Virus record (IMG/VR): IMGVR_UViG_3300024272_000051 | Coordinates: 32,001-96,000 of that record | Direction: 5' to 3' (one strand) | Length of the DNA stretch: 64,000 nucleotides | Origin: a virus | Taxonomy: Duplodnaviria; Caudoviricetes | In this document: piece by piece, positions 1 to 64,000 of the stretch | Position numbering within the stretch: position 1 is the stretch's first letter | How the letters are laid out: the number at the start of each line of letters is the position of its first letter | Translations under genes and position numbers: made by a program | Notes under the pieces: generated by a model | Database searches by the model: none | What the model was told of the DNA's origin: nothing | The model's input: only the letters and a program-made list of their open reading frames with translations

Positions 1-63
1 AAAATTGCAGACCCAGAGGCTTTAACGGATAATATATACGGTTTCCGGTGGAGTCTAAAATAG
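1..63 (+). CDS. 3' end of a gene truncated by the window edge (KIADPEALTDNIYGFRWSLK*)
   Basis: Open frame 1 to TAG at 61-63, directly followed by a terminator. Confidence 0.5.
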   Translation, partial: KIADPEALTDNIYGFRWSLK

Positions 64-100
64 GGCAGAGCGACCATCGCAGTCGCTCTGTTCTTTATTT
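63..100 (+). terminator. Intrinsic terminator
   Basis: gggcagagcgac...gtcgctctgttc stem followed by tttattt. Confidence 0.75.
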
Positions 101-172
101 GGCTTAAGCAATATTTTATTGTTATTGATAAATTTTCAAGAAATTGTCAAATAGTTTTATGTTTCCCAAACC

Positions 173-201
173 TTGACACATCCAATTGTTTGTGTTAGCA
201 T
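173..201 (+). promoter_or_regulatory. Sigma-A promoter with extended -10
   Basis: TTGACA (173-178), 17-nt spacer, TG-n-TAGCAT (196-201). Confidence 0.7.
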
Positions 202-210
202 ATGGAACAT

Positions 211-246
211 GAACACATATTCAAACGAATGTTCGAATAAGTGTTC
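211..246. promoter_or_regulatory. Three abutting LexA/DinR (Cheo)-like boxes
   Basis: GAACacatATTC, AAACgaatGTTC, GAATaagtGTTC; each has one mismatch to GAAC-N4-GTTC, 12-bp period, just downstream of the -10. Confidence 0.7.
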
Positions 247-276
247 GAAAATGAAGTGGCAACTGTAATGCTTTGC

Positions 277-309
277 AAAAGAAAAGAGGACAAGCCGAAG
301 CTTGCCCTC
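277..309 (-). terminator. Intrinsic terminator of the antisense RNA
   Basis: Minus strand reads gagggcaagc-ttcg-gcttgtcctc-ttttctttt. Confidence 0.75.
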
Positions 310-394
310 CCCGCCCGAAAGGAATACACCAAACCCCAAGGCGGCATTGCAGCAAAACACTGCAAGTGAACGACATACTGCAATATGTCTTCAC
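277..394 (-). ncRNA. Putative antisense small RNA (~118 nt)
   Basis: Own promoter at 401-429, several hairpins, ends in a C(UUCG)G-capped hairpin plus UUUUCUUUU. Confidence 0.6.
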
Positions 395-400
395 GACTGT

Positions 401-429
401 AGTGTACCACGCAAACAAACAAAAATCAA
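401..429 (-). promoter_or_regulatory. Leftward sigma-A promoter for the antisense RNA
   Basis: Minus strand TTGATT, 17-nt spacer, TG-G-TACACT. Confidence 0.65.
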
Positions 430-451
430 CAGAAATCTGGAGGTATGCTAC

Positions 452-760
452 ATGAAGTCGAATCTCTCTCTTGGGCAATTTAGAATTGAAGCAGAAGCAT
501 ATAAGGATATTATTGTTACGTTTGATGATCCTCTTAGCCCACTGAAGTTTTCACTCCAATTTGATCATATTGCTGTGAATATTTCAGCCTCACCTTACAT
601 CGCCTTAAAAAGTAGTTCTGCAAGAATGTGTCTTAACCATATTTGTTCCATAAAAAGACATAGAAGATCTGACGATGAACAATCATACATATTTCTATGC
701 AATGACTACACATTGAGCGATAGACCTACTCAGGTTAGGTACACATTGAGGTGTAGTTAA
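452..760 (+). CDS. Hypothetical protein (102 aa), putatively SOS-inducible
   Basis: GGAGG RBS at 439-443 before ATG 452; the upstream part of the track ORF is leader. Confidence 0.7.
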   Translation: MKSNLSLGQFRIEAEAYKDIIVTFDDPLSPLKFSLQFDHIAVNISASPYIALKSSSARMCLNHICSIKRHRRSDDEQSYIFLCNDYTLSDRPTQVRYTLRCS

Positions 761-789
761 AAGATTTCGGAATACTTCATAAATTATTG

Positions 790-818
790 TTGACATTATA
801 CGCATTATGTGATATAAT
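790..818 (+). promoter_or_regulatory. Consensus sigma-A promoter of the mazF-mrpR operon
   Basis: TTGACA, 17-nt spacer, TATAAT with extended -10 TG. Confidence 0.85.
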
Positions 819-847
819 CAGCCCATCAAGATAAGGAGGGACTGAAC

Positions 848-1282
848 ATGAGCGAGACTCGTCACGAAGTGCGTATGGCTCCGATGATCGGAGAAGTTTA
901 CCTGATGAAGTTTGAAGGTAGCGGGAATGAGCAGAACGGGTGGAGACCTGGCGTGGTGTTCCAAAACAACACCGGCAACGCGCATAGCCCGAATGTGATA
1001 GCATTGCCATTAACAAGTTCAATCAAAAAAGCAATGCAGCCAACTCACGTGGTTGTCTACGCTGCAGATACTGGTCTACGCATGGATAGCATGGTGTTAT
1101 GTGAAAATCCTGAAAAGATGTCTAAGTCTAAAATCGGCAAGTTCATTACTAAGCTCTCCGATGATTACATGAGAAAGATCGCAATGGCTAATCTGATTGC
1201 AACGTCAGCGATTTCTTTTCTAAACGAAGCGGACTTGTTGGACGCATGGAGAAAGTCTATGAAGTTTAACTGTGCGGCATAG
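848..1282 (+). CDS. mazF: PemK/MazF family endoribonuclease (no adjacent antitoxin)
   Basis: GEVY..GxEQxGWRPGVVFQN..N..SP..IALPLTS..PTHV..DS..LCE; catalytic Arg and Thr positions retained; strong RBS. Confidence 0.9.
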   Translation: MSETRHEVRMAPMIGEVYLMKFEGSGNEQNGWRPGVVFQNNTGNAHSPNVIALPLTSSIKKAMQPTHVVVYAADTGLRMDSMVLCENPEKMSKSKIGKFITKLSDDYMRKIAMANLIATSAISFLNEADLLDAWRKSMKFNCAA

Positions 1283-1291
1283 GAGGTAGTC

Positions 1292-2224
1292 ATGTACAAC
1301 GAAGAGCGCAAGATGAGGTTCCTTGAAGAGACGAGATCATCCGTCGGATTTGGTAAGTCTGTATTTAAGACTATAGCCCCTTATGAACACGAGGCAAAGA
1401 TGGATCTGTGTGAGCTACCGATTGAGATTTTACAGCCAGTAGCAAACTCCAACTTTGGTTCACGAACGAGAACATCAGATTCAACCATCGCATTTCTTCG
1501 CGCATACACAACTTGGTGTAGGGAAGAAGGATTTCCAGTTGGGGATGGTGTATATCTGTTAAAAACAGAAATGGACGAAAAAGTTCGCCGTCTAATGATT
1601 GCGTCGCCTAAGCATCTTGAAGCCACACTAAACAAGGCGTTTGCACCAGTCCAGTCTGAAACAGTGGACTGTCTTTATCGTTGTTATTTATGGATGGCTT
1701 TTGCGGGGTTGAAGGATGTAGATGCACTGGATGTCAAAGTTTGCGAAATTGACTTTGATACGATGTTAATTGAACACAACGGAAGGTCTTATGAACTGTA
1801 TCGTGAAGCGGTTCCCACATTTAAAATGGCATGTAGTGCTACGCAATTCCGCTATATCAACCCAAATTATGGATCAGACAAGCAGGGTGGATATCGAAAT
1901 AGATATCCGGGAGAACTCCTCATGCGAGGTATTCGTTCGGAGCAAATTAAAATTGCAACTGTAAGAGCAAGCATTGGCAAGGCATTTAAAGAATGTGGTG
2001 TGGAAACTACCTATAACAAAATCCGACTGTCTGGATTGTTCTACAAGGCATATGAGATGGAACGATGTGGCGAAGAAGTTAATTTTGATGGTATTGTTGA
2101 AGAAAGACTTTCTCAGATGGATCACAAATACCACAAGAACTACACAAGAAATAAGGAAGCAAATGGAATTCGACGCGACTTGTTTGATGACTACGGTTGT
2201 TGGAAAGCAGCATTTGCAAGATAA
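1292..2224 (+). CDS. Degenerate tyrosine-recombinase-fold protein, MrpR/YopR-like lytic-cycle repressor
   Basis: MYNEExKxRFL N-terminus; LWMAFAGL and KIRLSG motifs lack the catalytic Arg and HxxR His; 310 aa. Confidence 0.65.
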   Translation: MYNEERKMRFLEETRSSVGFGKSVFKTIAPYEHEAKMDLCELPIEILQPVANSNFGSRTRTSDSTIAFLRAYTTWCREEGFPVGDGVYLLKTEMDEKVRRLMIASPKHLEATLNKAFAPVQSETVDCLYRCYLWMAFAGLKDVDALDVKVCEIDFDTMLIEHNGRSYELYREAVPTFKMACSATQFRYINPNYGSDKQGGYRNRYPGELLMRGIRSEQIKIATVRASIGKAFKECGVETTYNKIRLSGLFYKAYEMERCGEEVNFDGIVEERLSQMDHKYHKNYTRNKEANGIRRDLFDDYGCWKAAFAR

Positions 2225-2253
2225 AGAAGGAGGGGGAAGCCCTTCTTCTTTTT
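2225..2253 (+). terminator. Intrinsic terminator after the mrpR-like gene
   Basis: aagaaggaggg-ggaag-cccttcttctt followed by a T-run. Confidence 0.7.
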
Positions 2254-2283
2254 TAATTAGCTCAATTTTAAGGAGTGAAAAGT

Positions 2284-2481
2284 GTGGCACTAACATATCC
2301 AAAAGGAGAGAGTGTGTGGGTTAGTTATTACGATAAAGAACACAATCTTCGCTACATCACAACATCAAAGCCAACGAGGGATTTTTATTATCTCTATACA
2401 CTGCAAGATGGGAAGTTTGTCAAGCTTGGAAAAGACAAGAACCCGGCAGCTCTTGAGGAAAAATATATAAAATTAATATGA
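2284..2481 (+). CDS. Small hypothetical protein
   Basis: AAGGAG RBS before GTG. Confidence 0.65.
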   Translation: MALTYPKGESVWVSYYDKEHNLRYITTSKPTRDFYYLYTLQDGKFVKLGKDKNPAALEEKYIKLI

Positions 2482-2505
2482 GTTTTGCGATCTGGTCGCT
2501 TAACA

Positions 2506-2551
2506 ACACGCTCATCAAGGTTTGGAAACTTTGATTTAGAGCGTGCTTTTT
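2506..2551 (+). terminator. Long hairpin/terminator upstream of the replication operon
   Basis: cacgctc-atcaaggttt-gg-aaactttgat-tta-gagcgtg then cttttt. Confidence 0.6.
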
Positions 2552-2638
2552 AATGCCTTGATTTAGGTATTAAGTGGAAGGTGTGCAGTGTTTCTATTAT
2601 CCATATAAAACACGAGTTTGGATGAAAGGGGTGATGAT

Positions 2639-3214
2639 ATGTCAAACAACAAAGAACGATTTCTTGAACTTTGCGCAACAATCAAACGCGACGGCATCGA
2701 CGATCTGATGAGGTGGCTGGAAAAAAGTGATTTTTACACAGCACCTGCAAGCACAAAATATCATGGAGACTACAGTGGTGGTCTTCTTGAGCATTCTTTG
2801 AATGTATACGATGAATTAAAGCGCATTTTACAAGCGTATCCAGAAGTCCGAGTGGATGAAGAGTCTATTGTAATCGCGTCTCTATTCCATGATTTGTGTA
2901 AGGTTGGTCTTTACACCAGCGAAAAGAGGAATCGAAAGAATGAGCTTGGGCAATGGGAAAGTTACGATGCCTACACAATCAAAGAAAAGTTCTGTTACGG
3001 AGGACACGGCAGTAAGTCAGTATTTATTCTCCAGAACTTTATAAGGCTTACACCAGAAGAAGCGATAGCCATCAACTGCCACATGGCATCCTGGGATGGC
3101 AACAAAGATGTCGGAAATGCATTTGAACGCTGCCCATTTGCTTGGCTGGTTCATGTGGCCGACGAAGCAAGTACGTTTATTAAAGAGTCAAAAGCAAACA
3201 TTGAAAGCAATTAG
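2639..3214 (+). CDS. HD-domain phosphohydrolase
   Basis: FYTAPASTKYH..GGLLEHS..LFHDLCK..GHG..HM..AD motifs. Confidence 0.85.
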   Translation: MSNNKERFLELCATIKRDGIDDLMRWLEKSDFYTAPASTKYHGDYSGGLLEHSLNVYDELKRILQAYPEVRVDEESIVIASLFHDLCKVGLYTSEKRNRKNELGQWESYDAYTIKEKFCYGGHGSKSVFILQNFIRLTPEEAIAINCHMASWDGNKDVGNAFERCPFAWLVHVADEASTFIKESKANIESN

Positions 3215-3233
3215 TTAAATAAGAGGTAAAACT

Positions 3234-3506
3234 ATGGCGTTATTTAAGAAAAAATCTACAGAAGATATTATCGAGCAAAAGAAAAAAGCGTTGGCGGGAT
3301 ATACTGCAGACTATGAAAATGCTGTCGGTTTAGTTACTGCAACAGTCAACCGAATGACCATGCTAGATGAAGATATTGGAAGAACAATTCAGGAGATTGA
3401 TGAGTATCAATCTGAATTAGAAGAAACAAAAAATGGATTGCTTGCAGCCAAGCAAAGAAATGAGAGCGTAATGAAGAACTTTAAAGCGCTGCTTAATGAG
3501 GAGTAA
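3234..3506 (+). CDS. Coiled-coil hypothetical protein
   Basis: RBS; heptad-rich 90 aa. Confidence 0.75.
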   Translation: MALFKKKSTEDIIEQKKKALAGYTADYENAVGLVTATVNRMTMLDEDIGRTIQEIDEYQSELEETKNGLLAAKQRNESVMKNFKALLNEE

Positions 3507-3519
3507 GTGAGGTGTCTCA

Positions 3520-4236
3520 ATGGCTGAAAAAATGAATATCTATCAAAAGTTGGCTAAGATCAGAAAGCCTGTCGAAGTCATCAAAAAGAATCGAAAAGGT
3601 TACGGATATACATACGTCGACGAAGAAGAAATTCTGTCTAAGATTACTGGATTAATGGGTAAGTATGGCGTTTCTCTTATTCCAAACATTACTCATGGAT
3701 CTGCAGTTGTGGAACCCTATCACTACACAAAAACAAAAACTACGAAAGACGGCACTCCATATGAGGAGCATGTAAACGAAGTTTTAGTGCGTGCAGATAT
3801 GGATTGGATCTGGATCAATGATGAAAATCCAGAAGACAGAGTTATTGTCCCATGGCTTTTTGTTGGAACCCAGTCAGACGCAAGTCAAGCTTTTGGTTCG
3901 GCGTTAACATATGCGTCAAGATATTTCCTATTAAAATACTTTAATGTTGCAACATCTGATGATGACCCAGACAACTGGAGAAGTCGTCAGAGAGAGGCGG
4001 AAAGCGAAGAAGATCGTTTGATTGCCGAAAAGATCGTAGATCAGATCCATGCCCTGGTAACAGAGCATCTTGCTGTTGCCCCCGAAGATAAACAGAATGT
4101 CATTGCAATTACTAAAAAGTATGTCAAGGAAAATGGCAAGGCAAGCGCAAATTACTATGCAATCGAAACTTCTGCAGTTGCATCCGAGCTTCTGAATGCG
4201 CTCAAAGCAGAGTTCGAAAATAATAAGGAGGAATAA
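3520..4236 (+). CDS. ERF family ssDNA-annealing protein
   Basis: KGYGYTY and QAFGSALTYASRY..DDDPD motifs. Confidence 0.9.
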   Translation: MAEKMNIYQKLAKIRKPVEVIKKNRKGYGYTYVDEEEILSKITGLMGKYGVSLIPNITHGSAVVEPYHYTKTKTTKDGTPYEEHVNEVLVRADMDWIWINDENPEDRVIVPWLFVGTQSDASQAFGSALTYASRYFLLKYFNVATSDDDPDNWRSRQREAESEEDRLIAEKIVDQIHALVTEHLAVAPEDKQNVIAITKKYVKENGKASANYYAIETSAVASELLNALKAEFENNKEE

Positions 4237-4239
4237 GAT

Positions 4240-4638
4240 ATGGGATTTCGTCAGGGCGGCTATATGACCGTGTGGTCAACAGAGACAAGTAAGTCAGGCA
4301 ACACCACGCGGGTTCGTCTTTCTTCTAGCCGTAAGAACAAGAAGACCGACGAGTATGAACAGGATTTTTCCGGGTTTTGTACATTCATCGGCCCCGCACA
4401 TGAAGCAGCTCAACACCTAAAGGAAAAAGATCGTATTAAAATTCTTGAGTGTGATGTTGGCACCACTTTTGACAAAGAAAAGAGAACTGAGTATGTCAAC
4501 TATAAGGTCTTTAGCTTTGAGATGGCGGATGGTTCTACCCCTGCAGGTGGAAAGACCACTGCTAACACAACCAAGAAAAAGGCGGCATTGGTTGACGATG
4601 GAGAAGTTGAAGTCGACGAAGATGGTTTGCCATTCTAA
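4240..4638 (+). CDS. ssb: Single-stranded DNA-binding protein
   Basis: OB-fold-like core, acidic tail ending DEDGLPF, next to ERF. Confidence 0.85.
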   Translation: MGFRQGGYMTVWSTETSKSGNTTRVRLSSSRKNKKTDEYEQDFSGFCTFIGPAHEAAQHLKEKDRIKILECDVGTTFDKEKRTEYVNYKVFSFEMADGSTPAGGKTTANTTKKKAALVDDGEVEVDEDGLPF

Positions 4639-4655
4639 CACTACGGTGACACCTT

Positions 4656-5429
4656 GTGAATTATTCAAATATCATATCTGATTTCACATGGTCTTACTCT
4701 CGTATTGGTCAATTTGAAATGTGTCCATACGCTTTTTTGCTCCATTATATTAAGCGCACCCCACATAAAAGACTGTTCTTTTCGGACTACGGGGTTTTTA
4801 TGCATAAGATAATCGAGCTCTACCTGAAGGGTGAACTTGACAAAAAAGATCTTGCATCGTATTACCTCGAAAACTTTCGTAAAGAGGTGAAGGGATACGC
4901 GCCAAGTAGAGATATCTTTAAAACCTATTTTGAGCAAGGATTGAATTATCTCCTCCATATTGATCGGTTTCCATATCAATTGCCACTTTGTGTTGAAGAA
5001 CAACTTGATTTCAATATTGAGGACAAGAAATTTACAGGAATTATTGACTGTATTGCAAAGGACGACGGTTTGATTATTGTTGACAATAAATCCAGAACCT
5101 TAAAACCACGTTCTAAAAGAAATAAGCCAACAAAGTCGGATGAAGAACTGGACGCTTATCTCAGACAATTGTATTTGTACAGCATACCTGTAAAATCCAC
5201 ATTTCATACATATCCGGCACGATTAGAGTTTAATTGTTTTAGAACGGGAGAGTTAATTTCTGAACCGTTCAGTGAAGAAAAATTTGAAGAAGCTAAACAA
5301 TGGGCGCTTAAAATGATTGATACGATTACTGACAACGAAGACTGGTCGCCAAAGATGGACTATTGGAAGTGCAGATATATCTGTGATTTTAGCGATAGCT
5401 GTGAATACTTCCAAATGAACAGAAAATAG
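4656..5429 (+). CDS. PD-(D/E)XK Cas4/RecB-like exonuclease
   Basis: WSYSR..CP, GIID..IVDNK, QLYLY and C-terminal Cys cluster. Confidence 0.85.
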   Translation: MNYSNIISDFTWSYSRIGQFEMCPYAFLLHYIKRTPHKRLFFSDYGVFMHKIIELYLKGELDKKDLASYYLENFRKEVKGYAPSRDIFKTYFEQGLNYLLHIDRFPYQLPLCVEEQLDFNIEDKKFTGIIDCIAKDDGLIIVDNKSRTLKPRSKRNKPTKSDEELDAYLRQLYLYSIPVKSTFHTYPARLEFNCFRTGELISEPFSEEKFEEAKQWALKMIDTITDNEDWSPKMDYWKCRYICDFSDSCEYFQMNRK

Positions 5430-5440
5430 GAGGTGGCACT

Positions 5441-6772
5441 ATGAATGTTTGTGACATCAATGATGTCGCAAGCGAAGCGGGAGTAATTGCTTCGGCGATT
5501 TTACATCCTGAGTTTGTGTTTTACTCAGAACAGCTTACCCCGCACCACTTCACAAATGATCAGAATGCTTATATGTACTACGCCATTTGTGAGTTGGCGA
5601 AAATGGGTATCGAAAAAATTGACGCATATAACATTACAAATATTTTGAATGCGAGACCATCAACGAGAGAGAAGGCGGCAAGCCTTCTCTCCATTGCTTC
5701 CATCACGGAGTTTATTGATAATGCACATAGCATTGCGCGAGATAGTGTCGAGGAATACAAGATGGTTTCTGACATGGTGTTAAATGCAGCGTTTCGTCGT
5801 GACACATATAACAAGCTTGTCGAGTGTCAGCGACTTTGCTTTAACAGCAACGAAAAAGAAATCGAGCAACAGATTTACTCTACACTTGACGATGTGATGA
5901 TGGAGTATTCCACCACAACGGAAGTTCCACAATATAAAGATGTTGTTGACGGCCTTTGGGAAGAAATAAAAGCACGCCAACAAAACGGTATGTCTGGAAT
6001 ACCATTCAAGTTTCCAACACTCAATCAGTATGTCAGCATTGAACCCGGAGAGCTTGTCGTGTTTGCCGCAGAGGCAAAGCAGGGCAAAAGTATGATGCTG
6101 CTCAACTGTGCTGTGGATCTATTAAAAAAGGGAAAAAAGGTTCTATATATTGATAGCGAACTTAACTCCCGGTTGTTTACATGTCGAATACTTTCACATT
6201 TGGCTAAGATCGAGTTTAGTCGTGTGCGAAGTGGCAATTATTCTACAGAAGAAGAGCAACGAATAAATATGTGTCTCAAATGGCTGAAAAAGCAAAGCTT
6301 CACTCATCTCTATATGCCGATGTTCGATGCTCAGAGCATTTATACAGCAGTCAAAAAAGTGAAGCACACACAAGGAATTGATGTTCTAATTATTGATTAT
6401 TTCAAGGGCAAAGGGGAGGGCGATGCCTTTGCTTCCTATCAGGAATTAGGTCGCCTCGTGGATATGGTTAAAAACCAAATATGTGGCGATATGAATATCG
6501 CAGGCATTGGAGCTGCACAAGCAACTGTTACTGGCAAGGTTGCTGACAGCGCGAAGATCGGTCGCAATGCTTCGACAATTGCTATTATTCAAGACAAGCT
6601 TCCAGAAGAGATTGAGGCGGACGGACCGGAGTGCGGCAATAAAAAACTACGTATTGTTCTAAACAGAAACGGAGCACAAATGTCGCAGGACGAATACATA
6701 GATCTAAACTTCCAAGGAAATATAATTTCGTATGAAGAAGCTGCGCAACATGTTGTGCAAACGCCATATTAA
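5441..6772 (+). CDS. dnaB: DnaB-like replicative helicase
   Basis: Walker A AEAKQGKS, Walker B LIIDY, NRNG arginine finger. Confidence 0.9.
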   Translation: MNVCDINDVASEAGVIASAILHPEFVFYSEQLTPHHFTNDQNAYMYYAICELAKMGIEKIDAYNITNILNARPSTREKAASLLSIASITEFIDNAHSIARDSVEEYKMVSDMVLNAAFRRDTYNKLVECQRLCFNSNEKEIEQQIYSTLDDVMMEYSTTTEVPQYKDVVDGLWEEIKARQQNGMSGIPFKFPTLNQYVSIEPGELVVFAAEAKQGKSMMLLNCAVDLLKKGKKVLYIDSELNSRLFTCRILSHLAKIEFSRVRSGNYSTEEEQRINMCLKWLKKQSFTHLYMPMFDAQSIYTAVKKVKHTQGIDVLIIDYFKGKGEGDAFASYQELGRLVDMVKNQICGDMNIAGIGAAQATVTGKVADSAKIGRNASTIAIIQDKLPEEIEADGPECGNKKLRIVLNRNGAQMSQDEYIDLNFQGNIISYEEAAQHVVQTPY

Positions 6773-6789
6773 GGAAAGCGGGTGACGGC

Positions 6790-7782
6790 GTGGAAGTATC
6801 TGAGATCATTGAATGTGTAGATATTCTTGAGTACATATCACAGTTTTGTGAATTGGAAGAAAAACAAGACGGAGAATTTTGGGGTCTATCGCCACTGAAG
6901 GATGAGAACACGCCGTCGTTCTCCGTCAATGTGGAAAAACAGAGGTTCTATGATTTTTCAACCGGCAAGGGTGGAAACGTATTGGAGTTTATCTGTCAAT
7001 ATAATCACTGCGATTTTTTCAAAGCACTTCGTATTTTAAAAGAGTATGCAAATATCACTGAAGAAGAGAGAGGCGAGACGCCTAAGAGACTTCAAGCTAC
7101 ATCGATTGCAAAAAAATTCAAAGACAAACAAAAAAGGGTCAAAGAATCTAAAAGCGTTATTTTGCCGCAAGATTATATGAACCGCTATGAGAAAAATGAA
7201 GAAAAGCTTTCGTTGTGGATCAAAGAAGGTATAACGCAAGAATCTCTTGATAGGTTTCAAGTACGATATGACCCATTCTCAGATCGTATAGTTTATCCAA
7301 TTCGCAATAACACTGGGGATATCATTAACGTATGTGGTAGAACATTAGACCAATCGTACAAAGAAAAGAGGCTTCGAAAGTATACATATTTCAAACCACT
7401 TGGTGTACTTGACTCAATCTATGGATTTGCAGAAAACAAAGAATACATTCTTCAAAAGAAAGAAATTATTTTGTTTGAAGGTGCTAAGTCAGTAATGATT
7501 GCTGATGGTTGGGGTATTAAAAATACTGGAGCTATCCTAACTTCGCACCTCAATCCCTACCAGTTTAAGCAGCTGATTAGTTTTGGCATAACAACAGTGG
7601 TATTTGCGCTTGATGCCGAGGTAGATATTCGAGATGATGTAAATATCAAAAAACTGTTACCTTATGTTCGTGTTGAATGGGTTCGGAACAGAAATGGCCT
7701 ATTGGAAGACAAAGATTCTCCTGTTGACAAGGGTTTTGATGTTTTTCAGACATTGTATGAAGAAAGGGGGCGACTACACTGA
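6790..7782 (+). CDS. dnaG: DNA primase (DnaG-like, degenerate zinc-binding domain)
   Basis: ENTPSFSV, GRTL, FEG and Toprim ALD motifs. Confidence 0.88.
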   Translation: MEVSEIIECVDILEYISQFCELEEKQDGEFWGLSPLKDENTPSFSVNVEKQRFYDFSTGKGGNVLEFICQYNHCDFFKALRILKEYANITEEERGETPKRLQATSIAKKFKDKQKRVKESKSVILPQDYMNRYEKNEEKLSLWIKEGITQESLDRFQVRYDPFSDRIVYPIRNNTGDIINVCGRTLDQSYKEKRLRKYTYFKPLGVLDSIYGFAENKEYILQKKEIILFEGAKSVMIADGWGIKNTGAILTSHLNPYQFKQLISFGITTVVFALDAEVDIRDDVNIKKLLPYVRVEWVRNRNGLLEDKDSPVDKGFDVFQTLYEERGRLH

Positions 7783-10700
7783 TTCATTTGCACACACATT
7801 CGATGTATTCGTTGCGTGACAGTATTATCAAGCCGGAAGAGTTGATAAGTCGGTTGAAAGAAATTGGACAAGATACCATTGCTGTAACAGATCACGGCGA
7901 ATGTCTCGGCACAGTGGAGATTTATAAGCTATGTAAAGCAAATGATATTAAACCAATTATCGGGGTTGAGTTTTATATATGTGATGACTTGACCATCAAA
8001 GACAAAAACTCAAGGTATTACCATCTTGTTGCGCTGTGTAAAAACGAAGTGGGTCGCCTCAATTTAAATACACTCATCAGTCTATCGGAAAGACCTGAAA
8101 ACAAATACTACAAGCCCCGTATTGATTTTGAGCTATTGTCACAGTATGGAGAAGGATTGATTATTCTCAGTGCTTGTCTGGCCGGTGAAATAAGTAAAAA
8201 TCTATTGGCAAATGATTATGGAAAAGCAAAGGAAATTGCCTTGCGATATAAGGAGCGGTTTGGAGAGGATTATTATTTAGAAATCCAAGCTCACCGAGAT
8301 CCTGAACAGATAGCGATCAATCAGCAAATTTTACGACTTTCGCAGGATATTTCGGTTCCGTGTGTAGTTACTTGTGATGCTCATTACACTTGGGAAGCAG
8401 ACAAGGTTTACCAGAACAAATATGCATTTAATGGGGCGTATAAGGAAGATGGGGAATCGTACATCGATTGCTTTATTCAAAGCGAGAGCGAAGTTAAGGA
8501 GCGACTCGGTTATTTAACCCCAGAGATTGTAGATGATGTTATTAGAACTACACACATCATCGCAGATAAGTGCAATGTTGAGCTACCACTTTCTGCACCA
8601 ATTATGCCAAAAATGGATGTGCCACAAGAGTTTTCAGACAGTAAAGAATGGCTTATGTCGATTTGTGAAAATGGGTTTCGTACCAAGTTGAATATTGATG
8701 TAGCCACGCGTTCTCAGGCTGACCCAAATAGAAAAATATTCCAACAGATTTTGAATGAAGATGGGGAGATTGTTGGGTACGAAGAAAAAGATCTATCACA
8801 AGAGACTATCGATGCATACATAAAGCGATATGAGTATGAATTAGACAGTCTAACACGAATGGGTTTTCTCGACTATATGCTTCTGGTTTATTCATATGCA
8901 AATGTGGCGAAGCGTCGCGGAATCGCAAGAGGCTCCGGCGGAGGAAGTCTGATCTGTTATGTCTCCAACATTACGAACATTGACCCACTTGAGCACAAGC
9001 TTTATTTTGAGCGTTTCATTGATGTTGGGGCATTGCCGTTGCTTGAGAGCGGTGAAATAACTCCAAAGGAACTAAAAATACCAGACGTTGATCTCGACTT
9101 TTCTGGAGAGTCTTGTGCAGAGGTCATGCGCTTTTTGTACGATACATATGGAGAAAAAAGAGTTGCCTCTATTGGAAAGTTTGGCACAAATAAAACAAAA
9201 GGCACAATTCGAGATATGTGCAAGGTTTTGGGAATTGATCTTCAGGCTGCAGACGAAATTGCGAAGTCTTTTGAGAGCTTTGAAATCAACGAAATTGACG
9301 CAATGATTTCCGGCGAGATGGATGTTGTACCAAGTGCAAAAGCGGCCATTGATAATGTGAAGACATATCCAGAACTGTTTGATTTTGTTAGAAAGCTAAA
9401 TGGTCTGCCCAAGTCATTTGGTTTACATGCCTGTGGCAAGATTATCGCCAATAACGAATTAGATTATTATCTCCCATCAAGTTATGATGCAGAAGGAATT
9501 CGCTTCCTACAAGGGGATATGCACAGTGTGGATGATGTCGGATTGGTAAAAATTGACGTTCTTGGACTTCGAACTTTAGACCAAGAATATGACACTCTTG
9601 AAATGTCTGGAGAGTCATTGGAGTTCATCAACCCAAAACAAGACTATGGAGACCCAAAAGTTTTGGACATTTTCCGAAATGGAGACACACTGGGGATTTT
9701 CCAGTTTTCTTCAAATGGAATGAAACAAACCCTCAAGAAAATGAACGTAAGTGGCATTGATGATTTGTCTGCAGCAAATGCACTGTTCAGACCTGGATCA
9801 ATGGGATATATCGATAATTACTGCAACAGAAAAAGCGGCAAGGAAAAGTTTACTTATTTGCATCCGGACTTGGAAGGCATCTTGAACACAACATATGGAA
9901 TTATTGTCTTCCAGGAACAGCTGATTGAAATTGGTCGATTAGCCGGTATGCATAACCCAGACTTGTTGCGTAAGGCAACCGGCAAGAAAAACCCCAAGCT
10001 TCTGGCTCAAGTAAAACCAGAACTTGAAGAGAAGCTGAAGGCAAGGGGCTGGACTGATGAACAATTTAGTCAATTGTGGACAGATATGTTGGAATTCGCT
10101 AAATACTCGTTTAACAAGGCGCACTCAAGTGCATACGCAATTCTTGCGTATATTACAGCAAAACAAAAGGCATATTATCCAGCCGAATTCTATGCAGGGC
10201 TTTGCAATTCCTATATCGGGCAAAGTTCTTTTGTTAAAGATGATGCCGACGAAATTATTAGCGATATGTTTAAGCACAAAATCAGCATTGAGCCATTCAG
10301 CTTTAGAGATGATCATAGAAAATGTTGGGTCAAAGATAATAAAGTTGTGTATGCAATTCCTTTGATCAGAGACTGCAACCAAAATACAGCAGAGGTGTTG
10401 TATCAATTCCGAAACAGTAAACAGAAATACTTCTGGGCGCTTTGTGGAGATATGATACAGGCAGGTCTTGAAAAGTCTAAGCTTAAAATTTTGATCCTAC
10501 TTGGTTTCTTTAAAGAGTATGGAAACACAAAGGAATTATTACGCATCATGGATATCTTCGAATTCTTTAAATTTGGAGAGCGAGCATCAATTAAGGTTTC
10601 TCAAATCGTTGAAGACGGTTTTATGAATGTGGTTATTCCTCAGTATAGTGTTCGCCCCAAGACAAAGAGTGGAGAACTGTCAAAAACATATAAAGAACTA

Positions 10701-11075
10701 AATATCCCTGCGATTATGAATGCGTATGAAGATAAGTTGTTATCTCTTGGTATTGACGAATTTAGCTACAGAGACATTATGGCTACACAGAAAGAGTACT
10801 TGGGATTTGTCAGTCTTGTTTCTGGGAAAGAGGAAGATAGAACCAAGCTCCGCATTAAGGGTGTCTACCCAGTCTGTAGAAAGTCTGACGGAAAACTGTT
10901 CGGATACAGCATCCTCACACAGTCTATAGGAAGTGGTAAAGAAAGCCGCATGACCGTTTTTAAAAAGCGGTTTGAAGAAAACCCCATCCAAGAAGGGGAT
11001 ATCATCGACTGTAGAAGGTGGGAGCGTGACGGTATTTATTTCCGCCTGCTCGACTATGTACATTTGGTCGATTAA
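7779..11075 (+). CDS. dnaE: DNA polymerase III alpha subunit (probable CTG start)
   Basis: PHP domain (HTHS, TDHG), RGSGGGS, PDVDLDF, VKIDVLGL, YSFNKAH. Confidence 0.95.
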   Translation: MIHLHTHSMYSLRDSIIKPEELISRLKEIGQDTIAVTDHGECLGTVEIYKLCKANDIKPIIGVEFYICDDLTIKDKNSRYYHLVALCKNEVGRLNLNTLISLSERPENKYYKPRIDFELLSQYGEGLIILSACLAGEISKNLLANDYGKAKEIALRYKERFGEDYYLEIQAHRDPEQIAINQQILRLSQDISVPCVVTCDAHYTWEADKVYQNKYAFNGAYKEDGESYIDCFIQSESEVKERLGYLTPEIVDDVIRTTHIIADKCNVELPLSAPIMPKMDVPQEFSDSKEWLMSICENGFRTKLNIDVATRSQADPNRKIFQQILNEDGEIVGYEEKDLSQETIDAYIKRYEYELDSLTRMGFLDYMLLVYSYANVAKRRGIARGSGGGSLICYVSNITNIDPLEHKLYFERFIDVGALPLLESGEITPKELKIPDVDLDFSGESCAEVMRFLYDTYGEKRVASIGKFGTNKTKGTIRDMCKVLGIDLQAADEIAKSFESFEINEIDAMISGEMDVVPSAKAAIDNVKTYPELFDFVRKLNGLPKSFGLHACGKIIANNELDYYLPSSYDAEGIRFLQGDMHSVDDVGLVKIDVLGLRTLDQEYDTLEMSGESLEFINPKQDYGDPKVLDIFRNGDTLGIFQFSSNGMKQTLKKMNVSGIDDLSAANALFRPGSMGYIDNYCNRKSGKEKFTYLHPDLEGILNTTYGIIVFQEQLIEIGRLAGMHNPDLLRKATGKKNPKLLAQVKPELEEKLKARGWTDEQFSQLWTDMLEFAKYSFNKAHSSAYAILAYITAKQKAYYPAEFYAGLCNSYIGQSSFVKDDADEIISDMFKHKISIEPFSFRDDHRKCWVKDNKVVYAIPLIRDCNQNTAEVLYQFRNSKQKYFWALCGDMIQAGLEKSKLKILILLGFFKEYGNTKELLRIMDIFEFFKFGERASIKVSQIVEDGFMNVVIPQYSVRPKTKSGELSKTYKELNIPAIMNAYEDKLLSLGIDEFSYRDIMATQKEYLGFVSLVSGKEEDRTKLRIKGVYPVCRKSDGKLFGYSILTQSIGSGKESRMTVFKKRFEENPIQEGDIIDCRRWERDGIYFRLLDYVHLVD

Positions 11076-11091
11076 ACAAAGGAAAAAAGAT

Positions 11092-11412
11092 ATGTACGAA
11101 CACTTTGGTGTTAATGAATTTGCAAAAAATAGATGGGCTGTAGTTGGTTTTGATTATGATACAGCACTCCAACTTATATCAGATATCGAGACATCTTCTG
11201 AGAAAGAAGTGTTAAGAAAAACGCGAACAAAGCACGAAATACGCACAGAATTTACTGATGGCACTTTGTTAAGATGGGTGCCTGCTTATATTAATGCAAG
11301 AGGACATAAGTTCGGTAAAATGTGGTGCGATAAAAGTATTAACGAAGAAGAGCTAAGATGTAGGATCATGCCGATGTATTTTGGCAAAAGAGAAGATATT
11401 ACTTGGTTATAA
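11092..11412 (+). CDS. Hypothetical protein
   Basis: AAGGA RBS before ATG 11092. Confidence 0.7.
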   Translation: MYEHFGVNEFAKNRWAVVGFDYDTALQLISDIETSSEKEVLRKTRTKHEIRTEFTDGTLLRWVPAYINARGHKFGKMWCDKSINEEELRCRIMPMYFGKREDITWL

Positions 11413-11445
11413 AATTGAGATTTCATAAAGGAGGTGCGCCTCTTC

Positions 11446-11661
11446 GTGATAAAACAGGTTTGTAATTTTTGCGGAAAAGATTTTGATATGTGGGACAAAC
11501 AAGAAGCGTTTGGCCTTCATCACCATGTTGGCTACGGAAGCGAGTTTGACGGCAGTTATATTGATGTCGATATGTGCTGTTCTTGCTTTGACAAGCTGAT
11601 GAATACATATGTCATTCCAAATTGTAAGATCTCGCCGGTGGGAGAGGTTGGTGAGACATAA
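11446..11661 (+). CDS. Small zinc-finger protein
   Basis: CNFC...GYGSEFDG...CCSC; strong RBS. Confidence 0.75.
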   Translation: MIKQVCNFCGKDFDMWDKQEAFGLHHHVGYGSEFDGSYIDVDMCCSCFDKLMNTYVIPNCKISPVGEVGET

Positions 11662-11665
11662 TAAG

Positions 11666-12103
11666 ATGATGACACTAAGAGAACTCGATAATATGCTTGC
11701 TGAATTTGAATATAAAACAGGCAAGTATGCAACGAAAATATATTGCGGGGCAAAGGCACTGGTTAGCTTACTTAAATACTGTAATAACCATGAGCTTGGA
11801 TATTTTGATCGGTTCGAACCTTATGTTGACGGACGTATTAAATATATGGGAATCCCAATAGAAGTTGTTCACAACCCAAATATTGGAGAAGAGTTCATTG
11901 TAACAAACGAATCTGAGTGGACACCCCATCTACATTCTCCGCATGATTTGTATATTGACGATCTGGTTCAGAGACATCGAGAGTGGTTTGAGCCAATATA
12001 TTACGGGGAATGGGATGTCAACAAAGTTAGTAGTCTTTTCGATGAAGAAATAGACGATATTGATGATGCGGACTTAATGTCGATTTTAGGATTTGAAAGT
12101 TGA
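11666..12103 (+). CDS. Hypothetical protein
   Basis: ORF in operon; start uncertain (11651 or 11666). Confidence 0.65.
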   Translation: MMTLRELDNMLAEFEYKTGKYATKIYCGAKALVSLLKYCNNHELGYFDRFEPYVDGRIKYMGIPIEVVHNPNIGEEFIVTNESEWTPHLHSPHDLYIDDLVQRHREWFEPIYYGEWDVNKVSSLFDEEIDDIDDADLMSILGFES

Positions 12104-12111
12104 GGAATACT

Positions 12112-12771
12112 ATGGCAAAAATTGAAAACGTAGAAGTCTACGGTCTTGATAGCACCATCTACAGAAGTGGATATCCTATGATGGATGCCGCACCTACTAA
12201 AGAAGAATTTTGTGATGCGGTTTCTGAAATCGCCACTGCTCGTGTGGTTGGTGATTATAATAATCCGCATATTAAGAGAGCAATTGGTCTTGCAAATGCT
12301 AAAGGTGGCGGACACGACCAATTCCTTACTGGTATTGTAGTTAATTTCGACCTTACACTTTCCAACAAAGCGTGGGTTGAAGCAGAGCGGTACACATTCT
12401 TAAACTTCATTTCTTCTATGAGCACCATGCATCGTGTTGCGATGTTCAAAATCGGGGATTGCTGCAATGGTCATGTGAGCGATGTAGAAGTTAAAGAGGC
12501 GGAACGGCTACAGGATATCTACAACTCTATCGATGGCGAAAAAGAACCAAAAAGAAAGAAGATAGCATATCTCGATTTGTTGTACAATCTCCCATCTGGC
12601 TTTGAACTGATGGCTGGAATGACAACCAACTATCGTTGTCTAAAAAACATTTATGCACAGCGCCGTCATCATAGACTGCCTGATTGGCACGTTGTTTGCG
12701 ACTGGATTGAGACTCTTCCTATGGCAGACTATCTGATCACAGGTGCTGCTACAAGAAAAGAGGTCAAATAA
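12112..12771 (+). CDS. Divergent ThyX-like (flavin-dependent thymidylate synthase fold) protein
   Basis: GHDQFL..FDLT..ERY..SSMSTMH and LP..TTNYR.L..QRRHH align by eye to the ThyX layout; nucleotide-metabolism context. Confidence 0.5.
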   Translation: MAKIENVEVYGLDSTIYRSGYPMMDAAPTKEEFCDAVSEIATARVVGDYNNPHIKRAIGLANAKGGGHDQFLTGIVVNFDLTLSNKAWVEAERYTFLNFISSMSTMHRVAMFKIGDCCNGHVSDVEVKEAERLQDIYNSIDGEKEPKRKKIAYLDLLYNLPSGFELMAGMTTNYRCLKNIYAQRRHHRLPDWHVVCDWIETLPMADYLITGAATRKEVK

Positions 12772-13334
12772 TGAAAGTCATTTGTATTTCTGGAAAGGCA
12801 CAGCACGGAAAGGATACAACAGCATCACTTCTTCGGGATGCGCTTGAGAATGACGGATACACAGTCCTGATTGCGCATTATGGAGACTTGGTTAAGTATG
12901 TGTGCAAGACATTCTTTGGTTGGAATGGAGAAAAGGACGAATATGGACGCAGTTTGTTACAACATGTTGGGACAGATGTAATTCGGAATCAACAAGAAGA
13001 TTACTGGGTTGGATTCATTGGCGACATGCTTAGAATGTTCCCAGGTGAATGGGACTATGTACTGATCCCTGACTGCCGGTTCCCAAATGAGGTTGAGTAC
13101 TTGAGGGGGCTGGGCTTTGATGTGACCCATGTTCGTGTCTTGAGAGAAAATTTTGTCAGTCCACTAACAGAGGAACAGCAAGCGCACTCGTCAGAAACTG
13201 CCCTGGATGATGTTGCTCCGGATTTTTGGGTCATCAATTACGGTTCATTGCAGGACTTGAAACATGCTATTAGTTCGCTGATTTCTTCAATGAACGGGTA
13301 TCATCAAATGCATATTGATGAGTTTGTGGGGTGA
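12771..13334 (+). CDS. Deoxynucleoside monophosphate kinase
   Basis: ISGKAQHGKDT P-loop, RSLLQHVGTD, DCRFPNE, HSSE. Confidence 0.85.
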   Translation: MKVICISGKAQHGKDTTASLLRDALENDGYTVLIAHYGDLVKYVCKTFFGWNGEKDEYGRSLLQHVGTDVIRNQQEDYWVGFIGDMLRMFPGEWDYVLIPDCRFPNEVEYLRGLGFDVTHVRVLRENFVSPLTEEQQAHSSETALDDVAPDFWVINYGSLQDLKHAISSLISSMNGYHQMHIDEFVG

Positions 13335-13337
13335 GAT

Positions 13338-13910
13338 ATGTTCGTAGATATCTACAACACAAACAACAAGTACGATCTCATAGTAGCAGATCCGCCCTGG
13401 AAACAAAGTAAAGGCGGTAAAAAGGCGGTTAGAGCAAACTCAAGCGGAACACCGTTAGATTACCCAGTGTGTACACTTGATGAAATAAAGGAACATTTGC
13501 AAAAAGCAAACGAATGTACCGGTGAAAATGCGATATTGTTTCTGTGGACAATCGATAAATATTTGTTCGAAGCAGAACAAATAGCAAAGGAACTTGGATA
13601 TAAGCTTCATGCCAGAATGGTGTGGAACAAAGTTACCGGAATTCCGGCTGCATTTACAATTCGATTTGGGCACGAATACCTATTGTATATGTACAAAGGA
13701 CGATTACTACCGGTCAACAAGGAGCAACGAGGAAAGATCCACTCGGTTTTTACGGAGCGTGTAAAAAGACATAGCCAAAAGCCAGAAATTTCCTACGATA
13801 TTATAAACTGCTTATACCCTCATGCAAAAAAAGTCGAGCTATATGCACGCCAAGAACGAGACGGTTTTGATAGTTGGGGAAATGAAATTGTGGGGTATAT
13901 CCCGCAATAA
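13338..13910 (+). CDS. MT-A70 family N6-adenine methyltransferase
   Basis: ADPPW, LFLW, HSQKPE, ELYAR, WGNE. Confidence 0.9.
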   Translation: MFVDIYNTNNKYDLIVADPPWKQSKGGKKAVRANSSGTPLDYPVCTLDEIKEHLQKANECTGENAILFLWTIDKYLFEAEQIAKELGYKLHARMVWNKVTGIPAAFTIRFGHEYLLYMYKGRLLPVNKEQRGKIHSVFTERVKRHSQKPEISYDIINCLYPHAKKVELYARQERDGFDSWGNEIVGYIPQ

Positions 13911-13925
13911 CACAGGAGGATACAT

Positions 13926-14561
13926 ATGAAGAAACGTGGATATTACGATGTTGATGTTGAAATTGAAAAGGCTCTTATGGACGGAGCGCTTGTTGGCGAG
14001 CTCCTTTACTATAAAGACCTCAAGCAACGCAAGTTATTCTTAAGCGAAGATGTCTCTCAGTATAGTATTGGAGAAATCGCCAAACACATTCTCCAATATA
14101 ACAGAGAAGATGTTGGGAAGAAAATCAAGGATAGACAGCCAATTATGCTTTACATCGCATCCAACGGTGGTGAAGTTGACGCAGGGTTTGAGTTAATCGA
14201 TGTTATTATAAGCAGCAAAACTCCGGTCTACACAATCAATATGGGATATCAGTATTCTATGGGCTTTCTGATTGGTTTGGCAGGACATAAGAGATACGCG
14301 TTCGCACACTCCAAATTTCTGATGCACGATGGATCAAACTTCATTTATAACTCTGGTGCTAAAGCTCAAGACCAGATGGAGTTCAACCGCCGAGTTGAAG
14401 AACGTATTAAGAAATATGTTCTGTCTATGAGTAAGGTGACCTCTGAAGAATACGATAGTAAGTTGCGTATCGAGTGGTATCTGTTTAGTGATGAAGCAAA
14501 GGAGAAAGGATTTGTCGATTATATCATCGGCGAAGACTGTGACATCGAAGATATTATTTAA
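13926..14561 (+). CDS. clpP: ClpP-like protease subunit
   Basis: YIASNGGEV, YSMG (catalytic Ser), MHD, EAKEKGFVD. Confidence 0.88.
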   Translation: MKKRGYYDVDVEIEKALMDGALVGELLYYKDLKQRKLFLSEDVSQYSIGEIAKHILQYNREDVGKKIKDRQPIMLYIASNGGEVDAGFELIDVIISSKTPVYTINMGYQYSMGFLIGLAGHKRYAFAHSKFLMHDGSNFIYNSGAKAQDQMEFNRRVEERIKKYVLSMSKVTSEEYDSKLRIEWYLFSDEAKEKGFVDYIIGEDCDIEDII

Positions 14562-14570
14562 GGAGGCTTT

Positions 14571-15401
14571 ATGGAAAACTATTTGGGATTTCAGACAGTC
14601 GTGATGAACGATGAAACTCTTGCCTCTTTTTATGAAGATATGAATAGTGTCATATTGCCAGAGTGTCTGACTAATGAATACTTACTCGTGGAAAACGACC
14701 ACGGAGAAATCGTCGAATATCTCAAGTTTAACGGAGAAGGCTTTATAAAGGTTCCGTATAAACAAATTGCCAGCAGATATCTTGGAAAGATTAAACCAAG
14801 AAATCCTCAACAGCAATTAGCTATAGATATGCTGTATAGCCAAGATACAACCGTGAAAGTGATTACAGGAAAATTTGGAACGGGCAAAGATCTCTTGATG
14901 ACTTCAGCCGCCATTGATCTTTTGGAAAAAGGAAAGTTTTCAAAAATTGTTTGGGTCAGAAACAATATTGAGGTTAAAAATTCTAAACCTATCGGTCATT
15001 TGCCCGGCGACTATAAGGATAAATTATTGCCATTCGCCATGCCACTCGCAGACCACCTTGGTGGAGTCGACAGCCTTGAATTAATGATGAACCAAGGAAA
15101 AATAGAAATTGTACACCTTGGCTTTATACGAGGCAGAGACATTAAAGACTCCATTATTATATGTTCTGAAGCAGAAAACATGACCAAAGAACACATACAG
15201 CTGTTGCTTGGCAGAGTTGGTGATGGTTCATCTTTGTGGATCAACGGAGACTATAAACAGGTAGACGAAAAGGTGTTCCGAGAAAACAATGGCCTGATTA
15301 CAGCAATAGACAAGCTAAAAGGACACCATCGATTTGGGTTTGTTAAGTTGTTAAAAACAGAACGAAGTGAAACGGCTGCAATGGCCGATTTGCTTGATTA
15401 A
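14571..15401 (+). CDS. phoH: PhoH family ATPase
   Basis: GKFGTGK, GHLPG, IRGR, EAEN, GDYKQ, ERS. Confidence 0.9.
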   Translation: MENYLGFQTVVMNDETLASFYEDMNSVILPECLTNEYLLVENDHGEIVEYLKFNGEGFIKVPYKQIASRYLGKIKPRNPQQQLAIDMLYSQDTTVKVITGKFGTGKDLLMTSAAIDLLEKGKFSKIVWVRNNIEVKNSKPIGHLPGDYKDKLLPFAMPLADHLGGVDSLELMMNQGKIEIVHLGFIRGRDIKDSIIICSEAENMTKEHIQLLLGRVGDGSSLWINGDYKQVDEKVFRENNGLITAIDKLKGHHRFGFVKLLKTERSETAAMADLLD

Positions 15402-15407
15402 GTATAT

Positions 15408-15956
15408 ATGAAAAGACTAACGATTTTAATAGATATGGACGATACTATTGCAGGTCTTGTCGAAGCATGGGTTTCATATCTAAATAGCCATTATGGCACA
15501 AAAGTATCGACACAAGATATCACGGATTGGAACATTAAGGACTTTTTCCCGGATATATCGGTGGACGATGTGTACGGAGCTCTTGAAGATGAGGAATTAT
15601 GGAAAATGGTAAGACCAAAGGACGAGGCAGTTTACTATGTTAAAAAGCTTATCGATGATGGTCACCGAGTTTATATTCTGACCTCTTCTTATTACAAATC
15701 AATCGTCCAGAAAATGGAGCATGTGTTATTCAAATACTTTCCATATATCACTTGGAATGATGTAATAATCGCACACGTTGACGATGGCGTACATAACCAT
15801 GAGGGTGGCAACCATATCGGCATCCTAATGGATGCACCGCACAATAAATGGTTTGATGCAACCGCAAATGGCATTACCAGAATGAAGACGTGGAAAGAGA
15901 TTTATCGCTATATTTGTGATATTTGTGAAGATAGAAATAGAGAGGTGGTTAAATGA
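15408..15956 (+). CDS. 5'(3')-deoxyribonucleotidase (HAD), apparent internal deletion
   Basis: IDMDDTI motif I, ILTS motif II, VDD motif IV, APHN. Confidence 0.82.
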   Translation: MKRLTILIDMDDTIAGLVEAWVSYLNSHYGTKVSTQDITDWNIKDFFPDISVDDVYGALEDEELWKMVRPKDEAVYYVKKLIDDGHRVYILTSSYYKSIVQKMEHVLFKYFPYITWNDVIIAHVDDGVHNHEGGNHIGILMDAPHNKWFDATANGITRMKTWKEIYRYICDICEDRNREVVK

Positions 15957-18205
15957 CAGTAAACGAATGGCTCGGAAATGAAAATGAACTTGGACTTAAA
16001 ATATATGACAGCAAGTACAGACACAATGAAGAAGATTTTGAATGCTTTTTGGACAGAGTGAGTGGCGGAGACGAAGAACTTCGTAAGTATGTAAAGCAGA
16101 AAAAGATTTTGCTCGGCGGAAGAACGCTCACAAACAGAGGAACGGATAGCAGTGCGTCATATTTTAACTGTTACTCTCGTGGTTTTGTAGAAGACGACTA
16201 TCGTGACATTATGCAGGCCGCTGTTGATATTGGTTTAACATTCAAGTCACAAGGTGGACAGGGTATTTCACTTAGTAAGTTAAGACCAAAGGGCACACCC
16301 ATCGGAAAAGAGTACTCATCAGATGGTATCATCCCATTTATGAAGATCTACAATGAGGTCACCGCCGGAACAAGTCAGGGCGGCTCTCGAAAGGGTGCAT
16401 TGATGTTGTCTATCGATGCACGACACAAAGAAGCAATCGATTTTATCCATATCAAATCCACGGAGGGTTCTATCGAAAAGGCAAACTTGTCTCTTGAGAT
16501 CGACGATGAGTTTATGCGTGCAGTAGAGAAATACTACCAGACCGGCGAGATTGTTACTTTACATGAAAAGCGCAATTACAGTGGACATGTAGTAGAATAT
16601 GATGTCGTTCCAATCAAAGTGTTTGAAGCACTTGTTCAGAACTCATATGACTGGGCAGACCCCGCATGTCTGTTTGTAGATGAGTTTAGAAACCACAATT
16701 TGATGCAGTACGATCCCAATTATCAGATTGAGACATGTAATCCCTGCGGGGAACAACCTTTGCCCAAGCATGGCGCCTGTTGCCTTGCGTCACTTAACCT
16801 TTCTGAATTCGTCAAAAATCCATACACAGAACAGGCTCATGTCGATGTGTCAGATTTCGTAAATGCTGTGAGAGTTGGCATCGAAACACTTGATAAGCTC
16901 ATTGACGAGAATTACTCAAGACATCCTCTGGAAGAGCAACAGAAGATGTCTTACAACTACCGTAATATCGGACTCGGTATTTTTGGTTATGCTACGGCAC
17001 TTATGAAGCTTGGGATGAAATATGGTTCCAACGAAGCAATTAAGTTCACCGAAGAGATTTTTGGCATGATGTTTAAAGCTGCTGTCATCAAGAGTAATGA
17101 ACTTGCCAAGGAGTATGGGCCGTTCCCAAAGTACAACGATTTGTTGTTCGATGCAGACATCCTTAAAGAGCACTTTACACAAGATGAGTTGGATGCAATG
17201 AAGCCGTATGGGCTAAGAAACTGCTCACTGCTTTCCATTGCGCCTACTGGCAGTATCTCAAATCTTCTGAATGAAAGTGGTGGCTGTGAGCCGGAATTTG
17301 CTCTCAAATATACAAGACGAACTATCGGCATGACCGAGGGGCAGGATACATACTTTGATGTTTACTGTAAGGCTGCAAGGGAATATATGGCTTTCACTGG
17401 AAAGCATGAACTGCCTGACTATTTTGTGAGTTCGAGCGACATTCCGTGGGAAGCTCGTATCGCAACACAGGCTGCCATGCAACGGCATGTTGATACGGCC
17501 ATCTCATCTACAGTCAATCTTCCTGAGAGTGCGACGTGTGAAGACATTGCACAGCTTTATTTGGAGAGTTGGAAGCAAAAGCTAAAAGGTGTTACGATTT
17601 TCAGAAGCGGATGTAAGAGAATGCCAATCCTTTCTACAAAAGCCAACACTTCTACAAAAGAAGAACCGTACCGTGAGCTGAGTAGGGGAGATATTATTGA
17701 ATGCTCCAATGAGCTTGTCGGCAAAAAGAGAAAGCTGACAACGGGCTGTGGCAGCCTTCATGTGATGGCATACTTTGACCCCGTTACAGCAGAATTACAA
17801 GAGTGCTTCCTTGCTAAAGGTTCGACCGGTGGGTGTGCCAACTTTATGACAGGCTTGAGCAGAACTATTTCGCTTCTCGCTCGTGCAGGTGTCAGTGTGT
17901 ACACCATCCAAGACCAGCTGAATAGTACGGGAACCTGTCCCTCATATGCAACACGAAGAGCCGTTTCTCACGATACATCAAAGGGATCTTGTTGCCCGAT
18001 GGCAGTCGGAAATGCTCTTATCGAAATGTATGAGGAGATGTTGGATGAAGTTCTGTATGACGAAAGTGGCGATTGTGAAGAATGTGTATGTCACAACGAT
18101 ACCAGAGAGACAGTCAGTGACAAGTGTCCGCAGTGCGGAGAAAACGTGATTTATGAAGTCGGGTGTATGACTTGTAAATCGTGTGGATGGACAAAGTGTG
18201 AATAA
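15953..18205 (+). CDS. nrdJ: Class II (B12-dependent) ribonucleotide reductase with C-terminal TSCPD/Zn-ribbon domain
   Basis: FNCY, GGSRKGA, NPCGEQPL, IAPTGSIS, ISSTVNLP, KGVTIFR; no NrdB in the window. Confidence 0.9.
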   Translation: MTVNEWLGNENELGLKIYDSKYRHNEEDFECFLDRVSGGDEELRKYVKQKKILLGGRTLTNRGTDSSASYFNCYSRGFVEDDYRDIMQAAVDIGLTFKSQGGQGISLSKLRPKGTPIGKEYSSDGIIPFMKIYNEVTAGTSQGGSRKGALMLSIDARHKEAIDFIHIKSTEGSIEKANLSLEIDDEFMRAVEKYYQTGEIVTLHEKRNYSGHVVEYDVVPIKVFEALVQNSYDWADPACLFVDEFRNHNLMQYDPNYQIETCNPCGEQPLPKHGACCLASLNLSEFVKNPYTEQAHVDVSDFVNAVRVGIETLDKLIDENYSRHPLEEQQKMSYNYRNIGLGIFGYATALMKLGMKYGSNEAIKFTEEIFGMMFKAAVIKSNELAKEYGPFPKYNDLLFDADILKEHFTQDELDAMKPYGLRNCSLLSIAPTGSISNLLNESGGCEPEFALKYTRRTIGMTEGQDTYFDVYCKAAREYMAFTGKHELPDYFVSSSDIPWEARIATQAAMQRHVDTAISSTVNLPESATCEDIAQLYLESWKQKLKGVTIFRSGCKRMPILSTKANTSTKEEPYRELSRGDIIECSNELVGKKRKLTTGCGSLHVMAYFDPVTAELQECFLAKGSTGGCANFMTGLSRTISLLARAGVSVYTIQDQLNSTGTCPSYATRRAVSHDTSKGSCCPMAVGNALIEMYEEMLDEVLYDESGDCEECVCHNDTRETVSDKCPQCGENVIYEVGCMTCKSCGWTKCE

Positions 18206-18217
18206 GAGGAGAATAAA

Positions 18218-18838
18218 ATGAATTTATATCAATATATCTCAGTCGGTATTCAACTGATTTTGGTAGTAGTTCTTGTTGCTCTAATGTGGGAAGACCGCAA
18301 CAAGAGAAAGGTTGGAGAATTTGAAAAGGTCAGCTTTAAGCAGTTCTATTCTGCTATGAAAGACGAGTTTTATGAGCATTTAGCCCCAGAGGTAAGCGAA
18401 GTCGAGTATGTTGAACGTGTCAAAGAAATGTATGATGCGATTGAACTTCCTACCAGAGCTACAAAGGGAAGTGCTGGATACGATTTTAAGGCGCCGTTTT
18501 CATTTGAATTGATGCCCAGACACACCATTAAAATCCCGACAGGTATTCGTGTAAAGATTCGTAACGACTGGTGGCTTGGATGTCTTCCGAGAAGCAGCTT
18601 GGGATTTAAGTACAGAGCGCAGCTTGACAATACCATGGGAGTTATTGACTCAGACTATTACTACTCAGACAATGAGGGTCATATCTTTGTTAAGATGACG
18701 AATGACTCTGGAAACAAAAAGTTGATGGTTAATACCGGCGACGGCTTTGTACAGGGTATTTTTATGCCATATGGAACAACACAGTCAGACAAGACTACAG
18801 TTACCAGAAATGGTGGCATTGGTTCTACAGGACGATAA
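18218..18838 (+). CDS. dut: Trimeric dUTPase with N-terminal hydrophobic helix
   Basis: SAGYD, PRSS, GVIDSDYY, QGI, RNGGIGSTG. Confidence 0.92.
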   Translation: MNLYQYISVGIQLILVVVLVALMWEDRNKRKVGEFEKVSFKQFYSAMKDEFYEHLAPEVSEVEYVERVKEMYDAIELPTRATKGSAGYDFKAPFSFELMPRHTIKIPTGIRVKIRNDWWLGCLPRSSLGFKYRAQLDNTMGVIDSDYYYSDNEGHIFVKMTNDSGNKKLMVNTGDGFVQGIFMPYGTTQSDKTTVTRNGGIGSTGR

Positions 18839-18867
18839 AAGAAAAGCCGCCCCTTTGTGGGGCGGCT
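18837..18867 (-). terminator. GC-rich hairpin with U-tract on the minus strand
   Basis: agccgcccc-tttgt-ggggcggct preceded by aaaagaaa. Confidence 0.55.
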
Positions 18868-18900
18868 ACACTGTTGTCTGCGCGAAAATGGAGATGGAAG

Positions 18901-19092
18901 ATGTTAAATGGTTTAGAAGTATATACAGTTAAGGAAATTCAGGAATTATTTAAGTGTGGAAAAAGACAAGCCTATGAACTTATGCGTTCTCCGTCATTTC
19001 CCTCAATCAAAGTTGGAGGAAGATACATAGTCGAAAAAAGTGCCCTGCAGCGCTGGTTTTCGACATATGAAGGATCATATTTCATCATTTGA
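18901..19092 (+). CDS. xis: Excisionase-like HTH protein
   Basis: YTVKEI..GKRQAYELM..FPSIKVGGRYIV; directly upstream of int. Confidence 0.8.
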   Translation: MLNGLEVYTVKEIQELFKCGKRQAYELMRSPSFPSIKVGGRYIVEKSALQRWFSTYEGSYFII

Positions 19093-19106
19093 GGAGGCGT
19101 ATGTTT

Positions 19107-20225
19107 ATGGCAAAGTCTGGAAGTATTTCAAAAAGAGCAGATGGTCGGTGGACAGTAAAATACAAGAACAGGCAAACGACCTGCAAAACAGAAGCTGAAG
19201 CAAAACGGAAGCTTAAAGAAATGAAAGCGGTAAGCATAATACAAGCTGTCCCGGTGGCAAAATTGACTGCTGAAGATGCTATAACGAAGTGGCTAAGTGT
19301 ACAACAAGTTAGGCTGAAACCGAGTAGTTTTGACAGGCTTGAGCAGGTTTGGGAAAACCAAGTAAAGCTGTATTTTGCAAAACAGCAGTTCAGTACAATC
19401 AAAAAAGGCGACATAGATGATATGCTGATTGATCTATGTAATAAGGGATACTCCTATTCGACGGTCAAGAAAGCATTTGAGCTTTTAAGCGGGTGTTTCA
19501 GATATTATCTGGAACGAGAAACAATAACCAGTGATCCAACCACCTTTGTAAAAGTGCCATCTGTTAACAAGAAACCAAAAGGCGAAATCATATTCTATGA
19601 AGAAGACGAGCTACGCAAAATTTATGATGCGTCAACCAGAAAGTATTCCAATGGGGTGCCTGTGTTCAGACAGGGGTGGGCAATTGTTCTGCTCGGCAAT
19701 ACAGGACTACGCCTTGGTGAGCTTTGTGGGTTGACATGGGACAATGTTGACTTTAAGAAAAAACAAATTATAATCAAAGGAAATAGGGTATTGGTAAAGA
19801 ACCGAGATGAGGGTGCAACAACCAGAAACAAGCTTGTTGACCAAAAGGTTACAAAGACACAGAATGGTATGCGCACAGTTCCTCTCAATGAGATGGCCGT
19901 AGAAGCACTCATAGAACTACAAAAGATAAAGAGTAGTAACTATGTGCTTGCATCGAGACACGGCAATCCGACATACCCTAAGGTGTTAGACACGACATTC
20001 CGCAGAGTGTTAAAAGCTGCGGGCATACCAGAAGATAGGATTTATGGTGTGCACTCTCTCAGACATTCGTTTGCGACTACGCTAATACGAAATGGAGTGT
20101 CGCCCAAGACAGTCTCCAAACTATTAGGGCATGGAGACATCAACATTACATTACAGACGTATGTTCATGCACTGCAAAATGACTACTCAGACGCAGTTGC
20201 GATGTTGGACAGAGCTATAAAATAG
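19107..20225 (+). CDS. int: Tyrosine integrase
   Basis: Arm-binding N-terminus GSISKRADGRW; TGLRLGE, HSLRH, LGH and TY catalytic motifs. Confidence 0.95.
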   Translation: MAKSGSISKRADGRWTVKYKNRQTTCKTEAEAKRKLKEMKAVSIIQAVPVAKLTAEDAITKWLSVQQVRLKPSSFDRLEQVWENQVKLYFAKQQFSTIKKGDIDDMLIDLCNKGYSYSTVKKAFELLSGCFRYYLERETITSDPTTFVKVPSVNKKPKGEIIFYEEDELRKIYDASTRKYSNGVPVFRQGWAIVLLGNTGLRLGELCGLTWDNVDFKKKQIIIKGNRVLVKNRDEGATTRNKLVDQKVTKTQNGMRTVPLNEMAVEALIELQKIKSSNYVLASRHGNPTYPKVLDTTFRRVLKAAGIPEDRIYGVHSLRHSFATTLIRNGVSPKTVSKLLGHGDINITLQTYVHALQNDYSDAVAMLDRAIK

Positions 20226-20234
20226 CTCAAAAAA

Positions 20235-20258
20235 TTGGTGTCAAAATTGGTGTCAAAA
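20235..20258 (+). repeat. Integrase arm-type sites, left pair
   Basis: TTGGTGTCAAAA twice in tandem. Confidence 0.75.
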
Positions 20259-20314
20259 ATTTTTTCGATGGCTGAAAGCCAGTATTTTCAAGCGTTTGCG
20301 GAGTTTGGCGGATG

Positions 20315-20362
20315 GGTCTCCAAAACCGTAGGCTCAGGGTTCAAGTCCTTGTGCCCCTGCCA
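20315..20362 (+). mobile_element. attP core: 3' half of tRNA-Trp(CCA)
   Basis: GGT-CTCCAAA-ACC anticodon arm, T-arm CAGGG-TTCAAGT-CCTTG, acceptor strand and CCA; 5' half absent; adjacent to int. Confidence 0.85.
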
Positions 20363-20421
20363 AACAAAGAAATCGGTAGATGCTTGGAAAGTTCAAGTTT
20401 CTTTCGGTTTCTTTGTTTTTT
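20362..20421 (+). terminator. Terminator-like inverted repeat after the tRNA fragment
   Basis: aaacaaagaaatcg ... cggtttctttgttt followed by Ts. Confidence 0.55.
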
Positions 20422-20510
20422 GCTACCATTTTGCTTCTGAATGTTTCGGATATCAAGAGTGGGATTTTGCTTTGCATTCCGCATAGATTAGCTGCACTCG
20501 CTCGAAATTG

Positions 20511-20544
20511 TCCTATTTTATCCTTTTGTATCCCTTTTTATCCT
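20511..20544 (+). repeat. 10-bp-period TCC repeats, putative Xis sites
   Basis: tcctatttta/tccttttgta/tcccttttta/tcct. Confidence 0.45.
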
Positions 20545-20552
20545 CCGAAAAA

Positions 20553-20572
20553 GGTGTCAAAAAGGTGTCAAA
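20553..20572 (+). repeat. Integrase arm-type sites, right pair
   Basis: GGTGTCAAA twice, same motif as the left pair. Confidence 0.75.
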
Positions 20573-20705
20573 CTATTCGGAGTATTCTAAACTATTCCAT
20601 TATCTTTTCTTCGTCTCAGCTATCATGTTGGGGCGAAATACATACTATATGTTCCTTTAAAAGATCGCTAATTTCGATTAACTATGTTTTAAGAGAATAT
20701 TGTTT

Positions 20706-20750
20706 AAGGGCAGGGTAGAACTAAGCTTCTATCTTGCCCTTTATTTTTTT
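20706..20750 (+). terminator. Intrinsic terminator for rightward transcription
   Basis: aagggcagggtagaa...ttctatcttgccctt plus T-run. Confidence 0.75.
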
Positions 20751-20764
20751 GCCGATTATGGCGC

Positions 20765-20805
20765 AAAAAAATGAGAGCCAACTCCGATATGGAGAAAGCT
20801 CTCAT
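20765..20805 (-). terminator. Terminator of the lysis/late operon
   Basis: atgagagc...gctctcat stem with U-tract on the minus strand. Confidence 0.65.
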
Positions 20806-20849
20806 AAATACTTAGATATTTACACCCACAAATATCTGAATTTCAGTTA

Positions 20850-21473
20850 TCATTCGTATCCTCGGACATCCTCCAGGAACGTATGATTTTTCATGTGATT
20901 TTCATAGGACTCAGTTATGATCCTATAAACAATATCAATCTCACCGTTTGTAAGTCCACGCTCTTCAAGGAAGACCTCGTATCTGTCGTAAACCTTAAAA
21001 ATACGATTAAACTCTTCTCTCGAAACAACTGCGTTTTCGTTACTAACTCTATTGGCAAAATCAATAATTCTATCTCTGCTGCTCTGAACAAACATTTCTT
21101 CTGTCATTTTAGTGTTGTCTCTCAGAGCCTCTGTTACATCGGCTAAATTTTTGCTGATTTCTACGATAGAATCATCATAGGTATCAGCCCTGTCATTTAC
21201 CCATTGCATCCACTTATCGCGTTTGGAGATATTGTCAGCTGAGTAATGGCTGTTTACATCGCTCAACAGCTGTCTCACTTCTTTTAGTGTTTGTGCTGCC
21301 TCTTCTTTTTCTCTTTTCTTTCTGGTAAATACTTTTCTGATCTTAAGGAACTCTGGTACTACTTTGCCCTTGAATTCCAAAATTTCTCCAATGCCTTGCA
21401 TACCAAAAAAGACGACTGCTACTCCAATTGCGATTTTAGTTGGTACATTTAAATAATTAAGATAGTTCAGCAT
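20850..21473 (-). CDS. Membrane-anchored lysis-module protein
   Basis: N-terminal hydrophobic helix plus coiled coil, in the lysis cassette. Confidence 0.6.
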   Translation of the reverse strand: MLNYLNYLNVPTKIAIGVAVVFFGMQGIGEILEFKGKVVPEFLKIRKVFTRKKREKEEAAQTLKEVRQLLSDVNSHYSADNISKRDKWMQWVNDRADTYDDSIVEISKNLADVTEALRDNTKMTEEMFVQSSRDRIIDFANRVSNENAVVSREEFNRIFKVYDRYEVFLEERGLTNGEIDIVYRIITESYENHMKNHTFLEDVRGYE

Positions 21474-21783
21474 CTTGGGCTACCTCTGTTTCTGCGTCGG
21501 CCTCGACAAGGACGCCCTCTTCGACTTCAAACATATCAGAGATATACTCGATAATACCCTGCAATGCTGTGCCAATGGTGGATGCGCTGGCTGCGTCGAT
21601 CTTACCTTCGGTAACAATATATGTAATTGCAGAAATAAGAGCGGTAACGCAACCGGCAATAGCTTGAACATCACTTTCAGCTCCATTTCCACCAACTGCT
21701 AAAATAACGCCAAGAACAATGCCTGCGATGGCGCACCATAACTTCGTGGACTTCAGCTTTTGCCAAAATGTACGTGTTTGCAT
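21457..21783 (-). CDS. Putative holin
   Basis: KLKSxKLW motif, two TM helices, YIVTEGKID, acidic tail. Confidence 0.7.
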   Translation of the reverse strand: MQTRTFWQKLKSTKLWCAIAGIVLGVILAVGGNGAESDVQAIAGCVTALISAITYIVTEGKIDAASASTIGTALQGIIEYISDMFEVEEGVLVEADAETEVAQDAELS

Positions 21784-21829
21784 ATTAGTTCCTCCCATGG
21801 ATCGCCCTCCGCCGAAGCGGAGGGATCTG

Positions 21830-22207
21830 TTATATTGATGGACTGTCTTTTGAAATAGATTGCTTTAAGAACCCTTTGGCTTGAGCAGAAGCAAAAGTAA
21901 TACCATCACCATTGCCACCCACATTTTCTGCCCTATTCTTATCGACCACACGGCTTATAGCAATGCTTACTGCTGTACCTATCGGAGTAAAGACAACTGT
22001 CCAGCACATAAGAGCGCCGGTATACCCAGTGGAAATACTCTTCAGGGCAAGATAAAAGCCGCCGACCAAACCGGCAGCAAGAAAGAGTAGTATGTAGAGG
22101 GCGAGTCGATTAGTAAAACCAAGCTTAGCAAAATGAGCCAATAGGGGACAGCCCTTCTTCTGCTTCTCTTTTTTGGGCTTTGTGTTTTTGCTAATCAAGA
22201 CTATCAC
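21830..22207 (-). CDS. Two-TM membrane protein (holin-like)
   Basis: Basic N-terminus, two hydrophobic segments, KNRAEN; overlaps the endolysin stop. Confidence 0.6.
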   Translation of the reverse strand: MIVLISKNTKPKKEKQKKGCPLLAHFAKLGFTNRLALYILLFLAAGLVGGFYLALKSISTGYTGALMCWTVVFTPIGTAVSIAISRVVDKNRAENVGGNGDGITFASAQAKGFLKQSISKDSPSI

Positions 22208-23007
22208 ACCTTACCCATCATCTTTGCAAATCTGTATAGGATGGTAGCCATCTGCTCTCTTGTGAGAACGTCTTCCCACATATAGTTGGGTTCACCGGTA
22301 GCAGTTACATTACCGCCAGTGATCAAACCAGAGTTAATAGCCCAGTCACGAGCTTCCTTGCTCCACTGTGCGGAATCATTATCCTGCAGACCTTCGCGCA
22401 TCTGCAGCCACAGTTCTCTAAATCTTTCAACGTTCATATCATCATCCTCCTCGAACTCCATGCCCTCGACCAAGGAATAGTCGGGGCGACCATATCTGCC
22501 ATAACTAATTGGATAAGACTTGGGCGCAACACCACCGCCATTAGCGACTACGCCAGATGCTGCAGATGTATTGCCCTCGATTGTATAGACTCGTCCATCG
22601 CGTACATCAATAACAAGACCAGTGTGGTAAGATGTAGCCCATCCATCGTTGCTGAAGAAAATTTGGTCTCCGGGCTTAGGCTCGGTCTTCAGCTGACCCT
22701 TTGCTTTGTAGTACTTCATAGAGAACTCACAGCCGGCACCAAGACCGCCCATGGGTTGACACAGAAGCTTCATGCCCATTTCAAGACCAAAAGCCTTGAT
22801 AAAGCACCAGTCAACAAAGACATCACACCAGTGATATCCATTCTTGTTACCGTTGTAAACTCCGAGCTGAGCAAGATCTCTGGCATACTTAGTCCAGTTG
22901 TTATAACCGGCATTGCCTGTGTGACTGTCGAGATTAGAGTTAGTTGCCTTTTCAAGATACCCAATCTCATTCTTTGCCACTTGAATTACTTTTTCAATTG
23001 CTGTCAA
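22204..23007 (-). CDS. CHAP endolysin with C-terminal SLH domain
   Basis: EIGYLEK, WCDVFVDW, HTGLV, IEGNT; W..EA..W...GLI.G..LTREQMATILYR; TTG start after AAGGAGG. Confidence 0.88.
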   Translation of the reverse strand: MTAIEKVIQVAKNEIGYLEKATNSNLDSHTGNAGYNNWTKYARDLAQLGVYNGNKNGYHWCDVFVDWCFIKAFGLEMGMKLLCQPMGGLGAGCEFSMKYYKAKGQLKTEPKPGDQIFFSNDGWATSYHTGLVIDVRDGRVYTIEGNTSAASGVVANGGGVAPKSYPISYGRYGRPDYSLVEGMEFEEDDDMNVERFRELWLQMREGLQDNDSAQWSKEARDWAINSGLITGGNVTATGEPNYMWEDVLTREQMATILYRFAKMMGKV

Positions 23008-23089
23008 GAATATTCCTCCTTCCAAGCCAATCGATTTTTTAGAATGATTCCTAGAGCCATCAGATTCGTTTCTGGTGGCTTATTTTTTT

Positions 23090-23160
23090 ACATAGAAAAA
23101 GACACGCCCACATAACCTATCTCAGAAACTGATTCATCTGAGCAGGTGAGAGCATGTCTG
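23090..23160 (-). terminator. Long hairpin/terminator between tail-fibre and lysis genes
   Basis: Minus strand gacatgctc...gggcgtgtc followed by ttttt. Confidence 0.55.
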
Positions 23161-23219
23161 TGCGGATATAACAATACCGGGCCCGATTGAGCCCGGTTAT
23201 GTATGAAATATTGGTTTTA

Positions 23220-23975
23220 TCAGCGAAATGTAACCGTGATTTGTGAAGGGTCATAGTCCTCCGGAACACTTCCACTAAACAACAGATTAATAAAAATGTA
23301 CTTTCCACCAATTTCTGATATTGAAAAGCTGCCAGAGGTACCGCCGCCAAATCCAATCCTGCTCCAAGTTTGAGAATCTGCATCATAGCTTACAACAAAA
23401 TAACCATAGTTCGTTACAGCTAGTCCATGTCCCATGGTGTCAGATACACCTATATTCATATTAGTAGCATTATCGGGGATTTGTATGGGGTAATAGCCAC
23501 TAATACTTAGGTTGTCTACATTCTTTGTAGAGGACGCAAATAAATATTTGTCATTTAGTGCAAAGCCAGCATAAACATCTACGGTAGTTATATGGTGTCC
23601 TACCCACAAATCAAAGTTCTCAACACGAACACGATTCACATTTATAGTAACGTCTTCTGTAATATTTTCAACTGTCACTAAATTGTCTGAATATGAAGAT
23701 TGTGTAATATTATTTTCACCCATTGTTATATGTACATCAGACGAATTACATATAAAACCTACTGGCGGAGATAAAGTAGCGCTATAGTTATGTACTAAAG
23801 ATACATTATTTAGATTACTATTTATATGTGTGCCCCCAGGACATTTTTCAATGTGATACCCGGCGATTAATGTATCTACCGCATCGGTCAAATTAATATT
23901 ACTTACGCCTGTTTTTTCATTTGCACTATCTAAGAGAGTGCGAAATTGGTTTTTTACTGATTGTGCTGTAATCAC
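23220..23975 (-). CDS. Putative receptor-binding/tail-fibre protein 4
   Basis: Shared N-terminal N..TG..NLTDA motif; one YSATL..TMG repeat; distinct C-terminal domain. Confidence 0.65.
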   Translation of the reverse strand: MITAQSVKNQFRTLLDSANEKTGVSNINLTDAVDTLIAGYHIEKCPGGTHINSNLNNVSLVHNYSATLSPPVGFICNSSDVHITMGENNITQSSYSDNLVTVENITEDVTINVNRVRVENFDLWVGHHITTVDVYAGFALNDKYLFASSTKNVDNLSISGYYPIQIPDNATNMNIGVSDTMGHGLAVTNYGYFVVSYDADSQTWSRIGFGGGTSGSFSISEIGGKYIFINLLFSGSVPEDYDPSQITVTFR

Positions 23976-23989
23976 AATAATCACCTCAC

Positions 23990-25285
23990 TCACGAATAAC
24001 GTATCTTGGAGTTGGTGAGTTGACTAGCGGTAGATGTAGACCAATACGGGTCGCTAAACATATTAAATACGACATTAACACCGCCATCTTCTACAACTCC
24101 CCAATCGCCCCATTTCTCTCTGCATATATCAATGGTTGTTGATAAATTGAGGTCATTTGTTGCTGTGCTTACAAACTCGTGGTTGGAAGAATATTTATTA
24201 CCGGCAATAAATGCGGCTTCTACAGTGATCAACTCTGGACACATTGTATAAAGATGTATTTGCGATGCCCCAATTGGGATTGGTATCAAATAAACATTGC
24301 CATATATGGTGTAAGCACTCGTTCTTGCTGTGCCACAACCCAATAAAGCACAATCATCATAAAGCTGACTGTTCGTACCACTAATACCGTTTGTAGTCGA
24401 TGACACTTTAGTATTTGTAATTGCGCGCAAAGTTGATGCATACTCCACAGAAACTACAATATCTATATCTCCGCTTATACTTTCTATGAATATTTCAGCG
24501 GTCTTATAGTCTGCGGAAATAGCACAGCAATCTGATGTAATGTCTACACCACCCATGGTAACAACGATACTTCGATCATATAGAAGCCACCAGCTTGGGA
24601 GCGATACGGTAACAGTGGTTGAAAAAGAACTGTTGCGATCTACGGTATCTGGCTGGTTGCTCAAAGTGACTCCGACAGGGGAGTATGTAACAGCATAGGA
24701 AGTAATTTCGCCACACACGGCGGTAATCTCAATGTTCCCAGTAATGTTGTTGATTGTGATTGTCCCATCAGCATAAACATCCACTGTCACATCCTGCCCT
24801 CCCATAGTAACAACAACAGATTGTAATTCATAACCATCGTCTGGAGTTAGCGTGGCCGAATATGATTGCTTTTCATATATGGTTGCAATATCGTTATTGG
24901 AAGAACAATATGTCAGACAATTGTTAATAGAATATTGCTCCAAAGCTCTTGCATTTGCTACGATCTGCAGATCTCCAGTCAGGTCCTTGATAGATACTAT
25001 GCCGTCTGCATAGGCCGTGCTTGTAATATCTACGCCATCCATAATAACAGCGACAGACCCTTCGTCTAATGTATAGCCCTCGTCAACAGACAGAGTCGCT
25101 TGATACGACCCTGTTAAAGAAACCAGTCCTGTATTTATAATATGTTTTCCGCCAACACAGTCACTTGCGCCAAAACCTTCAACAAGAGTGGCTATAGCAT
25201 CTGATATATTTGTATCGTTGGCGCCAGTTTCTGTATTGGAATTGAGCAACAATTCAGATAATTTTGTTTTAACGCTATTAATCAT
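23990..25285 (-). CDS. Putative receptor-binding/tail-fibre protein 3
   Basis: Shared N-terminal motif plus three Ig-like V.MGG.DIT repeats. Confidence 0.68.
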   Translation of the reverse strand: MINSVKTKLSELLLNSNTETGANDTNISDAIATLVEGFGASDCVGGKHIINTGLVSLTGSYQATLSVDEGYTLDEGSVAVIMDGVDITSTAYADGIVSIKDLTGDLQIVANARALEQYSINNCLTYCSSNNDIATIYEKQSYSATLTPDDGYELQSVVVTMGGQDVTVDVYADGTITINNITGNIEITAVCGEITSYAVTYSPVGVTLSNQPDTVDRNSSFSTTVTVSLPSWWLLYDRSIVVTMGGVDITSDCCAISADYKTAEIFIESISGDIDIVVSVEYASTLRAITNTKVSSTTNGISGTNSQLYDDCALLGCGTARTSAYTIYGNVYLIPIPIGASQIHLYTMCPELITVEAAFIAGNKYSSNHEFVSTATNDLNLSTTIDICREKWGDWGVVEDGGVNVVFNMFSDPYWSTSTASQLTNSKIRYS

Positions 25286-25300
25286 TGCTTTTACCTCATA

Positions 25301-26260
25301 CTACAAAATTGGAGAATTATACTCAATGATAATTTCTATGTCTCCAGAGACTTCTGGGATATTTACAGACAAATTAGTCCCATCTATTGAAGACACAGTA
25401 TTAGTTATATCCGTAGCCCCCATAAGAATTTGATACTTACAATCCGCATCAATCACATTCACTTCGTTAACATACGGATCGCCAGCAAAAACTGCTTTTA
25501 AAGCATTGCTCATCGTAATACCGTCGCCCTGAAGGCTATTGTACGAAAGCGATACGGAATATGTTTTTGCAACAAGAGAGGCAACCTCTGCGACATACTC
25601 ATTAAACATGGCATCTATCTCTGATGCCGTATAATAATTATCTGGGTCGGCGATAGTTGGAAGCGTTACTGATGTTGTAGTTCCATCTGTTTTTTTAAAT
25701 CTCCAAGCTTTGTTACTATATGATACAGAGGATATTCCAACGCCATTCGATCCGGTATCTCCTTTTAGGTTTGCAGAGCTTGTTCCAGAAGCAGATGTAA
25801 CAGTTAATGTAGTTCCATTCCAGGAATGAGTGCAAGAGGTGCCATCTGCACCGTTGCTGCCATTTTTGCCAGATGATCCGTTATACACATTAAAAGCAAA
25901 CGATGATCCGTCAGTTAGCGTAATAGTGATTGTGTTTACCCCGCTACTTACAAGACTTTCGGAAGTAAGTTCAATGCTCGAAATTCCGACACCATCATTG
26001 TAGTCTACGCCCTTGATAGGGGTATAGCCATCGTTTCCATTTTCGCCATTTGCACCATCTTTTCCATCAACACCATCTGTTCCAACAACCACTCCAAGAT
26101 TAATAGGTTGACCCTCAGAAAGTTCTAATATCAACTCATTGTCGTCGTTGATGTAGGCATTAGTGATGCTAACACCATCGTTGCCAGGATCTCCCTTATA
26201 GGAGTAAATTTCTGTGATTTTTCCGTCTTCGCCACGGACTCTCAAAATTGGATCTGCCAT
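25301..26260 (-). CDS. Collagen-like tail-fibre adaptor
   Basis: Gly-X-Y runs, GYTP.KGVDY, HSWNGT repeat. Confidence 0.65.
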   Translation of the reverse strand: MADPILRVRGEDGKITEIYSYKGDPGNDGVSITNAYINDDNELILELSEGQPINLGVVVGTDGVDGKDGANGENGNDGYTPIKGVDYNDGVGISSIELTSESLVSSGVNTITITLTDGSSFAFNVYNGSSGKNGSNGADGTSCTHSWNGTTLTVTSASGTSSANLKGDTGSNGVGISSVSYSNKAWRFKKTDGTTTSVTLPTIADPDNYYTASEIDAMFNEYVAEVASLVAKTYSVSLSYNSLQGDGITMSNALKAVFAGDPYVNEVNVIDADCKYQILMGATDITNTVSSIDGTNLSVNIPEVSGDIEIIIEYNSPIL

Positions 26261-26271
26261 AGTATCACCCC

Positions 26272-28956
26272 CTAATCAATAACGCGAGCAAATAGATTTG
26301 CTCCATCGTCAACACCACAACTAAATCGAATATAATGCATGTCGCTCCAAGATCCAGATACTGGAGCATTTGAACAAGTGCTGGAGTCCCAATATAAGTA
26401 TGTATCGTCGGTAGTACTATAAGCTGGGCCACCATATCCTTCTTTTAGCAAATTGGAATAATTAATCGCCTGTATTAAGGAGTGTGATGCATCATATACA
26501 CATACATAGGAAGCAGAGTTGTTCCAAGAACCACCAGTTACTTCAAGTTTTTGCCCATACTCGAATTCAATGAATCCGACAGCGGCAGAAGCTATTGAGG
26601 ATGTGGTGACTTGACCACTGGAGTTCAATCTATATTCGTTTTTATATCCAGTACCATTGAAGATGTTGCCATTTTCATCTTCAGATGTTAAGACCACATT
26701 TGCTCCACTGCTTGTAGCAACGACTGTAATGATAATATTCCCGGTAACTTTATCAATAGATATGATACCGTCAGAATAGACAGTGTCTGATATATTGACT
26801 CCACCCATAGTGACCACCACACTCTCAAGAACATACCCACTGGACGCAGTGATGTTAGCAGTGTACCTTTCGCCGTTGGAAATGGTAGTAGCACTGTTGT
26901 CGTTAGTTGCATATGTTAAGTTGTTAACAACCGACCACACATCTTCTACTTCATCGGCATATTTGATTTCCTCGTTTACAGTCAAAATACTGTTATCTGT
27001 AATATTGGCGCAACAAACGCGAATAAATGCAGTGTTTTCTAAAGATACAGAGGCACCGCTAACTGTTGCACTAATAGAAGTATTAACTGTAAAGTCTGTG
27101 CAGTTTCCAGCATTATCTACCGTCGCATTCATTTGACCGAGATACCAAGCACTATTTGCCTGTATAAATGCTATATAATTCTTTTCAGAGTCATAGAAAA
27201 CAATACGATGATTCCCGTCATTGGTAGAAAAAGACATGTCTTGCATACGGATAATATCTCCGTTTTTAACAGGAATAAATCCCGTGGTGCACACGGCAGC
27301 ATTTGTACTTTCAACACCACCATTGATGTAGGTCTTTGCCTTATATCCTGTTCCGTTGTATACGTTGCCACTGGTGTCAGTAGAAATTGGGATTTGATTA
27401 GTGCAGGCAAGGGCGATTTCCGCACTTGCGGTAATAACTACATCTCCGATTACTGATCCAATGGTTATTATGCCGTCAGAATAAACAGAAGAGGTTATGT
27501 CTTCTCCGCCCATTGTTACAAAAACAGATGTAATAATACAATGTTCACTAGGTATTAGAGTTGCAGTAAAAGACTTACCTTCTTCGGCGCTCCCTGCCTC
27601 ATTTGAAATCGTCAAATTCGACAAAGCGTTTGTGATACTATAATATACAGTGTCTCCATACCCAATTGTCCGATCCCTACCTGCTCCGTAGCAGAATGAA
27701 TAGATAATTTCTTCTGACGGATTAATAACATTAATTACAAAAGAAGTATCTTTGGCTGAGCCGACCGTCTTTAAATAATCAAGCTTTTCGCCATTAGAAT
27801 CTTTTTCCTGAAAATCAATGTCTGTATAACTGCCAACTGTTGAGTAATAATTTTCTCTATTATACTGACCGTTTGGAACACAGATACGCCAAGCATCATA
27901 CGAGACAGAGCTACTGTTCTCATAGACACTAAGCTTGTCTGTCTTGAAATTATGGACATGCCCATGAAACTGTGCTATGAACTTTGCCATATTCGCGGAA
28001 GCGAAATCAATAATGTGACTTATCTCATCCTCTGAAGAAATTGTAATTGAACTGCCTTCAACATAAGCCTTAAACAGTTCGCTGAGTGGCATCGTATTAC
28101 CATAATCAGCGGGGTAGTGAGATAAAACTATAAAGCCCCATTCGGACGCATCGGTTTTACTATTCAAATCTAATAAGGCATTCGCAAGCCAAATGCGCTG
28201 AGAGCCAAGCGTTCCTTTATCGGTTTGGTTAACAACCAAGGATTCGCTGGTATTAAGCAGAAATACTCGTAGCTTTTTATCAGAAAAGTCACGATAACAG
28301 TAGCCTCCATTTTCTACCCCACCAACTACGGTGTCTTCACTTTCAGAAAGAGCAGTGTATTGACCATACAGATAATCGCCAGTCTCGGTATATGTACCAC
28401 TGTTTCCATCACTAATCATCTGGTTATGATAGTAAATACCGGTATCATGATTGCCGATAGCATGAAAGCAGGGAATGCCCTCGTGAGATTCCTTTAGTAG
28501 TGAAAATGTATCAGATGCTTGAGATTGTAATAACTCGGAGGTTGTCTTTGCACTACCCCAAGTAGAGTCTCCTAAATGTGCCATGAAATCAAAATCTAAA
28601 ATATAAGAAAGGATCTTTGCTGCCATGGCACTATGTAGATTGCTTGTATTGGTTTGAACACCATCGGCATCTGTATATGTATCGCTGTCAGCTTGTGCAC
28701 CATATTGGTGGGTATCACTCATTGTAAGGAACACGATGCTTTCATCTCTTAAAACAGACTTCACTTCATTGGCAACACGCAAAGCTTCGGCCTTGACATA
28801 GTCTGGAATATTCGCATGAGCGATTTCCTCTGTTAGACTCAAAGCAGAAACCGCTGTTATCATATCGTCTAAGCTCAACTTAGCTGTTGTTCCTGTCTTT
28901 TCTCGGATGGCATTGGCAAGGTTTGTCATTTTTTGATTTACTTCATATACAGCCAT
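26272..28956 (-). CDS. Tail-associated metallophosphoesterase with Ig-like repeats (RBP 2)
   Basis: SDTH, LGD, GNHD, SH, GHVH calcineurin-like motifs; duplicated VTMGG and YNGTGYK units. Confidence 0.8.
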   Translation of the reverse strand: MAVYEVNQKMTNLANAIREKTGTTAKLSLDDMITAVSALSLTEEIAHANIPDYVKAEALRVANEVKSVLRDESIVFLTMSDTHQYGAQADSDTYTDADGVQTNTSNLHSAMAAKILSYILDFDFMAHLGDSTWGSAKTTSELLQSQASDTFSLLKESHEGIPCFHAIGNHDTGIYYHNQMISDGNSGTYTETGDYLYGQYTALSESEDTVVGGVENGGYCYRDFSDKKLRVFLLNTSESLVVNQTDKGTLGSQRIWLANALLDLNSKTDASEWGFIVLSHYPADYGNTMPLSELFKAYVEGSSITISSEDEISHIIDFASANMAKFIAQFHGHVHNFKTDKLSVYENSSSVSYDAWRICVPNGQYNRENYYSTVGSYTDIDFQEKDSNGEKLDYLKTVGSAKDTSFVINVINPSEEIIYSFCYGAGRDRTIGYGDTVYYSITNALSNLTISNEAGSAEEGKSFTATLIPSEHCIITSVFVTMGGEDITSSVYSDGIITIGSVIGDVVITASAEIALACTNQIPISTDTSGNVYNGTGYKAKTYINGGVESTNAAVCTTGFIPVKNGDIIRMQDMSFSTNDGNHRIVFYDSEKNYIAFIQANSAWYLGQMNATVDNAGNCTDFTVNTSISATVSGASVSLENTAFIRVCCANITDNSILTVNEEIKYADEVEDVWSVVNNLTYATNDNSATTISNGERYTANITASSGYVLESVVVTMGGVNISDTVYSDGIISIDKVTGNIIITVVATSSGANVVLTSEDENGNIFNGTGYKNEYRLNSSGQVTTSSIASAAVGFIEFEYGQKLEVTGGSWNNSASYVCVYDASHSLIQAINYSNLLKEGYGGPAYSTTDDTYLYWDSSTCSNAPVSGSWSDMHYIRFSCGVDDGANLFARVID

Positions 28957-29780
28957 TACCATTCACCACCTAAAATAAGAGTATCCACATAGTTTTTGAT
29001 TTCGTCTTTATCTGATTCGGTCCAATAATCAATTCCCTTTTGTGGAGTATATCCATCCTCTCCATCTTGACCTTTCAAATCAACAGATGTTTCTCCGGAA
29101 GCAGATTTGATAGTCAAAACAGTTCCGTTCCAAGAGTGTGTGCAAGAAGTACCAGGCACACCATCTTGGCCGTCCTCTCCATTTTTAATGACAACTGTAT
29201 TAGATCCATTTTTATCTGTGATAGTTATGGTCGAGCCATCATCTGTTTTTTCTACAGTAATAGTGGGTGAAAAACCATCATCACCATCAGTTCCGCTTTC
29301 TCCAGAGGGGATCGTAATTATTTGATCTGAAACCTCGTTCATACCGTCCAAATTTGCTCTAAAAGAGATTTTGATTGTGTTTGCGTCAACTTGCGAGACT
29401 GTGGGTGTATAGTATCCACCATCTCCAACAGTTGGCGCAACGGTATTGCCACCGCTCGGCAAAATTTGAATCCTACAATCATCCGGCATGTCACCATCAC
29501 CGATATAGATGTCCGCAATACCATCTGTACCATTTCTAACAGTAAAGTCAACAACCTTGCCATTCGCCAGTGTAAAAGTGATCTTATTTTCACCACCGCT
29601 GGCATCGCTCTCTTCTGTTGTGATATCAACAACGCCAGCCTCTGCAATCTCTTTTAATATTCGATCAATCTTTACAATATTAGAATCGTCGGCAGAACTA
29701 TTCATTTTTGCTCTCCAATCCTTAAAGAGCGTGGAACTGTCGTCTTCGACATACAGCCCATAATTAATTGTTTCAGCCAT
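28956..29780 (-). CDS. Collagen-like tail-fibre adaptor
   Basis: T.NYGL..W..N.VKID anchor; GYTPQKGIDYWT..DK. Confidence 0.68.
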   Translation of the reverse strand: MAETINYGLYVEDDSSTLFKDWRAKMNSSADDSNIVKIDRILKEIAEAGVVDITTEESDASGGENKITFTLANGKVVDFTVRNGTDGIADIYIGDGDMPDDCRIQILPSGGNTVAPTVGDGGYYTPTVSQVDANTIKISFRANLDGMNEVSDQIITIPSGESGTDGDDGFSPTITVEKTDDGSTITITDKNGSNTVVIKNGEDGQDGVPGTSCTHSWNGTVLTIKSASGETSVDLKGQDGEDGYTPQKGIDYWTESDKDEIKNYVDTLILGGEW

Positions 29781-29828
29781 TTTTACCTCCTTTCATACAT
29801 GCTTGTATAAAATGACAGTTTGGCCTAA

Positions 29829-29990
29829 TTAGTATTCAACGCCGTAAAGATCAAAAAGATCTTTTACGGCGTTGGTTTTTAATATTTTCTTTTGTTGCCC
29901 TTGGTTTAAGGCATCATATACTGTTTGTAAGGCCAATTTTGTATTCGTTTTTGCCTCTTGTACAGCCAAAGTCAATTCTTCTTTTGTCAT
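29829..29990 (-). CDS. Small protein (53 aa) missed by the ORF track, likely tail-fibre accessory
   Basis: MTKEELTLAVQEAK...DLYGVEY*; ATGA overlap with the upstream gene; GGGGTGA RBS. Confidence 0.7.
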   Translation of the reverse strand: MTKEELTLAVQEAKTNTKLALQTVYDALNQGQQKKILKTNAVKDLFDLYGVEY

Positions 29991-30232
29991 AGTTTCACCC
30001 CAAATTCTGCAAGGGCCATTTCATAATCAGACGTAGTGGCCAATTCAGTATCACAAAAAGCACTATCTGGTGTTAATATCGGCACATCGGTCTCATTATA
30101 TACCCTATTACTCCCGATAGGATCGATTGCCTCATCATACAAAACATCGTCACGTTCAATCATATAACCACTGTCTGAGTATTTTTGTAAAAACTCAACA
30201 TCGTCAATGACTATTGTTTTTTGTACAATCAT
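29987..30232 (-). CDS. Small tail-fibre accessory/chaperone protein
   Basis: YSDSGYMI..YDEAID..Y.ET motif typical after fibre genes. Confidence 0.65.
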   Translation of the reverse strand: MIVQKTIVIDDVEFLQKYSDSGYMIERDDVLYDEAIDPIGSNRVYNETDVPILTPDSAFCDTELATTSDYEMALAEFGVKL

Positions 30233-30235
30233 ACG

Positions 30236-33200
30236 TTATACACCTCCGCAAATATCCTGATAATCTTCGATAGCTCTAAACCTTTTTGATAAAGTGCTCC
30301 AGTTAGTTGCAGACTTGTATTCGGACAGTAAGGCTTTTGGAACATATATATATCCGGTAGTTGTCAGAGAGCTGCTTGCAAAAGCTGTTGTAGACGCTAA
30401 TGCGCATACAGTGTCGCTCCTGAGAATTAACGCATCTAACGGTGTATAATTAAACGAGTTACCCTCTATTTTTGTTGCGACATGAAAATCTGCCTTTGTT
30501 AAAAATTCACACTTCCAGAATGAGCTTGTTGTTACGGTCTGTAGTTTTGTGCATACGACGCTTGTAAGTCCAGATTGAGAAAATGTGCTACTACCAAGAA
30601 ATTTCTTGATATTTGAAAAGTCAAAATTTGTTAAAGAAGAGCATTTTGAGAAAACCGCTCCGGGCAACTCTTCTATAGCAGGTGAAAGTTTAACACTTTG
30701 TAGATTGGTACACCCGTAAAACGCGCTTCCCTCCAATTCGACAACTCCTGGTAAATAGACCTCTTTTAGATCAACGCACCCATTGAATGCGCTATATCCA
30801 ACTTTACTTACATTTTCAGCATGTATACTGGACAAAGACTTGCAATCCATGAATGCACACTCTCCAATATGTGTTGCGCTTGGAAGATCGGCGACTTTTA
30901 ACGATGAGCATCGCGCAAAACAACGATCAGCCACCACGTTTAAAAGAGGGAAGGGGGTAGACTCAATGTTTGACCATTCAAATGCACCCTCATACCCATA
31001 ATCACCTTCGCCAACATCGATAAACTCAACAAGGGGGGAGTTTATGCTGTATAGATTTTTACATCCAAAAAATGCCGCTCCACCTATTGTGCGCACGCGA
31101 GGAAAATCTACATACAATAGACTGGTATTCCTATAAAATGCATATGGAGCAATTTCGCCCAAACTGTTACTACTCATATTGAAACTTGATCGAGAAATAA
31201 GATCGTCATAAACAGATATTTCCCAATCAAGCATCGGTAAATTACCAGTATACACAAACCCGAATATTTCTGCAAAGTCCAATCCGCACATATGTTCATG
31301 TTCCACATCAATTGCAACGTCTTCATAGTGGTCATCGGCCTGAATGTTAAACGGCTTTCTGCTAACACCCCTCAAATATGCGACATTATTATAGCTTCCG
31401 ACAGAGGTGCTTCTACATGTTACATATATCGCGCTACCTGCATAAAAGTCATTTTCGTCAATTATTCCATCCTCGTTTGTATCTATGTTGCGCTCAATAT
31501 AATCAGCTGCACCAGCAGTGAAACAATTGTGTACATAGAAACTTTCTATTTGCGTTTCACCAAAAAGACCAGCAGAATGCCAGCGGCTTGTTCCGTCTAG
31601 CGAATGACTTCCATAGTTTCCAGTATTATAGCAATTGTTTACTATTGTCGTGCGAGTTGATGTATCAATATCGCCTACAGCAGTAGCAAACAAGTCTACA
31701 AGGTATTCGGATTTATTTCGATCATACAGTCTTATCCAGGCATTCTCAGCTCTACCAGATCTATATGTTATATTACAGTAAGTGTCGTTATCGGTGCGCA
31801 TCGATACATCTATAAAATCATTATTTGATATTATATCAATGTCATCAATAGAAGAGCCTGCATTTTCTAAGATGCCTTTGGCTTCAAATTCAATAGTCTT
31901 TCCGCTGATAACCTCTATATCGTTGGCTTGAATTAATTTTATGCTGTTTAACATAATCGTTGGTCTTGAGCCATAACTGGGGTCAGAATGTTCTATGCTT
32001 ATAGTGGAAATACCTTTCTTTAAATTAATTCCACGTATATAGTCTTCTTTCCTTTGGGATGATGTCCCCCTGAATATATAATCTTTATATAAAAGCTCGC
32101 CATCAACATAGATATCAGCGCATCCGCCACCGGCGTTTCCGCCAGTAATAATGTTGGAGTTACCGGTTGAACTTTCGGCGTACAAATCTATGACAAGCTG
32201 ATAACGACCATCTTCTGGAACAACAACTTTTAAACACAAATCTGCACGATTTGCATTAACGGAGTTGTTCGTATAAGTCATATATGGGTAATACCCAACT
32301 CGCCATTGATACTCTGGATTGTTGTTAAAGAACAGCCTTTTACGAAATTCCTTTCTCTTAAAACCAGAAACAGTTTCGTCTATCCACCAGTTGTGATTGA
32401 GCTTCAAATATTCGTTTAAACTATCATAAGCAGCTATTTGCTCGGTAGTCATGGCCGTATTCCCATCTTTACATCCAACATACTTTACATTTTCATCAGA
32501 TGTTGGTGCAAGATCATTCCACCAATCTTGGTTAGACATTCCAGAAACTGAGGCAGAAAAATCTATTTCCACAATATCTCCAGTGTCTTTGTATCTGTGT
32601 GTACAGCCGCCAAGTCGACCGATTAAACAACCGGTAATGTCATAGCCATCAATCCTTCCTTTGTTACAACTGCATGTAACTTTGGATGGCACATCAGAAT
32701 CTTCCATATAACCGATTAAACCGCCAACATACATTCCGCTGATATACATATCTGCCTCATTAGAGCATTCATGTACAACAACAGACTTAGCATAGCCAAT
32801 AATGCCACCGATATTGGTGTAGAAAAGATGCTGGTATGCCCCTGGATTTGTGTTCAGTGGACTGTTAATGCTAACCTTGTTACAGCATCTAACAAATGTA
32901 GAGTTTTTTGCAACAGCACAAATGCCTCCAATCTTACTATTTTCACAATGGCGACCAGTAATAGTGGCTGAGCCTGATACGGTTATATTTCTTATAGTTG
33001 CACCATTAACAGTTCCGAACAAACCAACACGGAAATCTCGGTATTTATCCTCTACTTTGTCGAAAACATTGTTAAAGGACATTTCGATTCCAGATATTGT
33101 GTGTCCTTGACCGTCGAATGTACCGCAGTATGGAGTATCTGAGGTGCCAATAGCATGGCTTGACATATCTTCAATCCATTTGGTAGCACTCATATCAATA

Positions 33201-33412
33201 TCATCTGTCAGGACAGCACAAAGGTTTGATCTTCCGGCATTTACCTCGTTAGAAAAGTGCAATAGGTCTTCTGCGGACGATATAGAAATTGGCTTCATAT
33301 CTTTTAGGGCTTGTATTGCTTCTGTTAGATTTTCATGCTTAAGCCCGGTAGCATTTTCGATGCGGTTCTTTACGGCTTCAATTCTCTGCACGCTTTCAAA
33401 TTTAATACTCAT
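30236..33412 (-). CDS. Tail-fibre/receptor-binding protein 1 (GLUG beta-helix plus BspA-type LRR)
   Basis: GTFDGQGHTISG, GLFG, IGGIIG GLUG repeats; IG..AF..C..L LRRs; IYVP..Y..ATNW end. Confidence 0.8.
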   Translation of the reverse strand: MSIKFESVQRIEAVKNRIENATGLKHENLTEAIQALKDMKPISISSAEDLLHFSNEVNAGRSNLCAVLTDDIDMSATKWIEDMSSHAIGTSDTPYCGTFDGQGHTISGIEMSFNNVFDKVEDKYRDFRVGLFGTVNGATIRNITVSGSATITGRHCENSKIGGICAVAKNSTFVRCCNKVSINSPLNTNPGAYQHLFYTNIGGIIGYAKSVVVHECSNEADMYISGMYVGGLIGYMEDSDVPSKVTCSCNKGRIDGYDITGCLIGRLGGCTHRYKDTGDIVEIDFSASVSGMSNQDWWNDLAPTSDENVKYVGCKDGNTAMTTEQIAAYDSLNEYLKLNHNWWIDETVSGFKRKEFRKRLFFNNNPEYQWRVGYYPYMTYTNNSVNANRADLCLKVVVPEDGRYQLVIDLYAESSTGNSNIITGGNAGGGCADIYVDGELLYKDYIFRGTSSQRKEDYIRGINLKKGISTISIEHSDPSYGSRPTIMLNSIKLIQANDIEVISGKTIEFEAKGILENAGSSIDDIDIISNNDFIDVSMRTDNDTYCNITYRSGRAENAWIRLYDRNKSEYLVDLFATAVGDIDTSTRTTIVNNCYNTGNYGSHSLDGTSRWHSAGLFGETQIESFYVHNCFTAGAADYIERNIDTNEDGIIDENDFYAGSAIYVTCRSTSVGSYNNVAYLRGVSRKPFNIQADDHYEDVAIDVEHEHMCGLDFAEIFGFVYTGNLPMLDWEISVYDDLISRSSFNMSSNSLGEIAPYAFYRNTSLLYVDFPRVRTIGGAAFFGCKNLYSINSPLVEFIDVGEGDYGYEGAFEWSNIESTPFPLLNVVADRCFARCSSLKVADLPSATHIGECAFMDCKSLSSIHAENVSKVGYSAFNGCVDLKEVYLPGVVELEGSAFYGCTNLQSVKLSPAIEELPGAVFSKCSSLTNFDFSNIKKFLGSSTFSQSGLTSVVCTKLQTVTTSSFWKCEFLTKADFHVATKIEGNSFNYTPLDALILRSDTVCALASTTAFASSSLTTTGYIYVPKALLSEYKSATNWSTLSKRFRAIEDYQDICGGV

Positions 33413-34296
33413 TGTAAAACCCCCGTTCCGATAGAGGCAATTAATTTTTCATCCAATAAGCCGGCAGCTTGTTCGGCAATGTCGCGCTTGTCTGTTTCTG
33501 TTAAAACATAATCGTTGCCAACTGCATCTACACCAAGAGACTTCCACGTCTTTCCATTGTCATACGACACCATCCATTGTTCAGATGACTCGTCAATGTT
33601 AATAACGGGGGTGTTACCATCTTTCCCGTCTTTGCCATTGGCTCCAACAATTACGCCAAGATTGTTCTCAACCCCGTTGGAGTAAGTGAGGACTAACTCA
33701 TTATTTTCGTTAATCACTGCGGAAACAACACTTACGCCATCTTTACCGTCTTCTGGCATATTAACCAAAATACCATTCCACTTATCAACATCGCCGCTTA
33801 ATATTTTTGCAAGCTCGTCCATATTGGCGTGGTTATGCGAGTCGTTTTTTAGTTCCTCGATGTTGTCTTCTGCAAAAGTCACGCGATCCTGCAGGTCTGG
33901 AAAGGCCGCGTCATCATAGTCCGCAAAGTCCTTTGAGTCTTGGATGGTTAAAGTACACTCTCCGCTCTTAACTACAATTTGCTCAGAAGAATGTGGAATG
34001 AAGTGAAGCCAAGTACAGATGTCACCGGCAACATTTGTAATTTTACGATCAACAGGAACGGTGTATTGGCAATAGTTGTCATTATACATAGCTCCTGTAT
34101 TTTCTAATTTGATAACATTGGGAATGCCGTCGCTGCGTATATAATTTAAATATACACGAGATGTTGTGACATCGATATCGTCGATCATTTTGGGTATCAA
34201 GTAAATTATTTTCTTGTTTAGGTTTTCTCCACGATAAATTGGTTCTTTTGCGGTTATAACCAAAGACTCGTCTTTTTCAAGTTTAATATAAAACAA
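33409..34296 (-). CDS. BppU-like baseplate/fibre adaptor with short collagen-like segment
   Basis: IYRGEN N-terminal domain; GKDG repeats; WxVSYDNGKTW. Confidence 0.62.
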   Translation of the reverse strand: MFYIKLEKDESLVITAKEPIYRGENLNKKIIYLIPKMIDDIDVTTSRVYLNYIRSDGIPNVIKLENTGAMYNDNYCQYTVPVDRKITNVAGDICTWLHFIPHSSEQIVVKSGECTLTIQDSKDFADYDDAAFPDLQDRVTFAEDNIEELKNDSHNHANMDELAKILSGDVDKWNGILVNMPEDGKDGVSVVSAVINENNELVLTYSNGVENNLGVIVGANGKDGKDGNTPVINIDESSEQWMVSYDNGKTWKSLGVDAVGNDYVLTETDKRDIAEQAAGLLDEKLIASIGTGVLQ

Positions 34297-34372
34297 CGGT
34301 TTCACCTCCGTTTTTTTGTTTTCAAGTTGGGTTGTAGAGTATACTTTTGCACATACACCCTACAACCGGTAT

Positions 34373-35080
34373 TTATTGCTCAACAAATCCAAGATCATCC
34401 AGAGAAAGAGCATCAAGGTCAAACAATGTATTTAGATCTGTCTCTCCATCTAAATCAATCAATGCACGATAACATCCGCTTGAAAGCGTGGCTTCTATCG
34501 AAAACTGCATATTAGACCCCGCCGCAATCAACTTCGCTACAAGTTCATCAACTTCCGCTTGTGATACAAGCATATTGGAGATGTCGACAAATTTGATTGT
34601 TTCAAGATTGTCCAAGTCAGCAACTCCAATAATGGTCTCAGATGTGTTGGCATCCAACAGATACTGTAAGAACAAATGTATTGGATCTACATCAATATTC
34701 AACGAGCCATCTACATCAATAGGAAACTTAGAAACAATGTTGAGATCATCAGTCGAAATATAAAAGGCATTTTCTAATGATATGCTTCTAATTGCAGCCA
34801 ATTGTGCAGAAACTTCGATCTTACCAGAAAGAGTAAGGTGCTCGAAGCACCGTTTGACCATTTGGTCAATGTGTGCAACAACATCCATTCTACTCTCTTT
34901 TAATGCTAGTACTTTTTGAATGCTGTATTCTGCAAGACAACAATCCAATAAGATTTTGGCGTCAATAGAAAGAGTATCTTTAAGTGTAATGGCATGGACG
35001 ATAATATCACACACAGTCAACCGATTTCTTAAATAGACATCATAAGAGCGGTCGGTTAAGTAAACATCATATCTCTTCAT
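34373..35080 (-). CDS. Hypothetical tail/baseplate protein
   Basis: RBS; position in the tail module. Confidence 0.6.
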   Translation of the reverse strand: MKRYDVYLTDRSYDVYLRNRLTVCDIIVHAITLKDTLSIDAKILLDCCLAEYSIQKVLALKESRMDVVAHIDQMVKRCFEHLTLSGKIEVSAQLAAIRSISLENAFYISTDDLNIVSKFPIDVDGSLNIDVDPIHLFLQYLLDANTSETIIGVADLDNLETIKFVDISNMLVSQAEVDELVAKLIAAGSNMQFSIEATLSSGCYRALIDLDGETDLNTLFDLDALSLDDLGFVEQ

Positions 35081-35099
35081 ATACGACCACCCTCATAAA

Positions 35100-35498
35100 T
35101 TATGGGTTACTCACACTCAGCTTTAGCGCCCCAGGCTTAAGTGTCATAATTGTGTCCGGTTCAACAGTTCGAGGGGTGGTGAGAGCACCATACATCAAAA
35201 GGTTGCCGCCAGTTTGCGCATCATAAATAACAAAGTGTGTTACAGTACCCCAATTGGTTTCGCTTGTTGGAAAATCAATTGAGGACGTGTTAGAAATGAG
35301 GCCGTCAGTCGGAGCGCCAAGCTTTCCTGAAAGAGCCTGTCTAACATAGTCGCTGCCTGCAGGTTCTTTTGCGCCAGTACCTGCAATAGTAGGTGTTGCC
35401 GTACTAAGTCCAACATAATATGCAGTTGGAAGAGCAGGACTGGTCTTTGTCTTAAATACATTTCCAGAAACACAGTTAAGGAAATAGGTTGTATTCAT
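35100..35498 (-). CDS. Minor tail protein
   Basis: YVGLST..Y.RQ..IDFP..WGTVTHFVIYDA.TGGNLL motif common in tail modules. Confidence 0.7.
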   Translation of the reverse strand: MNTTYFLNCVSGNVFKTKTSPALPTAYYVGLSTATPTIAGTGAKEPAGSDYVRQALSGKLGAPTDGLISNTSSIDFPTSETNWGTVTHFVIYDAQTGGNLLMYGALTTPRTVEPDTIMTLKPGALKLSVSNP

Positions 35499-35556
35499 AG
35501 TTCCATCCTCCTTTGTGGACATAAATAAGAAAGCCGAGAGTGTTTACTCTCGACTA

Positions 35557-35931
35557 TTATGCAAAGTAATCTTTATGGATATTGTTCGAGATATACATGA
35601 TGCCTTGTTTTACCTCTGTATCTCCGTCTGTATCCTTAATAATGATTTGATATATATATTTGCCATACAGGTCAACTGACTCTGTTGGAGTCAGAACAAC
35701 GGTCAGCATATTCTGAGTCTGACCATCACTTGAATCAATGGTCATTGATTTTTTTACAATTGGATCGCCGTACTTATTGGTATAGCTGACAATAGAAAAG
35801 TTGGAGGTACAACCATCCAACCCGCACGGCCTTTTACTGCCCCCATGATAAATGTTGAAGGCAAGACGCTGTGTCTCGCCCCCAACAAAATCAATTGTCG
35901 GCAGTGTGTATGGACTATGTTCGCAATTCAC
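35557..35931 (-). CDS. BppU-like minor tail protein
   Basis: L.P.E...L.GKYIYQ Ig-like domain. Confidence 0.6.
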   Translation of the reverse strand: MNCEHSPYTLPTIDFVGGETQRLAFNIYHGGSKRPCGLDGCTSNFSIVSYTNKYGDPIVKKSMTIDSSDGQTQNMLTVVLTPTESVDLYGKYIYQIIIKDTDGDTEVKQGIMYISNNIHKDYFA

Positions 35932-35955
35932 ACATCCACCGCCTTTCTTACCAAA

Positions 35956-36147
35956 TTATTCTTTGGTACTATTTTTTTCTTCTTCAACCACCGGTTTTGT
36001 GAACTGAATTTGATTGATAATATTTCGAACTTCTTCGATTAGAGCGATGCTACCGCTGAGATTTGTAAGGTTGCTTTTTCCATGAACGCTGACTTGCTCT
36101 AATGCATTAAGAACAGCGGTTAACCTTCCTGTAATTTCGTTCTTCAT
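35956..36147 (-). CDS. Small hypothetical protein
   Basis: GGAGG RBS; abuts the tail-tip gene. Confidence 0.65.
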   Translation of the reverse strand: MKNEITGRLTAVLNALEQVSVHGKSNLTNLSGSIALIEEVRNIINQIQFTKPVVEEEKNSTKE

Positions 36148-39100
36148 TTATCCTCCAAGACTGTTATTTAAACTTCCAAAAATGCGGTATTGTTGTTCGT
36201 CAAAATTAAACAGTATTCCGCAGGTTTGATTTTCGTTTCCGATCCAGAGCCAGCTGTCACTACTTTCATATTTTTTCATGATATAAGCTCGATTACTGTT
36301 TCCCAATTTTAATGCAACGTATTCGCGTTGGCGAGAACCCTCATAACTATATTCGCTACCATAATCCATTACCAGTTTTTCGTATCCATCTTCCCAAAAT
36401 GACATGTACTGGCCACTGTATTCTGCATATGTCAGAGGATCTCCATCATCGTCCAGAGTCGCGACGAATTTTGGACTGTAAATACAGTCTCCATTTATAA
36501 AGGTTCCACCCTCATATTCTCCGTTTGCAAGTGCGTCTACGCTCTCAACAGCTGCGTCAGCGGCGTCTTCAGCGCCGTCCGCCTTATCCCATGCTTCGTC
36601 AGCTAAATCATATGCAGCACTTCCGCTTTCGTCAACATTATCCCAATCGATAGCAATACTGCCTCTCATATAGACGTTACCATATTTGTCGACTTGGAAA
36701 TTTGGTGAAGAAGATGTTCCGCCGATCTTTATTTGACCACTCTCAATGCTTGCTCCATTAATTTTTGTCGTACTGTTGCCCTCTAAATTGCTAATGGTGA
36801 CATATCCGCTCAAATCAATGTTCGTTGCACTCATATTAATTTTACTTGTGCCATCATTTATAGAAGCAACAATGGATGCAGCAGTAACTTTGCCGTCTGA
36901 TCCAGTCACGCCTTGCACGATAGCTTTAATTTCATTCGATGTTTGGGTGAGAGTAGACGATGTGACATAATTACCTTCTATGGTTTCGACTCTGCTCTCA
37001 ATTCCACTTGCTGTTTGGGTGAGCTCGGAAGATGTAATATAGTCATCTTCCACGGCTTTTAATCTTGTGCTTAATTCTTGCGCACTTGCGCTAATTGCCG
37101 CTGTGTACTCTTCTTTTATTTTGTTTGCAGAGTTCGTAATTGCTTGGGTATATTGAGCAGTAAGCCCCTTTTCAGAAGAGTCGATTGCCGCCGTATATTC
37201 CTCGGTTATTCCGTTGGACAACTCGACAGTATCGAGATATTCAAGTAAGAACTGGCCACTTGAGTTGGTCATTGGCTTGCCTGAACTTGTCTGAAATTGT
37301 GCGCCTTTTACTGTTCCTGAGAAAGTTCCAGAGCTTGCTTGTATTTCTCCTGTAAATTTGCCGCTCGTTGCGTAAACAGTGCCTCTAAAATATGCATTAC
37401 CAGAATCTATATCTAGGTAGAAATTGGAATTCTTTGGCATACCATCTGCATCTTTGGTTATAGTCCCGTTTGAATAAAAAGACGGCACAACGTTTGTACC
37501 ATTCAGATTATATAGGTTTTTGTTTCCTGCAACAATACCGTACTTCGGGTCAATGATTATTTCTCCGCCATTGGTTTTTGTGGACTGTAAAACAAATGTA
37601 GAGTCTCTTAACCATGCACCAGAAGAATCAACCCTAAACTGCATAACACCATCGTCGTTCATATTTTCAACAATAAGGTTATTGCCAATAAGCAGTTTGC
37701 CGCCGATAACATCGGCATTTACGCCGAAGTATTCGCCGACTTCATCAGACACAAATTTACCGATAGCTAGTTTTGCGCTGTTCCACCCATTATCACTCAT
37801 GGCAATCATGCCATTTGTAAGGCGTAATTCACAATCCTTTAGTTTGTCAGCCATACTATTGCCAGCCAGTTCACGAATCGCTTCTTCGTCAACACCAATG
37901 CTGATACCAGAACCATCGATACGAACTTGCTGGTTAGATGCTCCAAGAATTGCATTCTTTGCAGCATCTAAAGAACCGTTCATAAACTCTGTGATAGCTG
38001 ATACCTCGCCGAGAGATTGGTTGTAAAGATATTTGCTTGCATCAAAGCTACGACCAGACGAATAACCCTTTTCGAGCATGTCTTTCAATGAGTTAACATT
38101 ATCATGACGCTTAAAACGATTGGAAAATACAAGAGAGAAACTGTCCTGCTTCTCAAATTCGAACTCCATTTCAATAAGCAGGGGAGTGATCGTTTGTTCA
38201 TCGCTGAGCTTTAGGTAAATACCTCGGCCAAGCTCTAACTTATTACGGAACGGCTCAAACTCTTTTGAGAATAAGAAGTTGCCGGAGCTAACACTAAACT
38301 CATAGGTGTATACAGATAAATCATTTAGTACACCTTGCGCATATTCCAACAATTCAGACTGTACGGAATATTTTTGAAACTCACTTGCATTTGTAGTGAT
38401 GTACATTGTGGTGGTATGGCTAATTGTGACAGACCAAGAATTGGCACGAGGGTCGGAGGTTGTGCCTTTACCGGCAAATGTGATCAATCCGCTGGATACC
38501 CTTGCGTCGCCGAGCTGAATATTAGAAGCATATATACTTAACACAAATTCATTGGAACCAGTCTTTCTATCAAGTACTCCCTTAACGACATCACAAGATA
38601 ATTCAACCTTGTCGCAATTATAAATTCTAAAAGTGCACCCAGAGATTGTAAACATTTCTCTGTCTACGTCATCGGGCAAGTCAACCAATTCAATTTTGCC
38701 TGCCTCAACATCGTCTTCTGCCCCCTTTTTGTAAAAGTAAAGCATAGTCCCCTTAGCAGACGGTTCGATATACGCCGTCTGACCGGACGTAACCGTGTTA
38801 AGATCAGTTGCAACAAAGGTGCTCTCAGTAACATCTTGTTCTACAAAATACTCTCTAAGAATATTTAGCTCATCTTCGGAAAAATAAGTTTCGATATTCA
38901 AAGACTCTGCGATAGAATTTGTTTTTACAGCATAAGAATTTACAGTACCCTCAGCCTCCGCTATCTCGACCTCTTTTGCCTCAACAAGCGCTGTTTGCGC
39001 AGAAATCTTGTCGTTAACGGTAGCGAGATTTGTTTGCTGAGTTTCTTTTCCTTTTTCTGTAGTCTCCATTGCAATGGCTTGAATAATAACACTCTGTTGA

Positions 39101-40062
39101 TTAGTAAGGTTAGTTAACTCTCCCTTTAAATCTGTTAACTCTGCTTTTAGTGTTAAAAGGCGAGAAGTAGCAGATGCTCTAAGAGCGCAGTAGCCAGAAT
39201 AGGCAGACCTTTGACTGTCAACTGCTTTTTGCCATTTGCTCCATTTTGCCGCAATACTTTCTGGAATATCTCCATTAGAAATGAAGTGATCTATGTTATA
39301 AATCCAGTTTGAACCTGTTGGATTGACCGATCTGATATCAAGTTCATCCGCACCATATGGACGCAATGCAGTTACCAGCTCATCGCTAAGTTCTTCTACT
39401 TCGATTTCTTCCAACAGATTATCGAAATCAAGATAAATTGGGAGGGCGGTTCGTTCCTCGTCTGCGTCATAGACATTGATGGTTTTTTCATATGGATCGA
39501 ACACAAACACGCACCGATACTTCTCAGGAGCTGTATTATAAATAAATGACAACAGATAATCGTCGTACTGATCGAATGTTCGATATCTATTCCAGAGGGT
39601 GGCGGAGACGTAGCCGATTTTCCAACCCTTTGCGATCTCCAAAATACGAGACAAAACTGTGTCTGCCCCAGACATCGGCGAATAGAAATTAAAGGTTCCT
39701 TCTTCTAAGAAAAAGCGTTTGTCCTCAAGCCGTTTTTCGATAGAATATCCCTTGACGGATTTGATGTCAGAAATTCCATCGGAAGACTTAGAAGGTTTCA
39801 TTGTGACATAGACACCATAATTCTTAGTATAGATAAGTTTGCGCCCTTCAACTTTGTGATACAAAGGATTGGGCTTGCCTTTAACCACCGAGGGGATATC
39901 AAAGGAAATTTCACTTGGCTCGGATAATTTAATGTTAAATTTCAGATTGTTGACCCCAGACAGAAGGCCAATGGAACGCTCATTTAGAGTTTGAAGCATC
40001 AATTCTGGGACTTCTGGTCTGCCATACGCATCAAACTCCAATTTAGAATAATCAAGATACAT
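36148..40062 (-). CDS. Tail tip/baseplate hub (Tal-like) protein
   Basis: Follows Dit; SEISF..LVTAL.PYG; coiled coil; LTQTA repeats. Confidence 0.8.
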   Translation of the reverse strand: MYLDYSKLEFDAYGRPEVPELMLQTLNERSIGLLSGVNNLKFNIKLSEPSEISFDIPSVVKGKPNPLYHKVEGRKLIYTKNYGVYVTMKPSKSSDGISDIKSVKGYSIEKRLEDKRFFLEEGTFNFYSPMSGADTVLSRILEIAKGWKIGYVSATLWNRYRTFDQYDDYLLSFIYNTAPEKYRCVFVFDPYEKTINVYDADEERTALPIYLDFDNLLEEIEVEELSDELVTALRPYGADELDIRSVNPTGSNWIYNIDHFISNGDIPESIAAKWSKWQKAVDSQRSAYSGYCALRASATSRLLTLKAELTDLKGELTNLTNQQSVIIQAIAMETTEKGKETQQTNLATVNDKISAQTALVEAKEVEIAEAEGTVNSYAVKTNSIAESLNIETYFSEDELNILREYFVEQDVTESTFVATDLNTVTSGQTAYIEPSAKGTMLYFYKKGAEDDVEAGKIELVDLPDDVDREMFTISGCTFRIYNCDKVELSCDVVKGVLDRKTGSNEFVLSIYASNIQLGDARVSSGLITFAGKGTTSDPRANSWSVTISHTTTMYITTNASEFQKYSVQSELLEYAQGVLNDLSVYTYEFSVSSGNFLFSKEFEPFRNKLELGRGIYLKLSDEQTITPLLIEMEFEFEKQDSFSLVFSNRFKRHDNVNSLKDMLEKGYSSGRSFDASKYLYNQSLGEVSAITEFMNGSLDAAKNAILGASNQQVRIDGSGISIGVDEEAIRELAGNSMADKLKDCELRLTNGMIAMSDNGWNSAKLAIGKFVSDEVGEYFGVNADVIGGKLLIGNNLIVENMNDDGVMQFRVDSSGAWLRDSTFVLQSTKTNGGEIIIDPKYGIVAGNKNLYNLNGTNVVPSFYSNGTITKDADGMPKNSNFYLDIDSGNAYFRGTVYATSGKFTGEIQASSGTFSGTVKGAQFQTSSGKPMTNSSGQFLLEYLDTVELSNGITEEYTAAIDSSEKGLTAQYTQAITNSANKIKEEYTAAISASAQELSTRLKAVEDDYITSSELTQTASGIESRVETIEGNYVTSSTLTQTSNEIKAIVQGVTGSDGKVTAASIVASINDGTSKINMSATNIDLSGYVTISNLEGNSTTKINGASIESGQIKIGGTSSSPNFQVDKYGNVYMRGSIAIDWDNVDESGSAAYDLADEAWDKADGAEDAADAAVESVDALANGEYEGGTFINGDCIYSPKFVATLDDDGDPLTYAEYSGQYMSFWEDGYEKLVMDYGSEYSYEGSRQREYVALKLGNSNRAYIMKKYESSDSWLWIGNENQTCGILFNFDEQQYRIFGSLNNSLGG

Positions 40063-40073
40063 TCCACACCTCC

Positions 40074-40853
40074 TTATCCTGCAACATTATGTAGGAAGCG
40101 ACCTGAAATTGTAACAGAGCTCGCTCCAGATATTGTAAGCCGATTGTCACCCGGTACAAGCCGGAACAAATTCATGTTAAATCCATCATACAGATTGTAT
40201 GCATCGTTTTCGTCTCGGATAATGCCGTTGAGATTATCTACATAAATTGTTGTTGCTGCAGATGGTAGTCCCGTCAGTTCAAATACACGACCTCCGTCGC
40301 TCATATTTACAATTCTCAAAGTTGTTGATCCGACTGGTGAAACCAGAGTTAAGTCTGGTCTTAAATACTCTCTTACACTGCTTTCATTGCGGAATACCAC
40401 GGAAGTTCCCGAAACTGTCTTACTAAATGGATGCCCATAAGCATATGAACAGTCACAAACAACCTCGGCCTCAAATGCAACGGGTAGCCACCCGTGAGAA
40501 AGCGGTGTCAGGGAAGTGATCAGACATTTGAACTGTACATGTTCCATATCGGGCTGATCGATGGAAAGCCATTGATAATCATTGTAACCCGTAAGCCACA
40601 TAGATATTTCTTCCAATGTATATCGGTCCATTGCTTCCTCTGCACCAAACACAAGTTTAAATTTTAGAGGGTCTTTATGATAGTTCACACCGTAATGGAT
40701 TGGCTGAATTCTGTTGTTAACTCGGGTTTCGGATACAGTTGCTTTATTTCCAAAGCTAACGTCATCCTGACCTCGTCCGTTAAAATCATAAAGCTTCAAG
40801 CCGTACATAACGGATGATTCCCCCGCAAAAGTGAATTCATAACTATTGAACAC
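40074..40853 (-). CDS. Distal tail protein (Dit)
   Basis: F.F.G..S..YGL, WLTG, CD.SYAY, L.PGDN; downstream of the tape measure gene. Confidence 0.8.
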   Translation of the reverse strand: MFNSYEFTFAGESSVMYGLKLYDFNGRGQDDVSFGNKATVSETRVNNRIQPIHYGVNYHKDPLKFKLVFGAEEAMDRYTLEEISMWLTGYNDYQWLSIDQPDMEHVQFKCLITSLTPLSHGWLPVAFEAEVVCDCSYAYGHPFSKTVSGTSVVFRNESSVREYLRPDLTLVSPVGSTTLRIVNMSDGGRVFELTGLPSAATTIYVDNLNGIIRDENDAYNLYDGFNMNLFRLVPGDNRLTISGASSVTISGRFLHNVAG

Positions 40854-40909
40854 TGTGCTGAACACCTCCTTTTTAAAGTGATAGAGAGGGGTGTAAACCC
40901 CTCTCAAAA

Positions 40910-43900
40910 TTAACGCTTAATATTCAAATACTCAAAGATCTTGTTTACTTGAGACCGAGCAATATCCTGATGTTGTTTTATGGTGTCCTCCGGCATACCG
41001 CTAATATAAGTGTCACCAATTGAAATTTGAACTGCTCTTGAATTAGCTGCTGAAAGTATTCTCTGATTGTTGTTAGACATAATGTCTGCTACACGATTTC
41101 CAATGGTTAGACCAGATGAGTCAAGCAACTTACCGGCAAAGTTGGCGAATTTAGCCATCAAAGACATATGTCTCGTGAGATTATCAACCATATTCTCACT
41201 AAGAACCCACTCTCTCTCTTTTAATAGAGCAAATTGCTCGTTTGATTTTATGTCTCCACCGCCAACAATGCCACCAGTGTGATATACTTTGTATAGTTGC
41301 TCTCCACCCTCGTGGTCGATATACCATACACCATCACTGCCTCGCACAGCAGTAATACCATACTTCGCCAATTCGACAGTGCCAAGACGATATGTTTCCG
41401 CCGATAATTCTGCTTGCCGCTCTTTTGATGCTGAGTGCCATGTCTGAGAATTGGTTTTCATTCTGCCAACGATTGAGCGGATGTGATCTTCGTCAGAAGC
41501 TTCGTGGTCATAACTTGGGGTTTCTCCAAGGTCAAAGTTATCGTATTTGGAACCACCGGAAGAACTATTGATTTTTTCGTCAATATCGTCGATGTCGTCC
41601 TGAATATTTTGTAAAGCTTCTAAATAGCTGCCATATTCCTTAGCGGCATCAAGTGCGCTATCCCATGCAGAAACCAGTTCGTCAGTCAGTACAGAACCAT
41701 ACTCATAGTTCCAATTAATTAACGTATCTTTTAGATCTTCCCAATTGGATTCTATGTATTCGATAGCCATATCGTAAAGCTTTTGTTGCGAAGAAATTGA
41801 TGCTTCCAATTCTTTAATTTCATCATCTTTAGCATCTTCGTATGCTTCCTGCATCTTGTCGAGCGATTCTTTTTGAGCTTCGATAGCATGATCACCTTGG
41901 AGTTCTGCAAGTTCTTCTTGTAAATCTGCCATCTCTTCCTGCAGGGCGATCCTTTGCGCCTGTGCATCACGACTGTCGTCAAGAGACAGGATGTTGATAC
42001 GCTCTTGAAGCTTGGCAAGCTCTTTAACCTTATCTGCAACTTCTTCCTGATAATCAGACTCTTCTTTCGTTGCATCTAACGCTTCTTTTTTAAGTTCGAT
42101 TATTTCTGCATAATCTTCTTTCTGCTGCTCTAATGCTTCAATTTGCTGCTCAACTTCATGTTCGAGCATTTCCATGGTGTACTCAAGAATATCATTAACA
42201 CCGGACTGCATCTTTTCCAACTCTTCTCGTGTTTCTTTTAATGCGTCAGTAGTGTTGTCCGCAGTTTCGAAGATGCTTCGTTGTGCAGACTCGGACATTG
42301 CACGAAGAGAATCAATAACGTGGAGTGCGGCCCGATTTTGATCCTCGTCAAGACCTTCAAGTGCAAGGGTAGCATAGACCAATCCCCATTGTGCGCTTGT
42401 AACATCTTGTGTGGCATGTAGCAAACGATTGAGCTCAGTAACATTATTCTCTGCGTTTGCCGCATGGATTGCCTCAACATATGCAAGGGCTGTTTCAACC
42501 GCCATTTGCTCTGTGCGGGCAGCTATGACATTTTTAATATTCTCTTCGTTAATGGTAAGTTGTCCATTCTCGTCTTGAAGTAATGATAAGTATTCAACAC
42601 CGTGAGAGATGATTTCCTGCAGGGTATCAACGGCAATATATCCAGAAGAAGCATACTCATCAGCTGCTTTGTGTAGTGTATCATACACAGACTGCATTGA
42701 GTCAATTGCTTCGCCAAAGGCATCAACAATTGCAGAGGTCATGCGATCAACCGCATCTTTAACGTCCTTTGTGGCATCTAAGTAATCGTTCGTAAGATCT
42801 TGAACCTGAGATTGCTGTTCAATAGCACCTTCGCTCATACCTTGTCCGCGATAATACTCTTTTACAGACTCAAGAGCGCTTGCTGCCTCACGCTGAATTT
42901 GCTGATAGTAAGCAACCTGTTGCATAAGAGATTTTCGCATTACTTCGGAGTCTAAGTTCTTCTTGCCATTTTCAAAGAACTCTTCTTCCTTTTGAATGCT
43001 TATCTCGATTGAGGAAGATAATGCATCAAATGCGTCTTTTATATTGTCTGCAGGCGTCTTAGAAGAACCGCCGCCACCGCTACTTGATGATGATGATGAT
43101 GTTATCTTAAACTCTTGTAAGCCGTCATAGAATGACAATTCTTCCTGTAGTTTGGATCTTTGATCCATCAATCCAGAAAACGCGTCCTCATCAAAGTCAA
43201 GTCCGGCGGCTCTATCTGATAACATACTGTTGATATTGCTATTAACTTTGTTTATGCTCTGTGTCACTTTATCAATAGAAATATCCAGATTAATGCCACC
43301 CAGCCCCAATATTGCTGCTTTTGCAGCTTCTGCAGAATTGCCAATAGCATACATTCCGGTCTCTACGTTATACAGCTGTGCCACAAGGGTTGGGCAATGC
43401 ATTGCAAGCTGTGCCATAGCGCTTTGAGCTTGATAGCTATCTCCACCATACTTTTCTACTGCGCTTACAACATCACTCATAGCATCAGCAATACGAGAAG
43501 CCTTTAGGGCGCGGCCTGCTTTTGTAATTGATTTTATTAATGCTTCTTGTGCCTCTAATGGATCAACACCGTTCTCCAGCGCTTCTTGGTAAGCGATGAA
43601 CTCAGTACGAAGTTCAGGCATCAGCTCCAACAAATAGTCAAAGTCTTCTTCTGTTAATCTTGAAATAGCATCATACGCACTGTCAGCAGGATTGCTTAAT
43701 TTTTCTAAGACAGCGTCTAATTTTTCTATGTCCGTTTTTGTTTTAGACACGGCCTGATCTAAAGCTGAAATCTGCTCTTGGGTAGAGCCAGACTCATAAA
43801 ATCTTGAAAACTGCGCTTGACCTTTAAGTACACCATCAATCGCATCGGCCACGTCTTGTGATGTTCCAACAAAGGTGCCGCTTTCAATGGCTGCAGCTGA

Positions 43901-46900
43901 TACACTTCTGCGAAACGCATCAAATTCTTCCGCTGTTTCTGGTATTCCGGAAGATATTGTCTCATTCAGAACATACTGCGATGCAAGATTTGCATTTAGC
44001 TCATCTCTTGAAGTTATAATACTTTCGGCATAATCTTTTATACCCAGATATCCTTCATACATCTCTTGGTATAAGATATTTTCTGTTCCGACCTCGTCGG
44101 CAAGAATCTTTAGAGATCGCTGATAGGTTTCATATTGATGAATGGCATTAGCAGCATTTCTACCATATGCTTCTATCATCTCTGTAGGTGGTTCACTAAA
44201 AAACGGCGTAATACCCTCTAGTACCGTTGTCTCGCCAGGAGTTTCATTTTCCAAAATCCACCAGCCAGTTGTGGAGGCTCCTTCGGTACGAACGGCCCAA
44301 TCCTCATAAGATAATTTGTACTTATTTGGTAGTGCATCATTCAATACTTGTAGAGCATTTAACAACTCAGTCTCTTTGTCCGAACCTTTTGTGACCGCAA
44401 AGCCTGAAGTTGCTTCGTTGTAGCTGCCTACATGATATGCTGGCTGTGTATCGTTGAAAAAATTTACGGCTTCATTATAGCCACCACGAAGGTCTATCTC
44501 GTCATTTGCAAGTTTGGATACCGACACACTTGCAACTGCTTTATCATAACTACCATATTTATCAATCAGTTTTTGTAGCTCATCTTGTTCAATTTTTAAT
44601 CCATCAATCAAATCTTCTCTAGCCTGTATACATTCGTCTAAAGTTCCAGTAAGGTCGTTTAGTTTATTACTTGCATCAAGATAGCCAAATGCCAAGTCAG
44701 ATATAGTTTTTGAGCTATCTGCTGCAGAATCGGCAAGACTCTTGATTTTCTGAGAAGCTTCGTCTGTTTCTTCGGCCAAGCCCTCAACGGATTCTTCGCT
44801 TCCAGAAATCCAGTTAATAAATGTTGGAATTAAACTGATTAAAAGTATAATCCATCCCACTGGATTAGATGCTAGTAACGACTTGATACTTAGGTTTAAT
44901 GCATCAGTTGCAGTTTTTGCGCCCATGGTCGCAGAAGTATAACCAAGCTTAGCGACTATATTTCTATAGTCTTCTTTGGTCAATGTCCCCTCGGAAAGTG
45001 CCAAAGTCAAATTTGTCAGAACTGCCTTTTGCTTTTCTGTATTAAGCGCCTGATATGAAATAACCATAGCGTCATTAACACCTTTTTCAGCCATAATTCT
45101 CTGTGTCAAAGATGCTACAGCAGCGTTCTCTGCAGATGTTACTAACGCAGCAGCTTTTGCTTTTTGATATGATTTAAATGCAACAACAGCAGCAATAATT
45201 GTGGGTAGGAATAAATCAATCTTTGCCATTGCTGATGCAGCACTCATCAATGCCGTGCCGAAATCCACAACAATTTTAACAGTTTCGGCTTCAATGAAGT
45301 TCAGTGAAAAGTCTTGGAATGTTGCTTTGAACTGATTTATTTTGCCTTGAATACTATCAAGCTGTTTTTCATTTTCCTTCATAGCAGAACCGGAAGCACC
45401 TGCTGCGGCGATTAGAACCTCTTCGACAGTTTCATAGTTTGAAATAAGTGCATTAATAACATTGGCATTTCTAACGCCGCCACCAATCAACTCAGTGATG
45501 TTTGTTCGAGATGTGTCTGTTAATGAGTCCCAAACTTTTGCTAATTCCCCTATAATTTCTACAGTGCTCTTAAAAGTGTTGTCATCAACCATGATGTCAA
45601 CTCTATTTCCTGTCAGATCAAGAATTTCTTGTCTCAATTCAGACACGCTGTTGGCCATGCCATCTGTTGCAATGCCAGCTTCCTCAGCCTCTGTTTTTGA
45701 GGCGCGAATATACATGGACATTGTTTTCAGTGCGGTGCCGACTTTTTCAGGGTTCTGAATAACTTCGTTTGCTGCCGCAATCAAAGCAATACTTTCGTCA
45801 AGAGTATTACCAGCGGCATGCAATGACGCTGCAGAATTTAAAAGAGCATCGCCGATGCCGGCAGAGCTGATCGCAAAATTGTTGCCAATGTGGTTAAATT
45901 TATCCACAATTGTCATTACATTGCTTGCTTCAATCCCAAATGCCTGCATCGTAGAAATAATACTTTCAGATGCTTGTGAAATATCTTCTATACCATCGCC
46001 GATATTTTTATAAACAATAGCTGCATCTGCAAGAACAGCTGCATCTTCAATCCCGTGGCCCAATCTTGCAAAGTCAGCAGTTGCACTGACGGTATCAGAA
46101 ATTGTTGCACCAAGCTTCTTAGCTCTATCCCCAGCATTGTCGAGAAACTTTTCATAAGCAGCATCTGTCTCATTTGTAACTTTGCGCAACTCGGTCATAG
46201 CAGTGTCTACATCTATTACAGCAGTAACCATTCGCCTTAAGGCGCGATACAACATCATTATAACTTGGGAAACAGTAAGCCAAGATGCGAATTTAGATGC
46301 TAGTCCACCAAACCTATCGGCAAACGATTTTGTGTTTTCTGAGCACTGTCTAATTGCTGACGCCGTAGTTGTAAAATTACTGTTAATTGAAGATAGCCTT
46401 GCCTTAAAGTCATCTATCGACATTCCGCCTCTTTGCAGATCGGTTATAAGCTGATTTAAACTTTGATCATACGTTGCAAGTTTTGCGTATTCAGCACTTG
46501 ATTGGCCATTCTTGGCCTTTGTCCAGTCTTCCTGTGCTTTACGGACACGAACAAGTAAGTCTGTCGCCTGTTTTATTGCGTTATTGTATTCTAAAGAGCC
46601 AATAGTTAGTTCTTTTGTTTCGGCTGTACTTCTGTCTTTTTGTGCCGCTTCTTTAGTGAGCTCGATTTGTTTCTGTTGGAGCGCAGCAATCTCTGCCTGA
46701 AGCGCAACCGCTTCTTGCTGAAGTGCTTCTACATATCCAATATCTTTATGTTTAGAAGAATTAACTGCCTCAATTTTTGTTTTAAGCTCTGTATATTTTG
46801 CAGTTATAGTATTTAGTTCAGCAATAAGTGCTTCATTTGTAACGCCGTTCTTTTTGCCGGGCATAGCACTTTGATACACCGTAGCCAAAGATCGCATTGT

Positions 46901-47311
46901 TTCTTTTAGAACACTTATTCTGGCATTAAATTGATCAGCTTTATTTGAGCCATCCGCAATTGCATCATTTACACTTGTGAGATCTGTTTTTAGTGATCCA
47001 ACACCAGATGGATCAACTAAGCCCGTAATTGTAACTCCGTTTGAAATGCTCAGGGAATTAATTATGCTTTGTAGATCTCTACGCAAACCTGCCATTGCGC
47101 CACTGCAGTCGATTTTGTTAATTCTGATCGGTGCCTTGTTAAGCATGATCTGCGCATCTTTTCTGACGCGATCCATATCTTTCTGCAGAACAGTAAACTT
47201 ATTGCTGATTTTAATTTGTTTGATTAGGGTGTTGATTTGTTGGTTAAACTCCGCCTTGGCAGCAGAAGACCGATCAACAGTAAGTTTGACCTTTGCGCCA
47301 AAACCTGCCAT
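40910..47311 (-). CDS. Tail tape measure protein
   Basis: More than 2100 aa, helical; TAMTELRKV..FARLG..VDKFN..GTALKT domain; YHTGG near the C-terminus. Confidence 0.93.
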   Translation of the reverse strand: MAGFGAKVKLTVDRSSAAKAEFNQQINTLIKQIKISNKFTVLQKDMDRVRKDAQIMLNKAPIRINKIDCSGAMAGLRRDLQSIINSLSISNGVTITGLVDPSGVGSLKTDLTSVNDAIADGSNKADQFNARISVLKETMRSLATVYQSAMPGKKNGVTNEALIAELNTITAKYTELKTKIEAVNSSKHKDIGYVEALQQEAVALQAEIAALQQKQIELTKEAAQKDRSTAETKELTIGSLEYNNAIKQATDLLVRVRKAQEDWTKAKNGQSSAEYAKLATYDQSLNQLITDLQRGGMSIDDFKARLSSINSNFTTTASAIRQCSENTKSFADRFGGLASKFASWLTVSQVIMMLYRALRRMVTAVIDVDTAMTELRKVTNETDAAYEKFLDNAGDRAKKLGATISDTVSATADFARLGHGIEDAAVLADAAIVYKNIGDGIEDISQASESIISTMQAFGIEASNVMTIVDKFNHIGNNFAISSAGIGDALLNSAASLHAAGNTLDESIALIAAANEVIQNPEKVGTALKTMSMYIRASKTEAEEAGIATDGMANSVSELRQEILDLTGNRVDIMVDDNTFKSTVEIIGELAKVWDSLTDTSRTNITELIGGGVRNANVINALISNYETVEEVLIAAAGASGSAMKENEKQLDSIQGKINQFKATFQDFSLNFIEAETVKIVVDFGTALMSAASAMAKIDLFLPTIIAAVVAFKSYQKAKAAALVTSAENAAVASLTQRIMAEKGVNDAMVISYQALNTEKQKAVLTNLTLALSEGTLTKEDYRNIVAKLGYTSATMGAKTATDALNLSIKSLLASNPVGWIILLISLIPTFINWISGSEESVEGLAEETDEASQKIKSLADSAADSSKTISDLAFGYLDASNKLNDLTGTLDECIQAREDLIDGLKIEQDELQKLIDKYGSYDKAVASVSVSKLANDEIDLRGGYNEAVNFFNDTQPAYHVGSYNEATSGFAVTKGSDKETELLNALQVLNDALPNKYKLSYEDWAVRTEGASTTGWWILENETPGETTVLEGITPFFSEPPTEMIEAYGRNAANAIHQYETYQRSLKILADEVGTENILYQEMYEGYLGIKDYAESIITSRDELNANLASQYVLNETISSGIPETAEEFDAFRRSVSAAAIESGTFVGTSQDVADAIDGVLKGQAQFSRFYESGSTQEQISALDQAVSKTKTDIEKLDAVLEKLSNPADSAYDAISRLTEEDFDYLLELMPELRTEFIAYQEALENGVDPLEAQEALIKSITKAGRALKASRIADAMSDVVSAVEKYGGDSYQAQSAMAQLAMHCPTLVAQLYNVETGMYAIGNSAEAAKAAILGLGGINLDISIDKVTQSINKVNSNINSMLSDRAAGLDFDEDAFSGLMDQRSKLQEELSFYDGLQEFKITSSSSSSSGGGGSSKTPADNIKDAFDALSSSIEISIQKEEEFFENGKKNLDSEVMRKSLMQQVAYYQQIQREAASALESVKEYYRGQGMSEGAIEQQSQVQDLTNDYLDATKDVKDAVDRMTSAIVDAFGEAIDSMQSVYDTLHKAADEYASSGYIAVDTLQEIISHGVEYLSLLQDENGQLTINEENIKNVIAARTEQMAVETALAYVEAIHAANAENNVTELNRLLHATQDVTSAQWGLVYATLALEGLDEDQNRAALHVIDSLRAMSESAQRSIFETADNTTDALKETREELEKMQSGVNDILEYTMEMLEHEVEQQIEALEQQKEDYAEIIELKKEALDATKEESDYQEEVADKVKELAKLQERINILSLDDSRDAQAQRIALQEEMADLQEELAELQGDHAIEAQKESLDKMQEAYEDAKDDEIKELEASISSQQKLYDMAIEYIESNWEDLKDTLINWNYEYGSVLTDELVSAWDSALDAAKEYGSYLEALQNIQDDIDDIDEKINSSSGGSKYDNFDLGETPSYDHEASDEDHIRSIVGRMKTNSQTWHSASKERQAELSAETYRLGTVELAKYGITAVRGSDGVWYIDHEGGEQLYKVYHTGGIVGGGDIKSNEQFALLKEREWVLSENMVDNLTRHMSLMAKFANFAGKLLDSSGLTIGNRVADIMSNNNQRILSAANSRAVQISIGDTYISGMPEDTIKQHQDIARSQVNKIFEYLNIKR

Positions 47312-47364
47312 TTTATCACCGTCCTTTAAAAAACGGGCAAGCAAAATTGCTTACCCGTACAAAA

Positions 47365-47838
47365 TCACTTATTAAGCTCCAACCGAATCAAATCGTTAAT
47401 TCTGGAGCTTGTATTAATCTCCTTTTGTGCGTTGCCAATTGCTGGCCGAGCAAAACCGCCGCGCCACAATCCCATATTTCCACTTTCCAATAGTTTTAGG
47501 AAAGCACCGGGATATCGATTATGAAAGCTCCAACCCTTTGCGATTGCAGGGGACGCGGTTACTCTGCTTGTGATTATAATTTCATCTCCGGAAATAAATT
47601 CATGATAGATGTTTCCTTTGCTGTCAAGCAAATGTCTGCGTCGATAGGTGGTGCGGCTTCCATTTTTTGTAACCCAACCATTCTCTTTTGGAGTGTATGC
47701 ACCATAAATATCGCTAACAATATGTTTAAGCACGATTTCTTTAGCAATCGGTGCAATCTTCTTATCTAATATTTGGATGCATTTTTGCTGAGCAGCATTA
47801 GTTAACTGCTCCCAATTTTCACAGTTCATGCTTGACAC
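47365..47838 (-). CDS. Putative tail-completion protein
   Basis: Y.P...Y.R...L and ARP motifs; position. Confidence 0.5.
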   Translation of the reverse strand: MSSMNCENWEQLTNAAQQKCIQILDKKIAPIAKEIVLKHIVSDIYGAYTPKENGWVTKNGSRTTYRRRHLLDSKGNIYHEFISGDEIIITSRVTASPAIAKGWSFHNRYPGAFLKLLESGNMGLWRGGFARPAIGNAQKEINTSSRINDLIRLELNK

Positions 47839-47856
47839 AAAAGACCCTCCCGTTAT

Positions 47857-48510
47857 TTACTTTTCTTCACCTGTAGGAAATGGAATTACATTAGTGTTGG
47901 TTGTGGGCGCATCTGAAGCCTGCGTAGTTTTTCCTTGCGCCTCAAACACAGCCTTAACCAACGCCTCTTCAGTCATATTTTTCATGCCACTCAATCCACG
48001 CATTACATTTCCGATTTCTTCTCCGGAAATGCCGTCAAACATATCGGTAAACTGCTTTGCCAAAACCTCAATGTTGTGAATTAGTTCGTTGGTTTTAATT
48101 GCTACGGTGCTTTCCAACATCTTTACAGTGTGGTCGATACGAGCATCAATTGCTTCTCTGATTTCATCAAGCTGAGAATGATTAATGTGCTCCATCACTT
48201 GTTCTAATGCCCGTGTTCCGTACAGTAGTGCATACTGTTTTTCAGCACTAGAAGGAAGATTAAAATTGGCATAAGTAGTTAAAATGGATGACTTAATAAC
48301 AAACTCTTTAATTTCAGGGGTATATGATCCAGCCATATCAACACAGGAAGAAACAACATCTTCTACGAACTGCATCATATCCTTTAAGGGAAGCGTTTTG
48401 CGAATTACAATGTCAACTCCATCAACTCCATCCATAGGGACAACAATGATATTGTCCTGTAAGGTGCTTTCAAGCTTGTTAATAGAAATGCGAACATCTT
48501 TCTTTGCCAT
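47857..48510 (-). CDS. Hypothetical protein (possible tail chaperone)
   Basis: RBS; between the major tail and tape measure genes. Confidence 0.55.
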   Translation of the reverse strand: MAKKDVRISINKLESTLQDNIIVVPMDGVDGVDIVIRKTLPLKDMMQFVEDVVSSCVDMAGSYTPEIKEFVIKSSILTTYANFNLPSSAEKQYALLYGTRALEQVMEHINHSQLDEIREAIDARIDHTVKMLESTVAIKTNELIHNIEVLAKQFTDMFDGISGEEIGNVMRGLSGMKNMTEEALVKAVFEAQGKTTQASDAPTTNTNVIPFPTGEEK

Positions 48511-48524
48511 AATTAAATTCTCCT

Positions 48525-49082
48525 TTATTTCTGTTTAGCCGACTTTTCGGCCTTCGTGTTTACGATCTCGACCATATTGGTAATATAGTGACCAATACAA
48601 ATTGCATCGGCCAGATTATCATTTTCTGTTTCAATACCAAACTGGTCTTTTACAAATTGAATAGATAGGACTTTAGATTCCTTCTTATTAGTTTCATTTA
48701 TAGAGAGCACCTGTGATTTGACCTCTTTTGAGTTTCGACCTCGTGCTCGACAAAAGTTTTGCCACTGCGTTGGGGCGATAAAACCATACAAGTATTCGTT
48801 CTTTTCAAAAAAATTTACGAGTACGCCCTGAAGCTGTGCCAGCCTCTTGAATGCCTGGACATTTGCCCGAAGGTTGATGTCCTCAACAAATACTGCGGAT
48901 ATGTCATATGCTTTCAATACAGTTGAGATTAACTCTTCAATGTGCATAATTGCCTTTGCATATGTATACTTTTTATTATCGAATGAAAATGTGCCATATC
49001 CGACCAGTTCTTTTTTTTCGTAATCAAATACAGACCAAGCGCCATTTCGTGCTTGGTCTATTGCTAAAATATTCAGACTCAA
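48525..49082 (-). CDS. RuvC-like Holliday junction resolvase
   Basis: ILAIDQA, VFVE, LAQLQG, PTQW, DNLADAI. Confidence 0.8.
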   Translation of the reverse strand: MSLNILAIDQARNGAWSVFDYEKKELVGYGTFSFDNKKYTYAKAIMHIEELISTVLKAYDISAVFVEDINLRANVQAFKRLAQLQGVLVNFFEKNEYLYGFIAPTQWQNFCRARGRNSKEVKSQVLSINETNKKESKVLSIQFVKDQFGIETENDNLADAICIGHYITNMVEIVNTKAEKSAKQK

Positions 49083-49093
49083 TCACCATCCGT

Positions 49094-49140
49094 AAAAAAA
49101 GAAAAGGGAGGGGAGAACTATAGTTTTTCTCCGCCTCCCC
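49094..49140 (-). terminator. Intrinsic terminator after the major-tail operon segment
   Basis: Minus strand ggggaggcggagaa...ttctcccctccc plus U-tract. Confidence 0.7.
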
Positions 49141-49178
49141 ATATTAATTTGAGATGATAATCTCCTTAGATAAAACGC

Positions 49179-49442
49179 CTATTCAGATACCTTAGTGGTA
49201 TTTTCTACAATGGCATCCTGTGCTACAGGAATATTCTTAGAAACAGTTGTCTTTGCCTTTTTCTTAGCCTTTGGTTCTTCAGATGTGCTTCTTGAAGCTA
49301 TTATTCTTTCAAGATAAACGGCGCCGCATTCTGGAGAACACGCCACCTCACGCCAGTTAAAGGTGCTGCTTCCGGTTCTGACGCTATTACATGCATCGTA
49401 AGTAGTTCCACATACTCGGCAAGTTTTTGTCTGCTTCGACAT
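49179..49442 (-). CDS. Small Zn-binding protein
   Basis: CRVC...CSPEC, basic tail. Confidence 0.7.
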   Translation of the reverse strand: MSKQTKTCRVCGTTYDACNSVRTGSSTFNWREVACSPECGAVYLERIIASRSTSEEPKAKKKAKTTVSKNIPVAQDAIVENTTKVSE

Positions 49443-49458
49443 CTAAATCACCTCTTAA

Positions 49459-50256
49459 TTACGCAGCATCCGTTGCATTTTCTCCAAAGATGGTATAAGT
49501 CCACAGAGCGCCGCTGGTGCCGCAAGCACCTGCCAGAGAACGAGCCTCGAAGGCGTGAACGCTCTGACTGTCGCCCATCTGGATGTCGAAATTGCCGTTA
49601 AAATCAGCCTTGGGAATATGGAACTGCACGCGATACACATTGCCACACTTGTCTTCGGCAAAGGCGTCGATATACAGAGCGACCTTCTCGGAATAATTGT
49701 CGGAGAGGTTTTCCAGAACATCCGCCTGAATCTTGCGGAAGTAGTACACTGCAATCTCGGTACCATCTGCAATTTTACCCTCTGCAAAGGTCAGCTTCTT
49801 GCTAGTTGCGTCATATGTAAAGGTGTCATCAGCTGCAGTAGCGTCCTGGGTCAGAATTTTACCCAGAGTACCATTAGCATTGCGCACATAGACAGCTTCA
49901 ATCTCATTGCCGGCAGTGCCAGTGGCCTTGTAAGTTGTGGTTGCAGAATTACCGGAAACGGTAATGTAGTCGGGATACATAACGGAAGTTGCTTTGTTTT
50001 CAAACTCCTTACCAACCTGAGTAGACAGCAGACCGCCAGAAATCAGGCCATTGTTGCCACTAACAGTAACAGCCTTATTGCGCTTCAGCGTATTCAGCAA
50101 ACGACCCTGCTTACCGGTAATATCAGTGGTTTCCTGAGTGTTTGCGATAGTTGCGTTCTGCAGCTCGTCGAGAACCCACTTAAATGCGCCAGTAACAATG
50201 TCAAACGCAGAAATGGTCTCAAGACTGGTAATGGTAATATCGTTAACATTAACCAT
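49459..50256 (-). CDS. Major tail (tube) protein
   Basis: Highly biased codon usage, Thr-rich, IPKA.F.GNF.I motif, position. Confidence 0.75.
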   Translation of the reverse strand: MVNVNDITITSLETISAFDIVTGAFKWVLDELQNATIANTQETTDITGKQGRLLNTLKRNKAVTVSGNNGLISGGLLSTQVGKEFENKATSVMYPDYITVSGNSATTTYKATGTAGNEIEAVYVRNANGTLGKILTQDATAADDTFTYDATSKKLTFAEGKIADGTEIAVYYFRKIQADVLENLSDNYSEKVALYIDAFAEDKCGNVYRVQFHIPKADFNGNFDIQMGDSQSVHAFEARSLAGACGTSGALWTYTIFGENATDAA

Positions 50257-50269
50257 TGTTTTCATCCTC

Positions 50270-50983
50270 CTATTTTGATGTTAGCCAGTTCAGTTGATCC
50301 TGACTTATTTCTTTCATATTGATCGTGCCCGCATAACAGCCAATCATGATATCGTCATAGTTAACTTTCTTGATGATTTGATAAACGCTGGCATTGAACT
50401 GATATATCGTAAGACTAAGAGTTTCTTCGTATCCATACTTGTAATGCTCTGTGTTTACCATCGCAACAATTAAATCCTCTAACTGAGATACCCATGGTTT
50501 TCTTGAAGCTCTGAGTTGCTTAATTTTTGCGCGCTCAATCATGTATTTTTTGGCCTCTTCGTTGGCCGGTTTTCGATCATTTTTTTCAAGGTGGTTGATC
50601 TTTCGTATCACCCTGCAAATCTGGTCGTGAATTGCTCTGTCGATTGTAATATCATTGTCTTCATCCCTCAGAACAATTGTTCCGTTTTGAGTGTTGACGG
50701 CAACCTTAAATTTTGAGAGATCGAGGTCGCCAAACACAAGGTGAGTGTCGACAGATTTCAATCCATCAAACAACATTACAAACATGTCAAACGCAGAAAT
50801 TTTAGAAAAATCGATTTTGGCTTCATCAAGTTGTACCATGAAATCAGATGGCGTTGCTGTTACGGCCATTATTAAGTTGTAATATGCGCGCTCATCTTCT
50901 AAAATTTCCCCGACAGTTGGGATAGCAATAGAGATTTTATCGTTTACAGGGTAGTCGCGAGCATAAAGATATCCTTTAGCCAC
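50270..50983 (-). CDS. Virion morphogenesis protein
   Basis: I.IPTVGEI and LTIYQF motifs; position. Confidence 0.55.
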   Translation of the reverse strand: MAKGYLYARDYPVNDKISIAIPTVGEILEDERAYYNLIMAVTATPSDFMVQLDEAKIDFSKISAFDMFVMLFDGLKSVDTHLVFGDLDLSKFKVAVNTQNGTIVLRDEDNDITIDRAIHDQICRVIRKINHLEKNDRKPANEEAKKYMIERAKIKQLRASRKPWVSQLEDLIVAMVNTEHYKYGYEETLSLTIYQFNASVYQIIKKVNYDDIMIGCYAGTINMKEISQDQLNWLTSK

Positions 50984-51476
50984 GCTGCTTCCTGTTTGCC
51001 GGAGGCTTCTTGGTTGAATTTAGACGATTAAAGTCCTTGGCATAATAAGTCAGAACTCTTCCTTGATAGTCTGTAATTGGAGAAAACCTACTCACTGAGT
51101 ACAGATCCAGTTCACCTAAACCAAAATATCTGCTCCCGTTTAATTCTTTATTAATCTCAACTGCAATTTGATCTGTTCGAATGCCACCTTCACTCAAACG
51201 CATCTTGCTTTTATGTGTGAAAATCCACACATACAGAACAGGGACATAATATGTCTTGTCCACAACTTCTGCGATATCAACATCAAAGCAAATAAAAGTT
51301 GTGCCGTCATCCACTGTTTCCGGCACAAATTCAAAGGGGTAAATCTGGGTGTATGCAAGATTGTAATTTGGAACAGGCGCTTTTTTGCTGTCTGTAACCA
51401 ACCGAACAATTTCAGAATTACAACAAAGCATCTTCATTAGTTCGTTTTTATAATCAAAGAATTCATCGAGAAACAT
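50976..51476 (-). CDS. Putative tail terminator/neck protein
   Basis: IYPF.FVP, RTD.I...LNG..FGLG; position. Confidence 0.6.
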   Translation of the reverse strand: MFLDEFFDYKNELMKMLCCNSEIVRLVTDSKKAPVPNYNLAYTQIYPFEFVPETVDDGTTFICFDVDIAEVVDKTYYVPVLYVWIFTHKSKMRLSEGGIRTDQIAVEINKELNGSRYFGLGELDLYSVSRFSPITDYQGRVLTYYAKDFNRLNSTKKPPANRKQRG

Positions 51477-51478
51477 TA

Positions 51479-52294
51479 TTACAACCACACCTTTCTGTTA
51501 TCAATCGTTGTGGACATGTTTTCTTGACGTTCCTTTGCATCAGAAACGATTTGTTCCAATGAGGCGTTTGTCTGATTGTCTGGAATATGTTTGTCTGTTT
51601 TTGGCGCCCAATTGTAGTAGTCCGCAATACGAAGCTCCACATTGTCATCGTCAGTTACATTAACCTCATTTAAAATAAATCGGAAAACGCCTTTCCCGTT
51701 ATAGACATTGTAAAGCTTGTTAGGCTTTGTAATTTGATAAGCCAGAACTTCCGCTGAATCCATATCGTCAATCAAAAAACGCCGACCACGATTGAGCTTG
51801 CAAGTGTCTTCATCTTTACCAATTGTGACAGCAATTCTGGCATCGCCGATTGCCATCATATCGCTTTGTTTTTCACCAATTAGATACTTAGTACCATCCT
51901 CTACAACAGACCAGCGACAAACCAAATTACCATTGTCATCAATCCATTTGAGATAGTAGTTACATCTACGCATTTTACCCTCGGTATATAATTCTTTATG
52001 GGCATTCACTTCTGTAATAAGCCAAGTGGAATCTGCCCACAATACCAATGCCCCGTGTGGAAGCTCCTCTCCAGGGAGCGAAAAAATCTTTTTTGTATTA
52101 AAGTCGTCTGCTACATCAGTGATTGCAACTTCTTGATCCTTGTTTGCTATCGAAACTCTTTTATATGACAATGAAGAAACGAGTTTGCGGAGCAATCGAC
52201 TTTGAGTGTGATTATATGTAGAATCTCTTTGAGGATCATTTTCTGAAGATCCGGACACTCCGAGTCTTGCTTCATAAGTGCTCCAACCACACAT
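51479..52294 (-). CDS. Putative head-closure protein
   Basis: WLI..G.M..CN..LKW; position. Confidence 0.55.
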   Translation of the reverse strand: MCGWSTYEARLGVSGSSENDPQRDSTYNHTQSRLLRKLVSSLSYKRVSIANKDQEVAITDVADDFNTKKIFSLPGEELPHGALVLWADSTWLITEVNAHKELYTEGKMRRCNYYLKWIDDNGNLVCRWSVVEDGTKYLIGEKQSDMMAIGDARIAVTIGKDEDTCKLNRGRRFLIDDMDSAEVLAYQITKPNKLYNVYNGKGVFRFILNEVNVTDDDNVELRIADYYNWAPKTDKHIPDNQTNASLEQIVSDAKERQENMSTTIDNRKVWL

Positions 52295-52299
52295 ATGGA

Positions 52300-52629
52300 T
52301 CACACTCCTTTTCCACAATATTTCATTTGCAGTTTTTTACAGATAGAAATTGCCTTAAACACCTCTCGCTTTACGATTGGAGTATCACAGTCGGTTTCAA
52401 TTAAATACTGTAGAATAGAAAGTAGGCTCATATACATAGAATCATTATTGAGATCGACCATCAACCCTTTGCATCCAAGGAGTTCTGCCTGCAGGCTGCA
52501 CATAAATTCTTTCAAAGAGGGTTCTCCACTCTCTTTGATAGGAAGAATTTTAAAAAATTGATTTACAAGCCCAGATAAATAGTTGCCAACCATTTCTGTT
52601 GGAATATCATAGTTGTTTACTGTCTTCAT
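52300..52629 (-). CDS. Hypothetical head-tail protein
   Basis: FKILP..E; operon position. Confidence 0.6.
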   Translation of the reverse strand: MKTVNNYDIPTEMVGNYLSGLVNQFFKILPIKESGEPSLKEFMCSLQAELLGCKGLMVDLNNDSMYMSLLSILQYLIETDCDTPIVKREVFKAISICKKLQMKYCGKGV

Positions 52630-53072
52630 AAGGATAAATCACCCAGGTCTCCGTGATTATAGGAATAATCCTTAATCATGTTTTTAAAATCTCTCTTTGC
52701 TGCGGTATACGCATTTGTAATGCGATACAACAGCTCAGCAGGGGAGTACTGGGAAAAATCAGCCGTATTGAGCACATTTTCCAGATTGTCAGCGCGATAG
52801 AAATATGGCTTCATCCACTGAACAAGCATACCTTCTGAGACAATATCTACAATTTCATCTATTTCATCCTCTGGAATTGTAGCTATTAGTTCGCGCAGAA
52901 CATCGTCACCATTTATAAGATCATACTTACATATGCGGTTAAACTGAGCGCAAGCTCTTTTCATATATCCGTCAACAGTACTATTCCGATCATAGTCATC
53001 AAATCTAAGAAAATCATACTCAGTTACCTTATCGAGAAAGGCGTCTCTGAACAAATTGTAAGAGATGCTCAT
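52626..53072 (-). CDS. Putative head-tail adaptor
   Basis: FL.KV..; M...W..; DF..SPA..L. Confidence 0.6.
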   Translation of the reverse strand: MSISYNLFRDAFLDKVTEYDFLRFDDYDRNSTVDGYMKRACAQFNRICKYDLINGDDVLRELIATIPEDEIDEIVDIVSEGMLVQWMKPYFYRADNLENVLNTADFSQYSPAELLYRITNAYTAAKRDFKNMIKDYSYNHGDLGDLSL

Positions 53073-53084
53073 AACACACCTCCA

Positions 53085-53657
53085 TTAATGTTCAATCAAT
53101 TCCACAGATAGACTTTTTTCCAGAGCAGCAATCACCTTGATGGAATCAATAGTCCCATCTGCGATGAGCTGTCTTGCACGAAATGCAACCGACTTTTTCT
53201 GGCCGTCAGACAATCCATTAACTGTCTTTTCGATTTCTGCCGGGCTCTTTTCGAACAACTTATCAAAAGAAGCGGAATTCAAAGCATATTTGTAGTACTG
53301 CCCCATCCCAAGCCATTCAACAATTGCTGGATCATCAAACAAGAACCAGTTATTTACAAAGAATGTCTTATAAGAATTCTTTGCTGCTTTTAGTTCAGAC
53401 AGTTCAATTTCCTGTTCATCGCCGAAATCTTCCCAGACAAAACGCTCTCCAGTTTTCTTACTCTTATAAACAAGCGTTCCGTTGAAGCCGTTCTTTACTG
53501 TTACATACATGCTTGGGTCGAGAGACTCCTTTACCTTGTATGATTTCTTTTTATCTGAAACGGTTTCGACTGTCTGTTCAACAGCTTCGATTTCAGATGC
53601 TTCTGATGCGCCAAAAGTTGCTGCAGTCTTTCGTGCTTTAGTACTTGTAGTAGCCAT
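53085..53657 (-). CDS. Hypothetical protein downstream of the capsid gene
   Basis: W..FGD.Q..EL; position. Confidence 0.65.
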   Translation of the reverse strand: MATTSTKARKTAATFGASEASEIEAVEQTVETVSDKKKSYKVKESLDPSMYVTVKNGFNGTLVYKSKKTGERFVWEDFGDEQEIELSELKAAKNSYKTFFVNNWFLFDDPAIVEWLGMGQYYKYALNSASFDKLFEKSPAEIEKTVNGLSDGQKKSVAFRARQLIADGTIDSIKVIAALEKSLSVELIEH

Positions 53658-53724
53658 AATATATAGTCCTTTCATTCATAGTAAGTGGCAGCCCCACAAC
53701 GGAGCTGCCACAAAAAATATTTAG

Positions 53725-54738
53725 TTACGCAATTTCGTAACGACCGATGCCCGCATTGCCGCCGGCCAGAACGATGCCCATGCCGTACTTTTCGCCATAC
53801 AGGTATTCCTGAGTGAAGTCACGGTTCTGAGTGGGGTCGCCAAGCAGGACGGTGGACTGACCTTCATAGACAACCTTGATAGGCTTGTCATCGCCAGCGA
53901 TAACAGTCAGTACATTGTCGGGGAAGATAAACTCAACAGAGTTTACCTTATGACGCTGAGGAGTCACAACAACAGGAGTTCCATAGAACTTGCCGTAGTA
54001 GCCCATGTTGTGCAGTTCGTCCTTAGCACCATCGGACTGAATGGATTCCTTCAGGTTGCGAATTGCCTTCTTGGTACCAATAATGGTGGCAGGCTTGCCG
54101 CCGGCAGCAGCTTCGACATGAGCGATCAGGTCAAGCAGTGTATCTTCATCGTATGCACCAGCCGCAGGGAAGTAAGTAGCACCACCAAAGTCATCGGCAG
54201 TTGCAGTGCTCCACAGAGCATAAGCATCGTCCAGCAGCTTCTTGCGGAAGGACTCTGCGACCTTGTTAATGAAGTAGTTAAAGTCAACTTGACCGGACAG
54301 AACACGGTTCAGCTCCTCATAGATACGCACAACCTTGAAGGAAGTGGGAATAGAGGTTTCGCTGACGCCGCCCAGTCTCTGACGACGGATGCCCTGAGTA
54401 CCATCAGCAGCATCGGAGACCACAAACAGATCGCAGTCCTCGACTTTAAAGATATTCTTGTCGCCAAGAGCGATGTTACGGAAGTCAATCAGAGCGTTAA
54501 AGTATTCGTCGCCCTGGAAACCTTCGACGATGGTCCGAGTCAGAATCTCTTCGACTAGAGTAAACAGACCGGCGCACTTACCGTCGCGGATATCTTTGTA
54601 ATTTAGAGTAGTGGAGCCGTTATTTGCAGCCACCAGTGCCTGGCGCAGTGTGTCCATAGACTCACTGACACTATACTTGGTAGGAGTGCCATGATAAGCA
54701 TCAATAGCAACTCTGACAATTTCATTCATATCAGCCAT
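53725..54738 (-). CDS. Major capsid protein
   Basis: 337 aa, strongly biased codons, follows decoration and scaffold genes; hairpin downstream (53684-53710). Confidence 0.85.
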   Translation of the reverse strand: MADMNEIVRVAIDAYHGTPTKYSVSESMDTLRQALVAANNGSTTLNYKDIRDGKCAGLFTLVEEILTRTIVEGFQGDEYFNALIDFRNIALGDKNIFKVEDCDLFVVSDAADGTQGIRRQRLGGVSETSIPTSFKVVRIYEELNRVLSGQVDFNYFINKVAESFRKKLLDDAYALWSTATADDFGGATYFPAAGAYDEDTLLDLIAHVEAAAGGKPATIIGTKKAIRNLKESIQSDGAKDELHNMGYYGKFYGTPVVVTPQRHKVNSVEFIFPDNVLTVIAGDDKPIKVVYEGQSTVLLGDPTQNRDFTQEYLYGEKYGMGIVLAGGNAGIGRYEIA

Positions 54739-54768
54739 TGTAATTTTCCTCCTTTATCAGATTTTTAC

Positions 54769-55266
54769 TTAAGCTTCAGTGTTGCCAACCTTGACAACAT
54801 AGTAGGTATAGCGACCTGCGGGTTCGACTGCCATAATGGTGCCAAGACCGGTACCAGCAGCGTCAATCTTGCCACCTTCACCGATACCAACTTTTGCGTT
54901 CTTATCGGCAACTACGCCACCAACAAAGCCTTCCTTGGTGACGGAATACATATTGCGGCTGCGAGGAATATAACCACGGCAGATAGAACCTGGTTCGTTA
55001 ATAAACTCGTCCAGATTCTTTTTGCGCTCATCGTACATAACCTCAACGGTGCCAATGATGGCACAATCAGACAGCTTGCTAGAAGCGGTTGCCAGAACGG
55101 CCTTCATCACTTCGCGCTCGCCCTCTTCGTAGCCTTGCAGCTCAACGATGGTGCCGTTTTCAACGGCGATTGCATTGCCTTCAGCGTCATAAACGCGGCA
55201 AGAAACCAGATCAGCAGCCACATCGGTGCCACTGAGCAGGTCAGATCTAAACACGGTATAAGCCAT
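54769..55266 (-). CDS. Head decoration/cement protein
   Basis: VENG motif; between scaffold and capsid; high-expression codon bias. Confidence 0.65.
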   Translation of the reverse strand: MAYTVFRSDLLSGTDVAADLVSCRVYDAEGNAIAVENGTIVELQGYEEGEREVMKAVLATASSKLSDCAIIGTVEVMYDERKKNLDEFINEPGSICRGYIPRSRNMYSVTKEGFVGGVVADKNAKVGIGEGGKIDAAGTGLGTIMAVEPAGRYTYYVVKVGNTEA

Positions 55267-55286
55267 AACTTTATCCTCCTTAAAAA

Positions 55287-56861
55287 TTATCGGTTGGGCG
55301 GAAATTCAACGAACAATCCGCCGTAAGGCTCGCCTGCGAGCTTGTTCTTTTCAACAGGTAGGCGAGGTGACTTCTGCTTCTGAGCAGAGAAAGTGTGTGC
55401 TGTATTGCGTCCACGAATTGCGAAGCACTTGTCCTCAAGCTCCTCAATAGAAAGCTCAGAACAATTACTCTTCAAATCCTCAAAAGCTTCAATGCCATTC
55501 AGGTCTGTAAACATAGCAAAAACTGCGTCCTCATCAGCAGTACGCTTGTTGTCAAGCTGTTCCTGCTTATACTGGCGCAGTTCTTCAAGTTCTGTGTTCA
55601 TATTATTAATTGTGTCGGAGGCGGCATTGTATTTTTCCTCCAACTCGGTTTTTGCGGCTTCAAATTCAGCATTAAGTTCTGAAGCCTTAGCAGATACGGA
55701 AGCTTCTACAACAACATCAAACATTGCTTTATAAGACTGCTCGGTGTCGCCCTCATCGAAGTCTACGATGGAGAACTTTTTGCGCTTCTTAGACTCAAAG
55801 TCAATCACAACGTTGTCGCCATTCATAGAGTAATGGAAACCATACAGCTTCCAGTCTTCCAGATCATAGCAGAATACTTCCATAGCATCGGAGTCATAGT
55901 CGCAATACATATAACGACACATTTCGCCCCATTCGGTTTTCACCTTTTCTGCACACAGTGCGCCAAGCAATTCGTCTCTAAACTGCTCGCCGGACAGTGC
56001 AAACTGATCATTAGTGTCCTTGCTGGGGTCGTCCCCAACAGGCTCATCAGGATGATTGTTATTGAAACGTGTATTTAATTCGGCCTCAAGGTCTTCCACA
56101 GACATTGCTTCAATATCAAAATCAAGCTGATCTACACTTAGACCAAACTTGGTAAGCAACTCCATCTTCTGTTCCAAGTGCTCTTCTCCTCCTTCCATCA
56201 GAATTTGTGGGTGTATGTCAACCTCAAGTGAGGCATTGACCTTTTTAAAATTGTTTTTGAACTCTTCCATCATTTCTGCATATCTTTCCTTGAAAGTATC
56301 CAGGCCAAACATGGCGAGACTGGCGGATTCATAACAGGGTTCTGCGGCTTCAAGTAGGCAGAAAGCCAGAAACTCAAATGAGTCAATAACATAGATACCG
56401 TCTTCCATGCGACCACTTTTTACGCGGATCTCCATAGACTCATCGGTTATTACATTGTTTTTGATTTTTTCATAGGCTTCTTGGCGTTTCCAAATGAGGG
56501 CTTCAATGCATAAATACTCATGTGTGCCACTATCATCTTCGAAGTATTCCCACCAGTATTTAGCGCTTTCGGGAATTACGCCGACTGGTTGAGTAATATT
56601 AACGATTCTCGCAGAGCCATCTTTCATTACAACTTCAACGTCATGGCTACCAATCTCGTCGCGCTCTCGGTTGTAGTTGCAAACAATTGGGCAGTTATAG
56701 ATCGTACTCATACTTCGCTCAAAAGCATCTTTGGAGATGCTTGAACCATTTCGGTTGTTTCCAACATAAGCGACTTTAAGCACTCCTGCATCAAATGAAC
56801 TATTAACCTCGCACAGTTGCTCGACAGAAGAGCTGTATGTAATTTTCATATGTTCGTGCAA
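55287..56861 (-). CDS. Prohead protease-scaffold fusion
   Basis: NRNGS, GSH, ESMEI, CLL..PCYE protease domain; acidic coiled-coil C-terminus. Confidence 0.78.
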   Translation of the reverse strand: MHEHMKITYSSSVEQLCEVNSSFDAGVLKVAYVGNNRNGSSISKDAFERSMSTIYNCPIVCNYNRERDEIGSHDVEVVMKDGSARIVNITQPVGVIPESAKYWWEYFEDDSGTHEYLCIEALIWKRQEAYEKIKNNVITDESMEIRVKSGRMEDGIYVIDSFEFLAFCLLEAAEPCYESASLAMFGLDTFKERYAEMMEEFKNNFKKVNASLEVDIHPQILMEGGEEHLEQKMELLTKFGLSVDQLDFDIEAMSVEDLEAELNTRFNNNHPDEPVGDDPSKDTNDQFALSGEQFRDELLGALCAEKVKTEWGEMCRYMYCDYDSDAMEVFCYDLEDWKLYGFHYSMNGDNVVIDFESKKRKKFSIVDFDEGDTEQSYKAMFDVVVEASVSAKASELNAEFEAAKTELEEKYNAASDTINNMNTELEELRQYKQEQLDNKRTADEDAVFAMFTDLNGIEAFEDLKSNCSELSIEELEDKCFAIRGRNTAHTFSAQKQKSPRLPVEKNKLAGEPYGGLFVEFPPNR

Positions 56862-56914
56862 TTACATCACCGCCTCTTCGAAAATATAGTTAGAGGTGGG
56901 ATGTAATTCCCACC

Positions 56915-57106
56915 TCAGAATGTAAGCGTATCTGACAAAATAAATGAAATCCCAGCATTGGAGATCTCATCTTCGGACGCAAATGTAGCCACATCTTTGT
57001 TTTCAAATACCCACATGTGGTTACGCACATCCTCCTTGATCAACGAATATCCCATCGCGACCAGCTTGTCTTTGTCTTCTTCCTTCATTACATAAATGAA
57101 ACGCAT
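56915..57106 (-). CDS. Small hypothetical protein
   Basis: AAGGAGG RBS; 63 aa. Confidence 0.7.
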   Translation of the reverse strand: MRFIYVMKEEDKDKLVAMGYSLIKEDVRNHMWVFENKDVATFASEDEISNAGISFILSDTLTF

Positions 57107-57121
57107 AATTGTTTCCTCCTT

Positions 57122-58633
57122 TTATTCGTTGTTGTCTCCGTCTCCGGTTTCTCTGGATTGCTCGCCTGAGTCACTCAGTTCACCGATATCTTTTTGAGGA
57201 GCACCGGCGTTTTTTGAACTCATTGTGGCGGAACTCATCAATGGCTTAAATCTTGATTTTAGATTAAGCACATTGTCTTCAAGGAAATTCATGCAATCCA
57301 TTTCTGCCTGAGATACTCCTTGTGAAGCACAATAGTAAGAAATAGTAGGCAACCCGTACTGAGCGGCTTTTAGATATTGTTCTCCAATCTCCTTGCGATT
57401 GTATGGACTAGAATCAAGGAATGTAACCTTGAAATTCTTGCCATGTGAGTAACTTTGTATAAAGCGATTAACAACACCTTCAAGACTCTTGACAATGCCA
57501 TAAGTAATCGCTTGGTCTGCCTTAATTGACAAAAGTAAAGCATTGCTTGAAGCCTTGTCGTTATTGAACAACAGGGTAGAAACACCCGCTGCGGTAAACA
57601 AGTTCTGCTCAGCTTCTGCAATCGTATCGCTATCGCCAGCGGTAGATTTGTCAAAACTGATTTTGCTTATTTCCATCGGAGACAGAACAGCGCCAACCTC
57701 TTCTGGCAAAACATTGTCCAGATTGCGGTAGAACTCTTTCGCCTTGTCAAGATCCATTTCCCACTCGCCATCAGAATTGATACCAAGCTTCATTACCAGC
57801 ATGGCATAATTCTCCAGCTCTGTTTTGGTCATCTTGAGTTGCTTATAATCTTCCAGATCATATACTTCTCTGAACATTCCCGCGAATGGTGGAATGGAGT
57901 AATTCAAAATGTCCGTATTACACTTCACAGCAAATGAAGTAGGAGAGTCCAACTCCTGCCACTTCATCTTTGTGCGATCCTTCTCATACAGCCTGTACTT
58001 CTTCTCAAATTCAGGTGGGTATAACGCTAAATACTCACCATTGGAATCAAAATATGAGAAATCAAACGAAACATTCAAAACATTTCCTTCAACGACTGCA
58101 ATATCGCAGTAATCGGATGGCAACTGCTGAATAGTAATGTTGTCATTTGTGACCCACATGGTTCCATAGAATGTGTCTTCACGTAAACAAACTGTAATAA
58201 TCTTTGGGAACTGATTCTTAATATCCATCGCAGAAAGCATATTTAATGTTTTTCTGTATTGCTTTCCAATAGTTGCAGGCTTCACAGTGCTTGTGTCAAT
58301 TTTGTGCGGAGACAGCACATATGACAAATCGGTCAACCCAGTAAAATACTGGATTAACCGACGAAAATGTGAGCTTGCACCATAAATATAGATAGCAGCA
58401 TTTCGCAGATTTTTTTGGTTACTATAAGGATTCTGTAGAAATGTTGAAATCTGATCTTTAGTGTATAAATAGAAAGTCGGGTTTCTCGAAGTGCCATTCA
58501 GATCTCTGGTAATCAGCCGATTAAGTGCCGCAAACCTATGTGGCAAATGGATCATACCATCAATATTGAAATTAGAACTCGTCGCTGCCGACCCAGAAGT
58601 GTTTTCGGTCACTTCAACAATCTTTTTTTCCAC
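57122..58633 (-). CDS. Portal protein
   Basis: Follows TerL; QQLPSDYC, IPPF, AGVS..LFN. Confidence 0.8.
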   Translation of the reverse strand: MEKKIVEVTENTSGSAATSSNFNIDGMIHLPHRFAALNRLITRDLNGTSRNPTFYLYTKDQISTFLQNPYSNQKNLRNAAIYIYGASSHFRRLIQYFTGLTDLSYVLSPHKIDTSTVKPATIGKQYRKTLNMLSAMDIKNQFPKIITVCLREDTFYGTMWVTNDNITIQQLPSDYCDIAVVEGNVLNVSFDFSYFDSNGEYLALYPPEFEKKYRLYEKDRTKMKWQELDSPTSFAVKCNTDILNYSIPPFAGMFREVYDLEDYKQLKMTKTELENYAMLVMKLGINSDGEWEMDLDKAKEFYRNLDNVLPEEVGAVLSPMEISKISFDKSTAGDSDTIAEAEQNLFTAAGVSTLLFNNDKASSNALLLSIKADQAITYGIVKSLEGVVNRFIQSYSHGKNFKVTFLDSSPYNRKEIGEQYLKAAQYGLPTISYYCASQGVSQAEMDCMNFLEDNVLNLKSRFKPLMSSATMSSKNAGAPQKDIGELSDSGEQSRETGDGDNNE

Positions 58634-60376
58634 TTATCTCACCCGCCTTCCTTGTTTAACTTTTGGTGCTCTAAACATAAACACCTGATCACTCTCAGAA
58701 GATGAACCGTTTCTTTTTTTGAGTTTGTTTTCAAGCTGGCAAGCAACCCAATAACTGTAACTCAAGCTGGAATAGCGGTCTTTTCGCACACCCTTTTTGC
58801 GGGTAATTTTGACGAAGCCGCTTGTTTCGTCATGTTGTAAGTTAATCAGCTCATTGATCAAAAGAGTGGTATTGATATACGGCATCTGAAGCTGCCATTT
58901 ATCAGACGCGTCAAGCGATCCATAGCCACGAATGCTCGCAAGACTTGTTTCACCATCATACTCGGATGTAAGCAGTCTTACTCTACCGGCCCTAAATCCA
59001 TCACGAAGTAAAATTGCACACTCAGAATTAAACTTGTCTGTTGCGTTAATAACCCACAGCGCCTTCTCGGCACCATAAGGGGCACGGGCAGCCCATTCTG
59101 TATTGTTACAACAGGAGAGGGCGGGATACACTTCACCAGTATCTGGATCGTTAATATCTCTAACCAAGCTGTCAGCAACACCAAAGCCGACGCCCTTAAC
59201 GTCAATTACAATATAGTCGCACATATACATTTCGTATAGTTTACGAACACGCAATGCCTGATCAGCAGTATGCGCGCCCTCAGAAGATTCTGTGTATACA
59301 AGATTATTTGTATATCGCCCTGCCTTTGTAGGCAGCAACTGATTGATGAAAATAGCAGATGCGTCGTTTTTGTTCTTTGTACTTGCCATCAAAGCCAAGT
59401 CAACTGAAAGAATACGCTTTTCGCCATTCTGCTTTGGTGGAATCTTAACCTTTTTGGAGTCTGTTAGTTTGATCGACACATCATCGGGCAGCATAGGGTA
59501 AGTAATCTTTCTGTTTTTTGATACGGTGTCAAAATCGAAGAAAGTGCCGTCCAAATCGCCAAACCAGAGGCATTCCATTTCCATACTCCACTTAGTTTCG
59601 TTAAACCCGGCCTCAGACATTTCATCCGCGACAGCATTGTTGTCAAGTAACCCTTCTTTGATAGAAAGTTGATATGGCAATCCACAGACGAAATACTTTG
59701 TTGCATCGTCCAACATTTTGTCGGTGTAGTCTTTAACCTTTTCGTATGACCAATGACTCTTAAAATATGCACTGGAAAGGTATACTTCTTTATTGCGTTC
59801 TTTAAGATGGGCATATCTTGGATTATGAAGATATCCTGGCATACGAGGGGCTGTTAAGAAACGGCGAAGAACAGTTTCGATAGTATCTTTGTTAACCATT
59901 CGGAACTCGTCCACCAACAAAATATTAGCACGGTTGCTTCGAGCCGAGTCAGATGCGGTAACAACCTTAATAGACGAGCCGTTTTTAAAATCAACATACG
60001 CATTTGTGCTCGAAATGACCAAAGTCTCAATCTCATTTTTCAACAATGGAGAATTTGGCAAGAGCTCAATCTTAATCTTCTCAAGAATATTGATACTCTG
60101 ACCTCGTGTGCCAGAGGCAATACATATTTTTGTACCGGGGTATAGAATGCATCGAATACAGCAAAAAACAGCAAGAAGCCATGATTTGCCTTGGCCTCTT
60201 GCGGCGATGTAACAGAAGAAATGGCAAATATTCATCATGTAAAGCAAGATCTTCTGGAACAATCGCAGATGTACATTTAGATAGTCTTCTGCAAAGCGGT
60301 GTGGATTAGCTCTATAAAAAGAAGCCCAAGCATCCACGCCGGCCAGAATCCTACCTTCTCTTGTTTCACTCGCCAT
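58634..60376 (-). CDS. Terminase large subunit
   Basis: ARGQGKS Walker A, LLVDE Walker B, LSSA, SVDLA, KDRYSS. Confidence 0.92.
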   Translation of the reverse strand: MASETREGRILAGVDAWASFYRANPHRFAEDYLNVHLRLFQKILLYMMNICHFFCYIAARGQGKSWLLAVFCCIRCILYPGTKICIASGTRGQSINILEKIKIELLPNSPLLKNEIETLVISSTNAYVDFKNGSSIKVVTASDSARSNRANILLVDEFRMVNKDTIETVLRRFLTAPRMPGYLHNPRYAHLKERNKEVYLSSAYFKSHWSYEKVKDYTDKMLDDATKYFVCGLPYQLSIKEGLLDNNAVADEMSEAGFNETKWSMEMECLWFGDLDGTFFDFDTVSKNRKITYPMLPDDVSIKLTDSKKVKIPPKQNGEKRILSVDLALMASTKNKNDASAIFINQLLPTKAGRYTNNLVYTESSEGAHTADQALRVRKLYEMYMCDYIVIDVKGVGFGVADSLVRDINDPDTGEVYPALSCCNNTEWAARAPYGAEKALWVINATDKFNSECAILLRDGFRAGRVRLLTSEYDGETSLASIRGYGSLDASDKWQLQMPYINTTLLINELINLQHDETSGFVKITRKKGVRKDRYSSLSYSYWVACQLENKLKKRNGSSSESDQVFMFRAPKVKQGRRVR

Positions 60377-61433
60377 TTAACTCACCGTCAAAATCAGTTC
60401 CGTTCTCATCGGCTCTGGCAAAAATGTCTTCAAACACCGCTTCCTCTTCTTCGCCCTCATATTCGGGTCGCTCAACACGAAGTCGCGCCATTTCTTCTTC
60501 GTACAGACGACTGTATTTATTTTCGATTTTCATCATCTTACAAAGATGGCCGAAGAACCAAACGGAAACATATTTTGCAATTCCATCAACGTCTTTAAGC
60601 TGTGGGTCAGGTTCGGCAATGGGCCGAGTGTTTTCAATCTTGCGAATCCACACGCCAAAGGGAGTTGACTCTGCTGCTGCGTCGAGATTCTCTTCCTTCT
60701 TTTTTTGGACGGGTTTCAAGTTTGCACTACCAAGCAATGTGTTTAGTGCATTAATAGACTTGTCTGTCGATTTGCCTACAGCGGTGTCACGAGTAATTGT
60801 GACTTCCAACATGCAGATCTGCCTAATGATGGCGCACTCACTAACATCCATTGAGTAACGGTCTGTGTCGCCACACCAGTATTTCAAACGCCTCTCCAAA
60901 TCAATATAAAAGGAAGGAGCGAAACCATCACCCCAGAACTCGACGATTTCGCTCGAAATTGTAATTTCTTCATTATTGTCCGTAATAATTTCGTCTAAAA
61001 CTACGTCAGACGACCTATGTATCAGTCCATTTTCTTCATCTAATGTATCGTCAAAAGTCTTGCCAACAAACTGGTAAAGGTTCGATTTACTGATATAGCT
61101 CAAAACACGTGAGCTTGTCGTACTGCTTTTGTTGAGCATGTTGTAAATCCTATCATTCCAGTAAATATCAAACTTCATGCAGATACGTCGAATTGCGGCT
61201 TTCTCGTCGTTGAGTACGGACTTGTAATGTTGATACATTTCTTCAACGCAGTGCCTACAAACAGGAAGATATCCACCATTTTCTCGGTAGATTGGGCTCT
61301 GTGAAGCTGGAAAATTTCCTTTTTGCTTCGTATAATCTCTTGGACACCTTGTGCAGTAATACTTTTCCGGTCGATCCTTGATAGGAGTTGCATTACCCGG
61401 TTTGGAGCTGGTTATCTTACTCTGTTTGGGCAT
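60366..61433 (-). CDS. Zn-finger protein, putative terminase small subunit
   Basis: CTRC..CRHC; FWG; overlaps the TerL start. Confidence 0.55.
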   Translation of the reverse strand: MPKQSKITSSKPGNATPIKDRPEKYYCTRCPRDYTKQKGNFPASQSPIYRENGGYLPVCRHCVEEMYQHYKSVLNDEKAAIRRICMKFDIYWNDRIYNMLNKSSTTSSRVLSYISKSNLYQFVGKTFDDTLDEENGLIHRSSDVVLDEIITDNNEEITISSEIVEFWGDGFAPSFYIDLERRLKYWCGDTDRYSMDVSECAIIRQICMLEVTITRDTAVGKSTDKSINALNTLLGSANLKPVQKKKEENLDAAAESTPFGVWIRKIENTRPIAEPDPQLKDVDGIAKYVSVWFFGHLCKMMKIENKYSRLYEEEMARLRVERPEYEGEEEEAVFEDIFARADENGTDFDGELNGE

Positions 61434-61444
61434 GACGACTCACC

Positions 61445-61735
61445 TCAATCTCGGATGATTCCTTCTTTGACCTCACGCTTCAGCAGCTTACCTGCAGTAA
61501 AATGAGGAGAGCGATAGGGAGGAATCACAATGCGCTCCTTTGTTTGTGGGCAGAGCCCCTCTCTGGAGGCGCGCTCACGAACATCGAAAGTACCAAAACC
61601 ACGGAACATAACTGACTCTCCCGCAACAAGGATTTCTTCCAAGGTTCGGATAAAGTCATCCATAATCACACCTGCATCATGCTTTGTGTAGCCTTTCTGT
61701 GCAAGGCGCTCAATAAAATCATCTCTCTGTAACAT
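61445..61735 (-). CDS. hup: HU/IHF-like DNA-binding protein
   Basis: GESV.FRGFGTF..R.G..PQT.E.I.IP..P.F.AGK.LK. Confidence 0.92.
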   Translation of the reverse strand: MLQRDDFIERLAQKGYTKHDAGVIMDDFIRTLEEILVAGESVMFRGFGTFDVRERASREGLCPQTKERIVIPPYRSPHFTAGKLLKREVKEGIIRD

Positions 61736-61762
61736 ATAAACACCCTTTCGTTTTTCCTTTTG

Positions 61763-62794
61763 TTATAAGTCCGACAGCTTTGTTGGCTGTGCAGCCTTAA
61801 TACCGTTTTCGTCAAAATATTGATCAAGTTGTTCTTCCGTTGTTAAATCCTTGTAGATTCGCACCATATCGCTGGAAGTCCAACCAATAATCTCCTGAAT
61901 TACACCATCTGGCAATCCTGAGCGTGCAAGACTTGTAGTAAAATAATGTCGCATTGCGTGCCAATAAAAATCAACATTGATCAAATTGCCAAATGTGATC
62001 GCCCAACTATTTAATGTCTCTGGCTTCATCTGTTTTGAATAATCTTCTTTGAGCGGGAAGAGCCATACACTATCTATTCCTTGCTCTTTGCGCTGCTTCA
62101 ACCAGCGATCAAGATATGGTTTAAACTTTTTTGCTAAAGTATAACAGTAGATATATTTTCCAAGGCCAAAACCCTTTGTTTTAATAGTCTCACTGGTTTT
62201 GTACAGTGCGCCACCACACACAAGATTCTCCTCTTTAAAATCGTCAACCTTAAATCGAACAAGTTCCGATTTTCTGCGCCCAGAAAACATAGCGAGCGCA
62301 AGCATACACGCTTTCTCGTAGTGCCCTTTTTCTGTTAGAATGTCTAGCAGATCGTCAAGCTGTGAATCTGACAAGACTGTTTTTTCACGTACTTGCTGAT
62401 TGACTGGGGACTCAATTTTTCTAACAATAGAACGAAAATCCTTAAACTCTGGCTCGTCATCTAAAATTGCCTCAATAAAATTAGACAAAGAAGAAATCGC
62501 AGATTTTATTCTGCGAACTCTCGATGGAGAATTCTCATTTTCGTTAATGAGCCAGTTTTGAAAAGAAACAAGATCTCGTTTGCTTACTTCGGAAAAATTC
62601 TTGTTGCCAAGATTTTTCATACAGTACACAAAGAAGATATCGAGATCGTTGTCGTATCCACGTATTGTCCCAGGACTTCGCTGAACAGACTTCAGATAGT
62701 CTAAAAAGTCCTTTTTTAAGCGTAAGTTGTCTGGATTGATTTGAGAGACAAGTTCGGGGCTTGTCAGGTCGTTCATTTTTGTTTTTCTTGGCAT
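61763..62794 (-). CDS. Second tyrosine recombinase (XerC/D-like)
   Basis: SAM-like N-domain; SGRRKSEL, TKG, HAMRH, IGW, RIY. Confidence 0.88.
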   Translation of the reverse strand: MPRKTKMNDLTSPELVSQINPDNLRLKKDFLDYLKSVQRSPGTIRGYDNDLDIFFVYCMKNLGNKNFSEVSKRDLVSFQNWLINENENSPSRVRRIKSAISSLSNFIEAILDDEPEFKDFRSIVRKIESPVNQQVREKTVLSDSQLDDLLDILTEKGHYEKACMLALAMFSGRRKSELVRFKVDDFKEENLVCGGALYKTSETIKTKGFGLGKYIYCYTLAKKFKPYLDRWLKQRKEQGIDSVWLFPLKEDYSKQMKPETLNSWAITFGNLINVDFYWHAMRHYFTTSLARSGLPDGVIQEIIGWTSSDMVRIYKDLTTEEQLDQYFDENGIKAAQPTKLSDL

Positions 62795-62819
62795 ACAAGC
62801 CACCTCCTTGTCTTAAACT

Positions 62820-62894
62820 TGGGTGCGAAGGCTGGATTCGAACCAGCGTCTACGGCTCATGAGGCCATCAAGGAAACCACTCCTCCACTCCGCA
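62820..62894 (-). tRNA. tRNA-Met(CAT), atypical initiator-like
   Basis: Full 75-nt cloverleaf: TGCGGAG/CTTCGCA acceptor stem, ATGGC-CTCATGA-GCCGT anticodon arm, GGTTCGAATCC, encoded CCA. Confidence 0.85.
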
Positions 62895-62898
62895 ATAC

Positions 62899-62937
62899 AA
62901 AAAATAAGCGGGATGGGGTTGTTAGCCCCTCCCGCTC
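62899..62937 (-). terminator. Hairpin/terminator between the phosphoesterase and the tRNA
   Basis: Minus strand agcgggaggggct...cccgct followed by tatttttt. Confidence 0.6.
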
Positions 62938-62940
62938 GCT

Positions 62941-64000
62941 TTAGCTCAATTTGATATCATATGAACACCGAATTCCAGTATGGTCACAAACACAGACCAT
63001 CTGTTCCGGTTGTCCATAAATTCTTTTACTAACACAGAAATCATCCATACCAAGGAAGCTTCCCGCCATTATAGTCTTCACACCCTGCACCTCATCGATC
63101 TTGTTATGGTGTAAGTGTCCTGATAGTACTGCATACAACGGTCTGCGCGCCATAGTTTGTAAGGCTTGCACTTTTGCAGCACTTCCATCGTAGTCTCCAT
63201 GTATACCACAGTATGTATTATCACGAATATCGATAAGATACATCGTAGAGTCAACCTTGTCACAATCGCCAATTAAAACATTGTCAAATGCTTGTAGCCG
63301 TGCTTGTAGATACCACTCAACAAGATCATCAAGACGCTCGTCTTTTAGAGCGCGATCTTTAATATCAATACGAGAATGATTGCCGGCAACGCTCACATAT
63401 CGAACAACCGTAAAATGTTTGCTTAACTCAGCAAGAAACTCCGCAATCAATTCGGAGACACCAGTAATTTGCTCAATTACATTTTCTTTATTTGTAACAG
63501 CAATTGAATTATGAATGTTCCCACTAATTTCGTCGCCATTTGCCCACACAATGCAGTTTTCGCTTCCGTGTATTTTCCCAATTTCAATGATCTGGTCAAG
63601 ATAACGACACATCATCTCTCTGCAAATATCTGAGTTATACTTATTCCAGTAATTGTCAACGACAGCTCCGTAGTGAATATCATTCAAACTAACCAAAAGA
63701 TCATTGTCTGATACTATTGGAGTGGCGGGGGAATAGTTCAGTGATGGCAGATTTCCGTTTAGCACAACAGATGTGATGATTTCGTTGAGTTCTTCCTGTC
63801 TGGCTCTGTCTCGAACCAATTTATTCAATGCAACTCGCTGATCGTAAAACTTTTGACGCTCCTTTTGGACTTCTACTTTTTTTGCGTCCATCTCGCTTAA
63901 GATGTCGTCGGATGTAATTGCTCGTTCAGCATCCATATCCAACAACTCTAAGGTACGACGACTGCCATACATCATACGTCTTGCAACATCTGAGCTGTAT
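62941..64000 (-). CDS. Calcineurin-like metallophosphoesterase (5' end outside the window)
   Basis: NDIHYG, GD, GNH, HGD, GHLHH; frame open to the window edge. Confidence 0.82.
   Translation of the reverse strand, partial: YSSDVARRMMYGSRRTLELLDMDAERAITSDDILSEMDAKKVEVQKERQKFYDQRVALNKLVRDRARQEELNEIITSVVLNGNLPSLNYSPATPIVSDNDLLVSLNDIHYGAVVDNYWNKYNSDICREMMCRYLDQIIEIGKIHGSENCIVWANGDEISGNIHNSIAVTNKENVIEQITGVSELIAEFLAELSKHFTVVRYVSVAGNHSRIDIKDRALKDERLDDLVEWYLQARLQAFDNVLIGDCDKVDSTMYLIDIRDNTYCGIHGDYDGSAAKVQALQTMARRPLYAVLSGHLHHNKIDEVQGVKTIMAGSFLGMDDFCVSKRIYGQPEQMVCVCDHTGIRCSYDIKLS

Follow-up and report, generated by a model that had tools for sequence, protein, structure and literature searches.

A predicted minus-strand small RNA gene conserved within the leader of a putatively damage-controlled gene in large uncultured phages

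The locus and the predicted sRNA gene

The window analysed here, 64,000 nucleotides long, spans bases 32001-96000 of an IMG/VR phage record of 104 kb, whose estimated completeness is 88%. All long genes around the locus lie on the plus strand, and HD, ERF, SSB-like, nuclease and DnaB-like genes are found beyond the MrpR-like gene with which the following list of plus-strand features ends.

ending at ~61, plus strand: 216-aa gene, the upstream neighbour
62-94, scored on both strands: two-way intrinsic terminator closing the upstream 216-aa gene
173-201, plus strand: predicted sense promoter TTGACA-17-TGtTAGCAT (TGn), 10/12 in the consensus scan
from the sense promoter to the ATG at 452, plus strand: ORF102 leader, ~244 nt
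439-443, plus strand: Shine-Dalgarno sequence GGAGG of ORF102, ~45 nt past the predicted sRNA 5' end and not overlapping it
452-760, plus strand: ORF102, 102 aa, the gene whose leader the sRNA opposes
790-818, plus strand: promoter TTGACA-17-TGnTATAAT, a perfect match to the consensus, preceding the PemK-like gene
848-1282, plus strand: PemK/MazF-like gene (Pfam E 2e-21)
1292-2224, plus strand: MrpR/SroF-like (integrase-fold) repressor candidate (MrpR_N_CB domain, E 3e-10)

The PemK/MazF-like gene has no evident antitoxin gene and stands directly upstream of the MrpR/SroF-like gene. In cultured-phage records, neither the DNA of positions 100-800 nor the MrpR-like protein found a match. A single contig was recovered from the genome collection, labelled as a Bacteroides MAG, but promoters and Shine-Dalgarno sequences look Firmicutes-like instead. 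The phage would be a ~100-kb uncultured temperate phage of Firmicutes type.

On the opposite strand, the leader of ORF102 contains the elements of a compact gene for a small RNA (sRNA), which are listed below together with the plus-strand complement of one of its loops.

429-424, minus strand: -35 hexamer TTGATT, followed by a 17-nt spacer
409-401, minus strand: extended -10 TGgTACACT, with TG at 409-408 and TACACT at 406-401
397-277, minus strand: predicted sRNA of ~118-121 nt, starting putatively at G394 or G397 and ending within the U-tract
394-366, minus strand: hairpin 1 (predicted fold), four double-changed pairs among homologues
365-347, minus strand: hairpin 2 (predicted fold), 100% of cells paired, three double-changed pairs
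344-311, minus strand: hairpin 3 (predicted fold), whose large loop contains the conserved motif GGUUUGGUGUAUUCCUUUC
317-334, plus strand: complement of the hairpin 3 loop, GAAAGGAAUACACCAAAC, Shine-Dalgarno-like
277-312, minus strand: intrinsic terminator with a GC-rich stem at 310-285, a UUCG loop and a UUUUCUUUU tail, five double-changed pairs

A preliminary description of this DNA had announced a minus-strand promoter, three hairpins and a UUCG terminator followed by a U-tract, all within a leader of ~240 nt, and each of these elements was found where it had been placed. The sRNA lies wholly within the ORF102 leader, and no further plus-strand promoter was detected between the sense promoter and ORF102. 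The terminator was also picked up independently by the consensus scan (312..283), and no U-tract follows its stem on the plus-strand side. The sRNA promoter reaches 8/12 in the consensus promoter scan, for which a cut of 9/12 was used, and was for that reason unlisted; with a score just below the cut, its reality rests on its conservation. The RNA running from 394 to 277 has a predicted minimum free energy of -53 kcal/mol, compared with -32.7 ± 3.4 kcal/mol for 200 shuffled sequences (z -5.98), none of which folded as stably (0/200).

Two further details of the preliminary description are real in the window and do not extend to the relatives. The hairpin 1 loop and the 5' arm of hairpin 2 both carry UUGCAGU, from which an alternative pairing had been proposed, and AUUGCAGU in hairpin 1 is able to pair with ACUGUAAU at 262-269, a site outside the overlap. 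Neither the repeat with its alternative pairing nor the extra site is conserved: the tip of hairpin 1 is inverted in the relative L011 (ACUGCAAU), which abolishes both the repeat and the match to 262-269, and the loops of the other variants are unrelated, so neither feature belongs to the conserved design. The inverted segment (372-385 in the window, ~2921-2934 in L011) is a short palindrome which has opposite orientations in the two closest phages. The possibility that the sRNA encodes a peptide was rejected because its homologues carry 1- and 2-nt indels.

Conservation, covariation and strand of the RNA

Relatives were gathered from the contigs of ORF102 homologues and from IMG/VR loci reached through the PemK-like gene, which retrieved relatives from that database when a single-sequence search with ORF102 had returned none. 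They have in common the gene order ORF102, PemK-like, MrpR-like, ..., ERF. An sRNA homologue is present between the sense promoter and ORF102 in L003/4, L005, L011-L020, L022-L027 and L030. Altogether, five sequence variants (A to E) occupy the same slot, with the -10 motif, four hairpins and a terminator kept, and individual folding of every distinct sequence of variants A and B gave the same four-hairpin plan of 121-128 nt; two variant B sequences compared with shuffles gave z values of -4.5 and -6.9. Alignment of 12 sequences showed -35 TTG, TG, -10 TAYACT and the next ACA to be invariant, with a promoter spacer that is entirely different between groups. TGnTAYACT and the ACA are kept in all five variants, and the terminator stems diverge in sequence among homologues with their pairing retained. 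The three more distant variants, which all have a TGnTAYACT-ACA promoter as well as a terminator, are the following.

Variant C (L009, L010): 155-161 nt depending on the ends chosen; z -2.5; -35 TTGCGC
Variant D (L029): 127 nt; z -6.9; weak covariance-model match of 16 bits
Variant E (L040, L049): 136 nt; z -6.6

Variant E came from an IMG/VR scan for the promoter pattern TTGATTTT-N12-14-TGNTAYACTACA, whose matches were mostly the mRNA promoter ahead of MrpR-like genes in other large phages. It lies opposite the leader of a diverged ORF of 102 aa, in antisense orientation to this ORF, which is preceded by an S24 repressor gene and followed by PemK-like and MrpR-like genes. A promoter of the form TTGATTTT-N13-TGnTAYACTACA, together with its downstream sequence, is shared by 54 other IMG/VR contigs of 80-140 kb; one of them, L037, pairs PemK-like and MrpR-like genes, and there the shared promoter drives the MrpR-like gene.

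A covariance model (R1) was built from nine distinct sequences. Its matches scored 77-137 bits and were confined to the minus strand and to the syntenic place, with one copy in the 104-kb phage genome. In the model-fitted alignment of the nine sequences, which leans towards the model, 88% of the pair cells were standard pairs, compared with 35-48% when the partners were slid by 1-3 columns, and 12 pairs had changed on both sides (four in hairpin 1, three in hairpin 2 and five in the terminator). The covariation score of the sRNA alignment was reached by none of 500 shuffles, and an independent MAFFT alignment analyzed with RNAalifold gave double changes in 9 of 32 pairs. Hairpin 3 is predicted in every variant A or B homologue and shows no double-changed pair in the fitted alignment because the register of its stem shifts between groups.

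That the structure arose by chance, or is the decaying remnant of something no longer functional, is scarcely credible. Several relatives do manage without the cassette, but its conservation exceeds that of the neighbouring coding DNA (between the window and L011, the sRNA is 85% identical at the DNA level and its promoter 92%, compared with 78-82% for the genes alongside), its pairs covary, and five diverged variants follow the same plan.

The strand of the functional RNA was addressed with the same alignment. Among the model pairs, 52 cells hold G-U, which is valid on the minus strand only, and 21 hold A-C and would become G-U if the plus strand were the RNA. In eight of the nine sequences, the minus strand has a more stable predicted fold than its complement, by 16 kcal/mol in the window and by ~10 kcal/mol in most homologues. 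The excess of G-U over A-C, the promoter on the minus strand and a U-tract found on that strand only indicate that the functional RNA is the minus strand. These data bear directly on the alternative in which the functional RNA would be the plus-strand leader of ORF102, a structured cis-regulatory element sensing a protein or a ligand, with the minus-strand promoter and terminator being incidental. The plus strand also folds well (z -5.0), and the leaders of the relatives with an S24 repressor gene (S24-type) contain an anti-Shine-Dalgarno hairpin, CUCCCG-N17-CGGGAG. We nevertheless regard this alternative as highly improbable: pairing bias and folding both favour the minus strand, the conserved -35, TG and -10 are read on that strand, and no Rfam cis-regulatory family matches.

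Searching positions 1-3000 against Rfam 15 (E<=10) returned noise only, the best overlap being SorY (E 1.4; 18.5 bits, where the family's gathering score is 111), and the sRNA belongs to an undescribed RNA family absent from Rfam. A weak ilvH-RNA-like match within the HD-domain gene (2858-2934; E 0.43; 21.7 bits, where the gathering score is 55) is most likely due to chance.

The preliminary description had proposed a self-contained minus-strand sRNA gene and had named conservation in related phages as a check. Promoter, four-hairpin plan and terminator do recur in relatives with compensatory changes, and the proposal is further borne out by the covariation and by the bias of G-U pairs to the minus strand. 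On these comparative grounds, the minus-strand sRNA gene is very probably real.

The sense promoter, its control and the ORF102 product

In most relatives, a divergent gene encoding a 260-aa HTH_3+Peptidase_S24 repressor lies upstream of ORF102, and the sense promoter of the window is homologous to the one beside this repressor gene (CCTTGACA...GTTTGTGTTA). The window, L011 and L021 are devoid of the S24 repressor gene and have a plus-strand gene upstream instead; no S24 domain was found anywhere in the 104-kb record, which is incomplete. Two overlapping elements follow the sense promoter of the window.

211-246: imperfect 36-nt palindrome just after the sense -10, a likely operator, containing AAACGAATGTTC at 223-234
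223-234, read on the minus strand: LexA/Cheo-like box GAAC-N4-GTTT, GAACATTCGTTT, ~15-27 nt past the sense start

The LexA-like box is conserved with one change in L011, and a similar GAACAAACGTTT is present in L021. Patterns of the GAAC-N4-GTTT type show no enrichment in the window, with 8 occurrences against 5.2 expected, so that the support for the box is positional and comparative rather than statistical. At the same promoter, the box stands in for the S24 repressor gene of the relatives, and this replacement supports control by DNA damage. A RecA-cleavable repressor would thus have been swapped for a host LexA-type box, which fits well with the SOS box that the preliminary description had assigned to this promoter. 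Damage control of the sense promoter, by the S24 repressor in relatives or through the GAAC-N4-GTTT box, is therefore plausible as judged from these sequences.

The cassette is absent from L006-8 and L032-35, which are of the S24 type, and from L021; missing in several relatives, it is dispensable. L021 has kept TGCGCAAAAGAA at ~1465-1500, resembling a remnant of the sRNA terminator tail, which suggests that in that lineage the cassette was lost rather than gained. The S24 repressor gene and the LexA-like box each occur with or without the sRNA, and all four natural combinations exist.

In the S24-type loci, the repressor gene directly follows the cassette and is read the same way, and the cassette terminator abuts the repressor promoter. 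This arrangement invites the reading that a longer minus-strand transcript runs into the S24 repressor gene, with the cassette as its 5' leader or attenuator, in the manner of a P_RE-like establishment transcript antisense to the lytic leader. We hold this to be distinctly unlikely. The cassette terminators are strong and conserved, with U-tracts, and a separate promoter, TTGACAT-16-TGgTAGTCT, follows the terminator in relatives. Moreover, relatives lacking the cassette still carry the repressor gene, and the cassette is intact in the window and in L011, where no minus-strand gene lies downstream; its persistence in these two phages indicates that it is self-contained. In L004 (2332-2426) and at the equivalent places of S24-type loci, the lytic and the predicted repressor promoters face each other, with start sites only ~20-25 nt apart.

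ORF102 belongs to an unnamed 102-aa family with the motifs SLGQFR and SASPYIALK. A large protein collection yielded 21 homologues, none of them named, and no Pfam or PHROG family was found. The AlphaFold model is confident (pLDDT 88) and consists of one helix and eight strands arranged in a beta-barrel. Foldseek comparison of this model with the PDB gave nothing at E<=0.001; the best match was B. subtilis YojF (1njh, E 9e-3), the others being PH/Ran-binding-like barrels. [quoted passage not shown]

The position of ORF102 and its putative damage control beside an MrpR-like gene recall the Sar-SroF (YopT-MrpR) pair. According to a recent preprint on SPbeta-like phages, the small antirepressor Sar (YopT, phi3T_99) inactivates the integrase-fold repressor SroF (MrpR/YopR), and sar is LexA-repressed and located one ORF from sroF (bioRxiv 10.1101/2025.11.27.690993). 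The passages of that preprint consulted here mention no antisense RNA acting on sar. ORF102 is modelled as all-beta and has no detected YopT likeness, the fold search with its model having given no YopT-like match. An antirepressor role of ORF102 is thus an analogy, not a finding.

Possible action of the sRNA and comparison with known systems

The best reading of these data, which we consider probable, is that the sRNA acts as an RNA brake on ORF102, a second lock beside the damage-responsive control of transcription. Transcription of the sRNA would be constitutive, driven by its own extended -10 promoter of sigma-A type and stopped at its own intrinsic terminator. The sRNA is encoded antisense inside the ORF102 leader of 244 nt, and ORF102 would be the first gene of a damage-controlled early operon. 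Being perfectly complementary to the leader from ~+70 to +187, the sRNA could bind the small number of sense transcripts made despite repression, and ORF102 would consequently be made only at full derepression of the sense promoter. The sRNA would thereby set a threshold, or filter noise, for ORF102.

The predicted 5' end of the sRNA (394-397) leaves the ribosome binding site uncovered (Shine-Dalgarno sequence at 439-443), and no plus-strand terminator-like site, that is, a hairpin followed by a U-tract, was found in 395-451, so that the sense leader has no attenuator; the hairpin that S24-type relatives have at the equivalent place is likewise devoid of a U-tract. The two best-known antisense mechanisms therefore do not apply, and the likely means of action are duplex decay, masking of a Shine-Dalgarno-like element and promoter collision. 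By the first of these routes, the ~118-bp perfect duplex would undergo RNase III-type cleavage and decay. By the second, the sRNA would mask a conserved Shine-Dalgarno-like element of the leader, GAAAGGAAU (317-325), a possible standby or stabiliser site. By the third, the convergent promoters, ~187 bp apart, would collide, and full induction would also silence the sRNA promoter. The three routes are mutually compatible. In S24-type relatives, it is the true Shine-Dalgarno sequence that is held in the CUCCCG-N17-CGGGAG hairpin, and the window has no such anti-Shine-Dalgarno hairpin. When the target stretch was blocked in silico, the predicted accessibility of the ORF102 Shine-Dalgarno sequence went down in 6 of 10 homologues and up in none, a weak trend.

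The hairpin 3 loop motif GGUUUGGUGUAUUCCUUUC is conserved across groups although antisense action in cis needs no such conservation, which hints at an extra constraint, be it a target in trans, a protein or a plus-strand motif. On this basis the sRNA might act chiefly in trans: the CU-rich loop of hairpin 3, AUUCCUUUC, resembles the 3' end of 16S rRNA and would pair with the Shine-Dalgarno regions of other mRNAs. Targets could be, for example, the PemK/MazF-like gene or host genes, and the damage-induced leader would then serve as a sponge removing the sRNA. Besides the conservation of the loop motif across variants, which pairing in cis does not require, variant B offers some support. Its loop is complementary by eye to the ribosome binding site of the PemK-like gene over 9-11 bp (11 in L004, 10 in L023, 9 in both L005 and L025), with co-variation between AUUCC/GGAAU and GUCCC/GGGAC. 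By duplex energy, this site ranks within the best 10% at five of seven variant B loci when set against a background of 223 start regions. However, the sites of L022 and L023 fall outside the best 10% by the same measure, and the apparent co-variation of loop and binding site rests on two or three lineages. The match is only ~6 bp in the window (rank 0.15), and for variants C, D and E, which are independent, the PemK-like site ranks at 0.66-0.74. Furthermore, every CU-rich loop can pair with any Shine-Dalgarno sequence, the best of 223 phage start regions scanned with the hairpin 3 region (-31.7) is no better than the values given by shuffled loops (mean -33.4), and the 18-nt loop complement is unique. 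Action mainly in trans is in our opinion unlikely.

A narrower form of this idea, in which the loop mimics the 16S 3' end and serves as an antitoxin-like trans brake on translation of a constitutively transcribed PemK/MazF-like gene, with the damage-induced 244-nt leader sponging the sRNA, appears very unlikely. If true, an RNA-sponge relay would link the SOS response to a phage-borne MazF-like toxin beside an MrpR-type repressor, and the MazF-like nuclease would be released as part of the induction switch.

The RNA brake on ORF102 that we favour has several precedents. Double control by LexA and an sRNA is known for tisB/IstR-1 of E. coli, where the constitutive IstR-1 pairs far upstream of the tisB ribosome binding site and is outrun only by full induction (PMC13159721). 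IstR-1 is divergently encoded with partial complementarity to its target, whereas the phage sRNA is fully cis-antisense over ~118 bp. There is no sequence relation between the two systems, the phage setting is of Firmicutes type, and tisB encodes a small membrane toxin, in contrast to the predicted soluble 102-aa product of ORF102. Control of tisB by IstR-1 acts through a standby site. The S24-type relatives may have a similar layout, with the Shine-Dalgarno sequence in a predicted hairpin and an upstream Shine-Dalgarno-like motif, predicted to be single-stranded, in the paired stretch.

In phage P22, the sar RNA limits synthesis of the Ant antirepressor (reviewed in PMC5415839). With ~69 nt, sar covers the ant ribosome binding site, whereas the phage sRNA described here, of ~120 nt with four hairpins and without homology to P22 sar, ends ~45 nt upstream of that of ORF102. 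The sar RNA is short and antisense to the ant transcript, and its promoter is convergent with that of the antirepressor. SymR/symE and lambda OOP/cII are likewise cis-antisense pairs involving SOS-linked genes, with duplex-dependent decay. SymR covers the 5' end and start codon of symE and OOP covers the 3' end of cII; the overlap of the phage sRNA, in contrast, is confined to an untranslated leader.

Among Firmicutes elements, pT181 RNAI, pIP501 RNAIII and pCF10 Anti-Q are multi-hairpin RNAs of 85-140 nt encoded inside long sense leaders. These Gram-positive countertranscripts lie upstream of the ribosome binding site, have promoters convergent with the sense promoter and induce an intrinsic terminator in the nascent leader. 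The phage sRNA resembles them in its multiple hairpins, its place in a long leader and its convergent promoters. Unlike in pT181 and pIP501 attenuation, the ORF102 leader has no intrinsic terminator downstream of the pairing region.

The type of control proposed here is thus already familiar from P22 sar, IstR-1/tisB, SymR, OOP and the Gram-positive countertranscripts; the RNA family is undescribed, and covariance model R1 defines it as a new, well-supported family of phage sRNAs. Large uncultured phages of Firmicutes type with MrpR/SroF-like repressors are only now beginning to be understood. In these phages, the locus would represent a module related to the LexA-controlled antirepressors of Bacillus phages, plus an optional RNA layer on the damage-controlled gene, and the four natural combinations constitute a comparison set for what an antisense threshold may add to a lysis-lysogeny switch.

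Follow-up and report, generated by a model that had tools for sequence, protein, structure and literature searches.

We describe a three-gene module, at positions 173–2251 of the window (a 64,000-nt stretch of a phage record of roughly 104 kb), that we read with moderate confidence as an SOS-responsive lysis/lysogeny module of the SPbeta type (SroF/MrpR) carrying its own MazF. The genes for MazF, a MrpR-like protein and the small product of ORF452 probably constitute one lysis/dormancy switch. The source record represents a gut phage with three PF00589 integrases, taken as a sign of a temperate lifestyle, and related modules lie embedded in bacterial contigs 240 kb to 1.4 Mb long. To our knowledge, work on recombinase-fold repressors of the SPbeta type has been confined to Bacillus phages; the present locus places such a system in the abundant, uncultured phages that infect gut Clostridia, and a toxin wired into a repressor operon without an antitoxin is an unusual arrangement. 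We found no paper that describes a pairing of mazF with a MrpR-like gene, DNA and protein searches of the GenBank phage collection returned no similar phage record, and no RNA runs containing this sequence are listed.

A conserved mazF operon

mazF and the MrpR-like gene share a single plus-strand transcription unit with a sigma-A promoter of its own (790–818), which matches the consensus at 12 of 12 positions: TTGACA at 790–795, a 17-nt spacer, TATAAT at 813–818 and a TG that extends the −10 element. Just two such perfect matches occur across both strands of the 104-kb record. The mazF gene (848–1282), encoding a 144-aa endoribonuclease of the MazF/PemK family, has the ribosome-binding site AAGGAGG at 832–838 and its ATG at 848; because only 29 nt separate the −10 element from this start, no gene fits between promoter and mazF. 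Its stop codon ends at 1282, and after a gap of 9 nt the MrpR-like gene (1292–2224; 310 aa) begins with an ATG at 1292, preceded by the ribosome-binding site AGGAGG; an intrinsic terminator with a 12-pair stem followed by a T run (2223–2251, plus strand) ends the unit. The original prediction had described a perfect sigma-A promoter about 30 nt upstream of mazF that leaves no space for mazE, with a degenerate recombinase-fold gene following after 9 nt and then a terminator, and each of these elements lies where it had been placed. The mazF leader RNA folds no better than shuffled sequences, and an Rfam search for RNA elements gave a chance-level match only.

Chance does not account for this arrangement: the promoter and the order and spacing of the genes are repeated in about 110 related loci, which belong to gut-Clostridia phages and prophages. 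In a search from the MazF side, the MrpR-like gene lies directly 3′ of mazF in 77 of 80 loci and ORF452 directly 5′ of it in 76 of 80, and every family locus inspected keeps the promoter ahead of mazF; in a search from the repressor side, almost every locus has the pair, even at identities as low as about 30% and where the genomic context differs. The prediction that the pairing would be conserved in relatives is thus upheld by this neighbourhood survey, far beyond the close relatives. All loci nevertheless share their gene order and come from a single broad phage lineage, so that descent alone could explain the conservation, mazF being a moron that an ancestor acquired beside a repressor gene and that has since been co-inherited without joint function. 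We consider this highly improbable, given that MazF stays intact, its catalytic residues invariant, while its neighbours diverge to 30% and 15% identity, that the pair remains intact in other contexts and even where both flanking genes have been exchanged, and that promoter and gene coupling are maintained.

To the left, a terminator hairpin (62–94, plus strand; a 13-pair stem that scores on the minus strand too in the terminator scan) closes an upstream gene array and forms the module's boundary. Immediately downstream of the module lie replication genes for HD, ERF, PDDEXK, DnaB, primase and Pol III alpha proteins, a position at the head of the early replication operon that would suit a different role for MazF, namely as an early host-shut-off ribonuclease of lytic infection comparable to T4 RegB, with the MrpR-like protein timing early genes rather than governing dormancy. 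The strong, host-type promoter, the PHROG classification of the MazF family as host takeover and the presence of MazF alone in one complete phage all fit that role. We nonetheless regard it as distinctly unlikely: a terminator closes the unit, the partner of MazF is homologous to a protein proven to act as a prophage repressor, an SOS-controlled gene adjoins, and decayed prophages without lytic genes still retain the module.

A recombinase-fold relative of MrpR

That the product of 1292–2224 resembles MrpR had been proposed from the letters of the sequence, and profile and structure searches agree. The protein matches PF22822 (MrpR_N_CB) at about 41 bits (41.2; cut-off 27), a domain present in all but three of 105 homologues, those three being shorter proteins. 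As a single sequence it has no match in the PDB and a profile is needed, which aligns with YopR (8bj6) at 6.6e-5 over residues 1–271, nearly full length. Its AF2 model (pLDDT 90) adopts a tyrosine-recombinase fold for which Foldseek ranks 1–7 are taken by MrpR, YopR and SroF (MrpR 8a0a at 3e-9; DNA-bound SroF 9rd5 at a TM of 0.60), with XerA and Cre following at 1e-5 or weaker. By Pfam, by profile against the PDB and by fold, this protein is a true relative of MrpR, YopR and SroF and, presumably, a DNA-binding repressor.

Its recombinase site is catalytically degenerate, as had also been claimed: Arg I is replaced by Lys and is variable across the family, the HxxR motif of box II is not conserved in the alignment with YopR, and the protein has no match to PF00589. 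Tyr301, near the C terminus, is kept (compare Tyr304 in MrpR). An invertible segment, with a recombinase-fold gene between inverted repeats, was considered and set aside in view of the degenerate active site.

In SPbeta and phi3T, MrpR/YopR is a degenerate recombinase that acts as a repressor (PMC10516654). The gut-phage protein shares with the SroF/MrpR–Sar systems the MrpR N-terminal domain, homology over the full length of the profile, the best fold match and the degenerate site, although its identity to MrpR is only about 15%, and its phage is, like phi3T and SPbeta, large and equipped with a Pol III alpha replication module. The two settings differ in their hosts, here gut Clostridia (Oscillospiraceae and relatives) rather than Bacillus, and in the gene directly 5′ of the repressor gene, here mazF rather than sroE/yopQ.

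A candidate operator, the box CTTCATAAATTATTGTTGACA at 775–795 (plus strand), spans the UP region and the −35 element of the mazF promoter. Similar copies lie at positions 96338, 99963 and 102886 of the phage genome (G000), the consensus having been built partly from those copies; an exact k-mer search of the genome for repeated operators found nothing. In relatives, the equivalent of this box is repeated, inverted, just past the operon terminator, and many of them carry phage-specific inverted boxes on both sides of the operon; the window itself contains no such flanking inverted repeat.

The title of master repressor, which the original prediction had conferred on the MrpR-like protein, may suit this phage and an 86%-identical relative, neither of which has a CI-like gene; for the family it is unsafe, because most relatives also carry a CI-like HTH+S24 repressor gene, divergently oriented, beside the module (68 of 90 loci). 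In those phages the CI-like S24 protein could be the true master repressor and the MrpR-like protein an accessory.

ORF452 and its probable SOS control

The first gene of the module stands behind a second sigma-A promoter (173–201, plus strand; TTGACA, 17 nt, TAGCAT, 10 of 12 matches plus a TG), which serves a leader and ORF452 (452–760, plus strand; 102 aa, with the ribosome-binding site GGAGG 8 nt upstream). Two overlapping LexA (Cheo) boxes occupy 222–247 on the plus strand, CAAACGAATGTTCG at 222–235 and CGAATAAGTGTTCG at 234–247, some 21–46 nt past the −10 element. Each has one mismatch to the consensus used, CGAAC-N4-GTTCG, and only three boxes with at most one mismatch occur in the 104-kb genome, two of them being these.

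Across the family, the LexA box and the CI-like gene are mutually exclusive: a box is found in none of the 68 loci that have the CI-like gene and in 12 of the 22 that lack it (Fisher P = 2e-9, a value that, like the counts, overstates independence, the loci being kin). In these 12 relatives without the CI-like gene, the LexA box directly follows the −10 element of a strong promoter. Where relatives have the CI-like gene, the region just 5′ of their orf452 is homologous to bases 310–459 of the window, and a terminator-like hairpin that the terminator scan places on the minus strand within the ORF452 leader (283–312) is possibly the remnant of a CI-like gene deleted here.

The ORF452 protein is predicted to adopt a PH-like beta fold (AF2 model, pLDDT 93), its best fold match being YojF (Z 7.3). 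Searches of Pfam (with 19 family members), PHROGs, PADLOC, NCBIfam and viral structures found no family for it, and it shows no antitoxin family or fold, being PH-like rather than AbrB, RHH or Phd; its pI is 8.4, not acidic. Its evolution is tied to that of the repressor homologue: distances among ORF452 proteins follow those among MrpR-like proteins (Spearman rho 0.85; 0.81 controlling for MazF), a correlation that persists inside bins of MazF distance, and are close to independent of those among MazF proteins once the MrpR-like protein is controlled for (0.04). Between loci L110 and L112 both genes flanking MazF have been swapped, while MazF remains 96% identical.

In phi3T and SPbeta, SroF works with the LexA-controlled antirepressor Sar (PMC10516654; bioRxiv 10.1101/2025.11.27.690993). 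ORF452 corresponds to Sar in being a small adjoining gene behind LexA boxes that co-evolves with the repressor, and on these sequence grounds we propose it as a candidate SOS-induced antirepressor of the MrpR-like protein. The correspondence has limits: in most relatives a phage CI-like S24 protein takes the place of host LexA, and Sar, an intertwined dimer that mimics DNA (9rgl), is not among the fold matches of ORF452, for which a monomer model may miss a dimer. Given an SOS-controlled ORF452 as the likely third part, the switch is not the self-contained pair of genes that had been envisaged.

LexA-controlled antirepressor switches are familiar from other temperate phages, namely coliphage 186 with Tum, the Gifsy phages and N15. 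The present module resembles them in combining a non-cleavable repressor with a small, SOS-repressed adjoining gene; it differs in the folds of both repressor and candidate antirepressor and in the ribonuclease toxin within its repressor operon.

The position of ORF452 also invites an explanation in which it serves as the MazF antitoxin in a non-canonical three-gene layout, the MrpR-like protein being merely a transcriptional regulator. ORF452 is the usual gene directly 5′ of mazF, no terminator separates the two, and it evolves fast, as is common among antitoxins. We find this reading improbable on several counts. As mazF owns a strong, conserved promoter, the toxin would be made without ORF452; being under SOS repression, ORF452 would be missing from the resting lysogen; its divergence is independent of MazF when the MrpR-like protein is controlled for; MazF occurs without it in L013, L040, L044 and L114; and a PH-like fold is not one of the antitoxin folds AbrB, RHH or Phd.

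MazF and the proposed switch

MazF itself matches PF02452 (PemK_toxin) at 2e-21 and 76.6 bits (cut-off 23.1), phrog_1936, and the S. aureus and B. subtilis MazF structures in the PDB at 6e-18 to 8e-16. The catalytic Arg and Thr had been noted as kept, and indeed Arg33 (in GWRPG) and Thr56 (in LPLTS) fall on the corresponding residues when aligned to S. aureus MazF and are invariant among 19 relatives; in B. subtilis MazF they match Arg25 and Thr48, which we take to be the catalytic pair. Two features set the family apart. A C-terminal extension of about 25 aa is kept across it and missing from classical MazF, the last 34 aa having no match in the PDB, and the segment LCENPEKMSK stands where canonical enzymes have LLEQIRTxDK, so that UACAU specificity is not to be assumed.

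A MazF-type toxin is normally held by an antitoxin. The description of this one as an orphan stands, since no MazE/AbrB domain (PF04014) is present in any of the six frames of the 104-kb record and ORF452 is a PH-like beta fold; the adjoining, co-transcribed MazE/PemI gene that defines a type II mazEF locus is absent. The module agrees with mazEF/pemIK in the toxin domain, the catalytic Arg and Thr, and co-transcription with a presumed DNA-binding protein, and departs from them in having no MazE/PemI gene, the toxin first, a 310-aa recombinase-fold partner and a strong promoter of its own. Lysogen genomes hold canonical chromosomal MazF genes besides (alr-mazE-mazF in L143, and beside alr in L144). 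None of the four proteins examined matches a PADLOC defence-system model.

Could the MrpR-like protein itself be the antitoxin? The two genes would then form a toxin-first type II pair for addiction or abortive infection, in which the recombinase-fold protein neutralises MazF by binding it directly and represses its own promoter, lysogeny being controlled elsewhere (by the CI-like protein in relatives). The coupling of the genes is as tight as such a pair would have it, only 9 nt separating them here and the stop codon of one overlapping the start of the next in relatives; they are nearly always together, the record has no other antitoxin domain, and the box overlaps the −35 element. The module moreover survives in small, decayed integrated elements, and the extension is confined to this MazF family, a classical MazF 3′ of a distant MrpR-like gene (L047) lacking it. 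Against this, we know of no antitoxin with a tyrosine-recombinase fold, conservation is much higher in MazF than in the MrpR-like protein, the two show a weak distance correlation (partial 0.27), divergence of the MrpR-like protein follows ORF452 rather than MazF, and other genes stand between the two in L128 and L107. A complete 114-kb relative, in addition, keeps MazF with its extension and has neither a MrpR-like gene nor ORF452, indicating that MazF can work outside the module. On balance we judge a toxin–antitoxin pair unlikely; a complex prediction for a MazF dimer with the MrpR-like protein scored 0.00 and counts neither way.

MazF has a precedent in the lysogeny decision of phi3T, an arbitrium decision in which host MazEF takes part through AimX and YosL, which bind MazF, and phi3T_93, which binds MazE (PMC10769878); the SPbeta/phi3T biology on which the original prediction had drawn is correct in both respects (PMC10516654, PMC10769878). 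The parallel here is an operon for a SPbeta-type repressor that includes a MazF like those of B. subtilis and S. aureus; the differences are that this MazF is phage-encoded, with the C-terminal extension and the LCENPEKMSK segment, and that no homologue of AimX, YosL or phi3T_93 was identified. Lysogeny maintenance, superinfection defence and titration of host MazE, which the original prediction had offered as purposes of this MazF, stay hypothetical roles.

In the three-gene SPbeta-type module that we favour, the MrpR-like protein would be the dormancy repressor of the phage, binding boxes over its own −35 element and at other sites. DNA damage would remove LexA or, in most relatives, the phage CI-like S24 protein, whereupon ORF452 would be made and would inactivate the repressor, as Sar does SroF in phi3T. 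MazF, produced alongside the repressor, may restrain lytic growth a second time, at the RNA level, or may protect the lysogen, standing in for the host MazF that phi3T uses; host MazE, ORF452 and the MrpR-like protein are candidates for its neutraliser, there being no canonical phage MazE. A bolder version, which we put forward only tentatively, is that MazF is a built-in effector free of any antitoxin, an RNA-level lock on lytic growth beside the repressor's DNA lock, cutting particular phage or host RNAs, with ORF452 releasing one or both; were it true, this gut lineage would have internalised the dependence on host MazEF of the Bacillus arbitrium phages.

The three-gene model is testable and its parts are named: LexA or the CI-like protein, ORF452, the MrpR-like protein and MazF. 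If it is true, a phage can carry for itself a MazF of the sort that phages of Bacillus borrow from their hosts, ORF452 would represent a new antirepressor fold, there would be an answer to how an orphan MazF is tolerated, and the module would be a marker of temperate lifestyle in gut viromes.

Some minor features of the locus may be recorded here. UACAU, the sequence at which the MazF enzymes of B. subtilis and S. aureus cut, occurs once in the mazF–mrpR-like unit (at 1166) and not at all in the MrpR-like gene, and ORF452 is not enriched in it. The first 33 loci had suggested a depletion of UACAU in MrpR-like genes (14 against 23.4 ± 3.8), an idea we dropped when 104 genes gave 71 against 82 ± 7 and control pentamers deviated equally. 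Directly 3′ of the module, ORF2275 (2275–2481, plus strand; 68 aa) is a conserved small gene whose homologues lie downstream of the module in close relatives and at other places in distant ones; it has a weak, sub-threshold match to the arm-binding domain of lambda Int. Among 5-mers avoided in the operon, GGACC and GGTCC alone stand out, a shortage that looks like restriction-site avoidance.

An orphan mazF and its MrpR-like neighbour

The promoter, orphan mazF, 9-nt gap, second gene and terminator described in the original prediction all lie where it placed them. The promoter (TG, TTGACA at 790-795, a 17-nt spacer and TATAAT at 813-818) has 12 of 12 matches, and a both-strand scan of the whole record found only one other perfect sigma-A promoter, at window coordinate 70878 (-). 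The ribosome-binding site AAGGAGG and the ATG at 848 come 29 nt after it, and 9 nt separate the stop of mazF (848-1282) from the start of a 310-aa gene (1292-2224), which is followed by a terminator (2223-2251). Because the same promoter (TG, TTGACA, 17 nt, TATA(A/C)T) is kept in every locus inspected, mazF and the gene downstream appear to form their own transcription unit everywhere. Across these two genes in 33 loci, the pentamers most strongly depleted are GGACC (6 occurrences, 27 expected) and GGTCC (5 occurrences, 24 expected), suggesting avoidance of a GGWCC restriction site.

The mazF gene matches PF02452 (2e-21) and phrog_1936, and its product matches the solved MazF structures of S. 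aureus and B. subtilis at 6e-18 to 8e-16; Arg33 and Thr56, invariant among relatives, align with the catalytic pair, and a C-terminal extension of ~25 aa, absent from classical MazFs, is likewise conserved. Because the segment LCENPEKMSK stands where canonical enzymes have LLEQIRTxDK, the cut site may differ from UACAU, and tests based on UACAU gave nothing solid. This is the only MazF gene in the record, whose six frames contain no MazE/AbrB domain, and the upstream ORF452 (452-760; 102 aa) belongs to no Pfam, PHROG, NCBIfam or PADLOC family; the expectation of a MazF without a visible antitoxin gene is thus borne out. While the toxin shares its family with those of mazEF operons, the unit lacks the antitoxin by which such an operon is defined.

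The second gene is a true but distant member of the MrpR/SroF family, in keeping with its proposed resemblance to MrpR. Its product matches PF22822, the MrpR N-terminal core-binding domain (41 bits; cut-off 27), and has no match to PF00589; a PDB search with the single sequence returned nothing, and a profile of 27 homologues matched YopR/MrpR over positions 1-271 at 6.6e-5. The best Foldseek matches of its AlphaFold model (pLDDT 90) are MrpR (8a0a), YopR and SroF (3e-9; TM 0.60 to the DNA-bound form), with XerA, Cre and lambda Int ranking lower. At Arg I (motif GLR), in the one stretch alignable to the phage's own integrase, the protein has Lys, and the position varies across the family.

Conservation of the pair and its exceptions

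All but three of 105 homologues of the MrpR-like protein, the three being shorter, carry PF22822, and many lie on contigs of ~100 kb. IMG/VR relatives at 59-63% identity retain the order ORF452, mazF, MrpR-like gene, ORF2275 (2275-2481 in the window) and HD; at 36-39% identity PemK is still the immediate upstream neighbour, and one such homologue belongs to a small, decayed element that is integrated in a 240-kb bacterial contig, where its genomic context differs. Among species-representative genomes, mostly MAGs of Oscillospiraceae and other Clostridia, 31 loci were compared, and wherever upstream DNA exists they have the pair, save three exceptions. Seen from the MazF side, the MrpR-like gene follows directly in 77 of the best 80 viral loci and ORF452 precedes mazF in 76, confirming that the pairing is conserved in relatives. 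Pure hitch-hiking of the genes, with no joint function, is unlikely, and we allow it very little probability.

The locus L114 lies in a 114-kb phage genome that is complete and has terminal repeats; its mazF (3468-3899) keeps the catalytic residues and extension and is followed by a terminator and then by isochorismatase and NAD synthase genes; neither the MrpR-like gene nor ORF452 occurs anywhere in that genome. Two related loci (L128 and L107) have other genes inserted between mazF and the MrpR-like gene, another (L045) has ORF452 immediately 5' of the MrpR-like gene without mazF, and Anaerovorax sp. IOR16 (L047, 3989-5519) has an MrpR-like gene (24% identity, PF22822), a terminator, a separate promoter and then a classical short MazF that lacks the extension, with no MazE visible at the locus. 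Together these arrangements argue against either the MrpR-like protein or ORF452 as an obligatory antitoxin. A toxin-first toxin-antitoxin pair, in which the recombinase-fold protein would be the antitoxin, is weakened by the solitary MazF of the complete phage and by weak co-variation; we regard it as doubtful, though it retains some weight.

Early and replication genes—for an HD protein, ERF, PDDEXK, DnaB, primase and Pol III alpha (~1,095 aa)—occupy the + strand to ~20 kb, and large structural genes lie on the - strand. A position 5' of the replication genes would suit a MazF that serves host shut-off during lytic growth, a reading at odds with the terminator-bounded pairing to a repressor homologue and with the persistence of the module in decayed prophages, and one that we judge improbable. 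We found no paper reporting a phage-encoded MazF next to a gene of the SroF type, no PADLOC model for the unit and no homologue in GenBank phage records.

The promoter and probable partner of ORF452

The ORF452 promoter (173-201, +) is followed by two overlapping LexA boxes (222-235 and 234-247, +), each with one mismatch to CGAAC-N4-GTTCG; only three boxes of such quality occur in the 104-kb genome. In most relatives the position just 5' of ORF452 is taken by a divergent CI/LexA-like gene (~265 aa; HTH_3 and Peptidase_S24 domains), which is present in a 72%-identical relative and absent from both the window phage and the 86%-identical L137 (read from window 95-451 against the related loci L138:1373-2167 and L001:2073-2888); the record encodes no HTH_3 protein, and host-type LexA boxes stand at the window phage's ORF452 promoter in place of the CI-like gene. 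Across 90 non-redundant, yet related, loci, a LexA box occurs in none of the 68 with the CI-like gene and in 12 of the 22 without it (Fisher P = 2e-9), mostly within a few nt after the -10 of a strong promoter, a placement like that in classic LexA-repressed promoters. Because one or the other is present in 80 of the 90 loci, the ORF452 promoter appears to be damage-responsive in the majority of these phages, via host LexA or a self-cleaving repressor of the phage. A leader of ~250 nt (202-451; 200-300 nt in relatives) separates the LexA-box promoter from ORF452 and contains repeated TGCA motifs as well as, on the minus strand, a hairpin (283-312) resembling a terminator.

ORF452 itself (pI 8.4) is modelled as a PH-like beta fold (pLDDT 93) whose best match, B. 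subtilis YojF (Z 7.3), is uninformative. That it is the antitoxin of MazF is highly improbable, for such a role clashes with SOS repression of ORF452 and with the separate mazF promoter. Pairwise distances over 83 non-redundant loci, whose sequences are related, tie it to the MrpR-like protein (Spearman 0.85; 0.81 controlling for MazF) and scarcely to MazF (0.04 controlling for the MrpR-like protein), though mazF sits between the two genes; this pattern persists inside fixed-distance bins. Between the loci L110/L111 and L112, identity is 96% for MazF, 63% for the MrpR-like protein and 36% for ORF452: mazF has been conserved while its two neighbours were either exchanged or diversified. The Sar-SroF pairs of SPbeta-like phages, which are LexA-controlled, co-evolve in a similar way (bioRxiv 10.1101/2025.11.27.690993). 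What is new here is that ORF452 appears to be under SOS control and that it co-evolves with the repressor.

Many relatives have a phage-specific box of 20-29 nt over the UP region and -35 of the mazF promoter (17-29 nt across the inverted flanking boxes), with an inverted copy just 3' of the operon terminator: 29 nt at 3451-3479 and 5000-5028 in L024 (86%), 23 nt at 1778-1800 and 3325-3347 in L035 (87%), and flanking pairs also in L036, L001 and L003. Such a flanking inverted box reaches the 99th percentile of control windows in 32 of 83 loci, and its left and right arms change together, phage by phage. The window itself has no right arm. Its left box, CYTCATAAAWWAKTGTTGAYA, recurs outside the window at 96338, 99963 and 102886 of the whole record (G000; window-coordinate equivalents 64338, 67963 and 70886), which is weak evidence because those very sites contributed in part to the consensus; all three copies are on the + strand, among - strand genes and near a 273-aa integrase-family gene, and shuffled genomes contained no boxes of this type.

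We propose that the MrpR-like protein is the phage's dormancy repressor and controls its own promoter; DNA damage would lift LexA, allowing ORF452 to be made and to inactivate the repressor, and MazF, made with the repressor, would further restrain lytic growth at the RNA level or guard the lysogen. The phage enzyme may substitute for the host MazF that phi3T exploits (PMC10769878), and host MazE possibly restrains it. Canonical chromosomal MazF genes occur in five host genomes with related prophages (L143 and L144-L147); the alr-mazE-mazF order, as in B. subtilis, is read in L143 (76-1842), whose MazF shares 42% identity with the core of the phage enzyme, and the MazF of L144 adjoins alr.

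Integrases, tRNA genes and a repeated element

Besides the degenerate MrpR-like gene, the IMG/VR source record (104,404 bp, linear, rated 88% complete; the window is its bases 32001-96000) holds three true tyrosine integrase genes with PF00589 above cut-off, at window 19089-20225 (+) and 61763-62803 (-) and at G000 101973-102794 (-), and no serine recombinase. The first adjoins lysis genes (CHAP endolysin, 22204-23025), and its surroundings are a plausible attachment-site region. A tRNA-Met gene lies at 62820-62894 (-), and a set of several tRNA genes is probable for this phage, since the T-arm motif GGATTCGAACC has five further copies upstream of the window (G000 4-23 kb). Several relatives have a tRNA gene directly 3' of the module. 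A 36-nt element with an internal palindrome, GTGTTT...AAACAC, is present in two copies, 86% identical, at G000 563-598 and at window 2584-2619, the latter just 5' of the HD-domain gene, where it could be a promoter or operator.
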